From assembly GCA_965208795.1 (NCBI GenBank), contig CBDBPQ010000001.1, forward strand, positions 21,895 to 85,894: a stretch of 64,000 nucleotides of DNA. The letters run 5' to 3'. Below, piece after piece: positions 1 through 64,000 of this stretch (positions within the stretch are counted from its first letter, which is position 1; every line of letters begins with the position of its first letter). A model generated the notes under the pieces. That model had not been told where the DNA came from. It did no database searches and was given only the letters and a program-made list of their open reading frames with translations. A program made the position numbers and the translations under genes. The DNA is from Dehalococcoidia bacterium. Its GTDB lineage: Bacteria; Chloroflexota; Dehalococcoidia; Lucifugimonadales; UBA1123.

Positions 1-1
1 C

Positions 2-337
2 GAGGACCACGACGGCAGCCTCCACATATCTCTGGTGCGCAACGACGCGCCGCTTGGCTTATCCGCAATCGGCTTGGACTACGATACCCTTGTTGAGTGG
101 GACACCGACAAATCGCTTGAGAACCGCATCGAGTACGGTGGAAGCCGCTACTTCTACCGCAATAGCTACGAGGCGATGTACCACCGGGGCGACGAGCGTG
201 AGGGCTTCTACGTCTGGGAGTTCCCCCGCGAAGACGAAGGCGGCGCTATCACCATCGTCAAGTGGGAAGGGCTGCCATTCGAGGTATATGAATCAATCGT
301 ACTCTCCCCACACCTCGTTACCGTCTATCACAAGTAA
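2..337 (+). CDS. hypothetical protein, 5' end cut by window edge
   Basis: The frame of ORF 35..337 stays open back to base 2 (EDHDGSLHISL...). Stop TAA at 335-337. No recognisable motif. Confidence 0.4.
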   Translation, partial: EDHDGSLHISLVRNDAPLGLSAIGLDYDTLVEWDTDKSLENRIEYGGSRYFYRNSYEAMYHRGDEREGFYVWEFPREDEGGAITIVKWEGLPFEVYESIVLSPHLVTVYHK

Positions 338-345
338 CCCCAAAT

Positions 346-472
346 CCCTTCCCCCTCGACGGGCTGACAGGGATCGTATGGTATAGAATTGTTGAAAATT
401 AGCGCGCCAAGTCCCTTCCTCCGTCAATGGGGAAGGTTAGAGCCTGCCCCGCGAAGGCGGGGGATGAGGGGT
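346..472 (+). repeat. composite intergenic repeat: R1 half-site + 44-nt spacer + long-variant R1 hairpin element
   Basis: cccttccccctcgacgggCTGACA (346-369), a 44-nt spacer, then aagtcccttcctccgtcaatggggaaggttag + nested hairpin gcctgccccgcgaaggcgggggat + gaggggt. The same architecture and spacer length recur at 53995..54111. Confidence 0.75.
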
Positions 473-498
473 AAATTCCCCTACACGTGAGGATAGCC

Positions 499-1386
499 AT
501 GGTTGAAGCATTCGTAAACGTATTCGAGCAGATACCGCGCGGCTTGGTCTATGTCGTCGTGAGCGTGGTGGTTCTGGCAATCGCGCGTCTCGTACAGGAC
601 TTCATGACGCCGTATCACATCCAGGAGCAGTTAGACCGCAAAGACAACGTAGCCCTCGCCGTCAGCATCGCCGGCTACTACTTCGGCGTTATCATCATCA
701 TGCTGGGCGCGCTCTACGAGCCGTTCCGGCTGATAGCCGACGACACGCTGGGGTTCAGCGCCGCTTACTGGCAGGACGTCGCCCTGGTGTTCGGATATTC
801 GATAGCCGGGATAATCATCCTCAACATCGCGCGGATAGTCGTGGATAAGCTGGTGCTGCACGAGTTCAGCGCCGAGGAGGAGATAATCGAAGACCAGAAC
901 GCCGGCACGGGGGCGGTCGAGTTCGCCGTCTATGTCGCCGTCGGCTTGGTCATAGCCGGCGCCATATCGGGCGACAGCGGAGGTCCCGATACCGCCGCGG
1001 CGTTCTTGGCGCTTGGACTGATCACCCTCATCGTCTATGCCCTGGTGTACGAGTGGACCACGTCGTTCGACATCCACGAGCAGATCGTCCAGGACAACGT
1101 CGCCGTTGGCGTCGCGCTGGCGGGCAATCTAATAGCCATAGGCATCGTCGTATTCAAGGCGGTCTTCGGTGAGTTCGTGGGCTGGACTGAGAGCCTCGCC
1201 GCGTTCGCAACCTACGCGGTGGTGGGGTTCGTGCTGCTGTACGCCGTCCGCTTCGTGGTGGATAAGCTGCTGTTCCCCAAGGTCAGCCTCGCGGACGAAC
1301 TGGCCGTGGACCGGAATTTGGGCGCGGCGTTCATAGAAAGCGCGTCCCTGATTTCCGTCAGCCTAATCCTCTTCTTTGCCATCTAG
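499..1386 (+). CDS. integral membrane protein with four DUF350-like repeats
   Basis: Four repeats of a TM-helix / acidic loop / (D/Q)N(V/A)A / TM-helix pattern (EQLDRKDNVALAVSIAG, EDQNAGTGAVEFAV, QIVQDNVAVGVALAG, AVDRNLGAAFIESA). ATG 499 is preceded by GAGGA. GTG 487 is an alternative start. Confidence 0.6.
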   Translation: MVEAFVNVFEQIPRGLVYVVVSVVVLAIARLVQDFMTPYHIQEQLDRKDNVALAVSIAGYYFGVIIIMLGALYEPFRLIADDTLGFSAAYWQDVALVFGYSIAGIIILNIARIVVDKLVLHEFSAEEEIIEDQNAGTGAVEFAVYVAVGLVIAGAISGDSGGPDTAAAFLALGLITLIVYALVYEWTTSFDIHEQIVQDNVAVGVALAGNLIAIGIVVFKAVFGEFVGWTESLAAFATYAVVGFVLLYAVRFVVDKLLFPKVSLADELAVDRNLGAAFIESASLISVSLILFFAI

Positions 1387-2156
1387 CCCCTCAAAAGCCG
1401 AATCGAGCCGCCGCCGCCCGTGAAACCGCTCCCGCTGCGACTCAGCGAGCTTGAGCGGCTCGTGCTGCCCCAGCTGGAGCGCACGCCCGTCGAGCTGGAC
1501 TTGAAAGACCCGGTCGTCTTCTGGGAGCTCAGATACTTCTGCCGGGACGAGCTTACATTCTTCGACGCCTGATCGTATTGAGAACCCGCGAACGTCTTCT
1601 GCTTGTTGAAGTAGTTGGAGTTCTTCGATACTTGGCTCCGGTAACTGCTCGAATTGCGGTACTGCGTCCGGTTGCGGTCGATGGTGTCGTAGCGATTGAC
1701 GGGCGTGTAATAGGCGTACCGCGGCCCCGTGAGACTGCTGACGATTAGGTAGGTGAACAGGAAATCGCCCGCGCCAAAGCCGTGGTGATAGTAGCTGTTG
1801 GCGCCGTAGCCGCGCATATCATGTTGGCCGTTGTCCTCCACGATGGAGAACAGTCTGTCGTCCTCGGAATCTTCGATCGCCTTCGATTTGTTGAGGTCTT
1901 CCCAGCCTTCCAGCAATGTGCGGCTGCCGTCCTGCTCGACGCGGATCAGCACGATGCCGTCGCCCTCGTATATCTTGTTCACGCGGTCCTCGAAGTCCGT
2001 CGGGCTCGTCGCGTCCTTGAACGCCTCCTGCACGGCGTCCAGGTTTATGCGCCCGGCCGCCCCGTCCGTTTCCGCCCACTGTTCATAGCTCGGACCCGAA
2101 TCACAAGCGGCCGCGACGGGCGCGGCAAGAAGTGTCGCGCCTGCCAGCAGCGCCAT
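1383..2156 (-). CDS. lipoprotein with Ser/Gln/Lys/Asn-rich low-complexity C-terminal tail
   Basis: Internal ATG at 2156 gives MALLAGATLLAAPVAAAC (signal + lipobox Cys). The longer ORF to 2321 would overlap the upstream gene. The tail is ...SSSYRSQVSKNSNYFNKQKTFAGSQYDQASKN...SSSLSRSGSGFTGGGG. Confidence 0.55.
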   Translation of the reverse strand: MALLAGATLLAAPVAAACDSGPSYEQWAETDGAAGRINLDAVQEAFKDATSPTDFEDRVNKIYEGDGIVLIRVEQDGSRTLLEGWEDLNKSKAIEDSEDDRLFSIVEDNGQHDMRGYGANSYYHHGFGAGDFLFTYLIVSSLTGPRYAYYTPVNRYDTIDRNRTQYRNSSSYRSQVSKNSNYFNKQKTFAGSQYDQASKNVSSSRQKYLSSQKTTGSFKSSSTGVRSSWGSTSRSSSLSRSGSGFTGGGGSIRLLRG

Positions 2157-2244
2157 GGTCTTCTTGGTGGTTCTGCGTCTGTTCACTTCGTATCCTTGCC
2201 CATCATCGGTGCTATCGCCCAATATCGCCAATATCTTCGGATCC

Positions 2245-4767
2245 TCAACCCAGCAGCGCCGCAAGCTCATCCGGCAGCGCCTCAATATGATTGTCGCCCA
2301 TCGGAAGAGAATCCGCAACATCCGTACCCACTAGCATCGCGCGTATCGTCCTGTCTCCTACCTCATCCCAGTATGGGGCGCGACTGTCCCCTATCCATCC
2401 TGACAGATCGCTAACCGCCGAGCGCCGCGAGCCTCCGCCGAGCGCCGCTGACAGCGCCATATCCTGCATGGATGCCAGACGCGCGGGCCACAGATCGTCA
2501 GCGGCGCGCAGGCAGGCGTCGGCTGCGGCGAGCGTGAGCCGCTTCGCGCCCAGCCTGTCCCGGTGAATCCGAAACCGCCGCATGGCCGCGTCCGTCAGCG
2601 CCCGTCGAGCCTCCACCGGCGTCGAGTCGTCGAACACGCCGATGTCTATGCCGAACCCGTGCCACAACCCGTCAGACACGATGGCGAATCGGGTAGCGTA
2701 CTCGCCGCGCTGATCATCCAGTTCAGACGTCCAGCGACCCACCCAATCAGACACCATCCGCTCCACCAGTTGCGCGGGTTGCCGCGATCCCATAAGCTCC
2801 CGGCGCGTCGCGTAGTGAGCGCGACACTCCGATTCGATTGCCGCCTCGAACTCCGACATCGCCTCAGCCGTCGCCGCGCCCTGCGTCTCGATATCCGCCT
2901 GCGCCGCTCTCAAGATGCGCCGGACCTCCGGCCCGGACACCGACGCCTCCCCCTCGCGCCTCAGCGCCAGCAGGTCGCCCTGGCGTCTTGAGAACGCGAG
3001 CGCCGGGTCGTTGACGTACACCATCATCTTGGACGCGCCGAAGCCGCCCTGCCGTCCCGTCCTGCCGCGAAGCTGACGCTCGACCCGCGCCGAACGCGGC
3101 AGCGACGCGATAAGCGCGAACAACCCCAGCGCCACTGCGTCGTCCGGACGCTCGCCGTCGTCAGCCCCCCTATCGACGCTGTCGGCGCCAAGGCGCGACG
3201 CGATCATCGAATCCACCTTGGAGTCGACAATGATGTCCGTCCCGCGTCCCGCCATGCCGGTCGAAATCGTAACCGCGCCGAACTCTCCGGCGGCGGCGAC
3301 TATCTCAGGCTCGTACTCAGGATTCGCCGCATTGAGCAGCCGGCGCTCGACTCCACGTTCACATAACGCGGCGCTTATGGCGGCGGATTCTCCCACCGTT
3401 CCGGCAGCCACCAGCGTCGGACGCCCCAGTCTGTTCCAGCTACATACCTCGTCGCACAGCGCGCGCAAGTGCGTCTCCCGGTCGAAGTACACCGTCGCGC
3501 CCAGATCCACGCGCCGCGACTCGACTTCAGGCGGAACCCTCACCGTCTCCACGCCGTAATCCCGCGCGAGCGTGTCTGCCTCCTCTAGCGCGGTGCCTGT
3601 AAGCCCGGATACCGTTCGATAGTTCGACATCAGGGCCCGGATGGTCGTTCGCGCCCGCGCCGGCGCGCGCCTATGCGCCTCCAGCTCCTCCTTCGCCTCC
3701 AACGCCTCGTGAAGCCCGTCCATGTAGCGATGCGACGGCATGGGCCGTCCGTCCAGACGGTCCACCAGCGTAACGCTGTCGTCGCCAACCACGTAATCCG
3801 TATCCGCGTCGTGGACTACGTAGGCGTTGAGTGTCTGGACCACCTCGAATGCCCCAAATGTGTCAAAAGTCCGGTCGCCCCCATTGTCATATGGGGCAAG
3901 ACGCTCCAATACCATGTCCCAGCCGCGCTCCGTAAGCCTAAGCCCAGAGCCGCCCAATCCACCCAATCCGTACGACCCGACAGCGTACAGCAAGTCGCGC
4001 TCCAACAGACTGCCATCGTCCTCGTCATTCAGCCGAGAAAGCTCTGTCATCACCTGGCGGGGCGGCGTTACAAGCGTGTCCAGCGTAGAGGCAAGCCTAC
4101 CTGTCAGCCCTCCTGCAAGCAGGATCGTCGCCAGCAGCCTCGAGTCGCCATTGCCCCTGTCTGGCTCGGTCTCCAGACAGTCATAAAGCGCGTCCACGTA
4201 TTGAGCCTGTCGTTCTATCATCTCGACCGCAAGCGTCTGGCAATCCTCGCCCAGCGTAGAGTCGCCAAGCGGTTCGCCCGAAATTATCAACGGAGTCCTA
4301 GCTTGGTCTATCAGAAGGTGGTCCGCCTCATCCACGATAGTGACGTCGAAACTCGGCTCTACGCGATGGTCTGGCGACGCGGCAACGCTGTCGCGCAGAT
4401 AGTCGAAGCCCACCTCCCGCGCCGTCGTGAACACTATCTGCGCCGCGTACCGCATCCTGCGCTCGTCGCGGCTCAGATCGTCCGTAACCAGGCCGACGCT
4501 AATGCCCAGCGACTCCAGCGCCGGCCTCAGCGTCTCATAGTCGCGGTTTGCTAGGTAGTCATTAGCGGTCAGTACGTGGACGCGCCTGTCCGACGACGCG
4601 AACTCAGCCGCCGCCATCGCGGCTGCAAGCGTCTTCCCCTCGCCGGCGTCCATCTCTACGACCACGCCACGCAGCAACAGCTTGGACGCGGCGACCTGCT
4701 GCTCCGTCGGCGTGAGACCCAGGTGGCGCCTCACTTGACGATAAATGGCATCGGCTACTCGGCTCAC
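2245..4767 (-). CDS. SecA-family motor ATPase paralog (N-terminally and C-terminally shortened)
   Basis: Aligns by eye to SecA across NBD1, NBD2 and the scaffold region. NBD1: MDAGEGKT Walker A, VLTANDYLANRD, TAREVGFDYLRD, IVDEADHLLIDQARTPLIISG. NBD2: GLTGTA, TGMAGRGTDI, QLRGRTGRQGGFG. Scaffold: AADDLWPARLASMQDM. GTG start overlaps the upstream stop (GTGA). Confidence 0.8.
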   Translation of the reverse strand: MSRVADAIYRQVRRHLGLTPTEQQVAASKLLLRGVVVEMDAGEGKTLAAAMAAAEFASSDRRVHVLTANDYLANRDYETLRPALESLGISVGLVTDDLSRDERRMRYAAQIVFTTAREVGFDYLRDSVAASPDHRVEPSFDVTIVDEADHLLIDQARTPLIISGEPLGDSTLGEDCQTLAVEMIERQAQYVDALYDCLETEPDRGNGDSRLLATILLAGGLTGRLASTLDTLVTPPRQVMTELSRLNDEDDGSLLERDLLYAVGSYGLGGLGGSGLRLTERGWDMVLERLAPYDNGGDRTFDTFGAFEVVQTLNAYVVHDADTDYVVGDDSVTLVDRLDGRPMPSHRYMDGLHEALEAKEELEAHRRAPARARTTIRALMSNYRTVSGLTGTALEEADTLARDYGVETVRVPPEVESRRVDLGATVYFDRETHLRALCDEVCSWNRLGRPTLVAAGTVGESAAISAALCERGVERRLLNAANPEYEPEIVAAAGEFGAVTISTGMAGRGTDIIVDSKVDSMIASRLGADSVDRGADDGERPDDAVALGLFALIASLPRSARVERQLRGRTGRQGGFGASKMMVYVNDPALAFSRRQGDLLALRREGEASVSGPEVRRILRAAQADIETQGAATAEAMSEFEAAIESECRAHYATRRELMGSRQPAQLVERMVSDWVGRWTSELDDQRGEYATRFAIVSDGLWHGFGIDIGVFDDSTPVEARRALTDAAMRRFRIHRDRLGAKRLTLAAADACLRAADDLWPARLASMQDMALSAALGGGSRRSAVSDLSGWIGDSRAPYWDEVGDRTIRAMLVGTDVADSLPMGDNHIEALPDELAALLG

Positions 4768-6068
4768 GGCGCGTCCCCGTCACGCTCTCTAAGGTCTGTC
4801 AGGCTGTTCGCCTTGCGTTCCTCGAGAAGCTCTGAGATCGGCCTGAACTCGAAGCGCAAATCCAGCAGTCCGCTGTCCGCCAGAAACTCGATGTCCGCGT
4901 GGTCCGCCATGATAGCCTGCATCATGGCGTCTTGCCCCGCGCCCCGTCCGGTCCGGTTGCTGTCTGCCACGCGCAGCGTCATGACTTCCCTGGTTTGCTC
5001 CGTAGTCAACGTTGCTTGCAGCGGTCCGTCCAAGCCCGAACGCTGAAGGCTGTCGAGCAGCGCGCCGTGATGAATCTTCGAGCCGAGTATGGACGCGAAC
5101 ATCCCAGACCGCCCCAGCACGTCCACCCTGGGGTCGTCCAACCCGCACGCGCACCGGCCAGGGAGAACGCGAACGAGGTCGCCTAGCCTGTACCGTAGCA
5201 GTGGCAGCCCGCGCTGTTCGAGCGTCGTCGCTATCAGATCTCCCTCTCCGTCCCGATCATGCCTCCGTGTGTCCAACTCGAACACATGCCGAGACGACAT
5301 GAGGTGGACCCCGGCGTGTGACCGGCACTCGATCCCGATGGCAGACGTCTCGCTCGTCCCGTAGTACGAAAAGACCTCGGCGCCAAGTTCATCCTCCACG
5401 ATCGCCCTCTCGCGCGCGCTCATCCCCTCGCCGATATATATGATGGAATGGATCGAGCGAACCGGATTCCTTCGCATCCCTCCGAGCAGCCGCCGTATGA
5501 TGGATGGAACGCTCACCAGTGCTGTTGGTTCTAGCCGCGCCAGCAGCCGCGCGCAATCCTCGAAATTCGCGCCCACGCTGACACAGTACGCCTCTCTCGT
5601 TCCAAGCGTCTCGCAAGCGCGTGGAAACGACACCATCACAGCCGCCGGGTCCGTGTCCACGCACGCCACGCGATCCCGTTCGCCGATACCCGCCACCGAC
5701 AGCAGATACGCCAAAAACTCATGCTCGGCGACGTTGTCCGAGTGCGTAATGAACCGCACCTTCTGACCGCCCGCGCTGCCCGAAGATGTCTCCGTGTCCA
5801 CGATGGACCGCCCGATAGATGATCCGATGGACACCGCCTCGCCCGATAGCGTCCTCGCGGCGTCCGCCCCTATTATCGGTAGGCGTCTCAGAGTGCTTAT
5901 AGGATCGTCGAGAAGTATGTCCGCGCGGCTGACGCCGGCGTCGCGGAAGTTGCGGGCGTAGGTCGGGCGAGTGTCCATGCAATGCAGAAGCATATCGCGC
6001 ACCGCGGATGCGTAGGAGAGAGGTGAGATTATCCGAACGCCGCCATCTGAGTCTAGCGTACTTGCCAT
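4764..6068 (-). CDS. adenylate-forming ligase, PaaK / coenzyme F390 synthetase / CapK-like
   Basis: P-loop-like TSSGSAGGQK, YYGTSETS, LLRYRLGDLV, GRSGMF...G.KI C-terminal lid. 434 aa, as in phenylacetate-CoA ligase-type enzymes. Confidence 0.7.
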   Translation of the reverse strand: MASTLDSDGGVRIISPLSYASAVRDMLLHCMDTRPTYARNFRDAGVSRADILLDDPISTLRRLPIIGADAARTLSGEAVSIGSSIGRSIVDTETSSGSAGGQKVRFITHSDNVAEHEFLAYLLSVAGIGERDRVACVDTDPAAVMVSFPRACETLGTREAYCVSVGANFEDCARLLARLEPTALVSVPSIIRRLLGGMRRNPVRSIHSIIYIGEGMSARERAIVEDELGAEVFSYYGTSETSAIGIECRSHAGVHLMSSRHVFELDTRRHDRDGEGDLIATTLEQRGLPLLRYRLGDLVRVLPGRCACGLDDPRVDVLGRSGMFASILGSKIHHGALLDSLQRSGLDGPLQATLTTEQTREVMTLRVADSNRTGRGAGQDAMMQAIMADHADIEFLADSGLLDLRFEFRPISELLEERKANSLTDLRERDGDAP

Positions 6069-6069
6069 C

Positions 6070-7374
6070 TCACCGCTCCGTCCCCATGGGCCTCCGCGCT
6101 GAGACCGGGTCTATCCCCGCCCTCAGGGCCGCCGCCACCCCCGTCGCCTCCCAGTAGTTCTCAACCAGGAAGAACTGCCCGTCGGCCCAGGGCAGCGCCG
6201 ACAGGTCGTTCCGCATCAGATTTCGATTCTCGCGGACGGCGATTACGGGAATCCCCTGCCGCAGCGCGGCGAGCGTTGGCAGACCCAGGCATCCGTCCGG
6301 CATCACCAGGCACGAAACGTCCTCCGCCCACAGCGTATCGGAGCGTCCGAACCGCGCCGCGCCGGGTTCGGTGAGCGGTACGATGCGCGGCGCTCGCTGC
6401 AAGCCCTTCAACACCGACTGGAAGAACGTTATGGATATGATCTCAGCCGCCATCCTCGCATCCACGATGCCCGGATCGACGGCCGCTATGTCGTCCGACT
6501 CCATCATCGGCGCGTGCGCCGCCGGGACGTCCAGCGCCGCCGACACCGCATGAGTCAGGAGCGCCTCGACTCCGCCCCACGGATTCACCATCTCGCCGCC
6601 GCTCGTAAAGTAGTCGAAGTGGTAGCGCTCCGGAACTTCCACTACCGACGCCAGCGCGACGGCATCGTAGCTGTCGCGCCTGTCTAACAGCAGCTCGATC
6701 AGGCCTTCGAACCCATCTACGCTGCCCGAGGCGCGTCCCGCGTCGGTGTAGCTGCCCGTCAGCTTCAGTGGCGGCTCGATCCTGGCGATGCCCGCGCACC
6801 GCAGCCCATACGTCGCGCGCGCCGCGTTGACCGCGTTCACCGTATAACCCGCATACCGCTCGCTGTAAGAGGCGTCCATCACTACCAGAACTCGGTTGGA
6901 TCGCGCGCGGCGCAGCCCAACCGTACCCATGAGCAGACGCGATAGCACGCTCCCTTCCACGTACAACCCGTTGGCGGGCAGTTCGTTGATGTCCGATGCG
7001 TTGACCACGTTCGGATGCGTAATCAGCGTGTCCGCCACCTGCGCCATGGCGATGGCCGCCGGCGTCGCATCCCCGGCGTGTCCGCCAATCTCCGCGCCGA
7101 TGCCCGTAGGCGCCACGAATGCGATGTTGAACTCCGCCTGCGCTTCGAACTCGCGTCGCCTGAACTCGAACAACGGCGCGACAGGGTAGGGGGCATCGCC
7201 TTCGATGACGCCCAACTCGCACTGCCACCCGTTCGCCCCGGAGTCAGTAACCGCGAACCGCACCGGCGTCGCGCCGGACAGCGCGGCGTTCACGCCTGCT
7301 CCGAGCGCGTCGAAGTCTGCGGCGGAAAACCCCGCCCCGGATGGCATGGTGACGGCGCGTTCAAGCAATCGCAA
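6070..7374 (-). CDS. conserved-looking protein of unknown function (APTGIGAEIGGHAGDA motif; possibly DUF3326-like)
   Basis: 434-aa ORF with tight 1-nt spacing to the downstream gene. The motif FVAPTGIGAEIGGHAGDATP...ITHPNVVNASD weakly recalls DUF3326; this is unverified. Start is TTG 7374 or ATG 7347. Confidence 0.5.
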   Translation of the reverse strand: MRLLERAVTMPSGAGFSAADFDALGAGVNAALSGATPVRFAVTDSGANGWQCELGVIEGDAPYPVAPLFEFRRREFEAQAEFNIAFVAPTGIGAEIGGHAGDATPAAIAMAQVADTLITHPNVVNASDINELPANGLYVEGSVLSRLLMGTVGLRRARSNRVLVVMDASYSERYAGYTVNAVNAARATYGLRCAGIARIEPPLKLTGSYTDAGRASGSVDGFEGLIELLLDRRDSYDAVALASVVEVPERYHFDYFTSGGEMVNPWGGVEALLTHAVSAALDVPAAHAPMMESDDIAAVDPGIVDARMAAEIISITFFQSVLKGLQRAPRIVPLTEPGAARFGRSDTLWAEDVSCLVMPDGCLGLPTLAALRQGIPVIAVRENRNLMRNDLSALPWADGQFFLVENYWEATGVAAALRAGIDPVSARRPMGTER

Positions 7375-8593
7375 GGGATTTTACCCCGTTTCGCGCCGCG
7401 AACTCGCCGTAGTCGTACTCGGACATCAACTCGAAAGTCCCGTCGGCCCGCATCAGGTACGCCGAAGGAATTGGGATGCCATTGAAGGCCGCGGCGCGCG
7501 CGTGGCTGTATGATCCGGAGTCCAGAATCGCCACCCGGTCGCCAAGACGCAGCCGTCCCGACAAGTAGTACTCGCCGAATACGTCGCCCGCCAGACACGA
7601 CCTCCCCGCGAGAACCGTCATGTGCCGGTCCCAACGGTCGCCTGTTTCCGAATGCTCTCCGCCTTCAGGATAGATGCGAGGCGTGAATCCATACTCGAAG
7701 ACCTCCGGCATATGGCTCGTCGAGGCGTCCAGAACCGCAACGTCCTTGCCGTCGCTCTCGAACACGTCTAGAGCCTCCGTCACAAGCACCCCCGCATTCT
7801 GTACTAGCGACGTCCCCGGCTCCACGAACGCGTCCGCCCCATGCTCCGCCCTGAGTAGGCTCGCCACACGCGCCAGCGGCTCCGCGTCCGTGCCTTGCCC
7901 AAAGTAGTATCCGCCCCCGAGATTCACCCAGCCCAATTCGGATAATCCGTCCAATCTGCCGAGCACAGGCCAAATTGCATCGAACGTGTCCGCAAGCTCC
8001 TTTAGATCGTCCGACTCGCAATTGTTATGAATGTGTATTCCCTCTATTCCACTTGGCGCGCCCTGCTCCAGCACGGCGAGATCGTACAGAGACGCCCCCA
8101 GCTTGGAATGTGGACGGCACGGATCGTACCGCCGTTCGGCAACCAGGCTCACCCCCGGATTGATCCGCAGCCCAAGCGACGCGCCGCCACCAATAGCCGT
8201 CGCCATCGCAAGCTGCGCCACCGAGTTCAGAGACAGATAATCGGCCAGAGACGCCACCTCCTCCATCTCCTCCGCTCCAAACGCGGGTGAGTAGCAGTGA
8301 ATCGTCTGCCCCGGCAGCCTCACGCTCTCAGCGGCGCGCGCCTCGAACGCCGAGCTTGCCGCGAACCCGTCCAAGTACGGAGCGAGCGTCTTCATCACCC
8401 CCCACAGCCCGCATGCCTTGAGCGTGTACAGCAGCCCGCACCCGGCGGCGTCCGCGACCTTGCGCGCGTCCGACGCGGCGGCGCGCAGCATGGTCTCGGA
8501 GTACACGTAAGCCGGCGTGACAGGAGCGCGCAGCGCGGCTGCCTGTACGGCTAACGCCTCCATGCCCATTCGATCGTCCATGCGTTCCCTCAT
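7361..8593 (-). CDS. PLP-dependent decarboxylase, carboxy(nor)spermidine decarboxylase (NspC)-like
   Basis: PAYVYSE N-terminus, LYTLKAC (PLP Lys), GIHIHNNCES, NLGGGYYF, EPGTSLV, GRSCLAGDVFGEY. The pattern is closer to NspC than to LysA. Confidence 0.6.
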   Translation of the reverse strand: MRERMDDRMGMEALAVQAAALRAPVTPAYVYSETMLRAAASDARKVADAAGCGLLYTLKACGLWGVMKTLAPYLDGFAASSAFEARAAESVRLPGQTIHCYSPAFGAEEMEEVASLADYLSLNSVAQLAMATAIGGGASLGLRINPGVSLVAERRYDPCRPHSKLGASLYDLAVLEQGAPSGIEGIHIHNNCESDDLKELADTFDAIWPVLGRLDGLSELGWVNLGGGYYFGQGTDAEPLARVASLLRAEHGADAFVEPGTSLVQNAGVLVTEALDVFESDGKDVAVLDASTSHMPEVFEYGFTPRIYPEGGEHSETGDRWDRHMTVLAGRSCLAGDVFGEYYLSGRLRLGDRVAILDSGSYSHARAAAFNGIPIPSAYLMRADGTFELMSEYDYGEFAARNGVKSLAIA

Positions 8594-8597
8594 GCGT

Positions 8598-9503
8598 TCA
8601 ATGTATCACAGATGCCGGAATACCCGTATCCAGTCGGATGATCGGCTGGACGCGCGTGTAATATGGCGTTGCCACCACTGTCTCGCCCGGCGACTCTTCC
8701 ATGTGGAAACGATGGTGATTCATGCGATACGACCCGCCGTCAGCCGCCGCTCCCAGTACGCCCAGCTCATTCTGCACGAGCAAGTTGACGCGCCGTATGG
8801 GTTTATCGCCAACTCGTCCATGGTCAGACATGAGGAAAAGTCCCTTCCCCCTTGACGGGGGAAGGTTAGGATGGGGGTGCCCAATGTAGTTATCGCCATG
8901 TGTTTCACCATCCCCGCCCGCCGAGACCGTAACGACGGCCCTGACCGACCCGGGTAGTGCGCCCATATCTACGCGAGAAGATAGAGCGACCACGATGTCC
9001 GGCTGAAAAACGTCGAGCAGCCCTTCGAGCCGGTCGGTAGCCGTGTCCACCAGGAGATGGGCCGAAATACCCATCCGAACGAACGCTGCGCACGCCTCCG
9101 CGCCGAAGTATCGGCGGGTTTCCGTGGCGACCGCCACCGCGCTTAGTTCGCCCGCGTTCGCCCGGTCCGGGACCGCCAAGCCCAGCCCGCCGCGCAGCAG
9201 TTCGACGCGGATGGCCGTCTCCGCTGCCCCTTCCGCCACCGCGGCGCGCCCCGGCGACTGTCCCAGCCACGGGCCCGGTATCCACTCGATACCGGATGCA
9301 TCGGACAACAGCGCGTCGAACCGCTGACGCCGGTAATCAGACACAGCGGTAATCGGCAGGCGCTCGAAGTCCGCGAGGGATTCGATGGAGTTGCGAGCGT
9401 CGCTCAACCTGCCCCTCCAAAACGGCGCGCGCCGCGCCGCCCGTACCGCTTCCGCCAGCAGTGATACGTGGTCGTCAGGGCGGACAGGATTCGTGGGCTT
9501 CAT
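8598..9503 (-). CDS. degenerate PaaK-like ligase N-domain protein carrying an in-frame repeat insertion
   Basis: PaaK-like layout (SLADFERLPITAVSDYRR; ...PIIRLDTG equivalent of RYRxGD), but the P-loop is replaced by QSPGRAAV and the C-terminal lid is absent. The ORF reads through the repeat at 8838-8879. Start and stop are coupled to both neighbours. Confidence 0.5.
   Translation of the reverse strand: MKPTNPVRPDDHVSLLAEAVRAARRAPFWRGRLSDARNSIESLADFERLPITAVSDYRRQRFDALLSDASGIEWIPGPWLGQSPGRAAVAEGAAETAIRVELLRGGLGLAVPDRANAGELSAVAVATETRRYFGAEACAAFVRMGISAHLLVDTATDRLEGLLDVFQPDIVVALSSRVDMGALPGSVRAVVTVSAGGDGETHGDNYIGHPHPNLPPSRGKGLFLMSDHGRVGDKPIRRVNLLVQNELGVLGAAADGGSYRMNHHRFHMEESPGETVVATPYYTRVQPIIRLDTGIPASVIH
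8838..8879 (+). repeat. R1 palindromic repeat copy (short variant) inside a CDS
   Basis: aagtcccttcccccttgacgggggaaggttaggatgggggtg is identical to the cores at 17671-17712 and 54059-54100. It is 42 bp (14 codons) and translates on the minus strand as HPHPNLPPSRGKGL. Confidence 0.85.
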
Positions 9504-10945
9504 CAGCCGTCGCGCCTGAGCTGCCGCTTCAGACCGATGACCGCCAACCCCATCTCATGCCGCTCGTCCTCGAAGGCGTTGTACCTTGCAACTAAATGCG
9601 CGTAACACCCCAGAACGGGCTCCACCGCATCCGGCTCGCGCTCCCGGAACCGCGTCCACACGTCGCCATCCATCCGCCACTCCGCGCTCGCGTCCATCTC
9701 CAGTCCGCTGGACTGCGCCATCCGTTCGTACAGCTGTCGTATCCCCTCGTAACCCTCCGCGTCCGTGTAAGGCAGCGGCGTAACTAGAAAGTCCGGCGTA
9801 ATCACTAGCCCAAGCTCATTATCGAATACCTGCACCAGATCGATCTCCGGTATGAAGTTCTCCATCGCGTAGCACAAGTCCAGCGCCAGATCGTCCGGGG
9901 CGCGGTGGTAGTAGAAGTCCTCCGGATATACGCCCATCTGCACGGGGAAGGGACGCGGACGCTCCGGATCCAGCGCGCAATCCACCGCCGCGCCCCGCTG
10001 GAACAGAAACGGGATGTTCCCGTTGGTGGCGTCAACGAGCGCCCGCTCGCCGTCCACCCTGAACTCCAGCGCCATGTGCTGCCAGTAACGCATCGCCGGC
10101 GCCGCGCCGCGAAAGTCGAACGTGTCCAGTATATGTCGCAGACGCTTTACCGGAAGCCGACCCGTCGCGTCCGGTCCCGCGAACAGGTACCGCGACTCGA
10201 AACCGAATGCGTCCGTAACGAACTTCAGCGCCTGCACCTTCTCCGAGCATATCGCGCCGCGTCCTTCGATGATGCTCGCCAGCGACTCGTCGCCCGTCTT
10301 GTAGCGCAGAGCCTCCCCCGTGAATCGAGAGTAGTTCTCGAACGGGCTGTCCCATATCGCCTGCGCCATCCGCCGCAAGAACTCCATCCGTGAGGCGTGG
10401 TCGCCGAGCGATAGGACGCGGTCCGCGTCATCGCCGCCCTCATGCGCCGCGCGCGCGACGAACTCCAGGAACTTCGACTCGCCGCGCGACCACCGCCGCC
10501 GGTGGAACCCGATCCAGTTGCGACAGTAGTCGGTCTCGCTCCTGTCTATCGTTACGTCCAGTAGCCCCACCTCCACGCCTTGAACTCGCGCTCTCGAAAC
10601 CGGTACGGTCTCGCGCGACGAAAGCTCGCGGACGCCAAGTTTGAACACAGAGCCGGGCGCCAGGCCGCCGAGCGCGCCCTCGTCCGTCAGCGTGTGCGTC
10701 AGATCCTGTATCGCCGCTAGCGCAGTCGCAGCGTCGGGCAGTATAAGCCGCCGCTTGACCAGCATATTTGGCAGCGCGTCCGGACCCGCGCCGGTCAGGT
10801 ACTTCGACACGAGCGATCCTAGTGGCGCGTCGGCGTCCGAATCCTCCACTCTCAGCGTACACGTTCGCCCCGTTAGGAAGTCGGTCCACCTCAGCAGCGT
10901 CGGACGCGCGCCTGTCGAATCTGCGCCCATGATCACGTTCCACAT
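9503..10945 (-). CDS. transglutaminase-like (Cys-His-Asp) fold protein, function unknown
   Basis: GRGAICSEKVQALKFVTDAFGFESRYLFAG resembles the TGase-core Cys segment. It is followed about 57 aa later by WQHMALEFRVDGERALVDATNG (His ... Asp at typical spacing). The stop overlaps the next start (TGATG). Confidence 0.45.
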   Translation of the reverse strand: MWNVIMGADSTGARPTLLRWTDFLTGRTCTLRVEDSDADAPLGSLVSKYLTGAGPDALPNMLVKRRLILPDAATALAAIQDLTHTLTDEGALGGLAPGSVFKLGVRELSSRETVPVSRARVQGVEVGLLDVTIDRSETDYCRNWIGFHRRRWSRGESKFLEFVARAAHEGGDDADRVLSLGDHASRMEFLRRMAQAIWDSPFENYSRFTGEALRYKTGDESLASIIEGRGAICSEKVQALKFVTDAFGFESRYLFAGPDATGRLPVKRLRHILDTFDFRGAAPAMRYWQHMALEFRVDGERALVDATNGNIPFLFQRGAAVDCALDPERPRPFPVQMGVYPEDFYYHRAPDDLALDLCYAMENFIPEIDLVQVFDNELGLVITPDFLVTPLPYTDAEGYEGIRQLYERMAQSSGLEMDASAEWRMDGDVWTRFREREPDAVEPVLGCYAHLVARYNAFEDERHEMGLAVIGLKRQLRRDG

Positions 10946-10973
10946 ATCCTGAAGACTGCGCTATAATCCATCT

Positions 10974-11660
10974 ATGTCATTCTCGCACAAAACCGCCCGC
11001 GCCCTCATCGCCATTCTGGCGCTCGTAGCGATAGTGCTCGTCGTCGCCTGCGCCCAGGCGTCCGAGCCCCCCGCGCCGACTGCTAAGGTTACTGAGCCTG
11101 CGCCGACTCCGACGCCACTGCCACCCACCGCCACCCCTCAGCCTTCCCCGACTGCGGTTCCGCCGACTCCGACCGCGCCGCCGCCCACCGCAACCGCTGA
11201 GCCGCGCCCGACGCCGCGCGTCATTCGCAGCAGGGCGCAGACAGAAAACGTCGTCGCCCCTGACTTCGAGATAGAAGCGTTCGACGGCAAGATGATTCGG
11301 CTGTCAGACTTCGCCGGTCAGGTCGTGGTGCTGAACTTCTGGGCGTCGTGGTGTCCGCCGTGCCGTTGGGAGATGCCCGCCTTCGAGGAAATATACCAGG
11401 AGTACCGCGATCAGGGGGTAACCTTCATCGGAATCGCAATGTCCGACACGCTCGAAGAAGCCAGCGGACTCGCAGTGCAGACCGGCGTAACATACCCTCT
11501 CGCGCTCGACACCACCAACGAAGTTGTCCGAGCCTACGAGGTCCGTTCGCTGCCCACCACATTCTTCATCGACAAGGATGGACGCATCCAGCGTCGCCTC
11601 ACCAGCGCCGCCAACGAAGGAATGCTCAAAGTATTCATTCGCGGCCAGCTATCCGACTAG
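10974..11660 (+). CDS. membrane-anchored TlpA/ResA-like thiol-disulfide oxidoreductase
   Basis: N-terminal TM/lipobox (VVAC), Pro/Thr/Ala linker, thioredoxin fold with WASWCPPC active site. Confidence 0.8.
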   Translation: MSFSHKTARALIAILALVAIVLVVACAQASEPPAPTAKVTEPAPTPTPLPPTATPQPSPTAVPPTPTAPPPTATAEPRPTPRVIRSRAQTENVVAPDFEIEAFDGKMIRLSDFAGQVVVLNFWASWCPPCRWEMPAFEEIYQEYRDQGVTFIGIAMSDTLEEASGLAVQTGVTYPLALDTTNEVVRAYEVRSLPTTFFIDKDGRIQRRLTSAANEGMLKVFIRGQLSD

Positions 11661-11691
11661 TTAGGCGCAGCCACGCGCCCCACTTTGACCC

Positions 11692-11758
11692 AGAGGCGCA
11701 GAGACGTAGAGGGATAGAGTTACCCCCTTCGCGTCTTCGCGCCTTTGTATTATTATTC
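11692..11758 (+). terminator. R2-type inverted repeat / probable terminator after the thioredoxin gene
   Basis: aggcgcagagacg (11694-11706) pairs with cgtcttcgcgcct (11732-11744), 12 of 13 positions including one GU. It is followed by the T-rich tttgtattattatt. The loop is large (25 nt). Confidence 0.4.
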
Positions 11759-11767
11759 CCATCGCGG

Positions 11768-11795
11768 TTGACATTTGCGCGAATTCGCGTATATT
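11768..11795 (+). promoter_or_regulatory. sigma70-like promoter of ABC operon 1
   Basis: TTGACA (11768-73), 16 nt, TATATT (11790-95), about 65 nt upstream of ATG 11862. Confidence 0.45.
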
Positions 11796-11861
11796 TGGGG
11801 CGCACGCAGGTATGATCTCGTCTATCAGGCATCCGTTCCCTTAGCGAAAGGTGAGGAAGCA

Positions 11862-13652
11862 ATGAAGAACCACCCATCCGGATTTTCCAGAATCTTCGGC
11901 TCGATCGCCCTGATAGCGGCGCTGGCGCTCTCGCTTTCGATAGCTGTGGCGTGCAGCTCGGCCGACGAGGAGCCTGAACCCGCGGCGCCCGCGCCCGCCG
12001 CCGCCCCTGCGGCTCCGGCCCCAACGGCAGCCGCGCCCGCGCCGGCGCCAACGGAAGTCGTCGTAGCGGCGCAACCAAAGGCGACGGAGGCTAAGGTCGC
12101 CCATGAGTTCACCGCCGGACAGCGCGGCGGCGATATGCGTATCGCCACCGGCGTCTGGTTTGACAGATGGGACATGACCACCCGCTCCCACTGGTCGTCC
12201 ACGCAGGGGCTGAACCGGATGTACTCCGGCGTCCTCCAGTTCTCCCCCAGAGACGGCCTCACCGTAACGCCGGACCTCGCCCACTCGTGGGAATTCAACG
12301 AAGACTTTTCTCAGGTAACCCTCCAGTTCAACGAGGGCATCACGTGGCACGACGGCGAAGCCTTCACCGTGGACGACGTGGTTTACACCATCAACAGATG
12401 GATAGACCCGCCCGAAGGCATCCCGCAGCCCCGTGTCGCCGGCTTCCTCCTCGTTGACCAGATGGAGAAGATAGACGACCACACGATGACGATAACCATG
12501 ACCAACCCCACCAGCCGCATCCTCGCCGCTTTGGCCGACTCGTGGCATATCATGTTGCCGGAACACGTTCTCGCCCCGGCCGGCGGAAACCTAAGCGATC
12601 CGGAGCAGGTCATCGGCACTGGCGCATTCAAGTTGGAAAGCTACGAGGTAGGCAACAACGTAATCACCGACGCCAACCCGGACTACTTCGTTGACGCCCC
12701 GGACGGCAGCCCATATCCGCTGCTGGACAGGATAACCGGCATCTCCTTCGCCAACAACGAACTCGCCGGCGCCGCGTTCACCACCAAGCAGATAGACCAG
12801 TACATCACTTACACACCGGCCAGCGCGTACCCCATCCAGGCGGACTTCCCGAACGAAGTCAGCGTCATTCGCTGGGACAGCCCGGGCTTCCAGGGGATCG
12901 CAATGAACGGCGACAAGCCGCCTTTCGACGACCCCGAAGTCCGCAAGGCCTTCCGATGCGCCGTTGACACCAAGCACATCATAGACCTCACCAGCGTGCC
13001 GGACGTTGATCCACCGAACCTGCGCCAGATCAGCTTCTTCGGCACCGCCGACCCCAACTACGAAGACATTCTGGACTACCCGTGCCTCGACTGGGACGAG
13101 AAGGCCAACCAGCAGGAGATGGCCAAACAGATATTCGCCGACAAGGGCGTTACCGAAATCGAATTCCTCACCGAAGAGGCCGAACCCCAGATAGTGCTGA
13201 TAATCCAGCAGCAGATGTTGCCGCTTGGCGTGGACATCAAGATAGTTCAGTCCGAGCTGACCTCCGCGCGCGAACAGGCTTACGCCTGCGATTACCAGCT
13301 ATTCTGGTTCGGCCAGGCCGTCGCCTCCAAGAGCCCCGTCGAAATAATCAACCAGGTATTCAGGCCGGGCGCCGGCTTTGATATGTGCCAGGCCGAGCCG
13401 CCCCAGCAGTGGCTTGACCTGCTCGCCGAACTGGACCGCGTCGGGCTTGGCTCCGCCGAAGAAAAGAGTATAGCCAAAGAGATGGATACCATCATGCGTG
13501 AGACTTGGAACCCCAAAGTCCCGGTCCGCAGGCCCGACGAGTTCCAGATCAAGTGGAACTACGTCATGAACGTTGACCCCATCGCAACCAGCAAATTCAT
13601 CCAGTCCCGATTCGTTGACGCCTGGCTCGACGATGGCGCCCCGGGCAAGTAG
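11862..13652 (+). CDS. ABC transporter substrate-binding lipoprotein, family 5 (peptide/nickel/opine type)
   Basis: Internal ATG 11862 is preceded by GGTGAGGAAG. Signal + lipobox (IAVAC), Ala/Pro linker, about 590 aa. Followed by a DppBCDF-like gene order. Confidence 0.85.
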   Translation: MKNHPSGFSRIFGSIALIAALALSLSIAVACSSADEEPEPAAPAPAAAPAAPAPTAAAPAPAPTEVVVAAQPKATEAKVAHEFTAGQRGGDMRIATGVWFDRWDMTTRSHWSSTQGLNRMYSGVLQFSPRDGLTVTPDLAHSWEFNEDFSQVTLQFNEGITWHDGEAFTVDDVVYTINRWIDPPEGIPQPRVAGFLLVDQMEKIDDHTMTITMTNPTSRILAALADSWHIMLPEHVLAPAGGNLSDPEQVIGTGAFKLESYEVGNNVITDANPDYFVDAPDGSPYPLLDRITGISFANNELAGAAFTTKQIDQYITYTPASAYPIQADFPNEVSVIRWDSPGFQGIAMNGDKPPFDDPEVRKAFRCAVDTKHIIDLTSVPDVDPPNLRQISFFGTADPNYEDILDYPCLDWDEKANQQEMAKQIFADKGVTEIEFLTEEAEPQIVLIIQQQMLPLGVDIKIVQSELTSAREQAYACDYQLFWFGQAVASKSPVEIINQVFRPGAGFDMCQAEPPQQWLDLLAELDRVGLGSAEEKSIAKEMDTIMRETWNPKVPVRRPDEFQIKWNYVMNVDPIATSKFIQSRFVDAWLDDGAPGK

Positions 13653-13762
13653 CGCCTACACGCGCCAACCTCCTTGCGCCGACGCGCTTGGGGGTTGGCG
13701 CAACCCCTACCTGAAAACGCCGCGAAAGCCGCCGATCCAACCCGATAAGTTGAGGAAGCGAA

Positions 13763-14716
13763 GTGACAGGATACGTCGTCCGCAGACTGCTGCTCATCAT
13801 TCCCACGCTGCTGCTGCTCGGCACGCTCCTGTTCTTCATGCTCCAGTTCATCCCGGGAGACGTGGCCTCCACCCTGCTCGCAGGCGAGGAGAGCGCGGCG
13901 CCGCCGGAAGTCATCGAAAAGCTCCGCAAGGAGTTGGGCTTGGCAGACCCTCTGTACGTCCAATACTTCCGATGGCTCGGCAAGATGGTGCGGGGCGATC
14001 TCGGCTACTCCCCTTACTTCAACCAGTCCGTATGGGATGCAATCAAGCCTAAGATTGACGTAACCGTAACCCTCGCCATCCTAGGCGTGCTTGTCGCCAT
14101 CGTCGTCTCGATTCCCGCCGGCGTGCTGTCCGCCCTGTTCCGCGGCAGCTGGTTCGATCAGGCCGTGCGCGCCGTCAGCGCTGTCGGAATGGCGGTGCCG
14201 GCCTTCTGGCTCGGCATCATGATACTCTTGGTATTCTCCCGCGTTATCGGCTGGGCGCCGCCCGCCCAGCACTACGACCTCCTGGACGACCCCGTCGCCT
14301 CCCTCCAGCGCTTCATGTTCCCCGCCCTCATTCTCGGCTTCCGCTCGGCCGCCGTCATCAGCCGCATGATTCGCTCCATGATGCTCGAAGTGCTGAACGA
14401 AGACTACGTTCGCACCGCGTGGTCGAAGGGGCTGCTGCCCCGCGTCGTAATCGTCAAGCACGCCCTCCGCAACGCCCTGCTCCCCGTCGTAACCATGCTT
14501 GGGATGCTCTTCGCCTCCCTGCTGGACGGCGCCGTAGTGCTGGAAACCGTATTCAACCTGCCCGGCATCGGCCTGCACCTCATCGAATCCGTGCGCGGCA
14601 GAGACGCGACGATGGTGTTGGGCATGGTGCTGGTCATCGGCGTCTTCATGATGATATGGATTCTTCTGGTGGATCTGTCCTACAAAGTCCTCGACCCGAG
14701 GGTGACCTATGAGTAG
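13763..14716 (+). CDS. ABC transporter permease (DppB/OppB-like)
   Basis: N-terminus YVVRRLLLIIPTLLLL, 6-TM pattern, and the DYVRTAWSKGL motif typical of OppB/DppB. Confidence 0.85.
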   Translation: MTGYVVRRLLLIIPTLLLLGTLLFFMLQFIPGDVASTLLAGEESAAPPEVIEKLRKELGLADPLYVQYFRWLGKMVRGDLGYSPYFNQSVWDAIKPKIDVTVTLAILGVLVAIVVSIPAGVLSALFRGSWFDQAVRAVSAVGMAVPAFWLGIMILLVFSRVIGWAPPAQHYDLLDDPVASLQRFMFPALILGFRSAAVISRMIRSMMLEVLNEDYVRTAWSKGLLPRVVIVKHALRNALLPVVTMLGMLFASLLDGAVVLETVFNLPGIGLHLIESVRGRDATMVLGMVLVIGVFMMIWILLVDLSYKVLDPRVTYE

Positions 14717-15626
14717 CCCCGCCTTCGAACGCGCCACCCCTGTCGAACGCGCCGTTGGCGGACTGTCGCTCGGAGCGCGCAAGCTCGGCGAATTCGCCCT
14801 TCTCAACCCCGCGGGCGCCGTCGGGGGCCTCATCATGCTCGTCATGGTCGTCCTCGCCGCCGGCGCGCCCCTCGTTACGCCCCACGACCCCGCGACCTTC
14901 GTCGCCACCCGATTCCTCGGCCTCTTCTCGTCCGCCAGCGACGGCTCGCTCCTCATATTCGGCTCCGATGAACTGGGCCGCAACGAGTTCAGCCGCGCCC
15001 TGTACGGCGGGCGCGTGTCGCTGCTCGTCGGCTTCCTGTCGCCCCTCATCGGAGTCTCGGTCGGCACCCTCATCGGCATCGTATCCGCCTACTACGGCGG
15101 ACTCGTGGACCTCATCCTCCAGCGCTTCGTGGATACGCTGCTCGTGCTGCCCGGCCTCGTCATAGTCATCACCATCGCCGTCGCATTCGGATTCACAATG
15201 ACGGTCGTCATATGCGCGCTTGCGCTATTCAGCGCCATCGGCTCCATTCGCGTAATCCGCTCGCACGTCCTCTCCCTGCGGGAGTCGCTCTTCATCGAAG
15301 CCCAGCGCTCCATCGGATCGTCGTCGCTGCGCATAGTGTTGCTTCACCTCGTGCCGAACACGCTGCCCGTATCCCTCGTCCTGGTCGCCGTTGGAATCGC
15401 GGGCGCGATCGTCGCCGAGGCGCAGCTCAGCTTCCTCGGCATAGGCATCAAGCCGCCCACGCCGTCTTGGGGCAATATGCTCAGCGGAGCCCAAAACCGC
15501 TTAGATCTAGGGCCGCACCTCGCCGTCGTACCCGGCGTTCTAATCTCCGTAACCGTCCTCGCCATGAACCTGCTGGGCGATGCGATCCGCGACATGATAG
15601 ACCCCAGATTGCGAGGGAGGCAGTAG
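14709..15626 (+). CDS. ABC transporter permease (DppC/OppC-like)
   Basis: LFGSDELGRNEFSRALYGGRVSL motif and an EAA-loop-like FIEAQRSIGSS. The 8-nt overlap with the upstream permease indicates coupling. Confidence 0.85.
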   Translation: MSSPAFERATPVERAVGGLSLGARKLGEFALLNPAGAVGGLIMLVMVVLAAGAPLVTPHDPATFVATRFLGLFSSASDGSLLIFGSDELGRNEFSRALYGGRVSLLVGFLSPLIGVSVGTLIGIVSAYYGGLVDLILQRFVDTLLVLPGLVIVITIAVAFGFTMTVVICALALFSAIGSIRVIRSHVLSLRESLFIEAQRSIGSSSLRIVLLHLVPNTLPVSLVLVAVGIAGAIVAEAQLSFLGIGIKPPTPSWGNMLSGAQNRLDLGPHLAVVPGVLISVTVLAMNLLGDAIRDMIDPRLRGRQ

Positions 15627-16634
15627 ATGGCTGCCCAAACTGCCGATCCGCTCATCTCCGTCCGCGACCTGCGGACGTACTTCTACACCCACGAAGGTGT
15701 GGTGCAGGCGGTCAACGGCGTGTCCTTCGACGCCCGCGCCGGCGAGACCGTAGCCCTTGTCGGCGAGAGCGGCTGCGGCAAATCCGTAACCTCATTGTCC
15801 ATCATGCGCCTCGTGGCGGACCCGCCCGGCAAGATAGTGTCCGGCGAGGTAATGTTCGAGGGTGAAGACCTGCTGCTGATGGACGGCGAAGATCTGCGGC
15901 GCATTCGCGGCAGCGAAATAGCTATGATCTTCCAGGAACCCATGTCGTCGCTCAACCCCGTGCTAACCATAGAAGAGCAGATCGCCGAATCGCTCATGTG
16001 GCACTGGAGCATAAACCGCGCCGAGGCGCGCGAGCGTGTGATAGAGCTGCTCGAACAGGTCGGCATATCCGACCCACAGCGACGGCTCAACCAGTACCCC
16101 CACGAGTTCAGCGGCGGTATGCGCCAGCGCGTGATGATCGCCATCGCCATGAGCTGCGTCCCAAAGCTGATAATCGCCGACGAGGCGACGACCGCCCTCG
16201 ACGTAACCATCCAGTCCCAGATTCTCGACCTGCTCAAGAGCTTGGCAGACCGCTTCGGCGTAACGCTCATCCTCATAACCCACAACCTCGGCGTCGTCGC
16301 GCGCTACGCCGACCGCATCAACATCATGTACGCGGGCCGCATCATAGAGCGCGGCGCGACGACTCAGATATTCCGAAACCCAAGTCACCCCTACACGCGC
16401 GGCCTTCTTCGCTCCATACCGCGCGTCGACCAGGTCCGCGGAGAGCTCCTGGAGACCATAGACGGCCAGCCGCCCGACCTGATAGACCTGTCCGAAGGCT
16501 GCCCGTTCATGCCCCGGTGCAACTACGCGATGGATGTGTGCGCCGAAAGCTTCCCGGACTATACGCCCATCGCCGACGGCCACTTCGCCGCGTGCTGGGC
16601 CGCCGGCAAACTGGATGCGGAGGCGTCGCCATGA
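15627..16634 (+). CDS. ABC transporter ATP-binding protein (DppD/OppD-like)
   Basis: Walker A GESGCGKS, signature FSGGMRQR, Walker [12 protein letters not shown], and the oligopeptide C-terminal Cys motif (CPFMPRC). Confidence 0.9.
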
Positions 16635-17662
16635 CCGCCGATACCCGCGCCCAGCCCCAAGACCGACTAGAAGACAACCTCATAGACGTCCGCGATCTCA
16701 GGGTAACCTTCCCCGTCAAGTCCGGCTCGTTCATCTCGCGCAAGGTAGGCGAGATAAAGGCCGTTGACGGCGTGAGCTTCACAATCGGGCGCGGCGAGAC
16801 GCTTGGACTGGTGGGCGAAAGTGGCTGCGGCAAGACCACGCTCGGACGCGCCATCCTCCACCTCGAAAAACCCCAATCCGGCGACATCCACTTCGGTGGA
16901 CGCAACCTGTCCGGCATGGGCCGCCGCGAATTGCGCGAGATGCGCCGCCGCGCCCAGATAATCTTCCAGGATCCGTACACCTCCCTCGACCCTCGACAAA
17001 CGGCGGGCGACTGCATCGGAGAACCGCTTAAGGTTCACGGGCTGGTCAAAGGACGTGGAGAGTACCGAGACGAGGTGGCCCGCCTCCTTGAAATCGTAGG
17101 CCTGAACCCCAACATGGCGGCGCGCTTCCCGCACGAGTTCAGCGGCGGACAGCGCCAGCGCATCGGCATCGCCCGGGCGCTCGCCGTCGGACCGGAGTTC
17201 ATAGTGTGCGACGAACCCGTCTCCGCGCTCGATGTATCCATTCAAGGGCAGATCATCAACCTCCTGCAGAGACTCCAGGAAACCTTCGACTTCACATACC
17301 TCTTCGTATCGCACGACCTGTCGGTTGTTCGTCACGTCAGCGACAGGATAGCCGTAATGTATCTTGGCAGAATCGTCGAAATCGCGAGCCAAGATGAACT
17401 GTACGAAGACCCGCTCCATCCCTACACCCGCGCTCTGCTGTCTGCCATACCGATACCCGACCCGGACATCGAGCGCGAACGCGAACGCATCCCTCTGACC
17501 GGCGAAGTGCCAAGCCCGCTCAACCCTCCGCCCGGATGCTCGTTCCACCCGCGCTGCCTGCTGGAAATAGACGACTGCCGCGCCGAAGTCCCGGAACTGC
17601 GCGAGGTAAGGCCCGGCCACTGGGTAAGCTGCATCCGCGCTGAAGGTTACGGCGCTGCGTGA
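16631..17662 (+). CDS. ABC transporter ATP-binding protein (DppF/OppF-like)
   Basis: ATG 16631 overlaps the upstream stop (ATGA). [35 protein letters not shown]. The long N-terminal extension from 15998 is Arg/Pro-rich out-of-frame read-through of the preceding gene. Confidence 0.9.
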
Positions 17663-17670
17663 CCAACGCC

Positions 17671-17722
17671 AAGTCCCTTCCCCCTTGACGGGGGAAGGTT
17701 AGGATGGGGGTGAAAACCCCGC
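17671..17722 (+). repeat. R1 palindromic repeat copy (short variant)
   Basis: Core is identical to 8838-8879 and 54059-54100, plus the shared tail aaaaccccgc. A partial extra copy, cccttgacggggatggagttag, lies at 17748-17769. Confidence 0.85.
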
Positions 17723-17774
17723 CACCTACCAGTTACACACCCCTCAGCCCTTGACGGGGATGGAGTTAGAACCC

Positions 17775-19265
17775 ATGCCAACCCAACCCAACGTAGTCTT
17801 CATCTTCAGCGACCAGCAACGCTACGACACCCTCCGCTGCTATGGCAACGACTGGATAAACGTCCCCCGCCTCAACGCGCTTGCGGATGAATCATTCGTA
17901 TTCGAGCGGGCGTATGTCGCTCAGCCCGTCTGCACGCCTGCGCGTTCGACCATCGTAACAGGCCTCTATCCGCACGCCGCCGGCCCCATCGTGAACAAGA
18001 TGGTACTGCCGCCGGACCGCAAGAGCGTTGCCGAGATGTCGCCCGACTCCTACCACACCGCGTGGTTCGGCAAGTGGCACCTGGGCGACGACGTGATTCG
18101 CCAACATGGATTCGACGAATGGGTGAGTACCGAAGACGGGCACCGTCCCGAATACACGCGCCGCGAGTACCGCACCCAGATGAGCGACTATCACCAATAC
18201 CTGGTCGCCAACGGCTACGAGCCGGATGCTCGAATGGAAGACGGAACGATGATGTTCAGCGCCATGCTGCGCGCGCGGCTTCCGGCGGAGCATCAAATGG
18301 CTTCGTTCCTAGCCGGCCGCGCCGCCGACTTCATAGACCGCAACTCCGGCGGCCCCTTCATGCTCTACGTCAGCACCTTCGAGCCGCACCCGCCATACCA
18401 CGGCCCCTATGACGATATGTACGACGCCGAAGACCTGCCCGTAGGCCCAACGTTCCTGAAAGTTCCGGAAGACAGCTCCCGCCACAACACCGTCCGCGCC
18501 GAGTACTGCACCCAGTATCTCGGACAGCCGGACGCGGAGACCGACCCGTACTTGCAGACCAACGCCGCGCGCGGCCACGATGTAACCTCCGAGGCCGGAT
18601 GGCGCGAGCTTCGCGCCCGGTACTTCGCCAACATTACGCTTGTTGACGAGATGGTAGGAACGATACTCGACGCTCTTGAACGGAACGGCGTCTCCGATAA
18701 CACGATGGTCGTCTTCACCAGCGAGCACGGCGAGATGGCGGGCGACCACGGGATGCTCGAAAAGCGCTCCATGTACGAAGAGTCGGCCCGCGTGCCGTTG
18801 TTGATGCGCGCCCCGTGGCTTTCGTCCGAGCATACGATGCTCGAAGGCGCCGTCGGACACGTTGACCTCGTGCCAACCATCCTGGACGCCATCGGCGCTA
18901 ATCTGCCGTCTCACTTGCAAGGCAAATCATTGCTGCCCGTCATGCGCGGCGACGCCACGCTCGACGGCAACGACGTCTTCGTCCAGTGGAACGGCGTCAG
19001 CGACATAGACGACAGACACCTCGGCAGCGCGGAGATCAACCTGCGCAACACCCAGCCCTGGCGCACCATAGTTCGCGACGGCTGGAAGCTCGCCCTCTGC
19101 GCCACAGATAGATGCGAGCTTTACGACATGGCAAACGACCCCTACGAGCAGACTAACCTCATAGACGACCCGGCGCAGCGCAACCGCGTCCGCGACTTGG
19201 CCGCCCGCATCCGCCTCTGGCAGCACAAAAACGGCGACCACGCCCCTCTGCCGACGATCGGGTAG
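17775..19265 (+). CDS. Cys-type sulfatase (arylsulfatase family)
   Basis: VVFIFSDQQRYDT, CTPARSTIVTGLYPH (CxPxR formylglycine motif), FTSEHGEM. ATG 17775 (MPTQPNVVF) mirrors the paralog start MPDNPNIVF. Confidence 0.85.
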   Translation: MPTQPNVVFIFSDQQRYDTLRCYGNDWINVPRLNALADESFVFERAYVAQPVCTPARSTIVTGLYPHAAGPIVNKMVLPPDRKSVAEMSPDSYHTAWFGKWHLGDDVIRQHGFDEWVSTEDGHRPEYTRREYRTQMSDYHQYLVANGYEPDARMEDGTMMFSAMLRARLPAEHQMASFLAGRAADFIDRNSGGPFMLYVSTFEPHPPYHGPYDDMYDAEDLPVGPTFLKVPEDSSRHNTVRAEYCTQYLGQPDAETDPYLQTNAARGHDVTSEAGWRELRARYFANITLVDEMVGTILDALERNGVSDNTMVVFTSEHGEMAGDHGMLEKRSMYEESARVPLLMRAPWLSSEHTMLEGAVGHVDLVPTILDAIGANLPSHLQGKSLLPVMRGDATLDGNDVFVQWNGVSDIDDRHLGSAEINLRNTQPWRTIVRDGWKLALCATDRCELYDMANDPYEQTNLIDDPAQRNRVRDLAARIRLWQHKNGDHAPLPTIG

Positions 19266-19376
19266 GGGCAGGTCTCCCGAAAGGGGACAGCGTAGAGGGA
19301 ACTCTTGAGGTCGCCCGCCGGGACGTGTACGTTCCCCGCGAACGTCAACATACATTTCAACAAGGAGCAACGGAAA

Positions 19377-20867
19377 ATGCCCGACAACCCCAACATCGTC
19401 TTCGTATTCAGCGACCAGCAGCGATACGATACCCTCGGCTGCTACGGCGCCGACTGGATGAACATTCCCAACCTCAATGCGCTGGCCGACGAGAGCTTCG
19501 TTTTCGAAAACGCCTACGTCGCCCAGCCTGTCTGCACGCCCGCGCGCGCGACCATCATGTCCGGCCTCTACCCGCACGCCGCCGGCCCCATCGTCAACCA
19601 GATTCACCTCGACGAGAGCGTGCCGGTCATCTCGCAGATGATGTCCGACGACTACTACAAGGGCTACATGGGCAAGTGGCATCTGGGCAACGATCTGACG
19701 CCCCAGCGCGGCTTCGACGAGTGGGTATCCACCGAAGACGGCCATCGCTATGCCAAGCCCGAACAGCGCTACATGGTCTCCAGCTACAACCAGTACCTGC
19801 AAGAGCAGGGTTACAAGCCCGACCGTCTCAAAAACGGCATCGGCGTCTTCAGCTCCGATGCCCACTACGACGTGCCCGAGGAGCATCAGATGGCGTCGTT
19901 CCTCGGCGACAGCGCGGCAGACTTCATCGAACGCAACAGCGACAACCCCTTCGTCCTCTACGTCAGCACCTTCGAGCCGCACTCCCCATACCACGGCCCG
20001 TTCATGGACATGTACGATCCGGCGACGCTGCCCGTAGGCCCCGCTTTCCTCGAATACCCGGAGTCGGCATCGCTCGTCAACCGCGTCCGCTCCAACTACT
20101 TCCTCCAGTTCATGCGCGATGGCGTGGATCAGACGCAAGACGACTACATGATGCGCTACGCCGCCGCCCGCGAGGACGTCTCCACTGAGGAGGGCTGGCG
20201 AACCTTGCGCGCTCACTACATGGCGAACATCACCCTCGTCGATCGCATGGTAGGCAAGATAACGTCGGCCCTCGAGCGCGCCGGAGTCGCCGACAACACC
20301 GTCGTCGTCTTCACCAGCGAACACGGCGACATGATGGGCGATCACGGGATGCTCGAAAAGCGCTCGTTCTACGAAGAGGCGTCCCGCGTGCCGCTGCTGA
20401 TGCGCGTCCCCTGGCTGTCGCGCGAATCCACCCCCGTCTCCGGCTCAGTGGGACACATAGACCTCGTGCCGACCTTGCTCGACCTGTCCGGCCACGACGT
20501 TCCCTCCAACCTGCAGGGCAACAGCCTGCGGCCCGTGATGGAAGGCTCCTCCGACCTGAGCGACAACGACGTCTTCATCCAATGGAACGGCACAAGCCAG
20601 GAGATAGTTGACCGCTTCCTCGGCTCAGCCGAAATCAACCGGATGCTCGCGCTGCCGTGGCGCTCCGTTGTTACCCCGGACCGGTGGAAGCTGAACCTCT
20701 GCGCCGGCGACCGCTGCGAGCTGTACGACCTCAACTCCGACCCGTACGAGCGCAACAACCTCTTCGACGACCCCGCGCAGCGCGACCGAATCCGCGACAT
20801 GGCCGCCCGAATCCGCATCTGGCAGGGCGAAACCGGCGATACCGTCCCCCTGCCCGCAACAATCTAA
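19377..20867 (+). CDS. Cys-type sulfatase, tandem paralog
   Basis: AAGGAG lies 9 nt upstream of ATG 19377. Same motifs (CTPARATIMSGLYPH, FTSEHGDM). Collinear with the 17775 gene at the DNA level. Confidence 0.85.
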   Translation: MPDNPNIVFVFSDQQRYDTLGCYGADWMNIPNLNALADESFVFENAYVAQPVCTPARATIMSGLYPHAAGPIVNQIHLDESVPVISQMMSDDYYKGYMGKWHLGNDLTPQRGFDEWVSTEDGHRYAKPEQRYMVSSYNQYLQEQGYKPDRLKNGIGVFSSDAHYDVPEEHQMASFLGDSAADFIERNSDNPFVLYVSTFEPHSPYHGPFMDMYDPATLPVGPAFLEYPESASLVNRVRSNYFLQFMRDGVDQTQDDYMMRYAAAREDVSTEEGWRTLRAHYMANITLVDRMVGKITSALERAGVADNTVVVFTSEHGDMMGDHGMLEKRSFYEEASRVPLLMRVPWLSRESTPVSGSVGHIDLVPTLLDLSGHDVPSNLQGNSLRPVMEGSSDLSDNDVFIQWNGTSQEIVDRFLGSAEINRMLALPWRSVVTPDRWKLNLCAGDRCELYDLNSDPYERNNLFDDPAQRDRIRDMAARIRIWQGETGDTVPLPATI

Positions 20868-21000
20868 GAGTTACGAGATGGGAGATAAGAGTTAGGGGGC
20901 GCGGTTTCAGGTAGGGGATGGTCGAGCGCCTCATCCATTCGCCTACCCCTATATCCCATCTCTTATCTCCGATCTCTTCACCTCCTCCCACACCCTCAAA

Positions 21001-21030
21001 TTGACAGCCATTCCAGCCAATCCCTATACT
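21001..21030 (+). promoter_or_regulatory. near-consensus sigma70-like promoter of rpmH cluster
   Basis: TTGACA (21001-06), 18 nt, TATACT (21025-30), 27 nt upstream of the rpmH ATG. Confidence 0.5.
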
Positions 21031-21056
21031 TTTCCGTATTCAAGAGGTTGTCTCAA

Positions 21057-21194
21057 ATGCCGAAACGAACCTATCAACCCAAGAACAGACGCCGCGCCCG
21101 AGTGCACGGCTTCAGGTCCAGAATGAGAACGAAATCTGGCCGCAACGTCCTGAAGCGCAGGATGTTCAAGGGCCGGCACAAGTTGACGGTGTAG
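21057..21194 (+). CDS. rpmH: 50S ribosomal protein L34
   Basis: Hand translation gives [45 protein letters not shown] (45 aa). It is too short for the ORF track. Position before rnpA is canonical. Confidence 0.9.
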
Positions 21195-21197
21195 AAC

Positions 21198-21551
21198 GTG
21201 TCGCTCGCTCGCGCCAGCCGCATGCGGAAGTCCGCCGACTACCGCGCGGCGCGGCGCGACGGACGCTCTTGGGCGGATTCGATTCTGGTACTAAACGCCC
21301 GCGCCAACGGCTCCGATACGTCCCGCTTTGGATTCACGGTCAGCAAGCGCGTCGGCAACGCTGTTGCGCGCAACCAACTCCGGCGCCGCCTGAAGGCGGC
21401 AACGGCCGATACGGATGTCGCGGCGGGCTGGGACCTGGTGTTCATAGCCAGACAGCGGGCGGCTGATGCGGACTACTGGACGCTCAGGCGGTCATTGAGG
21501 CGACTGGTCAAGCGCGCCGGGCTGACGCCCCGGGGTAGGGAAGGCGGCTGA
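21198..21551 (+). CDS. rnpA: ribonuclease P protein component
   Basis: [15 protein letters not shown]..., [26 protein letters not shown] start 3 nt after the rpmH stop. Confidence 0.85.
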
Positions 21552-21760
21552 TGCGGAACGCGGCTCTAGCAGCGATTCGACTATACCAGCGAGCGGTTTC
21601 GCCTTACTTGCCGCCCGCTTGCAGATACTCGCCATCCTGCTCAGGCTACGCCTACGAGGCGATTGCAAGGTACGGACTGCTCAAAGGCTGTTGGCTTGCC
21701 GCAAGACGGCTGGGACGCTGCCAGCCGTTCGGCTCCAGCGGCTACGACCCGGTGCCGTGA
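21551..21760 (+). CDS. yidD: membrane protein insertion efficiency factor YidD
   Basis: [30 protein letters not shown]...GRCQPF..GYDPVP. Confidence 0.9.
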
Positions 21761-22941
21761 TACTAGGAACGGATTTGAATAACGAACGAATTTCCACAAC
21801 GAGAGCGGGCGCGCTCTGGGCTGCGCTCGCTCTGAGCCTTTGCCTCGCGCTGCTCACCGCCTGCTCGGTTGTCAGAACGCCGGAGGGCTGGTCCGCGGGC
21901 GCCGTATCCGGCGACAACCTGTTCATAGGCACCCAACAGGGCGAGATACTTGCGGTCGACAAGCAGACTGGCGACCTCGTATGGCGGCGCGAGTTGCCAA
22001 CCCGCGAAGACTCCGACCGCGCCATCTACGGACGGGTCGCCGTCACGGACGATGCCGTTTTCATCGGCGGCTACGATGGCATCCTGTACGCGTACGACTC
22101 CGAAGGCGACCCGATGTGGCAAGAGCCGCTGTCCGGTCGCATAGTCGGCGGCCCCACGGTGCGCGACGGCTACGTATTCGTCGGCTCCGGCAACGTATCG
22201 TCCGGAGCCGGAGTCGGAGGAGCCCTCTACGCCATAGAAATCGCCACCGACGACCCTGTCTGGACGTACCCCACCGACGGCGCCGTCTGGTCCCCTCCCA
22301 CAGTGAGCGACGGCGTGGTTTACGCCGGATCGCTCGATCACAGCGTTTACGCCGTGGACGCCGAAACGGGGGACAGCGTATGGAGTTTCCGGTCCGGCGG
22401 CGCCGTTACCTCCGGCATCGCCGTCGCCGGCGACCTGGTCATATTCGGCGGGTTCGATAGTACCCTCTACGCGCTCGACGCCAAGACCGGCAGCCTGGTC
22501 TGGCGATTCGACGGCGCAAGTGGATGGTACTGGTCCACCCCCCTGGTCGCCAACGGCGTGGCATACGCTCCTTCGCTCGACGGCCTCCTGTACGCCATAG
22601 ACGCCGATACCGGCGATCTGGTTTGGGTGTTCGACTCCGAGGGCGGCCAGATAGTCGGCAGCCCCGTATTCGTCAACGACCTGGTAGCGGTGCCCGTCGC
22701 CGACGGCGGAAACTCTCGCATCGCGCTGCTCGAACCCAACGGCAGCTTCCTCGCCGCCTGCAGAATAGACGACGACGTTCGCACCTCGCTCGAATCCGAT
22801 GGCGACCTGCTATACTTTAGCTCCAAGGACAGTTCCATAAGGGCGCTGCGAATCAAGGGAAACGGCAACCCGGACGAAGAGTGGATATTCCTCACCAACG
22901 AAGATGACCCGCGCCCCAGCGACAGGGCGAAGGCGTGCTAG
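21757..22941 (+). CDS. PQQ-like-repeat beta-propeller lipoprotein (BamB-like architecture)
   Basis: Lipobox LLTAC. Repeated blades: [86 protein letters not shown]. Start is GTG 21757 (overlaps the yidD stop) or TTG 21775. The track start 21619 lies inside yidD. Confidence 0.7.
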
Positions 22942-22971
22942 ACTAGCTCTCATAGCAGATAGGAACACGAC

Positions 22972-23910
22972 TTGGAAATCCTATCCGTCGTAATAGATAC
23001 TTGGAACCTGCTAATCATCCAGCCCATGATCAACGGGCTGGTGATGCTGTACGCCTACCTGTTCCTCAACTTCGGCATAGCCATCATCGCCTTCACCCTT
23101 CTCGTCAGGCTCGCGCTGGTGCCTCTCACGGTCAAGCAGAGCCGCCAGATAAAGGCTATGGGCGCGCTCCAGCCGAAGATGAAGGAGATACAGGATCGCT
23201 ACAAGGGCGACCGGCAGCGCGCCTCGCAGGAGACGATGAAACTGTACCGCGAGCAGGGAGTGAACCCGCTCGGCTGCCTCGGCCCCATGTTCATCCAGTT
23301 CCCCATCTGGATAGGCTTGTACCAGGCCATCCTCCAGACCGTGCCGTCCAACCCGGAAAGCCTGGTCGGCCTCTCGCGCCACTTGTACGAATGGCTGCCC
23401 CAGGTGCACGGCGTCATACCCATAGACAGCGACTTTTTGTGGATGGACTTGGCGCTGCCGGACCCGACCCCGTTCGTCATGCCTGTCCTGGTCGGCGTGT
23501 CTATGTGGGTCATGCAGAAGATGACCACCATGCCGACGGCGGACGAACGGCAGGCATCCACCAACCGCATGATGCTGTGGATGATGCCCGCCATGTTCGG
23601 CTTCTTTACCCTAAACTTCCCAAGCGGCCTCGCGCTGTACTGGGTAGTGTCCAACGTCGTAGGCGTCGCCATCCAAGGCTTCGTTACCGGGTGGGACCCA
23701 CTCATAAATTTGTTCAAATTCAGGCGCGGCGAGTCCGAAGGCGATACCGCCTCGGTCGAGGCGTCGTCCGCCCCCGCGCTACTTCCAGCCGTCGAGGAGA
23801 CCACCGATGCGGGAGATCGAGATATCGGCCAGAACAGTCGAAGAAGCAACAGAAATCGCTCTAAAGGAACTGGACGCAGATCGCGCCGACGTAGAAATAG
23901 ACGTCGTTAG
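22972..23910 (+). CDS. yidC: membrane protein insertase YidC (short, monoderm type) with basic C-terminal tail
   Basis: LVRLALVPLTVKQSRQIKAM..., MKLYREQGVNPLGCL, PSGLALYWVVSNVV. The tail is RRSNRNRSKGTGRRSRRRRNRRR. Confidence 0.85.
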   Translation: MEILSVVIDTWNLLIIQPMINGLVMLYAYLFLNFGIAIIAFTLLVRLALVPLTVKQSRQIKAMGALQPKMKEIQDRYKGDRQRASQETMKLYREQGVNPLGCLGPMFIQFPIWIGLYQAILQTVPSNPESLVGLSRHLYEWLPQVHGVIPIDSDFLWMDLALPDPTPFVMPVLVGVSMWVMQKMTTMPTADERQASTNRMMLWMMPAMFGFFTLNFPSGLALYWVVSNVVGVAIQGFVTGWDPLINLFKFRRGESEGDTASVEASSAPALLPAVEETTDAGDRDIGQNSRRSNRNRSKGTGRRSRRRRNRRR

Positions 23911-24442
23911 TCGAGGCAAGGCCGGCATACTCGGCATAGGCGCGGAACCCGCCGTCGTCCGAGCCACAAGAGTGGAATCCCTGCCCGATAGCGTAGCCAT
24001 CGCCTCGGAGGTGATCGAGTCCCTCATCTACCTCATGGATGTCGACGCCATGGTTGCCATGAAGCAGGCGCACAACGAAGATCTCGGAGGCCCCATCTTC
24101 GAGATAGAAGGGGACGACGCCGGCCTGCTCATCGGGCGCAAGGGCGACACCCTCAAGACATTCCAGTTCCTGGTAAGGTACATCGTCAGCCAGCGCATAG
24201 ACGACCGCGCCTACTTGATGATAGACGTCGAAGGCTACCAGCAGCGCCGCCAGCAGTCGCTCGAAAACATGGCGCGCCGCGTGGCCAGTCGCGTGGCCGA
24301 CACCGGCAGATCCATCACCCTCGAACCTATGCCGCCCGCCGAGCGCCGAATCGTGCACCTCGCCCTATCCGGCCATCCGGAAGTAACCACCGAAAGCACC
24401 GGCTACGGCGACTCTCGACAGGTCGTCGTACTGATGAGATAG
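23807..24442 (+). CDS. jag: Jag/KhpB RNA-binding protein (Jag_N + KH + R3H)
   Basis: MREIEISARTVEEATEIALKELD...GKAGILGIG (Jag_N), GRKGDTLKTFQFL (KH-like), MPPAERRIVHLAL (R3H). GAGGAG lies 7 nt upstream of the ATG. Confidence 0.8.
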   Translation: MREIEISARTVEEATEIALKELDADRADVEIDVVSRGKAGILGIGAEPAVVRATRVESLPDSVAIASEVIESLIYLMDVDAMVAMKQAHNEDLGGPIFEIEGDDAGLLIGRKGDTLKTFQFLVRYIVSQRIDDRAYLMIDVEGYQQRRQQSLENMARRVASRVADTGRSITLEPMPPAERRIVHLALSGHPEVTTESTGYGDSRQVVVLMR

Positions 24443-24453
24443 GCGATCCGGCC

Positions 24454-25203
24454 ATGGCAGCAGCCCTTCGAGTAACCGGCGCCGTCGCCACTATAACCAT
24501 GTCGCGATCGGTCGTCGGCTTCGATCTTGCCTACACTCTCGCCGACCTCGCCGCTCAGGCGCGCCAACGCGACGACGTGTGGGTCGTAGTAATCGCCGCC
24601 GAAGGGCCGGACTTCTGCGCCGGTACCGCCGAAGACGCGCTCGCCGGTATAACCGATGATGACTCGCGCCTCTCCGACCTGAGCGTTGCCCAGATGATCG
24701 CCGACATCGAAAAGCCCGTCGTCTGCGCCGCGCAGGGCGCCGTCCACGAGCAGGGGCTAGAGATCGCCCTCGCTTGCGACATCCGAATAGCCGACTCCAC
24801 CGCCACCTTCGCCATGCGCCAAGCGCTCTCCGGCTCCATGCCGTGGGACGGCGGCACCCAGCGCCTGCCCCGCGTCATCGGACGCTCGCGCGCCGTCGAG
24901 ATGCTGCTGACCGGACGCGAGCTCGACGCCGAAACCGCCTTGTCTATCGGCTTGGTGAACGAAGTCGTCCCCCCGAGCGCCGTCGGGCGACGCGCCGCCG
25001 AGACAGCCGCCGCCATCGCCGCCCACGGTCCCATCGCTCTCCGATACCTCAAAGAAGCCGCGCTGACCGGCTTAGACGGAACACTCTCACAAGGCTTGCG
25101 TCTCGAAGCCGACCTCAGCTTCCTCCTCCAGTCCACTTCCGACAGGAGCGAAGGCATATCGTCTTTCCTCCAGCGCCGCTCCCCAAACTACCAAAACCGC
25201 TGA
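24454..25203 (+). CDS. enoyl-CoA hydratase/isomerase (crotonase) family protein
   Basis: Crotonase fold pattern: FCAG...., PVVCAAQGAVHEQGLEIALACDIRIA, GGTQRLPRVIG. Confidence 0.8.
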   Translation: MAAALRVTGAVATITMSRSVVGFDLAYTLADLAAQARQRDDVWVVVIAAEGPDFCAGTAEDALAGITDDDSRLSDLSVAQMIADIEKPVVCAAQGAVHEQGLEIALACDIRIADSTATFAMRQALSGSMPWDGGTQRLPRVIGRSRAVEMLLTGRELDAETALSIGLVNEVVPPSAVGRRAAETAAAIAAHGPIALRYLKEAALTGLDGTLSQGLRLEADLSFLLQSTSDRSEGISSFLQRRSPNYQNR

Positions 25204-25260
25204 TAGTCGCGCCCGTGTCAGATTGCTAGGCGCAAGTCCATTCCCCACCTCTCTACCGTC

Positions 25261-25302
25261 ATTCCCGCGAAAGCATGTCCCCGCGCAGGCGGAGGCGGGA
25301 AT
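25261..25302 (+). repeat. R3 hairpin repeat with nested 20-nt insertion
   Basis: attcccgcgaaagc[atgtccccgcgcaggcggag]gcgggaat. The uninterrupted form attcccgcgaaagcgggaat occurs at 55039-55058. Confidence 0.7.
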
Positions 25303-25334
25303 CCACAGGGGGCTGGGAAGGGAGTAACCAGAAC

Positions 25335-26042
25335 ATGACCGTCCTGTACGACAAGACAGGATCCGTAGCTACACTCACACTCAACCGCCCAGAGGTGATC
25401 AACGCCTTCGACGTGCAGATGCGCGACGACCTGTACGCCGCCCTCGAAGCTGTCCGCGACGACCTCGACGTCAACTCCATCATCATCGCCGGCGCCGGCG
25501 AGCGCGGCTTCTGCGCCGGCGCCGACCTGACCGAATTCGGAACTGCTCCGTCGCAGACGGTCGCTCGCCAGGTGCGCTGGGAGCGCGACCTGTGGGGGCT
25601 GTTCCTGTCCATCCCGAAGCCCCTCGTCGCCGCGTTGCACGGGTACGTCATTGGCTCCGGCGTCGAAATCGCCTGCCTTTGCGACGTCCGCATAGCCGCG
25701 GACAACGCCATATTCAGAATGCCCGAAACCGCGCTCGGCATGGTTCCGGCCGCCGGTGGCAGCCAGACATTGCCTCGCGTCATCGGCCTCGCGCCCTCTA
25801 TGAAGATGCTGCTGGCCAACGAGGTTCTCGACGCGAACGCCGCGCTCGATCTGGGCCTCGTTCACACCGTCGTCTCCCCCGAACGCCTCGCCGAATCCGC
25901 GACCTCGCAGGCGGAACGCCTCGCCCAAATCCCAACCCCCGTTAGCGCAGCTATCAAGCGCGCCGTATCCGAAGGCTTGGACGCGCCTATAGCGCGCGGC
26001 CTGGCCCTCGAAGCTCGCCTGGCCAGCCGTCTGAAACTATAA
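25335..26042 (+). CDS. enoyl-CoA hydratase/isomerase (crotonase) family protein
   Basis: Start at ATG 25335 (MTVLYDKTGSVATLTLNRPEVINAF). FCAGADL, LVAALHGYVIGSGVEIACLCDVRIA, GGSQTLPRVIG. The track start 25275 lies in the R3 repeat. Confidence 0.8.
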   Translation: MTVLYDKTGSVATLTLNRPEVINAFDVQMRDDLYAALEAVRDDLDVNSIIIAGAGERGFCAGADLTEFGTAPSQTVARQVRWERDLWGLFLSIPKPLVAALHGYVIGSGVEIACLCDVRIAADNAIFRMPETALGMVPAAGGSQTLPRVIGLAPSMKMLLANEVLDANAALDLGLVHTVVSPERLAESATSQAERLAQIPTPVSAAIKRAVSEGLDAPIARGLALEARLASRLKL

Positions 26043-26262
26043 CCCCAACCTCTCTCTGCGCCCCTCCGCGCCACTGCGCCTGTGCGTTAGACTCGATCCC
26101 CGCCCTCCAAACTCCGGTCAAGCGCTCGGCTTGCGCCTGGTTTGTAGAAATAATTTACCGAAAATGCTAACCTGTACAGCGGTTCTGTAACATACCGGAA
26201 ACATTAAGAATGCCCGGCGGCCGGCGCCGCGAATCGGGCCCGACAAGGGGATTGGGACAAGC

Positions 26263-27825
26263 ATGAACACATCGGAATTTCTGGCTATCTCCAACGCCAT
26301 AGTGCCGGATCGCGCGGCGATCGTATTCGAAGGCAAGCGAACCACCTATGAACAGCTCCAGTACAGGGTGAACCGGCTTGCCAACGCCCTGCGCGAGATC
26401 GGCATCGGCCCCGGCGACCGCATCGGAATTGTTGAGGTGAACACCGGCGCTGTTGTAGAAACCTACTTCGCCTCCGCCAAGTCGGACGGGGTATTCGTGC
26501 CGCTCAACTTCCGCGCCCGCGCCGACGAGTTGGCGTTCATGATTCAGGATTCCGCCCCCAAGGTCCTGCTCGCCGGCGGCAGATACCTCGACCTCATAGA
26601 CTCCATCGCCGACGATCTAGAATGCGTCGAGCATTACGTGTCGCTCGACGGCGAACGGGACGGCTGGCTGTCATACTCCGCCCTCATAGACGGCGCGGAC
26701 GACGAAGAGATGTGGCCCACTCACGACGAAGACGACCTGTCCGTCATCCTCTTCACCTCCGGCACAACCAGCTTTCCCAAGGGCGTAATGCTCACCCACA
26801 ACAGCTTCGCGTCCTACATACTCAGCCACGTTACCCCCGCCGACCCGGAACTCGCCGAGAGCAACGTGCTCACCGTGCCTCTTTACCATATAGCCGGGAT
26901 GCAGGCCATGATCAGCGCCATCTACGGCGGCAGAACGCTCGCCATCCAGCGCCAGTTCGAGCCGAGCGACTGGATGCGAATCGTCGAAGAAGAGCGGGTG
27001 GATCGCGCCATGATGGTCCCAACCATGCTCAAAATGCTCATGGATCACGAAGAATTCCACAATCGCGACCTTAGCAGCCTGAGCGTCATCACCTACGGCG
27101 CCGCCCCAATGCCCGTTGAGGTCATCCGTCGCGCCATCGTCGAATTCCCCGGCGTTCAGTTCATCAATGCCTTCGGACAGACTGAGACCGCGGCCACCAT
27201 AACCATGCTCCCGCCTGATGATCACGTGCTGACCGGCTCAGAAGAGGAGATCGAACGCAAGCTCAAGCGGCTGACCTCTATCGGCAAGCCCCTCGAAGAC
27301 GTCGAAGTGCGAATCGTAGATGAAGACGCCCACGACACCCCGGTCGGCGAAGTCGGCGAGATAGTGGCGCGAGGCCAGCGGCTGATGAAGGGCTACTGGG
27401 GCCAGGAGTCCCAGACAGCCGAGACCATCAAGGACGGTTGGCTCTACACCGGAGACCTCGGCTACTGGGACGATGACGGCTACATATTCCTGGCCGGACG
27501 CGCCCGCGACTTCATCAAGCGCGGCGGCGAGATGATCTCGCCCGAAGAGGTCGAACAGGTCCTCCACTCCCACCCCGCCATCGAAGAAGCCGCCATCATC
27601 GGCGTAGAAGACATAGACTGGGGCGAGCGAGTCCGAGCCGTTGTGGTAGCCACACAGGGTCACATCGTGGATGAGGAGGACGTAATAGAATACTGCCGCC
27701 AGCGCCTCGCCAGCTACAAGAAGCCCGAGTCCGTAGTAGTAGTGGACGAACTCCCCCGCAACCCCATGGGCAAAGTCCTAAAGCGTACCCTGAAAGAGGA
27801 GTTCAGCCATCCGGTAGTAGTGTAG
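26263..27825 (+). CDS. AMP-dependent acyl-CoA synthetase/ligase (FadD-like)
   Basis: ILFTSGTTSFPKGVMLTH, FGQTETA, YTGDLGYWDDDGYIFLAGRARDFIKRGGEMISPEEVE, YKKPESV...PRNPMGKVLK. Confidence 0.85.
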   Translation: MNTSEFLAISNAIVPDRAAIVFEGKRTTYEQLQYRVNRLANALREIGIGPGDRIGIVEVNTGAVVETYFASAKSDGVFVPLNFRARADELAFMIQDSAPKVLLAGGRYLDLIDSIADDLECVEHYVSLDGERDGWLSYSALIDGADDEEMWPTHDEDDLSVILFTSGTTSFPKGVMLTHNSFASYILSHVTPADPELAESNVLTVPLYHIAGMQAMISAIYGGRTLAIQRQFEPSDWMRIVEEERVDRAMMVPTMLKMLMDHEEFHNRDLSSLSVITYGAAPMPVEVIRRAIVEFPGVQFINAFGQTETAATITMLPPDDHVLTGSEEEIERKLKRLTSIGKPLEDVEVRIVDEDAHDTPVGEVGEIVARGQRLMKGYWGQESQTAETIKDGWLYTGDLGYWDDDGYIFLAGRARDFIKRGGEMISPEEVEQVLHSHPAIEEAAIIGVEDIDWGERVRAVVVATQGHIVDEEDVIEYCRQRLASYKKPESVVVVDELPRNPMGKVLKRTLKEEFSHPVVV

Positions 27826-27831
27826 AATAGA

Positions 27832-29121
27832 GTGGCGATGGTTAATGGCACGAAAAGCGAATATGGCTCGTTCAGAGACAGTCTGCGTGCTCCGATCCAT
27901 CGCTGGTTCACATACCCCGCCGGATACTCCTACAAACTGGTTGACGCGAAGATCGCCCAGTACGGCTTGAAGGGCGGCTCGACAGTTGCCGATCCGTTCT
28001 TGGGGACCGGCACCACGTCCGTCGCCGCCAAGATGGCGGGAGTGAACTCCGTAGGCATTGAGGCGCACAGCTTCGTACATTGGGTCGCGCAGACCAAGAT
28101 GTTCCTCAATCACGACTTGACGGACCTTTCCGCATCCGTCCGCGCTGCCATAGAGCAAGCCGATGAGCTAACAGGGCGGTCGGAGTGGTCTGACGTATGG
28201 CCGCCGCTAGTCTATAAGTGCTTCACAGAAGATAATCTGATGCGGTTGGCTGCGCTGCGCCAAGCCATATTCGAATCCGACGTCGAGCCGCACGTCCAAG
28301 ACTTCTTGAAGCTCGCACTGACCTCGACTCTGCGCGTCGTAACAACTGCCGGCGCCGGCTGGCCCTACATAGCTCCGAGCAAGTACCACGCCAAGAAAGT
28401 CGAACGCCACGCCGTCACCGAGTTCCAAGCGCGCTGTGATCTAATGCTGTCGGACCTTCAGCAAATACAATCTATCGGCGTTCCATATTCCTCTCATGAA
28501 GTGATACTCGGAGACGCCCGCAAGTTCGCCTCGTACGTCGAACCCGAAACGATTGACCTCATAGTCACATCGCCGCCCTACCTGAACAACTACGACTATG
28601 CCGATAGGACACGGCTTGAGACTTACTTCTGGGGCTATCACGAGTCCTGGGCGGATATTACGCGTGAGGTCCGCGACCATCTGGTAATGGCTGCCACAAC
28701 TCAAGTGCGAATGTCATCCATGAGTGATGTGATAGAACTCCCTAGCACCCGCAGGGTGGACGAACGCTTACATGCAGAACTGATCGAGATAACTGGCAGG
28801 CTCAGGGAGATGCGATCTGTCAAGAGTGGCAGGAAGACCTACGACTACATGGTAGCGGGCTACTTTGAGGATATGCTTCAAGTCCTGATCAGCGCGCGCG
28901 ACGTCTTGAAGCGCGGTGGTCATTTCGCGCTGGTTCTGGGCGACTCAGCCCCTTATGGCGTCCACGTCCCCACCGAAGAGATAGTCGGCAGGCTTGCCCT
29001 AGCGGTCGGTTTCGCCTCATACGACATAGAACAGCTAAGAACTCGCGGCGGCAAGTGGGGACACAACCCACAACGCCACAAGGTGCCGCTCAAAGAAAGC
29101 ATCCTAACCATAGCCAAGTAG
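27832..29121 (+). CDS. DNA methyltransferase (amino-MTase, N6-A or N4-C), motif I before motif IV
   Basis: HRWFTYPAGYSYKLV...VADPFLGTGTTSVAAKMAG..GIE (AdoMet motif) lies about 190 aa upstream of DLIVTSPPYLNNYDY (catalytic SPPY). Visibly lower GC than the flanks. Start is GTG 27832 or ATG 27838. Confidence 0.75.
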   Translation: MAMVNGTKSEYGSFRDSLRAPIHRWFTYPAGYSYKLVDAKIAQYGLKGGSTVADPFLGTGTTSVAAKMAGVNSVGIEAHSFVHWVAQTKMFLNHDLTDLSASVRAAIEQADELTGRSEWSDVWPPLVYKCFTEDNLMRLAALRQAIFESDVEPHVQDFLKLALTSTLRVVTTAGAGWPYIAPSKYHAKKVERHAVTEFQARCDLMLSDLQQIQSIGVPYSSHEVILGDARKFASYVEPETIDLIVTSPPYLNNYDYADRTRLETYFWGYHESWADITREVRDHLVMAATTQVRMSSMSDVIELPSTRRVDERLHAELIEITGRLREMRSVKSGRKTYDYMVAGYFEDMLQVLISARDVLKRGGHFALVLGDSAPYGVHVPTEEIVGRLALAVGFASYDIEQLRTRGGKWGHNPQRHKVPLKESILTIAK

Positions 29122-29132
29122 TGGGAGAGCTA

Positions 29133-29882
29133 ATGGTTGCCAGGGCAACGAGCGCGTTGGGTCAAGAGGTCGGCAAGCTGTTCGAGGCTGCCGTGCTTGA
29201 GTCCGTGCGCGACGATGTAGAATCCCGTAACTACTCCATTCGTCCCGCTCGGTTGGAAAACGGCACCGGTAACCGATACCAGATCGATGCCGTAATCTTT
29301 GATGCGAATGACCGTCCCGTCATCATGATTGACCCTAAGTACATACGCTACACGAAACACAATCGGGACAAGGGTAGTTGGCTGTGCGTAGCCCACTACA
29401 ATCTGCGGAAGACGCACCGCTCGATTCGTAAATCAATCGCAGTGCTGGCGGGGCGTTGGTCAGAACCCTCCAAAGCGCTGGTGAGAAGTTTTGGCGTAGA
29501 AGCGTTGGAAGTGCCGTTTGACCATATGGCTGATGTGTTGAGAGGATATGGAGTTGAATTCGAGTGGCCGGAATCGGGTGGCGAACCCGTGGCGCGTAAG
29601 TCGTTCAAGCAGTTTTTGGAACTTGACGGTGAGGCCAAAGCAGAAATCGGCGGGCAATTCGTAGCCGGCATAGCCGATAGGCTCCGGGATGAAGTGGTGC
29701 AGGTCTTGAATACTGATATTGCTTCCATCACGACTCAAGTGGCTGAGATAGAAATTCTATTGAAGACCGACCAGAACGAGATGGTACTCTCATCATTCTC
29801 AAGCGTTTCCGATGCAATCAGAGCGCTTGCGGACTTAGTGTCGGACCGTCCAGATATCCGAGCGTTTATCGAGCGGCAATAG
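29133..29882 (+). CDS. putative type II restriction endonuclease (PD-(D/E)xK-like)
   Basis: Begins 12 nt after the MTase stop. YQIDAVIFDANDRPVIMIDPKYIRY fits D...(D/E)xK spacing. No other recognisable domain. Confidence 0.45.
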   Translation: MVARATSALGQEVGKLFEAAVLESVRDDVESRNYSIRPARLENGTGNRYQIDAVIFDANDRPVIMIDPKYIRYTKHNRDKGSWLCVAHYNLRKTHRSIRKSIAVLAGRWSEPSKALVRSFGVEALEVPFDHMADVLRGYGVEFEWPESGGEPVARKSFKQFLELDGEAKAEIGGQFVAGIADRLRDEVVQVLNTDIASITTQVAEIEILLKTDQNEMVLSSFSSVSDAIRALADLVSDRPDIRAFIERQ

Positions 29883-29918
29883 ACGTCACATACTCAATCC
29901 AATGTGAAGGGGTGCAGT

Positions 29919-30272
29919 ATGACTCTCATCAAGGTTCCCATAGAGGTAGTTGGTGCAGATGGAGTTCGGACTAAGAAGATGGAAGCGTTGGTAGATCCTG
30001 CAAACACGTTCGCCATGATTCCTGCCTCAGTGCTTCAAGATTTGGGGTTGAGTGCGATTGAATGTAGCAGGTTCACACTCCCGAATGGCAACTTTCGAGA
30101 ACTCGGAACTTGCGAGACTCGCATCCGAGTACAGGGAGTAGAGCGAACCACCATGATCATCTTCGGATCGGAGGGTGAGAAGCCTAGGCTGGGGTCTTAT
30201 ACCTTGACGGGGCTAGGTCTTGCAGTGGACCCAATGACTCGGAAACTGGTGGAAGCTACCTTGCGCGCCTGA
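29919..30272 (+). CDS. retropepsin-like (clan AA) aspartic protease fold protein with degenerate active-site motif
   Basis: About 117 aa with the layout of bacterial single-domain clan AA proteases (ALVDPANTFAMIPASVLQDLGL...LPNG...LGSYTLTGLGLAVDP), but DTG(A/S) is replaced by DPAN. Confidence 0.45.
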   Translation: MTLIKVPIEVVGADGVRTKKMEALVDPANTFAMIPASVLQDLGLSAIECSRFTLPNGNFRELGTCETRIRVQGVERTTMIIFGSEGEKPRLGSYTLTGLGLAVDPMTRKLVEATLRA

Positions 30273-30276
30273 TCCC

Positions 30277-31539
30277 TCACCCAATCCGCTCGAACCCCGT
30301 GTACTCCCGCAGCGCATCCGGCACTGCGACGGATCCGTCCTCCCGCTGGTAGTTCTCCAGAATCGAGATCATCACGCGCGGCAGCGCCAGCCCGGACCCG
30401 TTCAGCGTATGTACCAGACGCGGCCTCGCGCCCCGCTCCGGCCTGAACCGGATCCGACCGCGCCGCGCCTGGTAGTCCGTGCAGTTCGAGCACGAGCTTA
30501 CCTCCAGCCAGCGGTCCGCGCCCGGCGCCCACATCTCCACGTCGTAGCTCTTGACCGCCGGCGAAGACATATCCCCCGTCGCGAGCTCCAGTACCCGGTA
30601 CGGAATTTCCAGCGCCTTGACCACCTCCTCCGCGGCCGCCGTCAGCGTCTCAAGCTCCTCGAATGAGCGGTCGGGATGGACGAACTTGTACATCTCCACC
30701 TTATCGAACTGGTGCACGCGCATCATCCCGCGCGTGTCCCGTCCCGCAGAATGTCTCTCGCGCCGCCAGCATGGAGTGTGCGCTACGTAGTAGAGGGGCA
30801 GATCGTCTGCGGACAGGATTTCGTCGCGGTGCAGACTCGTGATCGCAGCCTCCGCCGTGGGTAGCATCCACAGGTCGTCCTCAGCGTCGTGATACATCTC
30901 CTCTACGAAGTGGGGCAGATGACTGCTGGCAATCGCCGTGTCGCGGTTCACCATGTAGGGCAGATAGACCTCCGTGAAGCCGTGCCGCTCGACGTGCATA
31001 TCTATCATGAACGAGATGAGCGCGCGCTGGAGCTTCGCGCCCTGTCCGCGCAGCACGAAGAAGCGCGAACCCGCCAGCTTCGCCCCCCTCTCGAAATCGG
31101 CGATTCCCAGACGCTCCACGATGTCCCAGTGCGCCTGCGGCTCGAAATCGAACGACGGCAGATCCCCAACGCGCTTGACCTCTACGTTCGATTCTTCGTC
31201 GTCGCCCACTGGCGCGCTCGCGTCCGGTATGTTCGGAACCGATAGCAGCAGATCGTCCAACTCAGCGTCCGTCTCGCGCTGCGAATCCTCGAGTTCCCGG
31301 ATGCGGCGGCCTACCTCGCGCATCTCATCTATCAGCGCCTGCGGACGCTCCTTCGACCGTCCCATCTCCCTGCTGACCCGGTTGCGGCGCGCGCGCAACT
31401 CGTCTATCTCCACGATGGATGCGCGACGTTCGCGGTCGAGTTCGGCGATCCGGTCTATCGCGTCCGGGTCGGAGCCGCGGCTGAGCATCGCCTCGCGCAC
31501 GGCTGCCGGATCATTGCGGATTAGCTCGATGGAGATCAT
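30277..31539 (-). CDS. serS: seryl-tRNA synthetase
   Basis: N-terminal coiled coil (MISIELIRNDPAAVREAM...). Class II motifs: RFFVLRGQGAKLQRALI, CWRRE.HSAGRDTRGMMRVHQFDKVE, NGSGLALPRVMISILENYQ. Confidence 0.95.
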   Translation of the reverse strand: MISIELIRNDPAAVREAMLSRGSDPDAIDRIAELDRERRASIVEIDELRARRNRVSREMGRSKERPQALIDEMREVGRRIRELEDSQRETDAELDDLLLSVPNIPDASAPVGDDEESNVEVKRVGDLPSFDFEPQAHWDIVERLGIADFERGAKLAGSRFFVLRGQGAKLQRALISFMIDMHVERHGFTEVYLPYMVNRDTAIASSHLPHFVEEMYHDAEDDLWMLPTAEAAITSLHRDEILSADDLPLYYVAHTPCWRRERHSAGRDTRGMMRVHQFDKVEMYKFVHPDRSFEELETLTAAAEEVVKALEIPYRVLELATGDMSSPAVKSYDVEMWAPGADRWLEVSSCSNCTDYQARRGRIRFRPERGARPRLVHTLNGSGLALPRVMISILENYQREDGSVAVPDALREYTGFERIG

Positions 31540-31608
31540 TTCGCCCCTGTTTGTTCTTGTGTGTAGATATGCGTATTTCGAACGAGCCCAGAATTTCGCA
31601 CAGCCGCA

Positions 31609-32340
31609 TCATATCGCTGCCCAGCTTTTCAGTCCGCCCACATCCAACTGGACCTCATCACCCGGCCTTGAGCTTGAAACCCGACTCATGGACCCCGAGA
31701 GCCATACGAACAGTTCTTTAAAGGCAAGTCCTCTCAGACGCAGCGGCTCGCGGTGAGAGAGTTGCGCGAGTTGTTCCATGTCGGCGCCCTCAACGCCGAT
31801 GGCGAAGAAGGCGACTCGTTTGTCTTGCTCAGCGTCTTTGATCATCTGGGACGCGGCCTCTATCTGATCTGACGGCTCGGTCAGTCCTCCATCACAGATC
31901 AGAATTATCCAGGGCCTATAGTAGCTTATCCCGCTGTCTCTGTACCGTCTCTTGCGACTTTCTATGATACTCAATGCCATCTGGATTGCTTGGGCTTCAA
32001 AATTACCTCCACTCGCTTTCAGCTTAGGGGTGGTGTAGTTGTCTGAAGTTACGAAATCCTGGAATAATATCGCTTTACCCAGGCCATCAAGTCCTTCATA
32101 GACTATAGTCGCCACCTCAACTCGCAGAGCGGCGAGGGTGTCTTTTTGCAGTTCATGCTTGAACGTTCGGATTCCATCGTTCAGCGCTCTTATTCTAGGG
32201 CCATGCATCGAACCGGATGTGTCCAAGATGAGCACGCACGGACACCTAGGTTCGGGGTTATCCGCGAACTCCACCATATCCTCAAGTGAATACTCTTCAG
32301 GGTATTGATCGGGCGTGTCCTGTGAATACACTCTACTCAT
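31609..32340 (-). CDS. TerY-like von Willebrand factor A domain protein
   Basis: MIDAS LILDTSGSM, ...ASGGNFEAQAI..., PWIILICDGGLTEP, FFAIGVEGADMEQL. AGGAGG lies 7 nt upstream of the ATG. Visibly lower GC. Confidence 0.7.
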   Translation of the reverse strand: MSRVYSQDTPDQYPEEYSLEDMVEFADNPEPRCPCVLILDTSGSMHGPRIRALNDGIRTFKHELQKDTLAALRVEVATIVYEGLDGLGKAILFQDFVTSDNYTTPKLKASGGNFEAQAIQMALSIIESRKRRYRDSGISYYRPWIILICDGGLTEPSDQIEAASQMIKDAEQDKRVAFFAIGVEGADMEQLAQLSHREPLRLRGLAFKELFVWLSGSMSRVSSSRPGDEVQLDVGGLKSWAAI

Positions 32341-32476
32341 TTTCGAGCCTCCTGATAAAAGCCCTCGCTTCCTTCTCAGTGTATCGGAACTTCGGAACCG
32401 ATAGCCTCAGTTCGCCGTTCTTGGTGGTGTTAGAGTGCGGCAGCTCCAGAAAGAAACGCGGCCCACGATCTTGAAC

Positions 32477-33598
32477 CTAACCCAGAATCTCGCGCAGACG
32501 CTTGATGACGACTTCTTCCGCTCCGTCGCTCAGCGTCAGCAACCTGATGCCGAACCTGTCTCCGGAGTCGAACTCCCTTACCCAGATGCTCGGATTGCCC
32601 GCCCTAAGCTCCTCCACCACGTCCGCGCCCGTCATCCCGGCCGTGTCCTCATCTACTATCACCGTCAGACCCTCTACGGGGCCGTCGTCCGCCAGGTCTT
32701 CCAGCGATATGCCTCCCAAGCCCGCGAGTCCGGCTCTGATGGCCGTCACCCGCGCCTCGTAGGCTGCGAACCTGTCCTCGTGGTTCATCGTCAGCCACGC
32801 CCGCAGCGCGCCATACACCGACACCACTTCTTGCCTGTCCACCTTCATCGGTCGCCCGAAAGACCGCGTTGGCGTCGCCTCGAATCCGATGAAGCTGTGA
32901 GACCGCGCCACGTTCACCAGATCGCTCCGTCCCGTCAGGATGCCGCTCGAATTGACCGCGCCGAAGTACTTCGCTCCATACGCCACCAGGTCCGCGCCCA
33001 TCTTGACGTACTTGTTCAGCAGATCGGTCGGATACACCTGCCCCGCCGCGTCCACGATGATCGGCACGTCGTTGGCGTGGCCTATCTCGATCACCGATTC
33101 CAGCGACAGCGCGCCGGGCGACCGATCGCCGGGCGCGAGGTAGTGGATAGCCGCCGTCTGAGGCCCTATCGCCGCTTCCAGATCGTCCGTCGTTGTCTGG
33201 TTCTCGCCGCCTATCTCTACCAGCCTGCCGCCGGGAATTGTCATGCACCTGTCGTACTTGACCCTCAGCTGCCGCTGAATCAGTATCTCGTTGGGCATAC
33301 CCGAAGTGTCCGGGATGCGCTCGATGCGTTCCTCGTCATCGCCCGTGATGCACGCCGCCGCCGCATACGCCAGCGCGGCAGAGCAGCCGGAAGTTACCAG
33401 CGCGGCGTCCACGTCCAGCATATCGGCGATCCGGACGCCGACCGCGTCCATCAACTCGCTCATGTTTACGTAGTAATCCTCAGCCGCGTCCATCAGCGCC
33501 CGCACCTCCGGCGCGGGCGTGCCGCCGCCTAGCAGCGTGCGGTTGCCTTGCGCGTTGATCACCGGCCTAACGCCAAGCTCTTCGAAGATAGTAGTCAT
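32477..33598 (-). CDS. PLP-dependent enzyme, SelA/DgaE-like (fold type I)
   Basis: VRPVINAQGNRTLLGG, ALVTSGCSAAL, DAAGQVYP, AYGAKYFGAVNSSGILTGR (candidate PLP Lys). Confidence 0.6.
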   Translation of the reverse strand: MTTIFEELGVRPVINAQGNRTLLGGGTPAPEVRALMDAAEDYYVNMSELMDAVGVRIADMLDVDAALVTSGCSAALAYAAAACITGDDEERIERIPDTSGMPNEILIQRQLRVKYDRCMTIPGGRLVEIGGENQTTTDDLEAAIGPQTAAIHYLAPGDRSPGALSLESVIEIGHANDVPIIVDAAGQVYPTDLLNKYVKMGADLVAYGAKYFGAVNSSGILTGRSDLVNVARSHSFIGFEATPTRSFGRPMKVDRQEVVSVYGALRAWLTMNHEDRFAAYEARVTAIRAGLAGLGGISLEDLADDGPVEGLTVIVDEDTAGMTGADVVEELRAGNPSIWVREFDSGDRFGIRLLTLSDGAEEVVIKRLREILG

Positions 33599-33788
33599 GT
33601 CGTTCCTCCGTCCGCCCAGTCCATACGCGGATAACCCCGCGACGTTTCCTCGACATTCTATTCAGCCATCGCCGCCAGCGCAAGACGGAGCGCGGGGGCA
33701 GGGTAGGGCAGGGTGGAGCGGATTTGGGACAAGCTCCTCCAGCGTAGTACAATACTCACGGCAACACACCGAAATGGGGTACGATCTG

Positions 33789-34150
33789 TGAACGTCACAC
33801 ACGTCTGGGTATCGGACTACGCCGATGAGTTGATCGCCACGCCCAGGGCGCGACTGCGAATGACCCTCGCCCAGGACGAGCGCGGCTTGGTACTGACATA
33901 CCGGGAGCGGGAGATACTGCGCTGCTTCCTTACGCCCAACGGGATGATCGCCGGCGGATTCGTCGCCCAAGCCCTGGGACTGCCTCTGCCGCCGCTCGGC
34001 GAATCTCGCCAAACGAGCATCTCCACAGGCGTGCTATACCGCGTCTTGGGCGTATGCCAGCTCGACTACGCCGAAGACGCGTCCTACGTCGTGCTGGAAC
34101 GCCTGCTGGAAGAGGCGCGGATGCAGCGCGGCGCCGCCGGCGGTTACTAG
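33789..34150 (+). CDS. hypothetical protein, possible LuxR/GerE-like HTH
   Basis: LTYREREILRCFL...IAGGFVAQALGL...VLYRVLGV loosely fits a GerE-type HTH with an insertion. The stop abuts the next start. Start GTG 33789 is assumed. Confidence 0.3.
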
Positions 34151-35356
34151 GTGGTTAAGCGCAGTCACAGCCCGAAAGCGCAATCGTACCCTTTGAGGAG
34201 TCTTGGCGCGTTCGCTGCCTGCGTTCTGGCGCTTGCATCCATGATCGCGTGTACCGGCTCAGACGAAGATTCCGCCGCCGCAGACCGCATAGTCGAACTG
34301 GGAAGCCGAGTAGCCGACTTGGAAGCCGGTCAAGCCCGCGCCGCCGAGCGCATGGCCGACCTCGACGACCAGCTTCAGGCTGCCGAAGAATCCGCGTCCA
34401 AAACAAGATCTGCCCCGCCCGACAAGAAGCAATGGTCCAAGGAAGACGTGGAACAGTGGGCCAAGGACAAGGACGAAGCCCCGGAGTCGCCCGAGGAAAG
34501 CGCGGTTAGACTTGCGGACGAATCGGGAGCCGAGGTCACCTACGTTGAACATCCCGCTCGCGAAGCTCACGCGATTCTGGTGACGCCGGCGGATCTCGTC
34601 GAGGGCGAGACTCCGCTTATCGTCTCCCTTCACGGCTTCGGAGGATTGGCGGCCTACCATGCCGAGTCCGTGCCCCTTCACGAGCGCGTCAACTCCGATG
34701 GATTCGCCCTCCTATTGCCCAACGGCGCGCTTGACGCCAACGGAAACCGATTCTGGAACCCTACTGACGAATGTTGCGACGGCGGCAAGTCCGGCGGAGA
34801 CGACATCGCCTACCTGACCGAGTTGGTGGCGCAGGCGGGAAAGGTGAGAGACTTCGGGCATATCTACTTCTTCGGCTATTCCAACGGCGGATTCATGGCG
34901 TATCACATCGCCTGCAAGGGGCTGCCGGGCCTTCGCGCCGTCGCCAGCTTGGCGGGTACGAGCTACGTCGAGGATGCGAACTGCGACGGCGCGCCCCCGG
35001 TTTCAGCGCTGCACGTGCACGGCTACGCCGACGCCGTTATCCGCTTCGATGGCGACGCAACCGAGCCAGACCCCAAGAGCGACGGCGAGACGGCGTTCTA
35101 TGCTGGAGCTGAGGAGATGGTAGCCCGCTGGAGCCGGCGTGCGGGCTGCGACTGGTCCCCGGAATCCCAACCTCAAGCCACCATGGACCTGGATCTAAGC
35201 GTGCCAGGAGCCGAAACCCAAGTATTCCGACCCGAATCCGACTGCGCCAACGGTATCGTCATCGAGCTTTGGGTCAGCCAAGGCAGCGGCCACGCCCCCG
35301 ATTACGGCCATGCCTTCGTGGATGCCCTACTAAACTGGCTACTCTCCCAAACCTGA
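34151..35356 (+). CDS. secreted alpha/beta-hydrolase esterase (LpqC / PHB-depolymerase-type) lipoprotein
   Basis: Lipobox MIAC, coiled-coil linker, LIVSLHGFGG, nucleophile elbow FFGYSNGGFMAY, VHGYADAVI. Confidence 0.7.
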   Translation: MVKRSHSPKAQSYPLRSLGAFAACVLALASMIACTGSDEDSAAADRIVELGSRVADLEAGQARAAERMADLDDQLQAAEESASKTRSAPPDKKQWSKEDVEQWAKDKDEAPESPEESAVRLADESGAEVTYVEHPAREAHAILVTPADLVEGETPLIVSLHGFGGLAAYHAESVPLHERVNSDGFALLLPNGALDANGNRFWNPTDECCDGGKSGGDDIAYLTELVAQAGKVRDFGHIYFFGYSNGGFMAYHIACKGLPGLRAVASLAGTSYVEDANCDGAPPVSALHVHGYADAVIRFDGDATEPDPKSDGETAFYAGAEEMVARWSRRAGCDWSPESQPQATMDLDLSVPGAETQVFRPESDCANGIVIELWVSQGSGHAPDYGHAFVDALLNWLLSQT

Positions 35357-35419
35357 CCGCGCCACCCTCCCAACCCTCTGCGTCTCTGCGCCCCTGAGTT
35401 AGCATTTTGGCGCTCCCGA

Positions 35420-35449
35420 TTGCGCTTGCGCGCATACCTTCTCTATAAT
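35420..35449 (+). promoter_or_regulatory. sigma70-like promoter of hotdog-plsX-fabG-fabL block
   Basis: TTGCGC (35420-25), 18 nt, TATAAT (35444-49), 35 nt before ATG 35484. Confidence 0.4.
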
Positions 35450-35483
35450 CTCTTTCATTGGCGCAATCGCCGCTGAGGTTCGC

Positions 35484-35930
35484 ATGGTCTCCGATTACGA
35501 CGCGCTCACTGCCGGGCAAGAGCTTTGCCGGCGCGCTTACACGCTCGACGAGCCGTTCGTCGCCGCCTACGTCGCCGCCGTCGAGGACGAAAGCGGCGCC
35601 CTGACCGGCGATTCCGGAGAGCCGCTTGTTCCCGCCATGGCCGTCGCAGCGCTGAGCATACAGGGCGTAATCCAAGAGCTTCGCATACCGGGAGGAACCC
35701 TGCACGCGGGCCAGGAGTTTGAGTTTCTCAGCGCCGTTCCGGTCGGCTGGTCGCTCGAATGCGTAGCCACTCTCGCTCAGCATTCGACGCGCGGCGGATG
35801 GCGATTCTTGGTGATAGACTGCGAAGTAACCGGCAAAGACTCGGAGCCCCAAGACCCCGAGCTGATCATGACCGGAAAGAGTACCATCATGATTCCCGCG
35901 GCGCTTGGCCCGCGCGAGATGGCCCAATAA
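35484..35930 (+). CDS. hotdog-fold protein, non-catalytic MaoC_N/HadA-like dehydratase subunit
   Basis: 148 aa and hotdog-sized. Lacks the D-x-N-P-x-H motif. Lies immediately upstream of (5 nt from) a catalytic MaoC partner. Confidence 0.55.
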   Translation: MVSDYDALTAGQELCRRAYTLDEPFVAAYVAAVEDESGALTGDSGEPLVPAMAVAALSIQGVIQELRIPGGTLHAGQEFEFLSAVPVGWSLECVATLAQHSTRGGWRFLVIDCEVTGKDSEPQDPELIMTGKSTIMIPAALGPREMAQ

Positions 35931-35935
35931 CGACC

Positions 35936-36343
35936 ATGATGACGACCATGCAGAAGGGCGACGCCCTACCACAGGTCCGAAAGCTTGTGGATCAGGCGAG
36001 GATCCACCGCTACGCCGAAGCGTCCGGTGACCTCAATCCGATTCACATAGACCGCGAATTTGCCGCGACTACGCAATTCGGAGGCACGATCGCGCATGGC
36101 ATGATGGTCGCCGCTACGATTTCGGAAATGATGACCGCCGCGTTCGGGGAGAATTGGCTCAGAACCGGCAAGATGAAGATTCGATTCCGCTCGCCCGTCA
36201 AGCCCGGACAGCGAGTAACGGCGCAGGGCAACCTCCGTCGCATCATCGAGGATGGAGACGCGACCCGAGTCGTCTGCGCCGTATCGGTAGTCGCAGAAGA
36301 CGGACAGACGGCAATCTCGGGAACGGCTGAGGTGGCGGTGTAA
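35936..36343 (+). CDS. MaoC-like (R)-specific enoyl/hydroxyacyl dehydratase, catalytic subunit (HadB-like)
   Basis: YAEASGDLNPIHIDREFAATTQFGGTIAHGMM matches the hydratase 2 motif. Start at ATG 35936, directly after the upstream stop. Confidence 0.8.
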   Translation: MMTTMQKGDALPQVRKLVDQARIHRYAEASGDLNPIHIDREFAATTQFGGTIAHGMMVAATISEMMTAAFGENWLRTGKMKIRFRSPVKPGQRVTAQGNLRRIIEDGDATRVVCAVSVVAEDGQTAISGTAEVAV

Positions 36344-36398
36344 TTTCGGCTGGGCGGATCGAAAGTCGGCGATTGAGCGAGAATGAGATGATTGGAGA

Positions 36399-37412
36399 GT
36401 GGCCGCTTTGACTTCCGATACGAAAATGGTACGCATCGCGCTCGACGCGATGGGTGGCGACAACGCTCCCCAGGCCGGCGTGGAAGCCGCTGTCCGGTTC
36501 GCCGCCGCGGGAAACGGCCAGGTGATGCTTGTGGGTGATCCCGACGCCGTGGGAGCGGAGCTCGCGAAGCACGAAGCGTCCCGCCTTCCCGTTGGAGTCG
36601 TCCCCAGCGACGGCGTGATTGGCGAAGGCGAATCGCCCGCGCTTGCGCTGCGGCAGAAGCCACGCGCCTCGATACTCGTCGCTACCGGCGCGGTCAAGGC
36701 CGGCCAAGTCGATGCCTGCGTGACGATGGGTTCCACCGGAGCCGCGATGGCCGCCTCCGCGGTGCTTCTCGGCATGGCGAAGGGCGTCGAACGCCCTGCG
36801 CTTGGCGGCCCCATCGTCGGAGTCGCCCCCAACGCCTGCATCATAGACCTCGGCACTAACGTTGACTGTCGCCCGCGACAACTGCTCAGCTTTGGCGCCA
36901 TCGGAGACGTCTTCGCCCGCGCCTTCTTCGGCTCCGACGACCCGCGCATCGCCCTGCTGAGCGTCGGCGCCGAGGCCGGCAAGGGCAACCGACAAGTGCG
37001 TGAGACTACCGAGTTGTTCGAGGCGAGCGGCCTCAACTTCATCGGCAACATCGAGGCGAACGACGTGCCGAAGGGTGAGGCTGAAGTCGTTGTTTGCGAC
37101 GGCTTCGTCGGCAACATTGTCCTCAAGCTGATCGAGGGTTTGGGACGCGAGCTTAGCGACCATCTGCGCGCGCGGCTCGAAGGCAAACTCCCCGCCGATG
37201 AACTGGACGCGCTCGCAAAAGAAATCTACGACCTCCATAACGTAGTCGAAACGCGCGGCGGAGGTCCCTTATTCGGCGTAAACGGCGTCAGCGTCGTTGG
37301 ACACGGCGCGGCGAATGCCGACGCCATCCTGCGCGCCTTGGAAACCGCTAAACTCGCCGTAGAAACCTCGTTCGTAGAAAAAATGAATCAGCAGCTGGAA
37401 GTGCTGGAGTAG
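36399..37412 (+). CDS. plsX: phosphate acyltransferase PlsX
   Basis: RIALDAMGGDNAP, VTMGSTGA, VVVCDGFVGNIVLK, GGGPLFGVNGVSVVGHG. Confidence 0.9.
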   Translation: MAALTSDTKMVRIALDAMGGDNAPQAGVEAAVRFAAAGNGQVMLVGDPDAVGAELAKHEASRLPVGVVPSDGVIGEGESPALALRQKPRASILVATGAVKAGQVDACVTMGSTGAAMAASAVLLGMAKGVERPALGGPIVGVAPNACIIDLGTNVDCRPRQLLSFGAIGDVFARAFFGSDDPRIALLSVGAEAGKGNRQVRETTELFEASGLNFIGNIEANDVPKGEAEVVVCDGFVGNIVLKLIEGLGRELSDHLRARLEGKLPADELDALAKEIYDLHNVVETRGGGPLFGVNGVSVVGHGAANADAILRALETAKLAVETSFVEKMNQQLEVLE

Positions 37413-37417
37413 AAACA

Positions 37418-38170
37418 TTGTCAAAGTCCGACATAGAGGGAAGATATGCCCTGGTTACCGGCGCGTCGAAGGGCATCGGCAGGGCGGTAGCCTACCGCCT
37501 CGCAGAACTGGGCGTCCACGTCGCCGTCAACTACAACAGCTCCCCCGACTCCGCCGATGAGACGGTCCAAAACCTCCACGAACTCGGCGTCGAGGCGTTC
37601 CCCGTCCAGGCCGACGTAGGCGATCTGGAACAGGTTACGCGCATGGTGGACGAGACGACCGAGCGTTTTGGTCGGATAGATATCCTGGTCAACAACGCCG
37701 GCATCATCAGCGACAGTCTGCTCGTCCGAATGAGCGATGCCGCGTGGGACAACGTGATTGCCACCAACCTGAACGGTACCTTCTACTGCACCCGCGCCGT
37801 CGTCCGGCAGATGATCCGCAGGCGGTGGGGACGTATCATCAACATCGGCTCCGTCGTCGGCATACGCGGCAACATCGGCCAGGTCAACTATTCGGCGTCC
37901 AAGGCCGGCATCATTGGCTTCACCAAGGCGCTCGCCAAGGAAGTAGCCAGGCGCGGCATCACGGTCAACACCGTAACGCCCGGATATATCAGCACCGATA
38001 CCGTTGACGTGCTGCCCCAGAAGACCAAAGACACCATTCTGACCTGGATTCCCCAAGGCCACTTCGGAGAAGTTGACGACGTTGCCCACCTCGTAGCCTT
38101 CATCGCCAGCGAAAAGGCCAAGTACATGACAGGACAGATCGTCAGCGTAGATGGCGGCATGGCAATCTAG
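37418..38170 (+). CDS. fabG: 3-oxoacyl-ACP reductase FabG
   Basis: ALVTGASKGIGRA, NNAGI, YSASKAG, PGYISTD, GQIVSVDGGMA. Position after plsX. Confidence 0.85.
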   Translation: MSKSDIEGRYALVTGASKGIGRAVAYRLAELGVHVAVNYNSSPDSADETVQNLHELGVEAFPVQADVGDLEQVTRMVDETTERFGRIDILVNNAGIISDSLLVRMSDAAWDNVIATNLNGTFYCTRAVVRQMIRRRWGRIINIGSVVGIRGNIGQVNYSASKAGIIGFTKALAKEVARRGITVNTVTPGYISTDTVDVLPQKTKDTILTWIPQGHFGEVDDVAHLVAFIASEKAKYMTGQIVSVDGGMAI

Positions 38171-38174
38171 CGTC

Positions 38175-38933
38175 ATGACCGACCTGCGCGGAAAGATTGC
38201 CCTGGTTACCGGCGGCTCGCGCGGCATCGGGAGAGCCATCGCGCTCGAACTCGCCGGACGAGGCGCTTCCATCGCCTTCAATTACCTTCGCAACCACCGC
38301 GCCGCCGCCGAAGCCGTGGACGAAATAGAGTCGCTCGGAGTCCGCTGCCTGCGAGTGCGCGCCCATCTGGGAGACGAGAGTAAGATAACGCAGCTGTTCG
38401 ATGCCGTTCAGGATGAGTATGGCAAGCTGGACATCCTCATCAACAACGCCGCATCCGGCGTCCAGCGCGCCGCCGTTGACCTCGAAGCGCGCCACTGGGA
38501 CTGGACGATGAACGTCAACGCCCGCGCCGCCTGGCTGTGCGCCGTCGAAGCGTCCAAACTAATGCCCAACGGCGGCCACGTCGTCAACATCACCAGCGAG
38601 GGTTCGCGCCGAGTGCTGCCGTACTACTTCTCTGTCGGCGTGTCCAAAGCGGCGCTGGAGGCTGTAACTCGTTACTTGGCCGTAGAACTGGCGCCGCAAG
38701 GAATATCCGTCAACGCCGTATCCGGCGGCTACGTGGACACCGGCGCCCTGGACCACTTCCCCACCAAAGAAGAGATGCTCGAATCAGGACGCAGCAACCC
38801 CGTCGGTCGCATGGTAACGTCACGGGACATTGCCCTCGTCGTAGCCTTCCTATGCTCCCCGGAAGCCGAAATGATACGCGGCCAAACGATAGTCGTGGAT
38901 GGGGGAGTAACCCTCAAGGCAAACGACGCCTGA
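38175..38933 (+). CDS. fabL: enoyl-ACP reductase FabL-like SDR
   Basis: Long collinear similarity to my recollection of B. subtilis FabL: NNAASGV..., HWDWTMNVNA, VGVSKAALEA.TRYLAVEL.P.GI.VNAVSGG..DT.AL.HFP..E..LE, MIRGQTI.VDGG. Confidence 0.75.
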   Translation: MTDLRGKIALVTGGSRGIGRAIALELAGRGASIAFNYLRNHRAAAEAVDEIESLGVRCLRVRAHLGDESKITQLFDAVQDEYGKLDILINNAASGVQRAAVDLEARHWDWTMNVNARAAWLCAVEASKLMPNGGHVVNITSEGSRRVLPYYFSVGVSKAALEAVTRYLAVELAPQGISVNAVSGGYVDTGALDHFPTKEEMLESGRSNPVGRMVTSRDIALVVAFLCSPEAEMIRGQTIVVDGGVTLKANDA

Positions 38934-38980
38934 GGCGCGGCGACCTCAAGTGTGGTTGCGACCCGTCAACCGGCGGATGA

Positions 38981-39169
38981 TTAGTGAGTATGGGACTGCT
39001 GCTTTAGAACCTCAGCTAGAGTGCCGTTGGCCCCTTCCAAGCGCGCCTGCTCCCGCTCGACATCGCTGATCCGCTCGCTGAAACTCCGCATGAACGCCAA
39101 TAGCGTAATCATGTTGGCAATGAAGCCAAGCCCAAGCGCCACCACTATAGCTATTTCTCCGGTGTCCAT
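38981..39169 (-). CDS. small single-pass membrane protein (hypothetical)
   Basis: One TM (IAIVVALGLGFIANMITLLAF) plus a short coiled tail. Lies 21 nt downstream of ygfZ. No clear SD. Confidence 0.25.
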   Translation of the reverse strand: MDTGEIAIVVALGLGFIANMITLLAFMRSFSERISDVEREQARLEGANGTLAEVLKQQSHTH

Positions 39170-39189
39170 CGAGTGTCTGCGTCAGACAG

Positions 39190-40170
39190 TTAAAAGGCCG
39201 GCTCGTCCGGAGGCCTGATGTCCTTGACCGTTGCCCCGGTCCCGTCAACCGTAACCCGCGCGCCATCCTCGTACACCCGCTTTCGCAGATATGCCAGCGC
39301 GAGGCCGGGCGCAGACGTCGTAACATCCCCAACATTCGCGTCATCCACCATAACCGCCGCCCCAACTTCCAGCGTCGCCCCATCGTCCACTACCAGCTGG
39401 CACAACCACCGTTGCACCCTGTCGTAAGTATTCAGCCGCGCCACCACCTCCTGCCCTATGTAGCAGCCCTTGTTGAAGCTGATGTGCGGCTTTAGGTTCG
39501 CCTCGAGGGGGTTGTGCGCCTCGTTCAACTCGTTTGGATAGGCCGGGACGCCCTGCTCGATTCGCAGCAGTTCCAAGTCTCCGGGTTGGAGCGCGTCGGC
39601 GTCCGGCGGATTAGCGTCGATTGGGGATATGACCTCGTATGCGGCGACGTTCCCTAACTGCGCGCGAACTATGGTAACGTCCCCAACGGCGCGGTGGTCC
39701 AGATACTCGCGCAGGCCATCCGCGTCCAATCTTGCCCTATCCGCCGCGTCCGCGCCGACGATTAGCCAGTGGGCTGTATCGCCGGTCACATCCTCTACCT
39801 CCACGTCCTCTGCGAAAGTGTAGAAATCTATCCACTCGGCCACGCGCCGCTGGGTGCCGGGGCTGGTAAGTACCAGCAGGTCCCTGTCGCGTCGCAGAAC
39901 GCGAAGCAGGTCTATGATGCGACCCTTGTTCGTCGTCAGCGCCGTGCCCATGCCGCGCCCGACCTCCAGTTGTTCGAGGTCGTTTGTGGAAAGCCTGTTG
40001 AGCAGGTCTATCGCGTCATCCCCGCTCACGCGCAATCTGCCGGAGTCTGAGACATCGAATGCCGCTGCGCGAGACTCGAGGCGCCGCGTTAGAGCGGGTG
40101 TGTCGCGGGTAGTGGCGTCTGCAACCACTGCGCTCTCCGCTACACGCTGAACGACGTGCCGCAGCCGCAC
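39190..40170 (-). CDS. ygfZ: folate-binding Fe-S cluster protein YgfZ (GcvT-like)
   Basis: Signature FNKGCYIGQEVVARL and a GcvT-like N-domain. Start is uncertain (GTG 40170 overlaps erpA; GTG 40128 is an alternative). Confidence 0.7.
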   Translation of the reverse strand: MRLRHVVQRVAESAVVADATTRDTPALTRRLESRAAAFDVSDSGRLRVSGDDAIDLLNRLSTNDLEQLEVGRGMGTALTTNKGRIIDLLRVLRRDRDLLVLTSPGTQRRVAEWIDFYTFAEDVEVEDVTGDTAHWLIVGADAADRARLDADGLREYLDHRAVGDVTIVRAQLGNVAAYEVISPIDANPPDADALQPGDLELLRIEQGVPAYPNELNEAHNPLEANLKPHISFNKGCYIGQEVVARLNTYDRVQRWLCQLVVDDGATLEVGAAVMVDDANVGDVTTSAPGLALAYLRKRVYEDGARVTVDGTGATVKDIRPPDEPAF

Positions 40171-40490
40171 GTCGTCTTGGCGTTCGGGTTGTTGAACACG
40201 AAACCCTTGCCGTTCAGCCCGCCGGAGTACTCCAGCACCGTGCCCGCCAGGAAGATGTAAGACTTGCGATCCACGAAGAGCTCCATGCCGTGCTCTTCGA
40301 TGATCTTGTCATCCTCTTTCGGCTCGTTCACCAGGTCGAGCATGTAGGTCATCCCGGCGCATCCGCCGCCCTTCACGGCGACGCGCAAGTTCGCGTCCGG
40401 CATCCCGGATTGCTCCGCGAACGCGCGCACATGCTTGGCGGCGTCCTTGTCTATGCTGATCGTCAGCGGCGCTGGCATCGTCTTCGGCAT
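40140..40490 (-). CDS. erpA: A-type iron-sulfur carrier (ErpA/IscA, HesB family)
   Basis: LRVAVKGGGCAGMTY ... NPNAKTTCGCGTSFSV C-terminus. Confidence 0.85.
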   Translation of the reverse strand: MPKTMPAPLTISIDKDAAKHVRAFAEQSGMPDANLRVAVKGGGCAGMTYMLDLVNEPKEDDKIIEEHGMELFVDRKSYIFLAGTVLEYSGGLNGKGFVFNNPNAKTTCGCGTSFSV

Positions 40491-40547
40491 CGCTTCACCT
40501 TCCCGAATCCCCAGAATCCATCTAATATGTAGAGTCTATCACACTAA

Positions 40548-40576
40548 ATCTTACTAGGTATTGAAACGCCCGTCAA
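40548..40576 (-). promoter_or_regulatory. sigma70-like promoter for erpA-ygfZ
   Basis: On the minus strand: TTGACG (40576-71), 17 nt, TAAGAT (40553-48). Confidence 0.4.
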
Positions 40577-40592
40577 TTTATTTGGCGCAGGG

Positions 40593-40621
40593 TTGCGTTC
40601 TGCGTCTCTTTTGGCTATATT
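40593..40621 (+). promoter_or_regulatory. sigma70-like promoter for ABC ATPase pair
   Basis: TTGCGT (40593-98), 17 nt, TATATT (40616-21). SD GGAAGGAG before ATG 40691. Confidence 0.4.
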
Positions 40622-40690
40622 GGGCAAGCTAGGTTGACAGAGACTAGGTAGCGGACGGGTTGTAAAGATGGATGGAAGGAGCGGATTGGT

Positions 40691-41716
40691 ATGACGACTT
40701 CCAACGGAAACATCGGCGAAGTGGTTCTGGACGTTCGGGATCTCAGAACGTACTTCGTAACGCGCTGGGGCGTTGTCAAAGCGGTCGATGGCGTGAGCTT
40801 CCAGCTCAGGCGAGGCGAGACGCTTGGCATTGTCGGAGAGTCAGGGTCCGGCAAGTCCGTCACAACCCTGTCGGTCATGCGCCTGGTGCCGTCGCCTCCG
40901 GGACATATCGTAGGCGGCCAGGTTTTCCTCGAGGGAGAGGACATCCTCACCCTTAGCGAAGGCGACATGGAACAGGTTCGCGGCAGCCGGATCGGCATGG
41001 TTCTTCAGGATCCGATGACCGCGCTGAACCCGGTCTTCGACATCGAAGACCAGGTAGGCGAGGCGCTCAAGATCCACAAAGGGCTCGGCGGCGAGGCGCT
41101 GAAAGACACTGTGATAGATATGCTGCGAAAGGTGCGAATTCCCGCGCCCGACGTCCGCATCAAGGACTACCCGCACCAGTTGTCGGGCGGCATGAGGCAG
41201 CGCGTAGTCGGCGCCATCGGAATCTCCTGCGACCCGGTCGTACTGATCGCGGACGAGCCGACCACTTCACTCGACGCGACGATTCAGGCTCAGTACCTGA
41301 GACTGCTACGCGAACTCCAGGAGTCCACCGGCGTTGGCATCATATTCATCACGCACGACTTCGGGATCGTCGCCAAGATGTGCGACCGCGTGGCGGTGAT
41401 GTACGCCGGCAAGATCGTCGAACAGGGCGATGTCCGGCAGATATTCAACAACCCCTCGCATCCCTACACCGAGGCGCTGATCCAGTCCGTGCCGAAGATG
41501 GAGGTAACCGAGGAGCGGCTGTACTCGATTCCGGGTTCGCCCCCCGCGCTGTGGGATCTGCCCCAGGGCTGCTCCTTCGCGCCGCGCTGCCGGTACGTGC
41601 ACGACAGGTGCATGGAAGAGTATCCGCCCGGGTTCACGGTTGACGAAGGGCAGTACGCGGCTTGTTGGCTAAGAGAGTCCGAGGGCGCGCAGGTAACCGC
41701 CGCCGCTGGCGACTGA
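40691..41716 (+). CDS. ABC transporter ATP-binding protein (OppD/DppD-like)
   Basis: [34 protein letters not shown]. Confidence 0.9.
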
Positions 41717-41739
41717 TTCTAACTGAGAGGTAGCGAACT

Positions 41740-42720
41740 ATGGCAAGCAACAACGGCAACGGCGCTTTGCTGGAAGTCCGGGACTTGAAGAAGCACTTCC
41801 CCGTAGGCTCCGGCTTTTTGGCGCGCAACAAAGCGATACTCAAGGCCGTGGACGGCATCAACTTCCAGATCGAGGAGGGCAAGACCTACGGACTCGTGGG
41901 CGAGTCAGGTTGCGGCAAGTCCACCACCGCTAAGGTGATTCTCCAGCTCGAAGAGCCGACCGACGGAACTTTCCTGTTCGCCGGCGAAGATGTGCCCACG
42001 TTCAACCGGGATCAGAACAGAGAGTACAAATCCAACGTCCAGGCGGTCTTCCAGGACCCGTGGGCGTCGCTCAATCCCAGGATGCGTGTCGGCAGCATCA
42101 TCGGCGAGCCGCTGGAAGTCAACAGCACTTGGACCAAGAACGAGATACGCACCCGCGTCGGCGACCTGCTTACCGAGGTTGGTCTGCAGGAATACCAGGC
42201 GAACCTGTTCCCGCACGAATTCTCCGGCGGCCAGCGCCAGCGCATCGGCGTAGCCAGGGCGCTCGCGCTCAATCCCAAGCTCATCATCCTGGATGAGCCT
42301 GTCTCCGCGCTAGACGTCTCCATTCGCGCGCAGATCATGAACTTGCTCGAAGACCTTCAGGACGAACACAACCTCACCTATCTGCTCATCGCGCACCACC
42401 TCGCCACAGTGCGGTACATGTGCGACAAGGTAGGCGTCATGTACCTGGGCCGCATAGTTGAGGAGGCTGAGACTGAGGAGTTGTACGACAACCCGCTGCA
42501 CCCCTACACGCGGGCGCTGATGTCTGCCGCTCTGCCGTCGCACCCCGACATCGATCGTGAAGAGATCATACTGGCTGGCGAGGTGCCCTCGCCGGTGGAT
42601 CCGCCCGATGGGTGTCACTTCCACGAGCGCTGCCCATCCGTGTTCGAGCCATGCTCCACACAGGAGCCGGTGGAGTCGCAGCCCGTTCCCGGACACCGCG
42701 TGGTCTGCCACCTCTACTAG
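41740..42720 (+). CDS. ABC transporter ATP-binding protein (OppF/DppF-like)
   Basis: [35 protein letters not shown]. Confidence 0.9.
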   Translation: MASNNGNGALLEVRDLKKHFPVGSGFLARNKAILKAVDGINFQIEEGKTYGLVGESGCGKSTTAKVILQLEEPTDGTFLFAGEDVPTFNRDQNREYKSNVQAVFQDPWASLNPRMRVGSIIGEPLEVNSTWTKNEIRTRVGDLLTEVGLQEYQANLFPHEFSGGQRQRIGVARALALNPKLIILDEPVSALDVSIRAQIMNLLEDLQDEHNLTYLLIAHHLATVRYMCDKVGVMYLGRIVEEAETEELYDNPLHPYTRALMSAALPSHPDIDREEIILAGEVPSPVDPPDGCHFHERCPSVFEPCSTQEPVESQPVPGHRVVCHLY

Positions 42721-42823
42721 CAGCCACCCGACAGCCAATATCCAGGTGTCTAATCTAGGGCGCGCCGTTCAACGCATCGGCGCGCCCAACTAGCTTAAGA
42801 ACTCAACGGAGACCTGAATCGCC

Positions 42824-44869
42824 ATGAGACGATCCCTATCCACCATGACGTTCGCGCTCGCCTGCCTCGTTCTCACCCTCGCAATCGCCTGCTCTGACGA
42901 CACCGCCGCCCCCGCTCCCTCCGCGACCGCGCCGCCTGTGCCGACCAGCCTACCATCTCCCGCTCCCGCGCCGACGGCGGAACCCACGGTCGCGCCGGCT
43001 CCAACCCCTACGCCCCTTCCGGTAGGCAGCACGCAAGCGCAAGCCGCCGGAGCCGCCCAGTCGCCCGTTGGCGGCCCCACTGATCCTCCCGTTCCCAGCG
43101 GGCTGATCGAAATCCCCACCATTCACACCTACCGAATCGGAAGCTCGCCCACAGGCATTATGTTCGATGGCGAGGCTGTCTGGGTTGCGAGTACGGCAGA
43201 AGACACCGTCCAGCGCATCCCATTCGACGGCCCGAACGCGGACGGCGCTCTCACCGTTCCGTTGCCCGACTTCTATCCCCGCGCCATTGCGCACGATGGC
43301 GATACCCTCTGGGTCGCCACCTTCTTCGCCCTCCGCGTCCTCAACGAGGACTACGAGAGAGTCGGCAGCTACCGCGCCGGACGTCGCCCCGCCGCCCTCG
43401 AATACTTCGACGGCTACATCTTCGCCACCAACAAGGCAGACGGAACCGTCACCGCGATCGCCCTCCCCCAGAAGATTCGCGAGCTTGGCGGACGGTTGCC
43501 CGCCGGCGTCCCCGCAGACCAAACCGCGCCTGCGCCAATCGGCAACTACCGAGTCGGCGCCAACCCGTCCGCCATGGAGTGGGACGGCTCCGCGCTGTGG
43601 GTATCCAACTACCACGACAACAACGTGATGAAGCTAAGGCCCTGGGACGGCGAGATTCTGGCGACTGTCGAAGTTGGCGAAGGTCCAAAGGGGATGACCT
43701 TTGATGGCGACCACCTCTGGGTCGTGGCCGCGCTCGAAGGCTCGGTCGCCAAGCTGTCGCCCGACGGCTCGATCGTCGCCACCTACGACGTGGGCGCGCT
43801 GCCCGCCGACGTCGAGTTCGACGGAGAAAGCGTTTGGATATCCAACCGCCAGAGTGAAACGGTCAGCCGTATGAGCCTTGACGGCCGGAACCTCGGCTCG
43901 TTCCACCTCGGCAGGCCGCCCGGCGATATGGTGTACGACGGCAACGCCCTGTGGGTGCTGCACGAAGGATCAGACGCCATCTCGCGCCTCACCATGGACG
44001 GCGTAACTTCCGAGACGTTCCCCGTCGGCGACGCGCCCGTGCCGATAGTATTCGACGGTGAAGCGATATGGGTGGCCAACGCCCTCGACGGAACGGTGAT
44101 GAAAGTGTCGCTAGACGGCGCGGTGCTGGACGAGATGAAGGTCGGAACAGAGCCGAACGCCATGGCTTTCGATGGCGAATCTGTCTGGACCGCGAACATG
44201 ACGGGGACGACGGCGACCCGCGTCGGGCAGACTGCCGCAGACCACATGGACGTCGAGATAGGGATAGTCCCCCGCGCCGCCACCTTCGACGGAGAGCGCG
44301 TCTGGATAGCGTCCTACGTCCAGGACACGCTCACCGTTATAGAGCCGGACGACGGCAGCGTGTACGGCGTATTCCCGTCGGGCAGGGCGCCGAGCGACCT
44401 TATACACGCCGAGGGCTACGTGTGGGTGGCGAACGCGCGCAACGATACGGTTACGAAGATTGACACCCAAACCGGCGAAACGGTGGACGTGTTCGAGGCG
44501 GGCGATACTCCGATGGCGCTGACGTTCGACGGAGATCACGTCTGGGCCGCCAACTGGCGCGAGGGAACGATCAGCAAGCTGTCCCAGGACACCGGCGAAG
44601 TCGCTCGGTTCGACGCCGGGCCGCTGGCGTACGACTTAGTGCGAGACGCGCTGGGTCCGCTGGTGTATGGGCTGACGTTCGACGGCTCCCACGTCTGGAC
44701 CGCCAACAGCGCGGACGGGACGGTATCCCGTATGAACCTGGATGGCGAGGTTGTGGCAACGTATCCGGTAGGCGCCGGTCCGGCCCTACTGGAGTTCGAC
44801 GGCCAAAGCATCTGGGTCACCAACACCTCCGACGACACCGTAACCAAGATCATCCTGCCCGGCAATTAA
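42824..44869 (+). CDS. lipoprotein with about 14 tandem beta-propeller blade repeats (FDGxxxWVxN type)
   Basis: Lipobox LAIAC and a Pro/Ala/Thr linker. About 14 repeats of roughly 42 aa follow, e.g. MFDGEAVWVASTAEDTVQRI, EWDGSALWVSNYHDNNVMKL, TFDGDHLWVVAALEGSVAKL, EFDGESVWISNRQSETVSRM, VFDGEAIWVANALDGTVMKV, TFDGSHVWTANSADGTVSRM, EFDGQSIWVTNTSDDTVTKI. Confidence 0.7.
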   Translation: MRRSLSTMTFALACLVLTLAIACSDDTAAPAPSATAPPVPTSLPSPAPAPTAEPTVAPAPTPTPLPVGSTQAQAAGAAQSPVGGPTDPPVPSGLIEIPTIHTYRIGSSPTGIMFDGEAVWVASTAEDTVQRIPFDGPNADGALTVPLPDFYPRAIAHDGDTLWVATFFALRVLNEDYERVGSYRAGRRPAALEYFDGYIFATNKADGTVTAIALPQKIRELGGRLPAGVPADQTAPAPIGNYRVGANPSAMEWDGSALWVSNYHDNNVMKLRPWDGEILATVEVGEGPKGMTFDGDHLWVVAALEGSVAKLSPDGSIVATYDVGALPADVEFDGESVWISNRQSETVSRMSLDGRNLGSFHLGRPPGDMVYDGNALWVLHEGSDAISRLTMDGVTSETFPVGDAPVPIVFDGEAIWVANALDGTVMKVSLDGAVLDEMKVGTEPNAMAFDGESVWTANMTGTTATRVGQTAADHMDVEIGIVPRAATFDGERVWIASYVQDTLTVIEPDDGSVYGVFPSGRAPSDLIHAEGYVWVANARNDTVTKIDTQTGETVDVFEAGDTPMALTFDGDHVWAANWREGTISKLSQDTGEVARFDAGPLAYDLVRDALGPLVYGLTFDGSHVWTANSADGTVSRMNLDGEVVATYPVGAGPALLEFDGQSIWVTNTSDDTVTKIILPGN

Positions 44870-44927
44870 CCCCCCGCCTCGCGACCCGTCTGGAGCAACC
44901 CTAGTGGTTGCCCAGTGCTGCGGAATC

Positions 44928-45003
44928 AACGCACAGGCGCAGAGACGTAAAGATTTCTTACTTTATCCTCTGCGTCTCTCCGCGCCCTCTGCGCCTCTGC
45001 GTT
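44928..45003. repeat. R2 inverted repeat between convergent genes
   Basis: aacgcacaggcgcagagacg (44928-47) faces cgtctct (44973-79) and ctctgcgcctctgcgtt (44987-45003). Related half-sites occur near 26050-26090, 35367-35390, 56683-56706, 60066-60090 and 11692-11745. Confidence 0.6.
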
Positions 45004-45009
45004 AAAATT

Positions 45010-45573
45010 CTAGGCTGGGTTCACCGTGAACGTGCCCACCATTGCGCCGTCGCACAGCATATCGAAGGAGCCGGTGTTGGCGGCGTTGAAGTCATAGCTC
45101 TTGCGCGCCCCCGATTCCAGCGTAAGGTCGATCTCCGTCTTTCCGGTGCCGAATGCGCCGCCCGACGCGCTAATCTGCAAACCCTCTATCTTGAACTGCA
45201 CGCTCTGCTTTTCGCCCGTAACCACGATGGACTTGGTCGCGCCCTGTCCCATCTGCCCCTCCTCGAGCGGCAGCTGCACCGCTAGGCGCACGCGGTTGCC
45301 CATCGTTACCGCAACCTCGCTCGGGTCCAGCGAACAGCCAGCGTCGTCCTTGGTCACATCCATCCTGAACTGCTCGAACGCGGTAACCGGGCTTCTGTGG
45401 AACTCCGTAGTCTCGCTGTCGTCCTGGCGCGCAGGTCGGCGATCCCCCGACTCCACGCCACACGCCATAGAGACTGCCATGGAGGCGAACGCGAGTAGTG
45501 CGATGATCGCGCCAACGAGTGGCATCTTCAAAACCGGCATCCTGAGATTGAGCTCTTTGATTCTGGTCATCAT
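45010..45573 (-). CDS. lipoprotein with cupredoxin-like fold, degenerate type-1 Cu site
   Basis: Lipobox SMAC. C-terminal GSFDMLCDGAMVGTFTV resembles G.Y.F.C...H...M.G...V, but the His is missing. Confidence 0.35.
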   Translation of the reverse strand: MMTRIKELNLRMPVLKMPLVGAIIALLAFASMAVSMACGVESGDRRPARQDDSETTEFHRSPVTAFEQFRMDVTKDDAGCSLDPSEVAVTMGNRVRLAVQLPLEEGQMGQGATKSIVVTGEKQSVQFKIEGLQISASGGAFGTGKTEIDLTLESGARKSYDFNAANTGSFDMLCDGAMVGTFTVNPA

Positions 45574-45691
45574 CTAACCTCGTCCGCGATAACCTGCGTT
45601 GCTTTACTATATTCTACGTGATTCTAACGAAAAAGGGGCAGGCTCATAAAGCCCGCCCCTTACGTTATCCTGCATCAAGTTAGGTGTATGA

Positions 45692-45757
45692 CCCCTTCCC
45701 CCTTGATGGGGGAAGGTTAGAGCCTGCCCCCGCGAAGGCGGGGGATGGGGGTGAAAG
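45692..45757 (+). repeat. R1 repeat, long variant with nested hairpin
   Basis: ccccttcccccttgatgggggaaggttag + agcctgcccccgcgaaggcgggggat + gggggtgaaagc. Abuts the stop codon of the permease gene at 45758. Orientation is opposite to the surrounding minus-strand genes. Confidence 0.8.
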
Positions 45758-47200
45758 CTAGTCCAACTGCCTCAGCCTCGGGTCCAGCCGGTCGCGCAGC
45801 CAGTCTCCGAAGAAGTTGAGCGACATGACCAGCAGGAAGATGCACGCGCCTGGGAAGAACGATATCCACCAAGCGTCGTTGATGTACAGGCGGCCATCGT
45901 TCACCATCGCGCCCCACGCGGGCGTGGGCGGCGGAATGCCCGCGCCGAGGAAGCTGAGTATGGATTCGGTCAGGATGATCTGGCCGACTCTCAGGGTCGC
46001 CAGAACGATGATCGTGTTGATGACCCCTGGAAGGATGTGCCAGATGATGATCCTGAACGTCGAAGCGCCCGCCACTCGCGCAAGCGAGACGTAATCACGC
46101 TCCTTTAGGCTCAACACCTCCCCGCGCACGTTCCTGACGAACGTTGACCATACCGTCAGCGCCAGCAGAATGAGCAGGATGGTGAAGGTCTGGCCGATGG
46201 CGATTACGACAACGATCGCTAGCAGGATGAACGGGATGCCGAGCCAGATGTCGGTTATCCTCATGATGACTTCATCGGTGAAGCCGCCGAAATAACCGGA
46301 CACCAGGCCCATGGTAACTCCGACCAGCAGACCGGCAACGAGCGCGGTCATCGAGACTGTGAGCGAAACGCGCGCTCCGTGGATTACCCTGCTCAGCAGG
46401 TCGCGCCCGATGTTGTCTCCACCAAGCACGTGACTCCACGTCGGAATGTGAACCTTGGCTATTACATTCGCCTGCTCGGAAAACGCCCTCTCGATGAACT
46501 GCCGGTCATTGAGCCGATCCTCTGGTATTGCGACTCCAAATTCGGCCGCCGCTTCTTCCACGCTCTTGCGCACCGGCACCGGCACCGTATCCGAGACCTG
46601 CACTTCCAGATTCGCATATGCCTCGAACGAGCTCTTGACCACCTCGCCGCCGTATAGCGGGTCGAGCAGCTGCTGCACGGTAATCTCGAAGCCGTAGTCC
46701 TGCGCCGCATCGAATACGTTCTTGTTCACGGGCTCCCAAGGCGTGCCGTCCGGCGAGTCGGCGGGCCTCACGGCCTCGACTAACGGCACCACCAGAACCT
46801 GCACACGCTCCAAGTCGGTCTGCTCTTGGAATGCCGCCTTGACCACGGAAGGGGTATTGAGTCCTTCCTGCGGTATGTCCACGCCATACTCTGCCACCGC
46901 CTCCGCCACGCCCATCTGTTTCAGCTCCCCATCCTGCCTGAACGTAACCTGCGGCAGGTCCAGTACCGATACCACCACCGGGTCGTACCATGCTGGGGGC
47001 AGGCGCGTGTTGTCCGGCACCGTGATCCGCTCGCCATGAGGCGCTATCACATCGGCGAATATCGCGGTTAGGATGAAGATGGCGAGTATCGTTATCGGGA
47101 TGACGGGCCAGCGCCTAAGGAAGTACCAGACCTGCCCGACGCTGGATCGCTGCGCGCCGATCTGCTGCGCGAGATCGGCGGAAATGTCTGCTTGTGCCAT
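45758..47200 (-). CDS. ABC transporter permease (OppC/DppC-like) with about 175-aa extracytoplasmic insertion
   Basis: TM1 lies at aa 30-52. The canonical LGGDNIGRDLLSRVIHGARVSL appears only at aa 259. The C-terminal half is a normal OppC core. Confidence 0.85.
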   Translation of the reverse strand: MAQADISADLAQQIGAQRSSVGQVWYFLRRWPVIPITILAIFILTAIFADVIAPHGERITVPDNTRLPPAWYDPVVVSVLDLPQVTFRQDGELKQMGVAEAVAEYGVDIPQEGLNTPSVVKAAFQEQTDLERVQVLVVPLVEAVRPADSPDGTPWEPVNKNVFDAAQDYGFEITVQQLLDPLYGGEVVKSSFEAYANLEVQVSDTVPVPVRKSVEEAAAEFGVAIPEDRLNDRQFIERAFSEQANVIAKVHIPTWSHVLGGDNIGRDLLSRVIHGARVSLTVSMTALVAGLLVGVTMGLVSGYFGGFTDEVIMRITDIWLGIPFILLAIVVVIAIGQTFTILLILLALTVWSTFVRNVRGEVLSLKERDYVSLARVAGASTFRIIIWHILPGVINTIIVLATLRVGQIILTESILSFLGAGIPPPTPAWGAMVNDGRLYINDAWWISFFPGACIFLLVMSLNFFGDWLRDRLDPRLRQLD

Positions 47201-47226
47201 GAACTATCGCTCCAACTGCGCTGCGT

Positions 47227-48165
47227 CTAGGCGTACCTGATTCTGGGGTCTATGTAAGCGTACAGAAGGTCGGTCAGGAAGTTCCCCACGACGAACAGGG
47301 TCGTTACCACCAGCACCACCGCGACGATTATCGGAAAGTCGTTGTTGTTGATGGACTCGAACGCCAGCCTGCCCAGCCCGGGAACGGCGAATATCGTCTC
47401 CACGACGATCGCGCCGTTGATGAAGCCGATTAGCAGCAAAGTGGCGAACGTCAGTGGCGCTATCAGCGCGTTTCGGAAGCCGTGCTTCCATATGACCGCG
47501 TTGTTGGACGCGCCCTTGGCGCGCGCCAGCTTGACGAACTCAGAATCCATCACTTCGAGCATCGAGCTTCGCACCAGACGCAGGTACACCGCCGCCGCCT
47601 GCCAGCCCAGCGCGATGACGGGCAGAACGTAGTACCTCGCGTCGAAGAACCCCTCGCCCAGCGTGCCTGTCGGGAAGAGCCGTATTCGCACCGAAAATAC
47701 CAGTATCAGCATGATAGCCAGCCAGAACACCGGCATTCCTTGACCGAACAGCGCGAATCCGCGCGCCAGATAGTCGAGAGTGCCGCCGCGTCTGACCGCT
47801 GACAACACCCCTAACGGAATCCCGACTAACGAGGCGAACAGGAAGGATACAAACCCCACCTTGAGTGTGGCGGGGAACCTGTCAACTATCTTGCCGAACA
47901 CAGATTTGCGGTCCAGAAGGCTGTCCTGCCAGTTTCCGCGCACTACGTCCGCGAGCCAGTACAGATACTGCACCACTATCGGCTTGTCTAGGTGGAACTG
48001 GCGTCCCAACTCCTCCCACGTCTCCTCGGTGATGCCGTACCCGCCCTCCTGCGCGTACAGGTATCGCGGATCGCCCGCCGCCCTGGATAGCGAGAACGTG
48101 ATCAGGGTGGCCCCGACGATAGCCAGTATAGCGAATAAGAACCGTCTGATCAGGAATTGTCGCAT
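47227..48165 (-). CDS. ABC transporter permease (OppB/DppB-like)
   Basis: MRQFLIRRFLFAILAIV..., SEFVKLARAKG, 6-TM pattern. Confidence 0.85.
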   Translation of the reverse strand: MRQFLIRRFLFAILAIVGATLITFSLSRAAGDPRYLYAQEGGYGITEETWEELGRQFHLDKPIVVQYLYWLADVVRGNWQDSLLDRKSVFGKIVDRFPATLKVGFVSFLFASLVGIPLGVLSAVRRGGTLDYLARGFALFGQGMPVFWLAIMLILVFSVRIRLFPTGTLGEGFFDARYYVLPVIALGWQAAAVYLRLVRSSMLEVMDSEFVKLARAKGASNNAVIWKHGFRNALIAPLTFATLLLIGFINGAIVVETIFAVPGLGRLAFESINNNDFPIIVAVVLVVTTLFVVGNFLTDLLYAYIDPRIRYA

Positions 48166-48310
48166 TATCGAACCCTCTCAGAGTTTTGTCGAATCTCCGG
48201 CAATACGGGTGGCCCGAACGCCGCAACCAGAATTTACTACACAGATAGCTGATTACGCAATGGGCTGGGCTTAATAGGGGTACGTAAACTCCTTGACTTT
48301 CCGATTCAAC

Positions 48311-48348
48311 CCCTTTCCCCCTGATGGGAGAAGGCTGTTATGGGGGTG
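48311..48348 (+). repeat. R1 repeat, degenerate copy
   Basis: ccctttccccctgatgggagaaggctgttatgggggtg, in the SBP-permease intergenic region. Confidence 0.6.
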
Positions 48349-48392
48349 AGATCGCTGTCTCAGACTAAATTACATACCCTTCCCCACTAAAG

Positions 48393-48437
48393 CGCGCCCC
48401 CTGCTGGGAGGAATCACCCTTCTCAACAGGGGGCGCG
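48393..48437 (-). terminator. GC-rich intercistronic hairpin downstream of the SBP gene
   Basis: cgcgccccctg (48393-403) pairs with cagggggcgcg (48427-37), an 11-bp stem with a 23-nt loop. No clear U-tract. Confidence 0.3.
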
Positions 48438-48484
48438 GCATTTACAGTGTATCCCCTACCGTAACGTTGCCGTCACACGGTGGG

Positions 48485-50431
48485 TTACTTCAGCTTGATC
48501 GTCCTGACGTTGTTGACGGTACCGAGGTTGCCGTTAGCCATCGGGCGCATGTCCCACTCGGCTATCGCGTTCGGGTCGAATACCGGCCAGATCGGCTCCT
48601 CGAACAAACCCGTGCAGTTGGCGAGCCTGCGGTTCTCGCTGTAGAAGCGAGCCGCCAACTCTTCACGCTTGGCCTTGTCGGGTTCGCCCGCCATCGTGGA
48701 ATAGATCTCCGTCGCGTACGGGATCTCCTGCCCGACACCGTAGCCACCGGCTGAGAAGCTGCTGACTACGAAGCCGTGCGCCCAGTCATACGGGAAGTTC
48801 GACTTGTTCTCGTCGCCGCAGATGAAGACGCCGACCGTCTTGTTAGTGCGGGCGACCAAGCCCGGGCGATACGTCGAGTAGGCGGTCTTGATCAGGTTGA
48901 CCTTGACGCCCAGCTCAGCTTCCCAGTCCGCGCCTACGGCCTCGCCGATCTCAGCGCCAAGCTCGCCGGTGCCTACCCACACGTCCATCTCGAAACCGTC
49001 AGCGTAGCCGGCTTCTGCCATCATGCTCCGAGCCTTGTCGAAGTCCGTGCCCCAAGACCACTCTTCACGGTAGTTGGGGTTGTTGGACGACAGGTAAGCT
49101 TGGTGGTTCACGAAGCCAAGGCCGCCGAGCAGGTTCTCGACCAGCTCTTCACGCTGGATGGCCCAAGAGAACGCGTTCCGTACCAGCAGCGAACTCTGCA
49201 TGGAAGGCGTGTTCTCATCGTAGTCGCCCATCTCGAACGGGTCGCCGATCCAAGGCTTGCTGATGTCGCGCTCGCGCTCCAGAGCCTCGCCAGTCAGACC
49301 GGAGTGCGACTCCCAGTAGTTGCCCACCCAGGATATGTCGCGGATCGTGTTGAACAGACCCTTCTTCTGAAGCTCGAAGCCCTGCTCTGTAAGAACGGGG
49401 AAGTCCTTCGTAGCGATCTGGGCGATCTGGGCTTCGTTGGCCTCGAGCATCGCGCGGCGGGATGCGCCTTCAGGCACTTCCAGCCACTTGATGCGCTCGA
49501 CGAACGGGCCGTTGCCGTCTTCCGTAGCGTAGTAGTTGGGGTTGGCGACTAGCTCGATGCCCAGGTTCTGCTGCCACGCTTCTGTGTAGTTGGCGTCCTC
49601 TGCCATGAAGGCGCCCATGCCTACGTAAACGTCCTGCGTGCCTTCGACGCCGAACTGGTCGAACACGTCCCTGGACACAATGGCGGCCGTCTGCCAGAAG
49701 CGCGAGAAGCGGTGTAGCACTCCGCGCGAGTCGTAGTTGCGGTAGTTCAGCTGCACGGTGTAGTCGTCAACGGCTTCGATGGACTGGATCAGCGGAGCGA
49801 AGTCGCCCGCTTGCCCATGAATGGACTCGGGGTTCGTGACCGAGTTCGCGTCGTTGTAGCTGTACGCTACGTCCCTGGCGGTCATTTCGCCCCAGCCGTG
49901 GTGGAACTGGATGCCCTGGCGCAGGTTGAACGTGCCGAACTCAAGCGACGGGTCCAGTGTGAAGTCCAAGGCCACCATCGGCTCGGTCGTAACTGTGCCG
50001 TCCGGGTTGGCCTTCGAATTGAACAGCACCTCGGTGATGCCCGACATGTAGATCGTCTCTGAGCAGCCGGCGGTGCAGAAGCGCGGCAGGCCGTTAGGCG
50101 CATTCACACCGGCGACGGCGATGGTCAGCGTGCCGGACGGCGCCTCCATCATCATGCCTCCGGGCGCGGGCGCTGCTGGCGCGGGAGCCGGAGCGGGCGC
50201 CGCTGGCGCTGGAGCCGCCGGAGCGGGCGCCGCTGGCGCTGGAGCCGCCGGAGCGGGCGCCGCTGGCGCTGGAGCCGCCGGAGCGGGCGCCGCTGGCGCT
50301 GGAGCCGATGGCGCGGGAGCCGACGGTGTGGTTGTCGTACCCTCATCAGAAGTGCACGCAAGCGCAAGCGCGAGTATCGCCGCAAGCGCAAACGCAATAA
50401 CTATTCTCTTATCCGGTAGCTTGGGCCACAT
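48485..50431 (-). CDS. ABC transporter substrate-binding lipoprotein, family 5, with (APAPAAPAPA)n linker
   Basis: Signal + lipobox LALAC, a long Ala/Pro repeat linker, then a family-5 SBP-sized body of about 540 aa. Upstream of OppB/OppC-like permeases on the same strand. Confidence 0.85.
   Translation of the reverse strand: MWPKLPDKRIVIAFALAAILALALACTSDEGTTTTPSAPAPSAPAPAAPAPAAPAPAAPAPAAPAPAAPAPAAPAPAAPAPAPAPAAPAPGGMMMEAPSGTLTIAVAGVNAPNGLPRFCTAGCSETIYMSGITEVLFNSKANPDGTVTTEPMVALDFTLDPSLEFGTFNLRQGIQFHHGWGEMTARDVAYSYNDANSVTNPESIHGQAGDFAPLIQSIEAVDDYTVQLNYRNYDSRGVLHRFSRFWQTAAIVSRDVFDQFGVEGTQDVYVGMGAFMAEDANYTEAWQQNLGIELVANPNYYATEDGNGPFVERIKWLEVPEGASRRAMLEANEAQIAQIATKDFPVLTEQGFELQKKGLFNTIRDISWVGNYWESHSGLTGEALERERDISKPWIGDPFEMGDYDENTPSMQSSLLVRNAFSWAIQREELVENLLGGLGFVNHQAYLSSNNPNYREEWSWGTDFDKARSMMAEAGYADGFEMDVWVGTGELGAEIGEAVGADWEAELGVKVNLIKTAYSTYRPGLVARTNKTVGVFICGDENKSNFPYDWAHGFVVSSFSAGGYGVGQEIPYATEIYSTMAGEPDKAKREELAARFYSENRRLANCTGLFEEPIWPVFDPNAIAEWDMRPMANGNLGTVNNVRTIKLK
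50161..50307. repeat. 30-bp perfect tandem repeat (coding, linker of SBP)
   Basis: gagcgggcgccgctggcgctggagccgccg at 50191, 50221 and 50251 (three perfect copies). A 27-nt partial copy lies at 50281 and a diverged copy at 50161. Confidence 0.9.
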
Positions 50432-50578
50432 GAGCGGATCCTCCTTTTATCTAGTCTGCTACGCAGGCGTATCCGGAAACTTTCCCGTTTGTAACATAGC
50501 AGTCGAGATTCCGTCAACCCTGATGCGCCTTGTTCAGGGGCGCTTCCAGCTGATTTCCCTATTTTCTACCAGCCGTTT

Positions 50579-50606
50579 TTGATTCTCAACCCCGTGTAGC
50601 TATAAG
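50579..50606 (+). promoter_or_regulatory. possible sigma70-like promoter
   Basis: TTGATT (50579-84), 16 nt, TATAAG (50601-06), upstream of ATG 50671. Confidence 0.3.
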
Positions 50607-50670
50607 ATGTATGCGCGCGCCGTCCATTTAGGACAGCCGACCAATACAGCCCCGCGACGGAGGGCGTCAA

Positions 50671-51129
50671 ATGAGAATGCCTGAATTTTCAGCGGAGTAT
50701 ATGATCGCTATCGGCGTGCGCGCCGGGCTTGGGCTGCTGTTCGGGTTCTTCATGGGCATCACCGCCCTAATCGTATCTTTCTGGGTGTTGCCCGGTCTGT
50801 ACACCCCGCCCTTTTGGATGATTCTGATAATCGTCTCCATCGGATGCTCAGCCTCGGGGTTTCTCGCCTACTTCAAGCCGGAAACCGGCAGGCGCACTAT
50901 CCTGATTTCGCTGCTAATCGCGGCTATCGGCGCGTACATAGGCGCGTGGGTCGGCTTCGGATGGGGCGAGGTGTTCTACCCGGAGGGCGTCCGCAACGTG
51001 CGGCTGCTCGCATACGGCGATGTCCGCTCGCCGCCGGTGATGTCCTTCATCACTTGGTCAACGATAGGAAGCACCATTAGCGGCGGCGCCTACTATGTTC
51101 TCAGGGCTTGGCGCTACCACGAGGTATAG
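50671..51129 (+). CDS. hypothetical 4-TM membrane protein
   Basis: Four hydrophobic segments. No recognisable motif. Confidence 0.5.
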   Translation: MRMPEFSAEYMIAIGVRAGLGLLFGFFMGITALIVSFWVLPGLYTPPFWMILIIVSIGCSASGFLAYFKPETGRRTILISLLIAAIGAYIGAWVGFGWGEVFYPEGVRNVRLLAYGDVRSPPVMSFITWSTIGSTISGGAYYVLRAWRYHEV

Positions 51130-51136
51130 ACAACCC

Positions 51137-51871
51137 ATGACCGAATCGAAACCCATCAGCCGCGTCCACACGCTAACCTTCGACGTGTTCGGCACGGTGC
51201 TTGATCTCACCGGCAGCCTCGAAGCCCCGACGGGCGAGTTTCTGTCAGAATTGGGTTCCCGCATGACCGGCGCGGAGTTCTACCCCCAGTGGCGCGCGCG
51301 TCAACGCATCGAGCAGTACCAGGATTCGATGATGATGCTTGGACACAGCGGTTACCTCGAAACATGCCGCCGCGCCTTGGCCTATGCCCTCCGCGCCAAC
51401 GGCATCTCCTTCAAGCGCGAACAGACAGTCCGCTTCATGGAAGTCTGGCAAGACCTCATCCCGTACCCGGACTCTCTGGAAGGGCTCGAACGGCTCTCCG
51501 AGAAGTATCGCCTAGTTGCGCTGTCCAACGGCGAGCCGGACTACCTGGCGCATCTGGTGAAGAACCGCATCCGCTTCGATTTCGATTACGTCATCTCGGT
51601 AGAGGAGGCGGGCGTGTTCAAGCCGCACCCCGGCGTGTATCGCGCCGCCGCGCGGATTCTGGACGCCGAACCAAACGAGATTATGATGGTCGCCGCCCAT
51701 TCGTTCGACATCATGGGCGCGCGCGTATGCGGATTCAGGGGCGCGTTCGTGAACCGCTACAAGCTGCCGTACGAAGACACCGAAAAGTACACGCCGGACC
51801 TGGTAGTTGACGACTTCAACCACCTCGCCGATAGGCTGCTGGCTGAAGCGAAACCGGAGGAGACGGGCTAG
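51137..51871 (+). CDS. HAD-superfamily hydrolase, type II haloacid dehalogenase-like
   Basis: TFDVFGTVLD (motif I), VALSNG (II), FKPHPGVY (K), VAAHSFDIMGA (IV-like). ATG 51137. Confidence 0.8.
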   Translation: MTESKPISRVHTLTFDVFGTVLDLTGSLEAPTGEFLSELGSRMTGAEFYPQWRARQRIEQYQDSMMMLGHSGYLETCRRALAYALRANGISFKREQTVRFMEVWQDLIPYPDSLEGLERLSEKYRLVALSNGEPDYLAHLVKNRIRFDFDYVISVEEAGVFKPHPGVYRAAARILDAEPNEIMMVAAHSFDIMGARVCGFRGAFVNRYKLPYEDTEKYTPDLVVDDFNHLADRLLAEAKPEETG

Positions 51872-53019
51872 TGGCGACCGTAACCGACGTTGCAATCGTA
51901 GGTGGAGGCGTCGTCGGAGCGGCGGTCGCCTACTTCGCGGCGCGGCGCGGAATGTCGTGCATCCTACTCGATAAGGGCGCTATAGGCTCCGGCGCTTCCA
52001 ACGCCGCGTCAGGCTTGTTGTCTCCCGCGCCAGGCGATGGCGACTACGCCAAACTGAGCGCCAGGAGCATGGCCCTGTTCCACGAACTTGCCCCCCGGCT
52101 GAGAGACGAGTCGGGAGTGGACATCGAGCTGGACGAGTGCGGAGACTTGCTCCTCGCGCTAAGCGAAGAAGATGTCATAGCGCTTCAGGGACACCTGCGG
52201 CAGCTAACGCGCCTCGGCGCGGAGGCGAGCTGGCTGGACTCCGACGACCTGCGCGCGAAAGAGCCGGCGCTCAACCCGGCAGTCGCAGGCGCGATCTTCG
52301 AGCCGCAGGCGTGCCGAGTCAACAACCAACGGCTGTCCAACGCCCTCGCAACCTCCGCCGCTCTAAATGGCGCGGAGATTCGGCAGGGAGTAGAGGTTAC
52401 GGGAATCGTCCAAAACGAACAATCCGGCGACGGCGGGCCCGCGACCGGTGTAATCACTAGCGCCGGCAGTATCGATGCCGGCAACGTGGTTCTTGCCGCC
52501 GGCGCTTGGACCGGCCTCATGGACAGATGGCTCTACGGCGAGCGCAGCCCCAGCGCGGCGGGGATGCCCATGGTCAAGCCCATCAGGGGCGTCAACCTCA
52601 ACCTTCAGCCCACCAGTGGCGGCATAACCAGCGCCATTCATGGCTCTTGGGGAGTGTTCGTCCCGCGCAACGACGGCTCGCTGATCGCCGGTGCGACCGT
52701 CGAAGATGCGGGCTTCGACTCCAGAGTTACCGCCGACGCTGTTCATAGCATACTCGGGTTGACTTGCGCCCTAATGCCCGCGCTCCGAGATGCGGACCTC
52801 AACTGGGCTCTCGCCGGCCTGAGACCGGGATCTGCCGACGACTCCCCCGTCATCGGAAGAATGCCCGGCTGCGACAACGTGTTCGTAGCGTCCGGACATT
52901 TCAGAAACGGCATAATGCTAAGCTTGGCCACAGGCGAGGCGATCGCTGATATGCTTGATGGCGAACCGGGCGGACGGCCGGAGAGCCTCGCCGCTTTCGA
53001 CCCCGCCCGTTTCCTGTAA
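51871..53019 (+). CDS. FAD-dependent oxidoreductase (DAO family, glycine oxidase ThiO-like)
   Basis: DVAIVGGGVVGAAVAYFAARRG dinucleotide fold. C-terminal ASGHFRNGIMLSLATGEAIADML. Confidence 0.7.
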   Translation: MATVTDVAIVGGGVVGAAVAYFAARRGMSCILLDKGAIGSGASNAASGLLSPAPGDGDYAKLSARSMALFHELAPRLRDESGVDIELDECGDLLLALSEEDVIALQGHLRQLTRLGAEASWLDSDDLRAKEPALNPAVAGAIFEPQACRVNNQRLSNALATSAALNGAEIRQGVEVTGIVQNEQSGDGGPATGVITSAGSIDAGNVVLAAGAWTGLMDRWLYGERSPSAAGMPMVKPIRGVNLNLQPTSGGITSAIHGSWGVFVPRNDGSLIAGATVEDAGFDSRVTADAVHSILGLTCALMPALRDADLNWALAGLRPGSADDSPVIGRMPGCDNVFVASGHFRNGIMLSLATGEAIADMLDGEPGGRPESLAAFDPARFL

Positions 53020-53049
53020 GATAGCGACATTCCGAGCGAGGAGGCGCAA

Positions 53050-53973
53050 ATGTCCGTCAAGATTGGCGTAGGATTCGGAGGGTGGCCGTTTCCATCCAAA
53101 GACCCGGACCACCTCTGGGAGTACACCGACGAGTGCGAACGGCTGGACGTAGATTCGCTTTGGCTTAGCGACCGCATCGTTGGCGAAGTGGTCAACGTCG
53201 AACCGATGATAGCGCTGTCGTTCATAGCCGCCCGGACGACGAAGCTGAAGTTCGGCACCAATGTACTCGCGCTCCCTCTGCGCAACCCCACGGTGCTCGC
53301 TAAGGAGATCGCCACGCTAGACTACCTCTCCGGCGGACGTTCTCTGCCCGCCGTGGGACTCGGCACCGGCGACGCCCGCGAGTACGAGGCGTGCGGAGTG
53401 CCGAAACGTCAGCGCGGCGGCAGAACCGACGAAGCTATCGAGGTGATGCGCCTGCTGTGGTCGCAGGACGACGTTACATTCCAAGGCAAGTACTTCACCC
53501 TCGACGGCGTTACCGTGCATCCCAAGCCCGTGCAGGCGGAACTTCCCCCAATATGGATCGGCGGACGCAGCGAATTCGCCATACGCCGCACCGCGCGAAT
53601 CGGCGACGGCTGGCTCGTTTCGCAGGCGACGCCCGACGAGGTGGACGTGGGCGTCTCCCAGATAAAGGCCATGGCCGAGGAGTACGGCAACGAGATAGAG
53701 GACGACCACTACGGCGCCCTGTTCAGCTACTGCATCGCCGACACCTACGACGAAGCGCGCCGCATCGCCGAGCCGTACATGCTGCGCCGCCGTACCGACG
53801 TTGACTACGACGGCTTCTCAGCCTTCGGAACCGCCGACCGGCTGCGCGACCTCATAGACGCGTACATAGACGCCGGCGCCACCAAGTTCGTAGCCCGACC
53901 GGCCTGCCCGCCGGAGATGATGATAGACCAACTCCACGCCCTCGGCGAGGTTCTGCCCGCCTACCACACCTAA
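53050..53973 (+). CDS. luciferase-like monooxygenase / LLM-class (possibly F420-dependent) oxidoreductase
   Basis: DSLWLSDRI, KFGTNVLALPLRNPTVLAKEIATLDYLSGGR, FQGKYFTL. Confidence 0.8.
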   Translation: MSVKIGVGFGGWPFPSKDPDHLWEYTDECERLDVDSLWLSDRIVGEVVNVEPMIALSFIAARTTKLKFGTNVLALPLRNPTVLAKEIATLDYLSGGRSLPAVGLGTGDAREYEACGVPKRQRGGRTDEAIEVMRLLWSQDDVTFQGKYFTLDGVTVHPKPVQAELPPIWIGGRSEFAIRRTARIGDGWLVSQATPDEVDVGVSQIKAMAEEYGNEIEDDHYGALFSYCIADTYDEARRIAEPYMLRRRTDVDYDGFSAFGTADRLRDLIDAYIDAGATKFVARPACPPEMMIDQLHALGEVLPAYHT

Positions 53974-53994
53974 GCCCCAATTCCTACAGCTAGA

Positions 53995-54111
53995 CCCCTT
54001 CCCCCTCGACGGGTTGACAAGTGTAGGCAATGGCAGAATTCGTAGGAAGCGCGATCCAAAGTCCCTTCCCCCTTGACGGGGGAAGGTTAGGATGGGGGTG
54101 AAAACCCCGCG
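53995..54111 (+). repeat. composite intergenic repeat: R1 half-site + 44-nt spacer + short-variant R1
   Basis: cccttccccctcgacgggTTGACA (53995-54019), a 44-nt spacer, then aagtcccttcccccttgacgggggaaggttaggatgggggtgaaaaccccgcg. Parallels 346..472. Confidence 0.8.
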
Positions 54112-54150
54112 TCAATCCCGTAGTCCGTCCCAACCTGCAAGGAATCCGCC

Positions 54151-54993
54151 ATGCCCGACCACACCATCCGCGTGGGCGACGCTCACATAATCTCCGCAAC
54201 AGACGGTCATATCCACTTCGCCACGTCCGACTTCTTCCCCTCCATCGAAGAGGATGCGTGGGCGCCATACGGAGACCAGCTAACCGAAGACGGCCTGCTT
54301 CGCCTGAACGTCGGCTCATTCGTCGTCCGCGTCGGTGATCGCGCCACGCTCATAGACACGGGGCTGGGCGAGGGTGATCACCCGTTTGAGAACTCTGAGT
54401 GGGGGCTGCTCGCGAACGATCTGGCCGCGAAGGGCGTCGCCCCCGGCGAAATAGATGCCGTATTCGTAACCCACTTGCATCGCGACCACGTCGGCTGGAA
54501 CATCGTTCGAGACCCCGACGGCGGCGATCCCAAGCCATACTTCCCCAACGCTCGATACTACGTTCCCCGCGCCGACTGGAATACCTTTACGCGCCGGGCG
54601 GGCATGAGCATGTTCGCTTACATCCGCGAACAAGTGATGCCGCTGATGGACATGGGGCTCCTCGAACTGGTGGATGGCGAGCAGCCGATCACAGACCACG
54701 TAACAGCCTTGCCGACGCCCGGCCACACACCCGGCCACATGAGCGCCCTGATAACTTCGGCGGGCGAAAGCGCAGTCGTGTTGGGAGACGCCGCGCACGT
54801 GCCGGTGCAGGCTCACCACACCGACTGGAGTCCGCGCGCCGACACGAATCCCAAGCTGTCCGCCCAGAATCGCGCGGCTCTGTTCGAGCGCATGGAGCGC
54901 GACCACTCCCTGGTCGTATCCGGCCACTTCCCCGCGCCCGGCTTCGGACGCCTCGCTAGAGTCAGCGGACGCCGCTACTGGCAGCCCACCTGA
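54151..54993 (+). CDS. MBL-fold metallo-hydrolase
   Basis: THLHRDHVGW (HxHxDH), PTPGHTPGH, GDAAH. Confidence 0.8.
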   Translation: MPDHTIRVGDAHIISATDGHIHFATSDFFPSIEEDAWAPYGDQLTEDGLLRLNVGSFVVRVGDRATLIDTGLGEGDHPFENSEWGLLANDLAAKGVAPGEIDAVFVTHLHRDHVGWNIVRDPDGGDPKPYFPNARYYVPRADWNTFTRRAGMSMFAYIREQVMPLMDMGLLELVDGEQPITDHVTALPTPGHTPGHMSALITSAGESAVVLGDAAHVPVQAHHTDWSPRADTNPKLSAQNRAALFERMERDHSLVVSGHFPAPGFGRLARVSGRRYWQPT

Positions 54994-55038
54994 CCTTCTA
55001 AGAACCTGGCCCAGTCTGGTCGGCGCGCCCACAACCCC

Positions 55039-55058
55039 ATTCCCGCGAAAGCGGGAAT
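55039..55058. repeat. R3 hairpin repeat (uninterrupted form)
   Basis: attcccgc-gaaa-gcgggaat, a perfect 8-bp stem with a GAAA loop, downstream of the MBL gene. Confidence 0.7.
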
Positions 55059-55138
55059 CCAGAGCGCCTATCTGCTACCAACCGCGATTCCCCCAATGTG
55101 CCTGCCAAATCGAGGCAAGCTCAACCCTGAACCAACCC

Positions 55139-55166
55139 TTGACTACTCCCCCATATGCCATATACT
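55139..55166 (+). promoter_or_regulatory. sigma70-like promoter of pspC/liaF-like pair
   Basis: TTGACT (55139-44), 16 nt, TATACT (55161-66). Confidence 0.45.
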
Positions 55167-55186
55167 GAAATCAGGTAGCCAGATAC

Positions 55187-55663
55187 ATGGGAGAAATGTT
55201 CATGGAACGCGCTGACAGACTCTACAAGAGCGACGACAGGATGCTGTTCGGCGTAGCCTCCGGCACGGCTGAGTACTTGGGGATAGACCCCACATTGGCG
55301 CGGCTGGCTTGGGTTGCCGCCGCGTTCGTCACCGGCGGCATAGGCGTCATAGTGTACCTCGTCATGGCGATAGTAATGCCCGCCCGCGAACGCGTTGTCT
55401 CGCAGTCGTCATCGTCTGTCCAGGAGCCTGAAATCCCCGCGGAACACAATATTGACGCAGACGCAGACTCGGAATACCGGAAGGAAAGGGCTCGTCGTCG
55501 GCGTGTATGGCGGTACGTGGTCGGCATCGGGCTTATCGGGTTTGGAGTGGCCTTCTTGCTCAATAACCTCGGCGTTTGGAACGTCATACGCTGGGACCTG
55601 TTCTGGCCTATCGCCGTCATTGCTGTCGGCCTCGCCATCTTGGTCCCGTCCATTAGACGCTGA
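55187..55663 (+). CDS. PspC-domain membrane protein
   Basis: LYKSDDRMLFGVASGTAEYLGIDPTLARLAWVAAAF...VYLVMAIVMP. Confidence 0.75.
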   Translation: MGEMFMERADRLYKSDDRMLFGVASGTAEYLGIDPTLARLAWVAAAFVTGGIGVIVYLVMAIVMPARERVVSQSSSSVQEPEIPAEHNIDADADSEYRKERARRRRVWRYVVGIGLIGFGVAFLLNNLGVWNVIRWDLFWPIAVIAVGLAILVPSIRR

Positions 55664-55685
55664 TTCGATACGGGATGGTCCTGAC

Positions 55686-56648
55686 ATGGAAAGAAGCGGC
55701 GCATCCGGCATAGAGCGCGTCCGAAAGGGCTTCTCCCTGTTCGGGCTGTTGCTGATCGCGCTCGGTGTCCTGCTTCTGTTGAATGTGGTCGGCGCGCTTC
55801 CGCTCGGCGTCTGGTTCGAGTTCGCTAACTACTGGCCCGCGCTGCTGGTGATAGTCGGCGTCAAGATGCTCCTGGCGCCTCGCGCGCCGCTCGTCGGACT
55901 GGCCGCCGTTAGCCTCATACTCGTCGCCGCGATTGCCGCCGCGTCGTTCACCATGGACTTCCGCCAGTCCGCCGACACGCTTGTCGCGGGAGCCTACGTC
56001 GCGCCGCTTGGCGACGCCGAGGCCCTGGAATTGGGCATGGGCTTCGCGGGCGGCAGCGTAACCTTGCGCCCCGCGTCAACAAGCTCCCAACCCCCCAGCC
56101 TGTTCTCCGCGAACTTCGACGGCGCGTCGCCCGCCGACGTCATCCACGACCGCCGGGGCCCAGACTCCAAGATATACCTCTCCACCGGAGAATGGTCGCT
56201 GAACTTGGACGACGGGCTGAACATAACTATGGGCGGCGACGCTCAGGACTTCCCAGGCGCCGTGGATTGGGACTTGTTCGTATCTCCCGACGTGGCGTTG
56301 GATCTCGAAATCTCCGCCGGCGCGTCCGATCTGTATCTCGACCTCCGACGCCTCAACGTCAAGCGGCTGGTCGTCGGCGCGGCGGCTTCCGACGTAACAA
56401 TCATCCTGCCTGAAGCGGCGGGCCGGACCGAAATCGAAATAGACGCCGCCGTCGCCGACGTACAAATAACCGTCCCCGCCGGCGTCGCCGTTCGCTTCGA
56501 GCAAGAATCGTTCCTGAGTCAGATAGGCATATCAACCTCCCGCTTCCCCAAAACATCGGATGGCTACGAGTCTCCCGACTACGCAGTCGCCGAAAACCGC
56601 GTAAGCGTCGAAATAAACGCTGCCGCTTCCGACCTGACCGTCCACTAA
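55686..56648 (+). CDS. LiaF-like membrane protein with C-terminal toast-rack (DUF2154/DUF4097-like) domain
   Basis: ATG 55686. LiaF-type TM region (FGLLLIALGVLLLLN...YWPALLVIVGVKML). C-terminal repetitive beta pattern: LDLEISAGASDLYLDL, VGAAASDVTIILP, IDAAVADVQITVP. Confidence 0.6.
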   Translation: MERSGASGIERVRKGFSLFGLLLIALGVLLLLNVVGALPLGVWFEFANYWPALLVIVGVKMLLAPRAPLVGLAAVSLILVAAIAAASFTMDFRQSADTLVAGAYVAPLGDAEALELGMGFAGGSVTLRPASTSSQPPSLFSANFDGASPADVIHDRRGPDSKIYLSTGEWSLNLDDGLNITMGGDAQDFPGAVDWDLFVSPDVALDLEISAGASDLYLDLRRLNVKRLVVGAAASDVTIILPEAAGRTEIEIDAAVADVQITVPAGVAVRFEQESFLSQIGISTSRFPKTSDGYESPDYAVAENRVSVEINAAASDLTVH

Positions 56649-56697
56649 CCTCCCGATCCCGACTGCTGCTACTCGCCCTACCAAACCCTTTGCGCCT

Positions 56698-56727
56698 TTG
56701 CGTTAACTCCCCCCAACTGCGTAGAAT
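56698..56727 (+). promoter_or_regulatory. possible promoter of fabI
   Basis: TTGCGT (56698-703, inside an R2-like tttgcgcctttgcgtt), 18 nt, TAGAAT (56722-27). Confidence 0.35.
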
Positions 56728-56762
56728 GAACTCGCTTGCAATGCCAACATAGGAGACTGCCG

Positions 56763-57542
56763 TTGTACGCCATAGACCTTGCCGGAAAGAACGCCCTCGT
56801 ATTCGGAGTCGCCAACCAGCGCAGTATCGCGTGGCACATCGCCCGCGCGCTCGACGCCGCCGGCGCGCGAATCGGGCTTTCTTACCTCAACGAGCGCATC
56901 CTCGGCAGCGTCGAGCGGCTGGCGGGCAGCCTGTCCTCAGGCGTAGCGCTGATCGAGTGCGACGTTAGCGACGACGCCAACGTCGAGCGCGCCTTCCAGA
57001 TGGCCCGCGCCGAGTTCGGCGACATAGACATCGTAATCCACTCCATAGCCTTCGCCAATAGAGAAGACCTTGGAGGCCCCTTCATAGATACTCCGAGGGA
57101 AGGTTTCCGGCTCGCGCTCGACATCAGCGCCTACTCCCTTGTGTCGGTGGCGCGGCACGCTCAACCTCTGATGAAAGACAACGGCGGCAGCATCGTCACC
57201 ATGACCTTCCAGGCGTCGAGCCGTGTCTTTCCCGGCTACAACGTCATGGGCACCGCCAAGGCCGCCCTGGAAAACGAAGTCCGGCAGCTATCCTGGGACC
57301 TGGGACGGGACGACATCCGCATCAACGCCATCAGCGCGGGGCCGGTGGATACGCTCTCATCGCGTGTCATCAGCGGCTACCGCGACATGAAGCGCGCCCA
57401 CGCCGGGCGCTCGCCTATGGGACGCAACATCACACACGAAGAGGTCGCCAACACCGCGCTGTTCCTATGCTCAGACATGTCGTCCGGCATTACCGGCGAG
57501 GTGATTCACGTAGATACCGGCTACCACGTAATGGGGATTTGA
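56763..57542 (+). CDS. fabI: enoyl-ACP reductase FabI
   Basis: LAGKNALVFGVANQRSIAW, HSIAFA, YNVMGTAKAALE, ISAGPVDT, TGEVIHVDTGYH. TTG 56763 lies 7 nt after AGGAG. Confidence 0.85.
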   Translation: MYAIDLAGKNALVFGVANQRSIAWHIARALDAAGARIGLSYLNERILGSVERLAGSLSSGVALIECDVSDDANVERAFQMARAEFGDIDIVIHSIAFANREDLGGPFIDTPREGFRLALDISAYSLVSVARHAQPLMKDNGGSIVTMTFQASSRVFPGYNVMGTAKAALENEVRQLSWDLGRDDIRINAISAGPVDTLSSRVISGYRDMKRAHAGRSPMGRNITHEEVANTALFLCSDMSSGITGEVIHVDTGYHVMGI

Positions 57543-57545
57543 ACT

Positions 57546-58052
57546 ATGAACTGGGCTGAAACCATCGTCCAAAGCCTGAAGGACGCCGAGGTGTCCCTAA
57601 TCGCATACGTGCCCGATGTCAGCATCCATCGCGTTACCAGCCTCATGGAAGCCGACGACTACTTCCACGTCGTCTCCGCGACACGGGAGGAGGAGGCGAT
57701 CGGCATAGCCACCGGCGCCTACGCCACCGGCCGCAACGCCGCAGTATTCATGCAGTCCAGCGGTTTCGGCAACTGTGTCAACGCTCTTGCCAGCCTGTGT
57801 CTGCCGGCGCGTGTGCCGCTGCCCATGTTCATCAACCTGCGTGGCGAGGTCGGCGAGTTCAATATCGCCCAGATCGCGATGGGCAGGGCGACCAGGCCGA
57901 TCCTAGACACGTTGGGCATCACCCACTACACCCTCGAATCCGATGACCGGCTCGGCCAACGCGTAACTGGCGCCCTTCAGCTCTGCTACGCCTCCCGCCA
58001 GCCCCTCGCTCTTTGTATGACACCTTTGTTGCACGGAGGCAAACTTGCATAG
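57546..58052 (+). CDS. TPP-dependent decarboxylase alpha subunit (sulfopyruvate decarboxylase ComD-like)
   Basis: 168 aa. VPDVSIHRV...ATREEEAIGIATGAY..GRNAAVFMQSSGFGN (TPP pyrimidine-binding domain). Confidence 0.65.
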   Translation: MNWAETIVQSLKDAEVSLIAYVPDVSIHRVTSLMEADDYFHVVSATREEEAIGIATGAYATGRNAAVFMQSSGFGNCVNALASLCLPARVPLPMFINLRGEVGEFNIAQIAMGRATRPILDTLGITHYTLESDDRLGQRVTGALQLCYASRQPLALCMTPLLHGGKLA

Positions 58053-58626
58053 GCTCTCAGCTACCAGGCGCGTCCTCGATAATGTCGGCAACCTCCCCAT
58101 CGTTGCCAATTTAGGGCCGACCACCGACGAACTCTGGCACGCCGGACACCGCGACCGCAACTTCTACACCTACGGCTCTATGGGACTGTGCTCCTCCATC
58201 GCGCTCGGCATGGCGCTCTCCACCGATGAGAAGGTCGTGTCTCTCGACGGCGACGGCTCGCTCCTGATGAACATGGGTGCCATCGCCACCATCGGACGCG
58301 AAATGCCCGCCAACCTGATCGTAATCGTCTGGGACAACGAGGAGTGGGGACAGACCGGCCACCAGGCCAGTCACACCGCCTTCGGATCCGACCTCGAAGC
58401 CGTCGCGCGCGGCTGTGGCATCTCCCGCGCCGAAACCGTTGCCGACGAGGAGGAGCTTGAGGCGACGCTCCGCCAAGCGCTCCGAGAGGACGGCCCCTGG
58501 TTCATTGTCGCTAAGATCGAAGAGGAAGAATACCTTCCGGTCGCGCCGAACGAACCGGAAGCCACACTGTACAGGTTCAGAGAAACCTTCGGCGTCCCCG
58601 GAGCGGGTGGAGGCGCCGGCCACTAG
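58045..58626 (+). CDS. TPP-dependent decarboxylase beta subunit (ComE-like)
   Basis: GSMGLCSSIALGMAL....VVSLDGDGSLLMNMG (TPP diphosphate-binding GDG motif). TTG 58045 follows GGAGG and overlaps the alpha stop by 8 nt. Confidence 0.65.
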   Translation: MHRLSATRRVLDNVGNLPIVANLGPTTDELWHAGHRDRNFYTYGSMGLCSSIALGMALSTDEKVVSLDGDGSLLMNMGAIATIGREMPANLIVIVWDNEEWGQTGHQASHTAFGSDLEAVARGCGISRAETVADEEELEATLRQALREDGPWFIVAKIEEEEYLPVAPNEPEATLYRFRETFGVPGAGGGAGH

Positions 58627-58644
58627 AACCGCCCACTAGAACCG

Positions 58645-59943
58645 CTATCTGCTACTCGTCGCGGGCCGCGCGCTTGGCTCCATCTGAGTCTGTTGGGTCA
58701 TTCGCCCGCGTAGCTCCGGCATCAGCAGAGCTACGGAGCCGACCGTGATGACGCCGAGGCTGGCGAACATCATTATCGCGGCGGACGGGGAAGTGAACTC
58801 CGCTACCACACCTATCAGCAGCGCGCCTATCGGCCCAGATCCTATCGCCAGAGATATTACGCCTAGCGCGCGCCCGCGCATATCGTCCGACGCCGTGATG
58901 ACCACGATGGTGGACTGCATCGTGCCGAACCCCGCGGTTCCCAGCCCCAGCAGCACGAGCACCGGCAGCGACAGCTCGATCCACTGCGACCAGGCGAAGA
59001 CGAAAACCAGCATCAGACCTAACAGCGAGCCGCCGAGATAGACGCGCCCGTGATACGTCAGCCGCCCGAACGACGCGATTGCTATCGAGCCGATTATCGC
59101 GCCCGCTCCGTCCGCGCCCATCAGCATACCCAGCAGACCCGGCCCGGCGTTCAGTGTCTCCCGCGCAATCACCGGAACCATCTGCATATATGGGAACAGC
59201 AGCAGGTTCATCAGTACCGTCACGATGACCGTCGCCAGGATTATGCGGTGTCCGCGCACATAGCTAAAGCCCTCGACCAGATTCCTGATAATGTTAGGCG
59301 CGCCCGCCGTCCTCTCGCGCGGCGGCAGCTTGATGAACGACAGGAATATTATGGATACAACGTAGAGCGCAATGATGGCGATGTATCCGCCAACCTCGCC
59401 GGTCGTGGCGATTAGCGCGCCGCCGATGACCGGCCCCGTCATGCGGCTCGCGTGCATGCCCACCGAGTCCAGCGCCATAGCGTTCGTAACGCCCCCGCGT
59501 CCGGTTACATCTAGCACTATCGAGCGTCTGGAAGGCATATCGAACGCCCAGCCCAGACCGCTCGCCAGAACCGCGATGTAGCTGTGCCAGAACTGCAGGT
59601 GTTCTGTGATAATGAGCGCCAGCATGAACAGCCCGGCGGCGATGTTCACGGCTTGCGTGAATATGAGCAGATTGCGACGGTTGACGCGATCCGCCAAGAC
59701 GCCGCCGAGCGCGCCGAACGGGAGCAACGGTATCATGCCGGAGAAGCCGACGAGAGAGACGAGAAACGGCGAGTTGTCCGTAAGCTCCGCCACCAGGTAG
59801 AACAGCAGCATCATCTGCATCCACCGGGAGACGTAGGAGAAGAAGTTGGCAGGCCAAAGCAGGCGAAAACCTACGTGCCGGAACGCTTCCAGCGTTGGCG
59901 GCAGTTTCGCGTTGGAGGGGCGTAAATGTGAAAAAGTAGCCAT
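58645..59943 (-). CDS. MFS transporter (EntS/MFS_3-like)
   Basis: About 12 TM segments. GALGGVLADRVNRRNLL loop motif. Confidence 0.8.
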   Translation of the reverse strand: MATFSHLRPSNAKLPPTLEAFRHVGFRLLWPANFFSYVSRWMQMMLLFYLVAELTDNSPFLVSLVGFSGMIPLLPFGALGGVLADRVNRRNLLIFTQAVNIAAGLFMLALIITEHLQFWHSYIAVLASGLGWAFDMPSRRSIVLDVTGRGGVTNAMALDSVGMHASRMTGPVIGGALIATTGEVGGYIAIIALYVVSIIFLSFIKLPPRERTAGAPNIIRNLVEGFSYVRGHRIILATVIVTVLMNLLLFPYMQMVPVIARETLNAGPGLLGMLMGADGAGAIIGSIAIASFGRLTYHGRVYLGGSLLGLMLVFVFAWSQWIELSLPVLVLLGLGTAGFGTMQSTIVVITASDDMRGRALGVISLAIGSGPIGALLIGVVAEFTSPSAAIMMFASLGVITVGSVALLMPELRGRMTQQTQMEPSARPATSSR

Positions 59944-60114
59944 GAATCAACGCGCATGATTCTACGCCCGCGCATGGAATGAAACAAGAGCAATTGGGGC
60001 AGAGTTTCAGAAATTACATAATACAGAGAGGTAAAGACGCCGAAATTCCTATTTTACTGCTGCAGCGTCTCTGCGCCCTCAGCGTCAAAAGTCCCTCTAT
60101 TCCAAATTCGCCCC

Positions 60115-60936
60115 TCACTGCGCCATGACCGTTTCTATGGCTGAGGCCGGCGCCCATCCGACCAGCTCGGTTCTCGGCACCTGCACCTGCGTCCAGCCCG
60201 CGCGCGTCTGCAGCGCGATGACCTCGCGCCCGGCGTCCAGAGAAAGGCTGACGGCTGAGCGTGGGCTCGGAGCCGCATGCATATCGGCGGACTGCGCGGT
60301 AACGACCGCGATGCTCGTCCAGTGGTCGCGGCTCATCTGACCGCCTATAGCTAGGAATCCGAACAGCAGCAGGCCGATGACCGACACGGCGGCTACTCGG
60401 CGCAGCGTGACCGCAAGGCGTTGGGATAGCGGGCGCAGCGCCATCCACGCGAGCGCGGCGGACCATGTCGCCAGCCAGCACAGCAGCGCGACAATCGCCG
60501 CCGCGTCCAGCGACAGCCAGGGCAGCCATTCGGCGAACTGCGCCAGGAGCGGCGTAGGATGACGCCCGTAATCCGCGGTCCCTACCTTCTCCCGCGTCAG
60601 CGCGAGGTTGGCCGCTATATCCTCGTCGAACGGGGCGATGCGCCGCGCCCTCAGGTAGTTCACCATCGCGCGGCCCGTGTCTTCGTTGCGGTAGTAGGCG
60701 TTGGCGAGGTTGTAGTAGAGCGTAGCGTCCTGGTATCCCAGACGGACGAGACGCTCATAGGTCAGCGCGGCCTCCTCGAAGTTGCCGTCCTGATAGAGCA
60801 GGTTGGCGGCCCTGAACAGATCCATATCTACGGACTCGTCTGCCCATACGGTACCGGCCCACACGGCCCACGCGACACCGATCAGCGCGAGCGCCCCAAT
60901 CGCCGTCGCTGCCGCCACCGCTCGCAGCGCGCTCAT
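60115..60936 (-). CDS. batE: BatE-like TPR + TM + SH3b protein
   Basis: N-terminal signal/TM, TPR (ANLLYQDGNFEEAALTYERL...YYNLANAYY), internal TMs, and a C-terminal SH3b-like segment (...REVIALQTRAGWTQVQVPRTELVGWAPASAI). ATGA overlap with batD. Confidence 0.55.
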   Translation of the reverse strand: MSALRAVAAATAIGALALIGVAWAVWAGTVWADESVDMDLFRAANLLYQDGNFEEAALTYERLVRLGYQDATLYYNLANAYYRNEDTGRAMVNYLRARRIAPFDEDIAANLALTREKVGTADYGRHPTPLLAQFAEWLPWLSLDAAAIVALLCWLATWSAALAWMALRPLSQRLAVTLRRVAAVSVIGLLLFGFLAIGGQMSRDHWTSIAVVTAQSADMHAAPSPRSAVSLSLDAGREVIALQTRAGWTQVQVPRTELVGWAPASAIETVMAQ

Positions 60937-62720
60937 TCTGCAAGCTCCTCATCCAGCCTTCGCACTAGCTCGGCTACGTCGCGCCCCACTTCGTCGGGTT
61001 CGTCCCTGGAGCGCGGCGAAAAGCGCATTTCGTCTATTCTCGAGAGCGTCTGCGTTAGCAGCTCGGTCGTCTCCGGTGACACGCCGCGCTCCGACAGCCG
61101 GCGCGCTGTCGTCCCGGCTGTCAGCCCGCTGGTCGGACTGTTCAGCGCGGCCGAGAGATAGCCGTGCAGCGCGAGACCGGCGACGTCTGCCGGTGACGCG
61201 CCCGGCTCGATTGCCGCAAGCCGCGCGAGCGCGAGTTCGCCCGCTCCCTGTTCGTCGTCGCGCTTGCTGCCCCGTCTGCGGCCAATCGCGCTGAGGCGCC
61301 CCATCCGCCCGGCCAACAACAGCCATACCATCACAGCCGCGAACGCCGCGACAGGCGCGAGCCACAGCGCCCTGAACGCCGCGCCCGACACCGGCGAATC
61401 GCCGCCCTGCCTCATGAATTCGGGCGTGGGCTTGATGTAGCGGATGTCCGGCTCCTCCTCTTCAGCGATGCTCCCGGCGGCCCCGGTGGGATCGGCGGCA
61501 TCGCCTCCCGGAGCGGCGAGCGCCTCGACACTGAACGGCCGCGTGCTCACCGTAACGTACTCCTCGATGTCCGGGTCGAAGTAAGCATACTCTATGGGAG
61601 GCAGTTCGTAGTTTCCCGAAGCGTCCGGCACGAGCATTTGGGTGAACGTCTTGGATCCCTGCATCTTGCCGTCCACGACCGACGCGGTGAACGACGTATC
61701 GTTGTCGAAGGCGCGCCATCCGGGTATCTCCGGCCAGTCGGGGGCGGGCAGCAGTTCCACGTTGCCCTCTCCGCTGATAGTAACCGTTAGCATGACCGGC
61801 TCGCCGACGGACACCGTGCCCGTGTCTATATCTCCCTTGATGCTGTATGCGCCCACCGCTCCCGTGAACGCGCTCGGGTCATCGGGCGGCAGCGGCCTTA
61901 CGTTCAACGTTAGCTGCCGCGTGGCAAGGCGCACCCTCTCCGACGACGGGATGCCGGATAGCGCCGTTACAGTCGTCGGCTCTATCGTTATGTTCCCCGC
62001 AAGCGTTGGGAACAGTATCGTTCTTGTCTCCTTGACATTGTACCGACGTCCGGCGGCGGACACTACGTCTTCGCCCAACATGGTCTCGTCCGGGTTCCAG
62101 AAACCGGCGTAGTCGGGCAGGTCATAGACTGGCCTGCTGGTGGGCGTGGTAGAGTAGTACCTGATGGTGTGGATGATCTGCTCGCCGATATAGGGCGACG
62201 AGTCGTCTACGTCCGCCTCCACGAATAGGTCTTGACCGGCCAGGATCGATGGCTGGATCAGGGTCGGCAGCTGCGCCGCGTTCGGTATCGGAGCGGCGGT
62301 TACGTTCACCTCTATCGGATCGGTTACGTAAACGTCGCTGCCGATGACCACCTTGAGCGGCTCGATCTCGATCTTGCCCGTCCGCGCTGGACGGTACGCG
62401 AACTTGAACTCGAACCGCGTCACCATCACGCCATTGTCGAAGCTGCGCCTTGCGATGGTGTTTCTCCCTATCAGGACTAGGCCTACGACCGACGGCGGCG
62501 GTGGCGGCGGGCTGATGTCTGGGATGCCTTCCATCGTCAGCGTCAGTGTCAGCACGTCCGCGGTCGTCATGTCGGTGCGGTCCACCGACGCCTCGACTTT
62601 TGGAGTCCGGCCAGGAGGTGTCGGCGTCTGGGCGAGCGCCGTCTGCGCCACATCGCCGTACAACAGCAACGCGGCAAGCGCCATAAGCGCTGCGCCCATC
62701 CTGACCGAAGTTTTGACCAC
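60933..62720 (-). CDS. batD: BatD-like oxygen-tolerance protein
   Basis: Signal peptide, a large beta-rich ectodomain, a C-proximal TM (ALWLAPVAAFAAVMVWLLLA) and a cytosolic tail. Length and gene order match Bat operons. Confidence 0.6.
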   Translation of the reverse strand: MVKTSVRMGAALMALAALLLYGDVAQTALAQTPTPPGRTPKVEASVDRTDMTTADVLTLTLTMEGIPDISPPPPPPSVVGLVLIGRNTIARRSFDNGVMVTRFEFKFAYRPARTGKIEIEPLKVVIGSDVYVTDPIEVNVTAAPIPNAAQLPTLIQPSILAGQDLFVEADVDDSSPYIGEQIIHTIRYYSTTPTSRPVYDLPDYAGFWNPDETMLGEDVVSAAGRRYNVKETRTILFPTLAGNITIEPTTVTALSGIPSSERVRLATRQLTLNVRPLPPDDPSAFTGAVGAYSIKGDIDTGTVSVGEPVMLTVTISGEGNVELLPAPDWPEIPGWRAFDNDTSFTASVVDGKMQGSKTFTQMLVPDASGNYELPPIEYAYFDPDIEEYVTVSTRPFSVEALAAPGGDAADPTGAAGSIAEEEEPDIRYIKPTPEFMRQGGDSPVSGAAFRALWLAPVAAFAAVMVWLLLAGRMGRLSAIGRRRGSKRDDEQGAGELALARLAAIEPGASPADVAGLALHGYLSAALNSPTSGLTAGTTARRLSERGVSPETTELLTQTLSRIDEMRFSPRSRDEPDEVGRDVAELVRRLDEELAE

Positions 62721-62738
62721 CGTTCCTTCCTCTCGCGG

Positions 62739-63635
62739 CTACCAGCTCTGACCGGCGGGCGGATTGCCGGAAGACCGCCTCCTCTCGATAGCGTTCCTCA
62801 GTGGCTGGGAGTTTTCGCCGACCGATTCCAGCAGTTGCATCGCCTGATCCTCGGTCATGCCCGATGGCGGGATGATGGGCCACTGCGACTCGTCCGGTAC
62901 CGGCTCGTCCGCCTCGCTCTGCGGATCGCCCTCGCCGGGCTGCGGTTCACCCTCGTTCTCGCCCTCCTGAGGCTCACCCTCGTTCTCGCCCTCCTGCGGC
63001 TGCCCCTCCTGCTGTTGTTGGTCTTGCTGCTGCTGACTCTGCTGCTGCTGTTGTTCTTGTTGTTGCTGATCCTGTTGCTGCTGTTGCTGCTGTTGTTCTT
63101 GTTGTTGCTGATCCTGTTGCTGCTGTTCCGGCGGCGGCTGGGGTTCGACCCGGTGCGCCAACGCAAGCTCGAGGTTGTGCTTGGCGTCCATATCATTCGG
63201 ATCGTAGCGGAGCGCCTGCTTGTACATCTCGATCGCCTGCTCGTGTTCGCCCGCCTCGTACAGCGCGTTGCCTGCGTTGTACGTCGTCCGATCCGCAAGC
63301 TCCAAATCCTGCCCGGCAAGCAGTTCGTCGTACATCCTGATCGCTTCTCTGAAACGCTCTTGGCGATACATCGTATTGGCGGAGTTGTAGAGCGGCTCAG
63401 AGCGTTCGGGCATGGACTCTTCCGCTATTGCGTAGGCGTTGAGCGCGGTGTCGAACAGATTGGCGTCGAACGCCTTGTTGCCGACCTCCATAGCCTCCGA
63501 ACCGTCGTTGTTGGACAGCGGATTGCCCACTACTCCGCCCGCCACGCATCCCGCCCCAAGCAGCGCGAGCAACCCGAGCGCCGCCGCGCGCGCCAACAGC
63601 GCGCCCAGCTTAGACCGAACCCCCAGCGTCCTCAT
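62739..63635 (-). CDS. batC: BatC-like TPR lipoprotein with poly-Gln/acidic tail
   Basis: ATG 63635 overlaps the upstream stop (ATGA). Lipobox LGAGC, TPR repeats (YNSANTMYRQERFREAIRMY, YNAGNALYEAGEHEQAIEMYKQAL), then QQQQDQQQQE... and EGENEGEPQ repeats. Confidence 0.55.
   Translation of the reverse strand: MRTLGVRSKLGALLARAAALGLLALLGAGCVAGGVVGNPLSNNDGSEAMEVGNKAFDANLFDTALNAYAIAEESMPERSEPLYNSANTMYRQERFREAIRMYDELLAGQDLELADRTTYNAGNALYEAGEHEQAIEMYKQALRYDPNDMDAKHNLELALAHRVEPQPPPEQQQQDQQQQEQQQQQQQQDQQQQEQQQQQSQQQQDQQQQEGQPQEGENEGEPQEGENEGEPQPGEGDPQSEADEPVPDESQWPIIPPSGMTEDQAMQLLESVGENSQPLRNAIERRRSSGNPPAGQSW
62940..63130. repeat. in-frame tandem duplications in batC-like tail (27-bp x2; 42-bp x2 within CAG/CAA tract)
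   Basis: caccctcgttctcgccctcctg recurs with a 27-bp period (62944-62997). gttgttcttgttgttgctgatcctgttgctg occurs at 63051 and 63093 (42-bp period). Confidence 0.8.
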
Positions 63636-64000
63636 CGGAACCACCTCCACCCCCCGCGACGCTCCGGTATCGCGCGCCCAAGCGCAAGCAGCAGGACCGC
63701 CAGGCCCGCGAACCACTGGAACCGCTCGACCTTCGCGCTGCTAATCTCGCTCTCGACGATGGATTTCTCCAAATTGTCCAGCTCATTCGCGATGGCCGCG
63801 CCCGCCCTGTTGGCGCCGCCCGCCATCACGAACCGGCCGCCGCCGGCCTCGGCGACGCTCCGGAGCGTCGCCTCATCCATCCTCGACAGCACCATGTTGC
63901 CGTCGTCGTCCTCTTGGTAGCCCAGCAAGTTGCCCCATCTGTCGCGCATGGGTATCGGTTCGCCCGCCGGCGCGCCTACGCCCATCGTGTACACCGACAT
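63632..64000 (-). CDS. batB: BatA/BatB-like vWA protein, C-terminal part (N-terminus beyond window)
   Basis: VYTMGVGAPAGEPIP..., LSRMDEATLRSVAEAGGGRF, C-terminal TM FQWFAGLAVLLLALG. The ORF is open to base 64000. Confidence 0.55.
   Translation of the reverse strand: MSVYTMGVGAPAGEPIPMRDRWGNLLGYQEDDDGNMVLSRMDEATLRSVAEAGGGRFVMAGGANRAGAAIANELDNLEKSIVESEISSAKVERFQWFAGLAVLLLALGRAIPERRGGWRWFR

Follow-up and report, generated by a model that had tools for sequence, protein, structure and literature searches.

A REP-like palindromic repeat read in frame within a loop of a predicted PaaK-like protein of a Dehalococcoidia bacterium

A short palindromic repeat lies inside a protein-coding gene, termed here the host gene, in the window, which is the whole 64-kb stretch of Dehalococcoidia DNA that we analyzed (Table 1). 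The host gene is part of a conserved syntenic group consisting of a gene for a 480-aa protein, the host gene, a decarboxylase gene, and a DUF3326 gene. The stop codon of the 480-aa gene overlaps the host ATG, an arrangement that was found in L001–L004, and the decarboxylase gene starts 4 nt past the host stop, in agreement with the coupling to both neighbours that a first-pass annotation of this DNA had described.

Table 1 Coordinates of the genes and repeat copies in the window.
Feature	Position	Strand	Description
Host gene	8598..9503	-	301 aa; predicted PaaK-like adenylate-forming N-terminal-domain fold; no Pfam match
Upstream operon gene	9503..10945	-	480 aa; no Pfam match
Downstream operon gene	7361..8593	-	Orn/DAP/Arg decarboxylase family
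Variable low-confidence loop with insert	8811..8915 (residues 197–231)	-	pLDDT < 50; from alignments and loop DNA
Genic repeat copy	8838..8879	+ (antisense to host gene)	Exact 42-mer; nhmmer profile match 8837–8879, E = 2.6e-17
Palindromic core of genic copy	8843..8865	+	9-bp stem CCTTCCCCC/GGGGGAAGG, 5-nt loop TTGAC
Non-palindromic conserved tail of genic copy	8866..8879 (3' 14 nt)	+	TTAGGATGGGGGTG; column consensus of 104 copies
Intergenic copy	17671..17712	+	Identical 42-mer, extended by AAAACCCCGC; degenerate related unit after it, ~17740–17775
Intergenic copy	54059..54100	+	Identical 42-mer, extended by AAAACCCCGC; related "unit X" hairpin before it, ~53990–54013
Intergenic long variant	45690..45755	+	Same stem, loop TTGAT; second hairpin GCCTGCCCCCGCGAAGGCGGGGG inserted ahead of GATGGGGGTGA tail
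Intergenic diverged long variant	409..470	+	CCCTTCCTCCGTCAATGGGGAAGG plus second hairpin
Intergenic diverged copy	48308..48350	+	CCCCTTTCCCCCTGATGGGAGAAGGCTGTTATGGGGGTGA; nhmmer E = 1.1e-6

The host gene is intact and constrained on either side of the repeat. The 68 homologues of the host protein, which are typically 261–275 aa long (~261 residues without inserts), were all continuous across the insertion point and had invariant residues on both sides of it, and no stop or start was found at the insert position in any relative. The dN/dS ratios were 0.15–0.27 for the N-terminal part and 0.17–0.23 for the C-terminal part. Both halves are therefore under purifying selection, indicating that the host ORF is neither a pseudogene nor two genes, the alternatives that the first-pass annotation had raised. 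Its view that the read-through is genuine, and not two genes with a spacer, is supported by the ~261-residue syntenic family, by selection on both sides, and by the single fold that is predicted for the protein.

In an AlphaFold model (pLDDT 81, pTM 0.79), the host protein is predicted to have the N-terminal adenylation-domain fold of PaaK-type / ANL adenylate-forming enzymes. A Foldseek search against the PDB retrieved PaaK1 (2y27/2y4n), ClxA, AjiA1, and BT_0428, with E-values from 1e-12 to 1e-9 and TMq of 0.61–0.69; the values for the one PaaK-like fold that covers the protein were E ~ 1e-12 and TMq of 0.65–0.69. The host protein covered just ~0.45–0.5 of the 420–435-aa PaaK structures (TMt), the C-terminal lid domain of PaaK-type/ANL enzymes was absent from it, and it matched no Pfam family at E ≤ 0.01. 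The insert falls within the low-confidence loop, which the model places between the confident strands 189–195 and 237–244 of one PaaK-like domain, consistent with a surface loop, which the first-pass annotation had proposed to look for by modelling. In relatives without the element, this loop is ~10–17 residues long.

The repeat copy in the host gene is a 42-mer, AAGTCCCTTCCCCCTTGACGGGGGAAGGTTAGGATGGGGGTG, that occurs exactly three times in the window, each time on the + strand, compared to zero occurrences expected from 100 dinucleotide shuffles, and the earlier report that the three copies are identical proved exact. Read on the − strand, the genic copy comprises 14 codons without a stop and encodes HPHPNLPPSRGKGL as host residues 209–222, so that the translation runs ...THGDNYIG-HPHPNLPPSRGKGL-FLMSDHGRVG..., with the insert between GDNYIG and FLMSDHG as had been proposed. 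The sequences on either side of the genic copy are unique, being absent elsewhere in the window and in the loci compared. The repeated unit is therefore only ~42–43 nt long, and a longer mobile unit at this site was rejected. GDNYIG/GDKPIR and a 9-nt direct repeat, TGGCGATAA, flank the window copy with p = 0.014 against shuffles, yet a target-site duplication was not accepted because 8% of real coding controls scored equally. An empty allele in a near-identical strain was looked for and none was found. The tryptic junction peptides that the translation predicts for read-through are ...GDNYIGHPHPNLPPSR and GLFLMSDHGR.

By its sequence features, the repeat is REP-like: its 9-bp stem is rich in GC, its loop reads TTGAC, and its tail, GGATGGGGGTGA, is conserved. 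The first-pass annotation had called the full 42 bp palindromic, which is correct for 23 of the 42 nt only; the 3' 14 nt form a non-palindromic tail. The core hairpin has a folding energy of about −24 kcal/mol on either strand, and the core was invariant across 104 aligned copies, although it was also the search pattern. The tail consensus was GGATGGGGGTG at ≥92%, followed by a trailing A in 89 of the 104 aligned copies and by C in the genic copy. The family consensus can be written as AAAGT-CCCTTCCCCC-TTGAC-GGGGGAAGG-TTAGGATGGGGGTGA, and the units are 42–44 nt long with sharp edges, AAAGT at one end and GGGGGTGA at the other. Two other identities considered for the tail were set aside: its sequence does not fit the GTTRRRY of an attC-like tail, and downstream starts lie 40–60 nt away, which does not suit an SD-like one. 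When the trailing A is present, the sense strand of the repeat carries one stop in each frame (TGA, TAG, TGA). Of the three antisense frames, two are open, both of which were found translated among the orthologues, and the third has a TAA.

The repeat is a multi-copy family. At least six copies were found in the 64 kb of the window, namely three exact 42-mers and at least three diverged or longer copies. The 10 further bases shared by both intergenic exact copies are missing from the genic copy. GC skew was negative throughout the window, and 6/6 window copies were on the + strand. The Rfam covariance models gave no match at gathering thresholds over the whole window, and only chance-level hits around the 17671 copy.

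In public genomes, the exact 24-nt core was found at more than 114 loci, mostly in Dehalococcoidia MAGs. Complete Dehalococcoidia chromosomes with members of the family include OY762634.1, OZ242283.1, and OY764155.1. The sampled copies lay mainly between unidirectional genes (62, 44 + 18) and convergent genes (26), with 13 between divergent genes. A crude ORF caller placed 12 copies inside genes. At least three of these (L041, L016, and L104) were rejected as intragenic since, by Pfam, the true domain begins only downstream of them. The remaining ones were short or N-terminal ORF extensions, apart from L045, which may be intragenic. The window's own copy was the only verified internal genic copy in the ~125-copy sample; that of L004, in the orthologous gene, was fetched separately. 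Intragenic copies are rare in this sample, unlike those of the Rickettsia palindromic elements (RPEs), and the family is mostly intergenic. No exact match to the core was found in viral contigs, and a literature search with the sequence strings of the repeat returned unrelated primer matches only.

The orientation of the repeat followed strand asymmetry. Its + form was on the C-rich strand at 89 of 115 loci (p = 6e-9), whichever way the neighbouring genes pointed. The raw GC-skew correlation could have arisen from co-oriented C-rich repeat arrays or from gene direction, but the polarity was retained with coding-only skew balanced across both gene orientations (51/63, p = 7.5e-7). The pattern on OZ242283.1 and CBDBCD010000002.1 suggests that the orientation of the copies may switch at the replication origin and terminus. 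All nine multi-copy loci sampled in Dehalococcoidia were co-oriented, and inverted dimers were seen neither there nor among the window copies. The proteobacterial relatives L016, L006, and L056, which have the same 24-nt core with a GGGATGGGGGTG tail, showed inverted tail-to-tail dimers with 19–50 nt between the units.

The repeat has the short GC-rich stem-loop palindrome of the REP class (9-bp stem, 5-nt loop, 42–44-nt unit), as well as its many dispersed and mostly intergenic copies between unidirectional or convergent genes. Intragenic REPs with GTAG or CGTC tags are similar in being short GC-rich stem-loops (stems of 8–9 bp, loops of 4–5 nt) with multiple copies, mainly between unidirectional or convergent genes, some of which lie in known genes and are read in frame, adding tens of residues; in-frame copies of this kind have been reported outside Rickettsia (PMC3733652). 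The present repeat differs from them in lacking an end tetranucleotide and in having a conserved 15-nt non-palindromic tail, TTAGGATGGGGGTGA, and its sampled Dehalococcoidia copies are singletons or co-oriented clusters without head-to-head dimers. The GTAG/CGTC end tag of the Di Nocera 2013 super-families is absent: the consensus contains no GTAG, and its sole CGTC spans the junction of stem and loop on the antisense strand and lies at neither end. In the Chloroflexi, Di Nocera, De Gregorio & Rocco 2013 reported GTAG repeats only, in Thermomicrobium roseum (PMC3733652).

The likeness to RPEs, which the first-pass annotation had pointed out, holds for behaviour and not for family membership. 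Both are palindromic repeats that lie in frame in functional genes and are translated without destroying the host protein, and in some RPE families nearly half of the copies are intragenic (PMC10969869, PMC3733652). However, RPEs are ~100–150 bp long (RPE-1), Rickettsia-specific, and CGTC-tagged (RPE-4/6), whereas the present unit is 42–44 nt long, has no CGTC end tag, is not homologous to RPEs and belongs by sequence to none of RPE-1 to RPE-10, and comes from MAGs of a free-living or symbiotic Chloroflexota lineage.

Compared to the REPIN/RAYT systems (Bertels & Rainey 2011, PMC3116915; Nunvar 2010, PMC2817692), the repeat has a REP-like hairpin, its proteobacterial relatives form inverted dimers as REPINs do, and its orientation goes with strand asymmetry, as HUH-type single-strand-DNA mobilisation would lead one to expect (PMC6006769, for IS608/ISDra2). 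It differs in the missing GTAG tag and in the lack of inverted dimers in the sampled Dehalococcoidia loci. Nor was a RAYT gene found: tblastn with E. coli RayT, a single distant query, gave nothing below E = 0.7 in the window and ~1 Mb of loci, a small fraction of the genomes. For CGTC REPs, the mover is likewise unknown (PMC3733652). The small mobile sequences and MITE-like units of enterobacteria (Delihas 2007, PMC2759123) are also small intergenic repeats that sometimes lie in ORFs and give new peptide segments, but they are 100–170 bp long with terminal inverted repeats. The present unit is far shorter and has neither terminal inverted repeats nor a significant target duplication; its central stem is the sole inverted repeat, and its ends (AAAGT and GGGGGTGA) are not complementary.

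Among the orthologues, the loop was found empty, filled, and decayed, with both open antisense frames in use. The element matched the consensus at 43/43 positions in the window, at 38/43 in L003 in the same frame, and at 44/44 in L004 in the other open antisense frame. The L003 copy carried three non-synonymous and two synonymous changes, one of which disrupts the stem, and these speak for an insert free of constraint. The loop of L004 contained a second, heavily decayed copy (score 18; the highest score among 5000 shuffles was 15), which is in direct orientation to the first and in the frame of the window copy. The protein sequence of P0002 has the same two-copy pattern, TPILTFPHQGGRD followed by SPSRREGL. 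The first-pass annotation had proposed tracing the 14 residues through orthologues, and in contrast to L003 and L004, no element was detected in the loop of the close relatives L002 and L122 or of the outgroups L119 and L120. The short loop EQREGVRDMAV of L002 and L122 (P0004–7) was rejected as a decayed second-frame half-copy, and these two were counted as having no detectable element, because its local alignment was no better than shuffles (p ~ 0.5). The loop of the outgroup L119 holds GGGGAACGGGAC, which weakly resembles the 3' arm of the element (p = 0.086). P0059 (L121), a distant family member, had other palindromic inserts in two separate loops. No additional orthologues were found in JGI metagenomes. 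Read against a host-gene tree of few lineages (UPGMA on p-distances), the empty, filled, and decayed states suggest that the element entered the loop on at least two occasions, and probably on three.

We consider it likely that a REP-like repeat landed antisense in the gene for a functional PaaK-like N-domain protein, in the part that encodes a disordered surface loop, and is carried there as a tolerated passenger. A 42–44-nt unit would have inserted antisense into the DNA for a loop that is disordered in the model. With a length of 14 codons, and with two of three antisense frames free of stops, the insert would be read through by the ribosome and would add the Pro/Gly-rich HPHPNLPPSRGKGL to the protein. 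Selection may act as a filter, since with sense stops in all three frames and a TAA in one antisense frame, survival would be limited to copies that lie antisense in a permissive loop. The insert is most likely neutral or slightly deleterious rather than an adaptation. The loop may have been struck or refreshed repeatedly, and the repeat may spread through a replication-strand-dependent single-strand-DNA mechanism of the REP/RAYT and IS200/IS605 kind.

A simple old neutral passenger fits poorly with the window copy, which agrees with the family consensus throughout, whereas dS between the host gene and its orthologues is 0.2–0.8; the copy would have to be recently inserted, gene-converted, or constrained. 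We give a little less than even chances to the loop being a genuine hot spot for insertion or undergoing gene conversion again and again, where an older, decayed copy or G-rich microhomology of the ancestral loop draws in further copies or is refreshed from donors in intergenic DNA. The pristine window copy would then be a secondary event, which refines the passenger explanation and does not replace it. Over the same divergence, the copies in the window's frame range from pristine in the window through the 38/43 match of L003 to the heavily decayed copy of L004, and zero changes at 42 neutral sites are unlikely where at least 8 are expected (P < 1e-3 by a rough estimate). The direct pair of one perfect and one decayed copy in L004, the pattern of P0002, the inserts in two loops of P0059 and, weakly, the L119 loop point the same way. 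However, permissiveness alone could yield this pattern if the loop is among the few places where insertions survive, and loop alleles may have moved between strains by homologous recombination; the lineages are also few, placed on a UPGMA p-distance tree, with P0002 known from its protein alone.

It is improbable that the insert has been exapted, either as a functional 14-residue loop or as a regulatory mRNA or DNA hairpin acting in translational pausing, as an RNase site, or in the termination of antisense transcription. The orthologues use different frames, which gives unrelated peptides, and although the window copy is identical to the consensus, hairpin included, L003 has stem-breaking substitutions, and its changes, non-synonymous and synonymous together, look neutral. 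Element-derived loop sequence occurs in several lineages, but L002, L122, and all outgroups are without it, and the model predicts no ordered structure for the segment. That the ORF is something other than a single functional gene, whether two genes with an accidentally translated REP spacer, a recent pseudogene, or a repeat assembly artefact, is very improbable. In favour of this reading, REPs usually lie between genes, no Pfam family matches the host, and the source is a metagenome-type assembly. Against it, 68/68 homologues are continuous here, a single predicted domain fold spans the insert, purifying selection acts on either side, the flanks are unique coding sequence mutually in frame, and the element is present in this loop in the independent assemblies of L003, L004, and P0002.

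In-frame palindromic inserts have already been documented in the RPEs of Rickettsia and by Di Nocera 2013; what is new here is that one occurs in an uncultured lineage of the Chloroflexota and that the same loop was entered more than once. This case extends translated palindromic selfish DNA in working genes, best known from Rickettsia, to uncultured Chloroflexota of the Dehalococcoidia type and to a REP-like unit as short as 14 codons. The loop provides a natural series (empty, fresh in frame 1, fresh in frame 2, decayed, and double copy) suited to studies of how new loop sequence is tolerated and recruited by proteins. Intragenic copies can also mislead gene callers and domain annotation, and can serve as strain-level markers. 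More tentatively, and in our view doubtfully, the repeat may represent an undescribed cross-phylum family of the REP/REPIN type, in which Chloroflexota, Proteobacteria, Nitrospirota, and Planctomycetota share the stem-loop and GGATGGGGGTGA tail, and which is untagged, oriented by replication strand, and repeatedly enters one enzyme loop in either open antisense frame. Under such a cross-phylum reading, repeated entry in two antisense frames would turn the loop into a natural site of diversification, with selfish DNA as the source of lineage-specific peptides. With its conserved tail, its replication-strand polarity, and its occurrence in several phyla, the family may offer a way to identify the enzyme by which untagged REPs are moved.

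The 42-mer AAGTCCCTTCCCCCTTGACGGGGGAAGGTTAGGATGGGGGTG had exactly three exact copies in the window, against an expectation of zero in dinucleotide shuffles of the same sequence, and this exact search agreed with the first-pass annotation that the genic copy is identical to the two intergenic ones. The intergenic copies have ten extra bases in common (AAAACCCCGC), which the genic copy lacks. All six repeat copies in the window were on the + strand. Translation placed the genic insert at residues 209–222 of the host protein (...GDNYIG-HPHPNLPPSRGKGL-FLMSDHG...), in frame and without a stop, as had been claimed. The element had also been called palindromic as a whole, which held for its central 23 nt (a 9-bp stem with a TTGAC loop) but not for its last 14 nt, a non-palindromic tail.

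Repeat copies and associated features (window coordinates unless a locus from another assembly, L-number, is named)
Feature	Position	Strand or orientation	Remark
Genic copy	8838-8879	+, antisense to host ORF 8598..9503(-)	seen in translation
Intergenic copy	start 17671	+	
Intergenic copy	start 54059	+	
Long variant with second hairpin	409-470	+	
Long variant with second hairpin	45690-45755	+	
Unit X	342-372; 53990-54013		
Inverted dimer, core + GGGATGGGGGTG tail	L016:2936-3073	inverted	Chiayiivirga flava DSM 24163
Inverted dimers, core + GGGATGGGGGTG tail	L006:899-995; L056:1535-1642	inverted	Proteobacteria
Array of four copies	L073:6139-7221 (OY762063.1)	co-oriented	three spaced exactly 213 nt
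443-aa ORF with at least three element-derived segments	L045:4982-6313 (OZ242283.1)	segments sense	no Pfam match
Other palindromic inserts in P0059	L121:3325-3410; 3610-3640		in frame, two different loops
Operon containing the host gene	2245-10945	-	conserved
AhpC/TSA-thioredoxin-like gene	10974-11660	divergent	adjoins operon; Pro-rich N-terminus in product

Several lines of evidence indicate that the host is one real gene. Its start codon and the stop of the preceding 480-aa gene share bases, and the downstream decarboxylase gene starts 4 nt past the host stop, consistent with the coupling to both neighbours noted earlier. Among 5.8 billion proteins searched, 68 homologues were found; most measured 261–275 aa and all lacked Pfam domains, and the family alignment showed invariant residues flanking the insert on either side. 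Syntenic orthologous loci from independent assemblies had the order thioredoxin-like gene, 480-aa gene, host, Orn/DAP/Arg decarboxylase-like gene and DUF3326 gene. Compared with four orthologues, the host gene gave dN/dS ratios (Nei-Gojobori) of 0.15–0.27 for residues 1–195 and 0.17–0.23 for residues 237–301. In an alignment-based AlphaFold model (mean pLDDT 81, pTM 0.79), a structural check proposed by the first-pass annotation, the insert fell in a low-confidence loop (residues 197–231, pLDDT <50) between confident strands at 189–195 and 237–244. In the PDB, Foldseek matched PaaK-family adenylate-forming enzymes (PaaK1, ClxA, AjiA1, BT_0428; E ~1e-12, TMq 0.61–0.69) over their N-terminal domain. 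Taken together, these results place the insert in a floppy loop within one domain that is under constraint.

The readings as two genes, as a pseudogene and as an assembly error are disfavoured, so the earlier view of a genuine read-through stands. The conserved operon (orthologous loci L001–L004 and L119–L122) encodes a 480-aa protein without Pfam match and the PaaK-like N-domain protein, together with an Orn/DAP/Arg decarboxylase-like and a DUF3326 protein. It is followed in several loci by an AMP-binding enzyme, and may serve the biosynthesis of a small molecule or of a polyamine-type compound.

The insertion loop, bounded by ...AVVTVSxG and RRVNLLVQNELGVLG, is the most variable region of the host family alignment. 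DNA-level local alignment of the element with shuffled controls, an orthologue comparison that had also been proposed, matched 43/43 positions in the window (P0001) and 38/43 in L003 (P0003), at the same position and frame (HPHHDLPPSSGKGL). In L004 (P0008) the match was 44/44, with a one-base shift that reads TPILTFPRQGGRD. No element was detectable against shuffles in L002 and L122 (P0004–7 group) or in the outgroups L119 and L120. A second, decayed copy lay 3' of the perfect one in L004, in the window's frame (…PINSSREKEL; score 18, null maximum 15 among 5000 shuffles), and P0002, seen at the protein level only, showed the same two-copy pattern (TPILTFPHQGGRD then SPSRREGL). Three of the five substitutions in the L003 copy were non-synonymous and the other two synonymous; one of the five disrupted the stem. 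Nothing suggests constraint on its peptide or hairpin. A distant family member, P0059 (L121), carried other inserts, one a sister REP type CACCCTCACCCTCAAGGGAGAGGGTGAAG with CACCCTCATCCTGGGGGTGAAGGG close by and the other a small hairpin, CCCGTGTCAAGCACGGG.

On a rough host protein tree with the loops left out, ((P0008,(P0002,(window,(P0007,(P0003,(P0004,P0005,P0006)))))),outgroups), element-bearing and element-free states were interleaved. Because host dS among these lineages was 0.2–0.8 and the window copy had zero differences from the family consensus, this copy probably does not descend undisturbed from the old same-frame insertion whose decayed form is seen in L004. The two copies in L004 make at least two colonisation events certain, and three are probable. 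Recurrent insertion, gene conversion from intergenic donors or between-strain exchange of loop alleles are possible routes to repeated colonisation.

When the trailing A is present, as it usually is, the unit's sense strand holds one stop per frame (TGA, TAG, TGA), while the antisense strand holds a single TAA in one frame. Given this stop distribution, a 42-nt piece keeps an ORF only in the antisense orientation and in two of the three frames, and both open frames occur among the orthologues. The read-through would be most simply explained by a filter that lets copies survive in a permissive, disordered loop.

A scan with the 24-nt core, one genome per species, found at least 114 loci; among the matches listed, most were MAGs labelled Dehalococcoidia or Chloroflexota, and the exact core was also present in Proteobacteria, one of them the isolate Chiayiivirga flava DSM 24163, as well as in MAGs of Nitrospiria, Phycisphaerae and other groups. 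From these matches, 104 aligned copies defined a sharply bounded unit, AAAGT-CCCTTCCCCC-TTGAC-GGGGGAAGG-(T/C)TAGGATGGGGGTGA, with tail conservation of at least 92% that holds in other phyla, there as TTGGGATGGGGGTG. Proteobacterial units formed inverted tail-to-tail dimers 19–50 nt apart, with arms of 40–44 nt that were 85–98% complementary, which is the REPIN architecture; sampled Dehalococcoidia loci among the matches listed had single units or co-oriented clusters. These sequences suggest a cross-phylum REP family, with mis-binning possible for every MAG but not for the isolate.

Some copies, two of them in the window, have a second hairpin ahead of the GATGGGGGTG tail. This long variant, with a second GC-rich hairpin such as GCCTGCCCCCGCGAAGGCGGGGG between GGTTAG and GATGGGGGTGA, also occurred in L008, L044, L060, L064, L066 and L083, and its modularity hints that stem-loop and tail may be separate functional parts. 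A related unit X, CCCTTCCCCCT(T/C)GACGGGCTGACAAGGGTAGGCAAAAGT, often lies ahead of the main unit in many other loci as well, and further shared modules lie 3' of it (e.g. ...GACTCCGCCAATCCAAGTTCAATGCCTACCCCTCTCAG...), together forming BIME-like mosaic clusters. The L073 array is a tandem repeat of a longer unit containing the element.

Exact-core copies among the matches listed, classed by neighbour-gene orientation with a crude GC3-based gene caller, lay between unidirectional (62; 44 sense, 18 antisense), convergent (26) or divergent genes (13), or "inside" an ORF (12). For at least three of these 12, Pfam puts the true domain start downstream of the copy, and most others lay in short ORFs or N-terminal extensions. 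Only the window copy and its L004 orthologue were verified as internal; intragenic copies are thus rare among those classified, unlike RPEs. The L045 ORF includes …PSPLTGEGWDGGEN… and …PSPSTGEGWDGGEN…, and its segments carry a CTGGGA tail variant that removes the TAG stop. It could encode a genuine protein in which several copies lie in frame, or be a spurious reading frame over a repeat cluster.

Among the matches listed, the + form was on the C-rich strand at 89/115 loci (p=6e-9), and at 60:4 where |skew| >0.06. The bias persisted with sense (24:5), antisense (15:2) and convergent/divergent neighbours (27:4), and with coding-only skew averaged over genes of both orientations (51/63, p=7.5e-7). 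Window GC skew was negative throughout, even though 35/57 crude gene calls were on the + strand. According to PMC6006769, single-strand-DNA, HUH-transposase-driven elements (IS608/ISDra2) show replication-strand polarity; by analogy, we infer a similar mobilisation, which the polarity of the repeat would match. In several complete chromosomes (e.g. OZ242283.1, CBDBCD010000002.1, OY764155.1) copy orientation formed two blocks, the pattern that two replichores would give. In OY762634.1 it alternated (-,+,-,+,-,-,-,+,-) with local skew still in agreement, which could reflect rearrangements or mis-assembly.

RPEs in Rickettsia were the first described in-frame translated palindromic repeats (PMC10969869). 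Di Nocera et al. reported REPs of the two super-families, defined by a GTAG or CGTC end tag, within known genes of several species, encoding 20–30 residues (PMC3733652), and Delihas described intragenic enterobacterial repeat units (PMC2759123). The element behaves like all of these, so the proposed resemblance to RPE insertions holds for behaviour; by sequence it falls outside the RPEs, the MITEs and the tagged REPs, whose GTAG or CGTC end it lacks. No Rfam family matched the element, and none reached gathering score anywhere in the 64-kb window, which therefore has no tRNA genes or riboswitches by this search. A search for RAYT homologues, which covered a small amount of sequence, detected none, and a literature search found no paper describing the element.

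Overall, the original observation is confirmed and its interpretation supported. Beyond the routine, one loop has been colonised repeatedly with both open frames used, the copy is pristine while host divergence is substantial, and the repeat family is untagged, strand-polarised and apparently spread over phyla.
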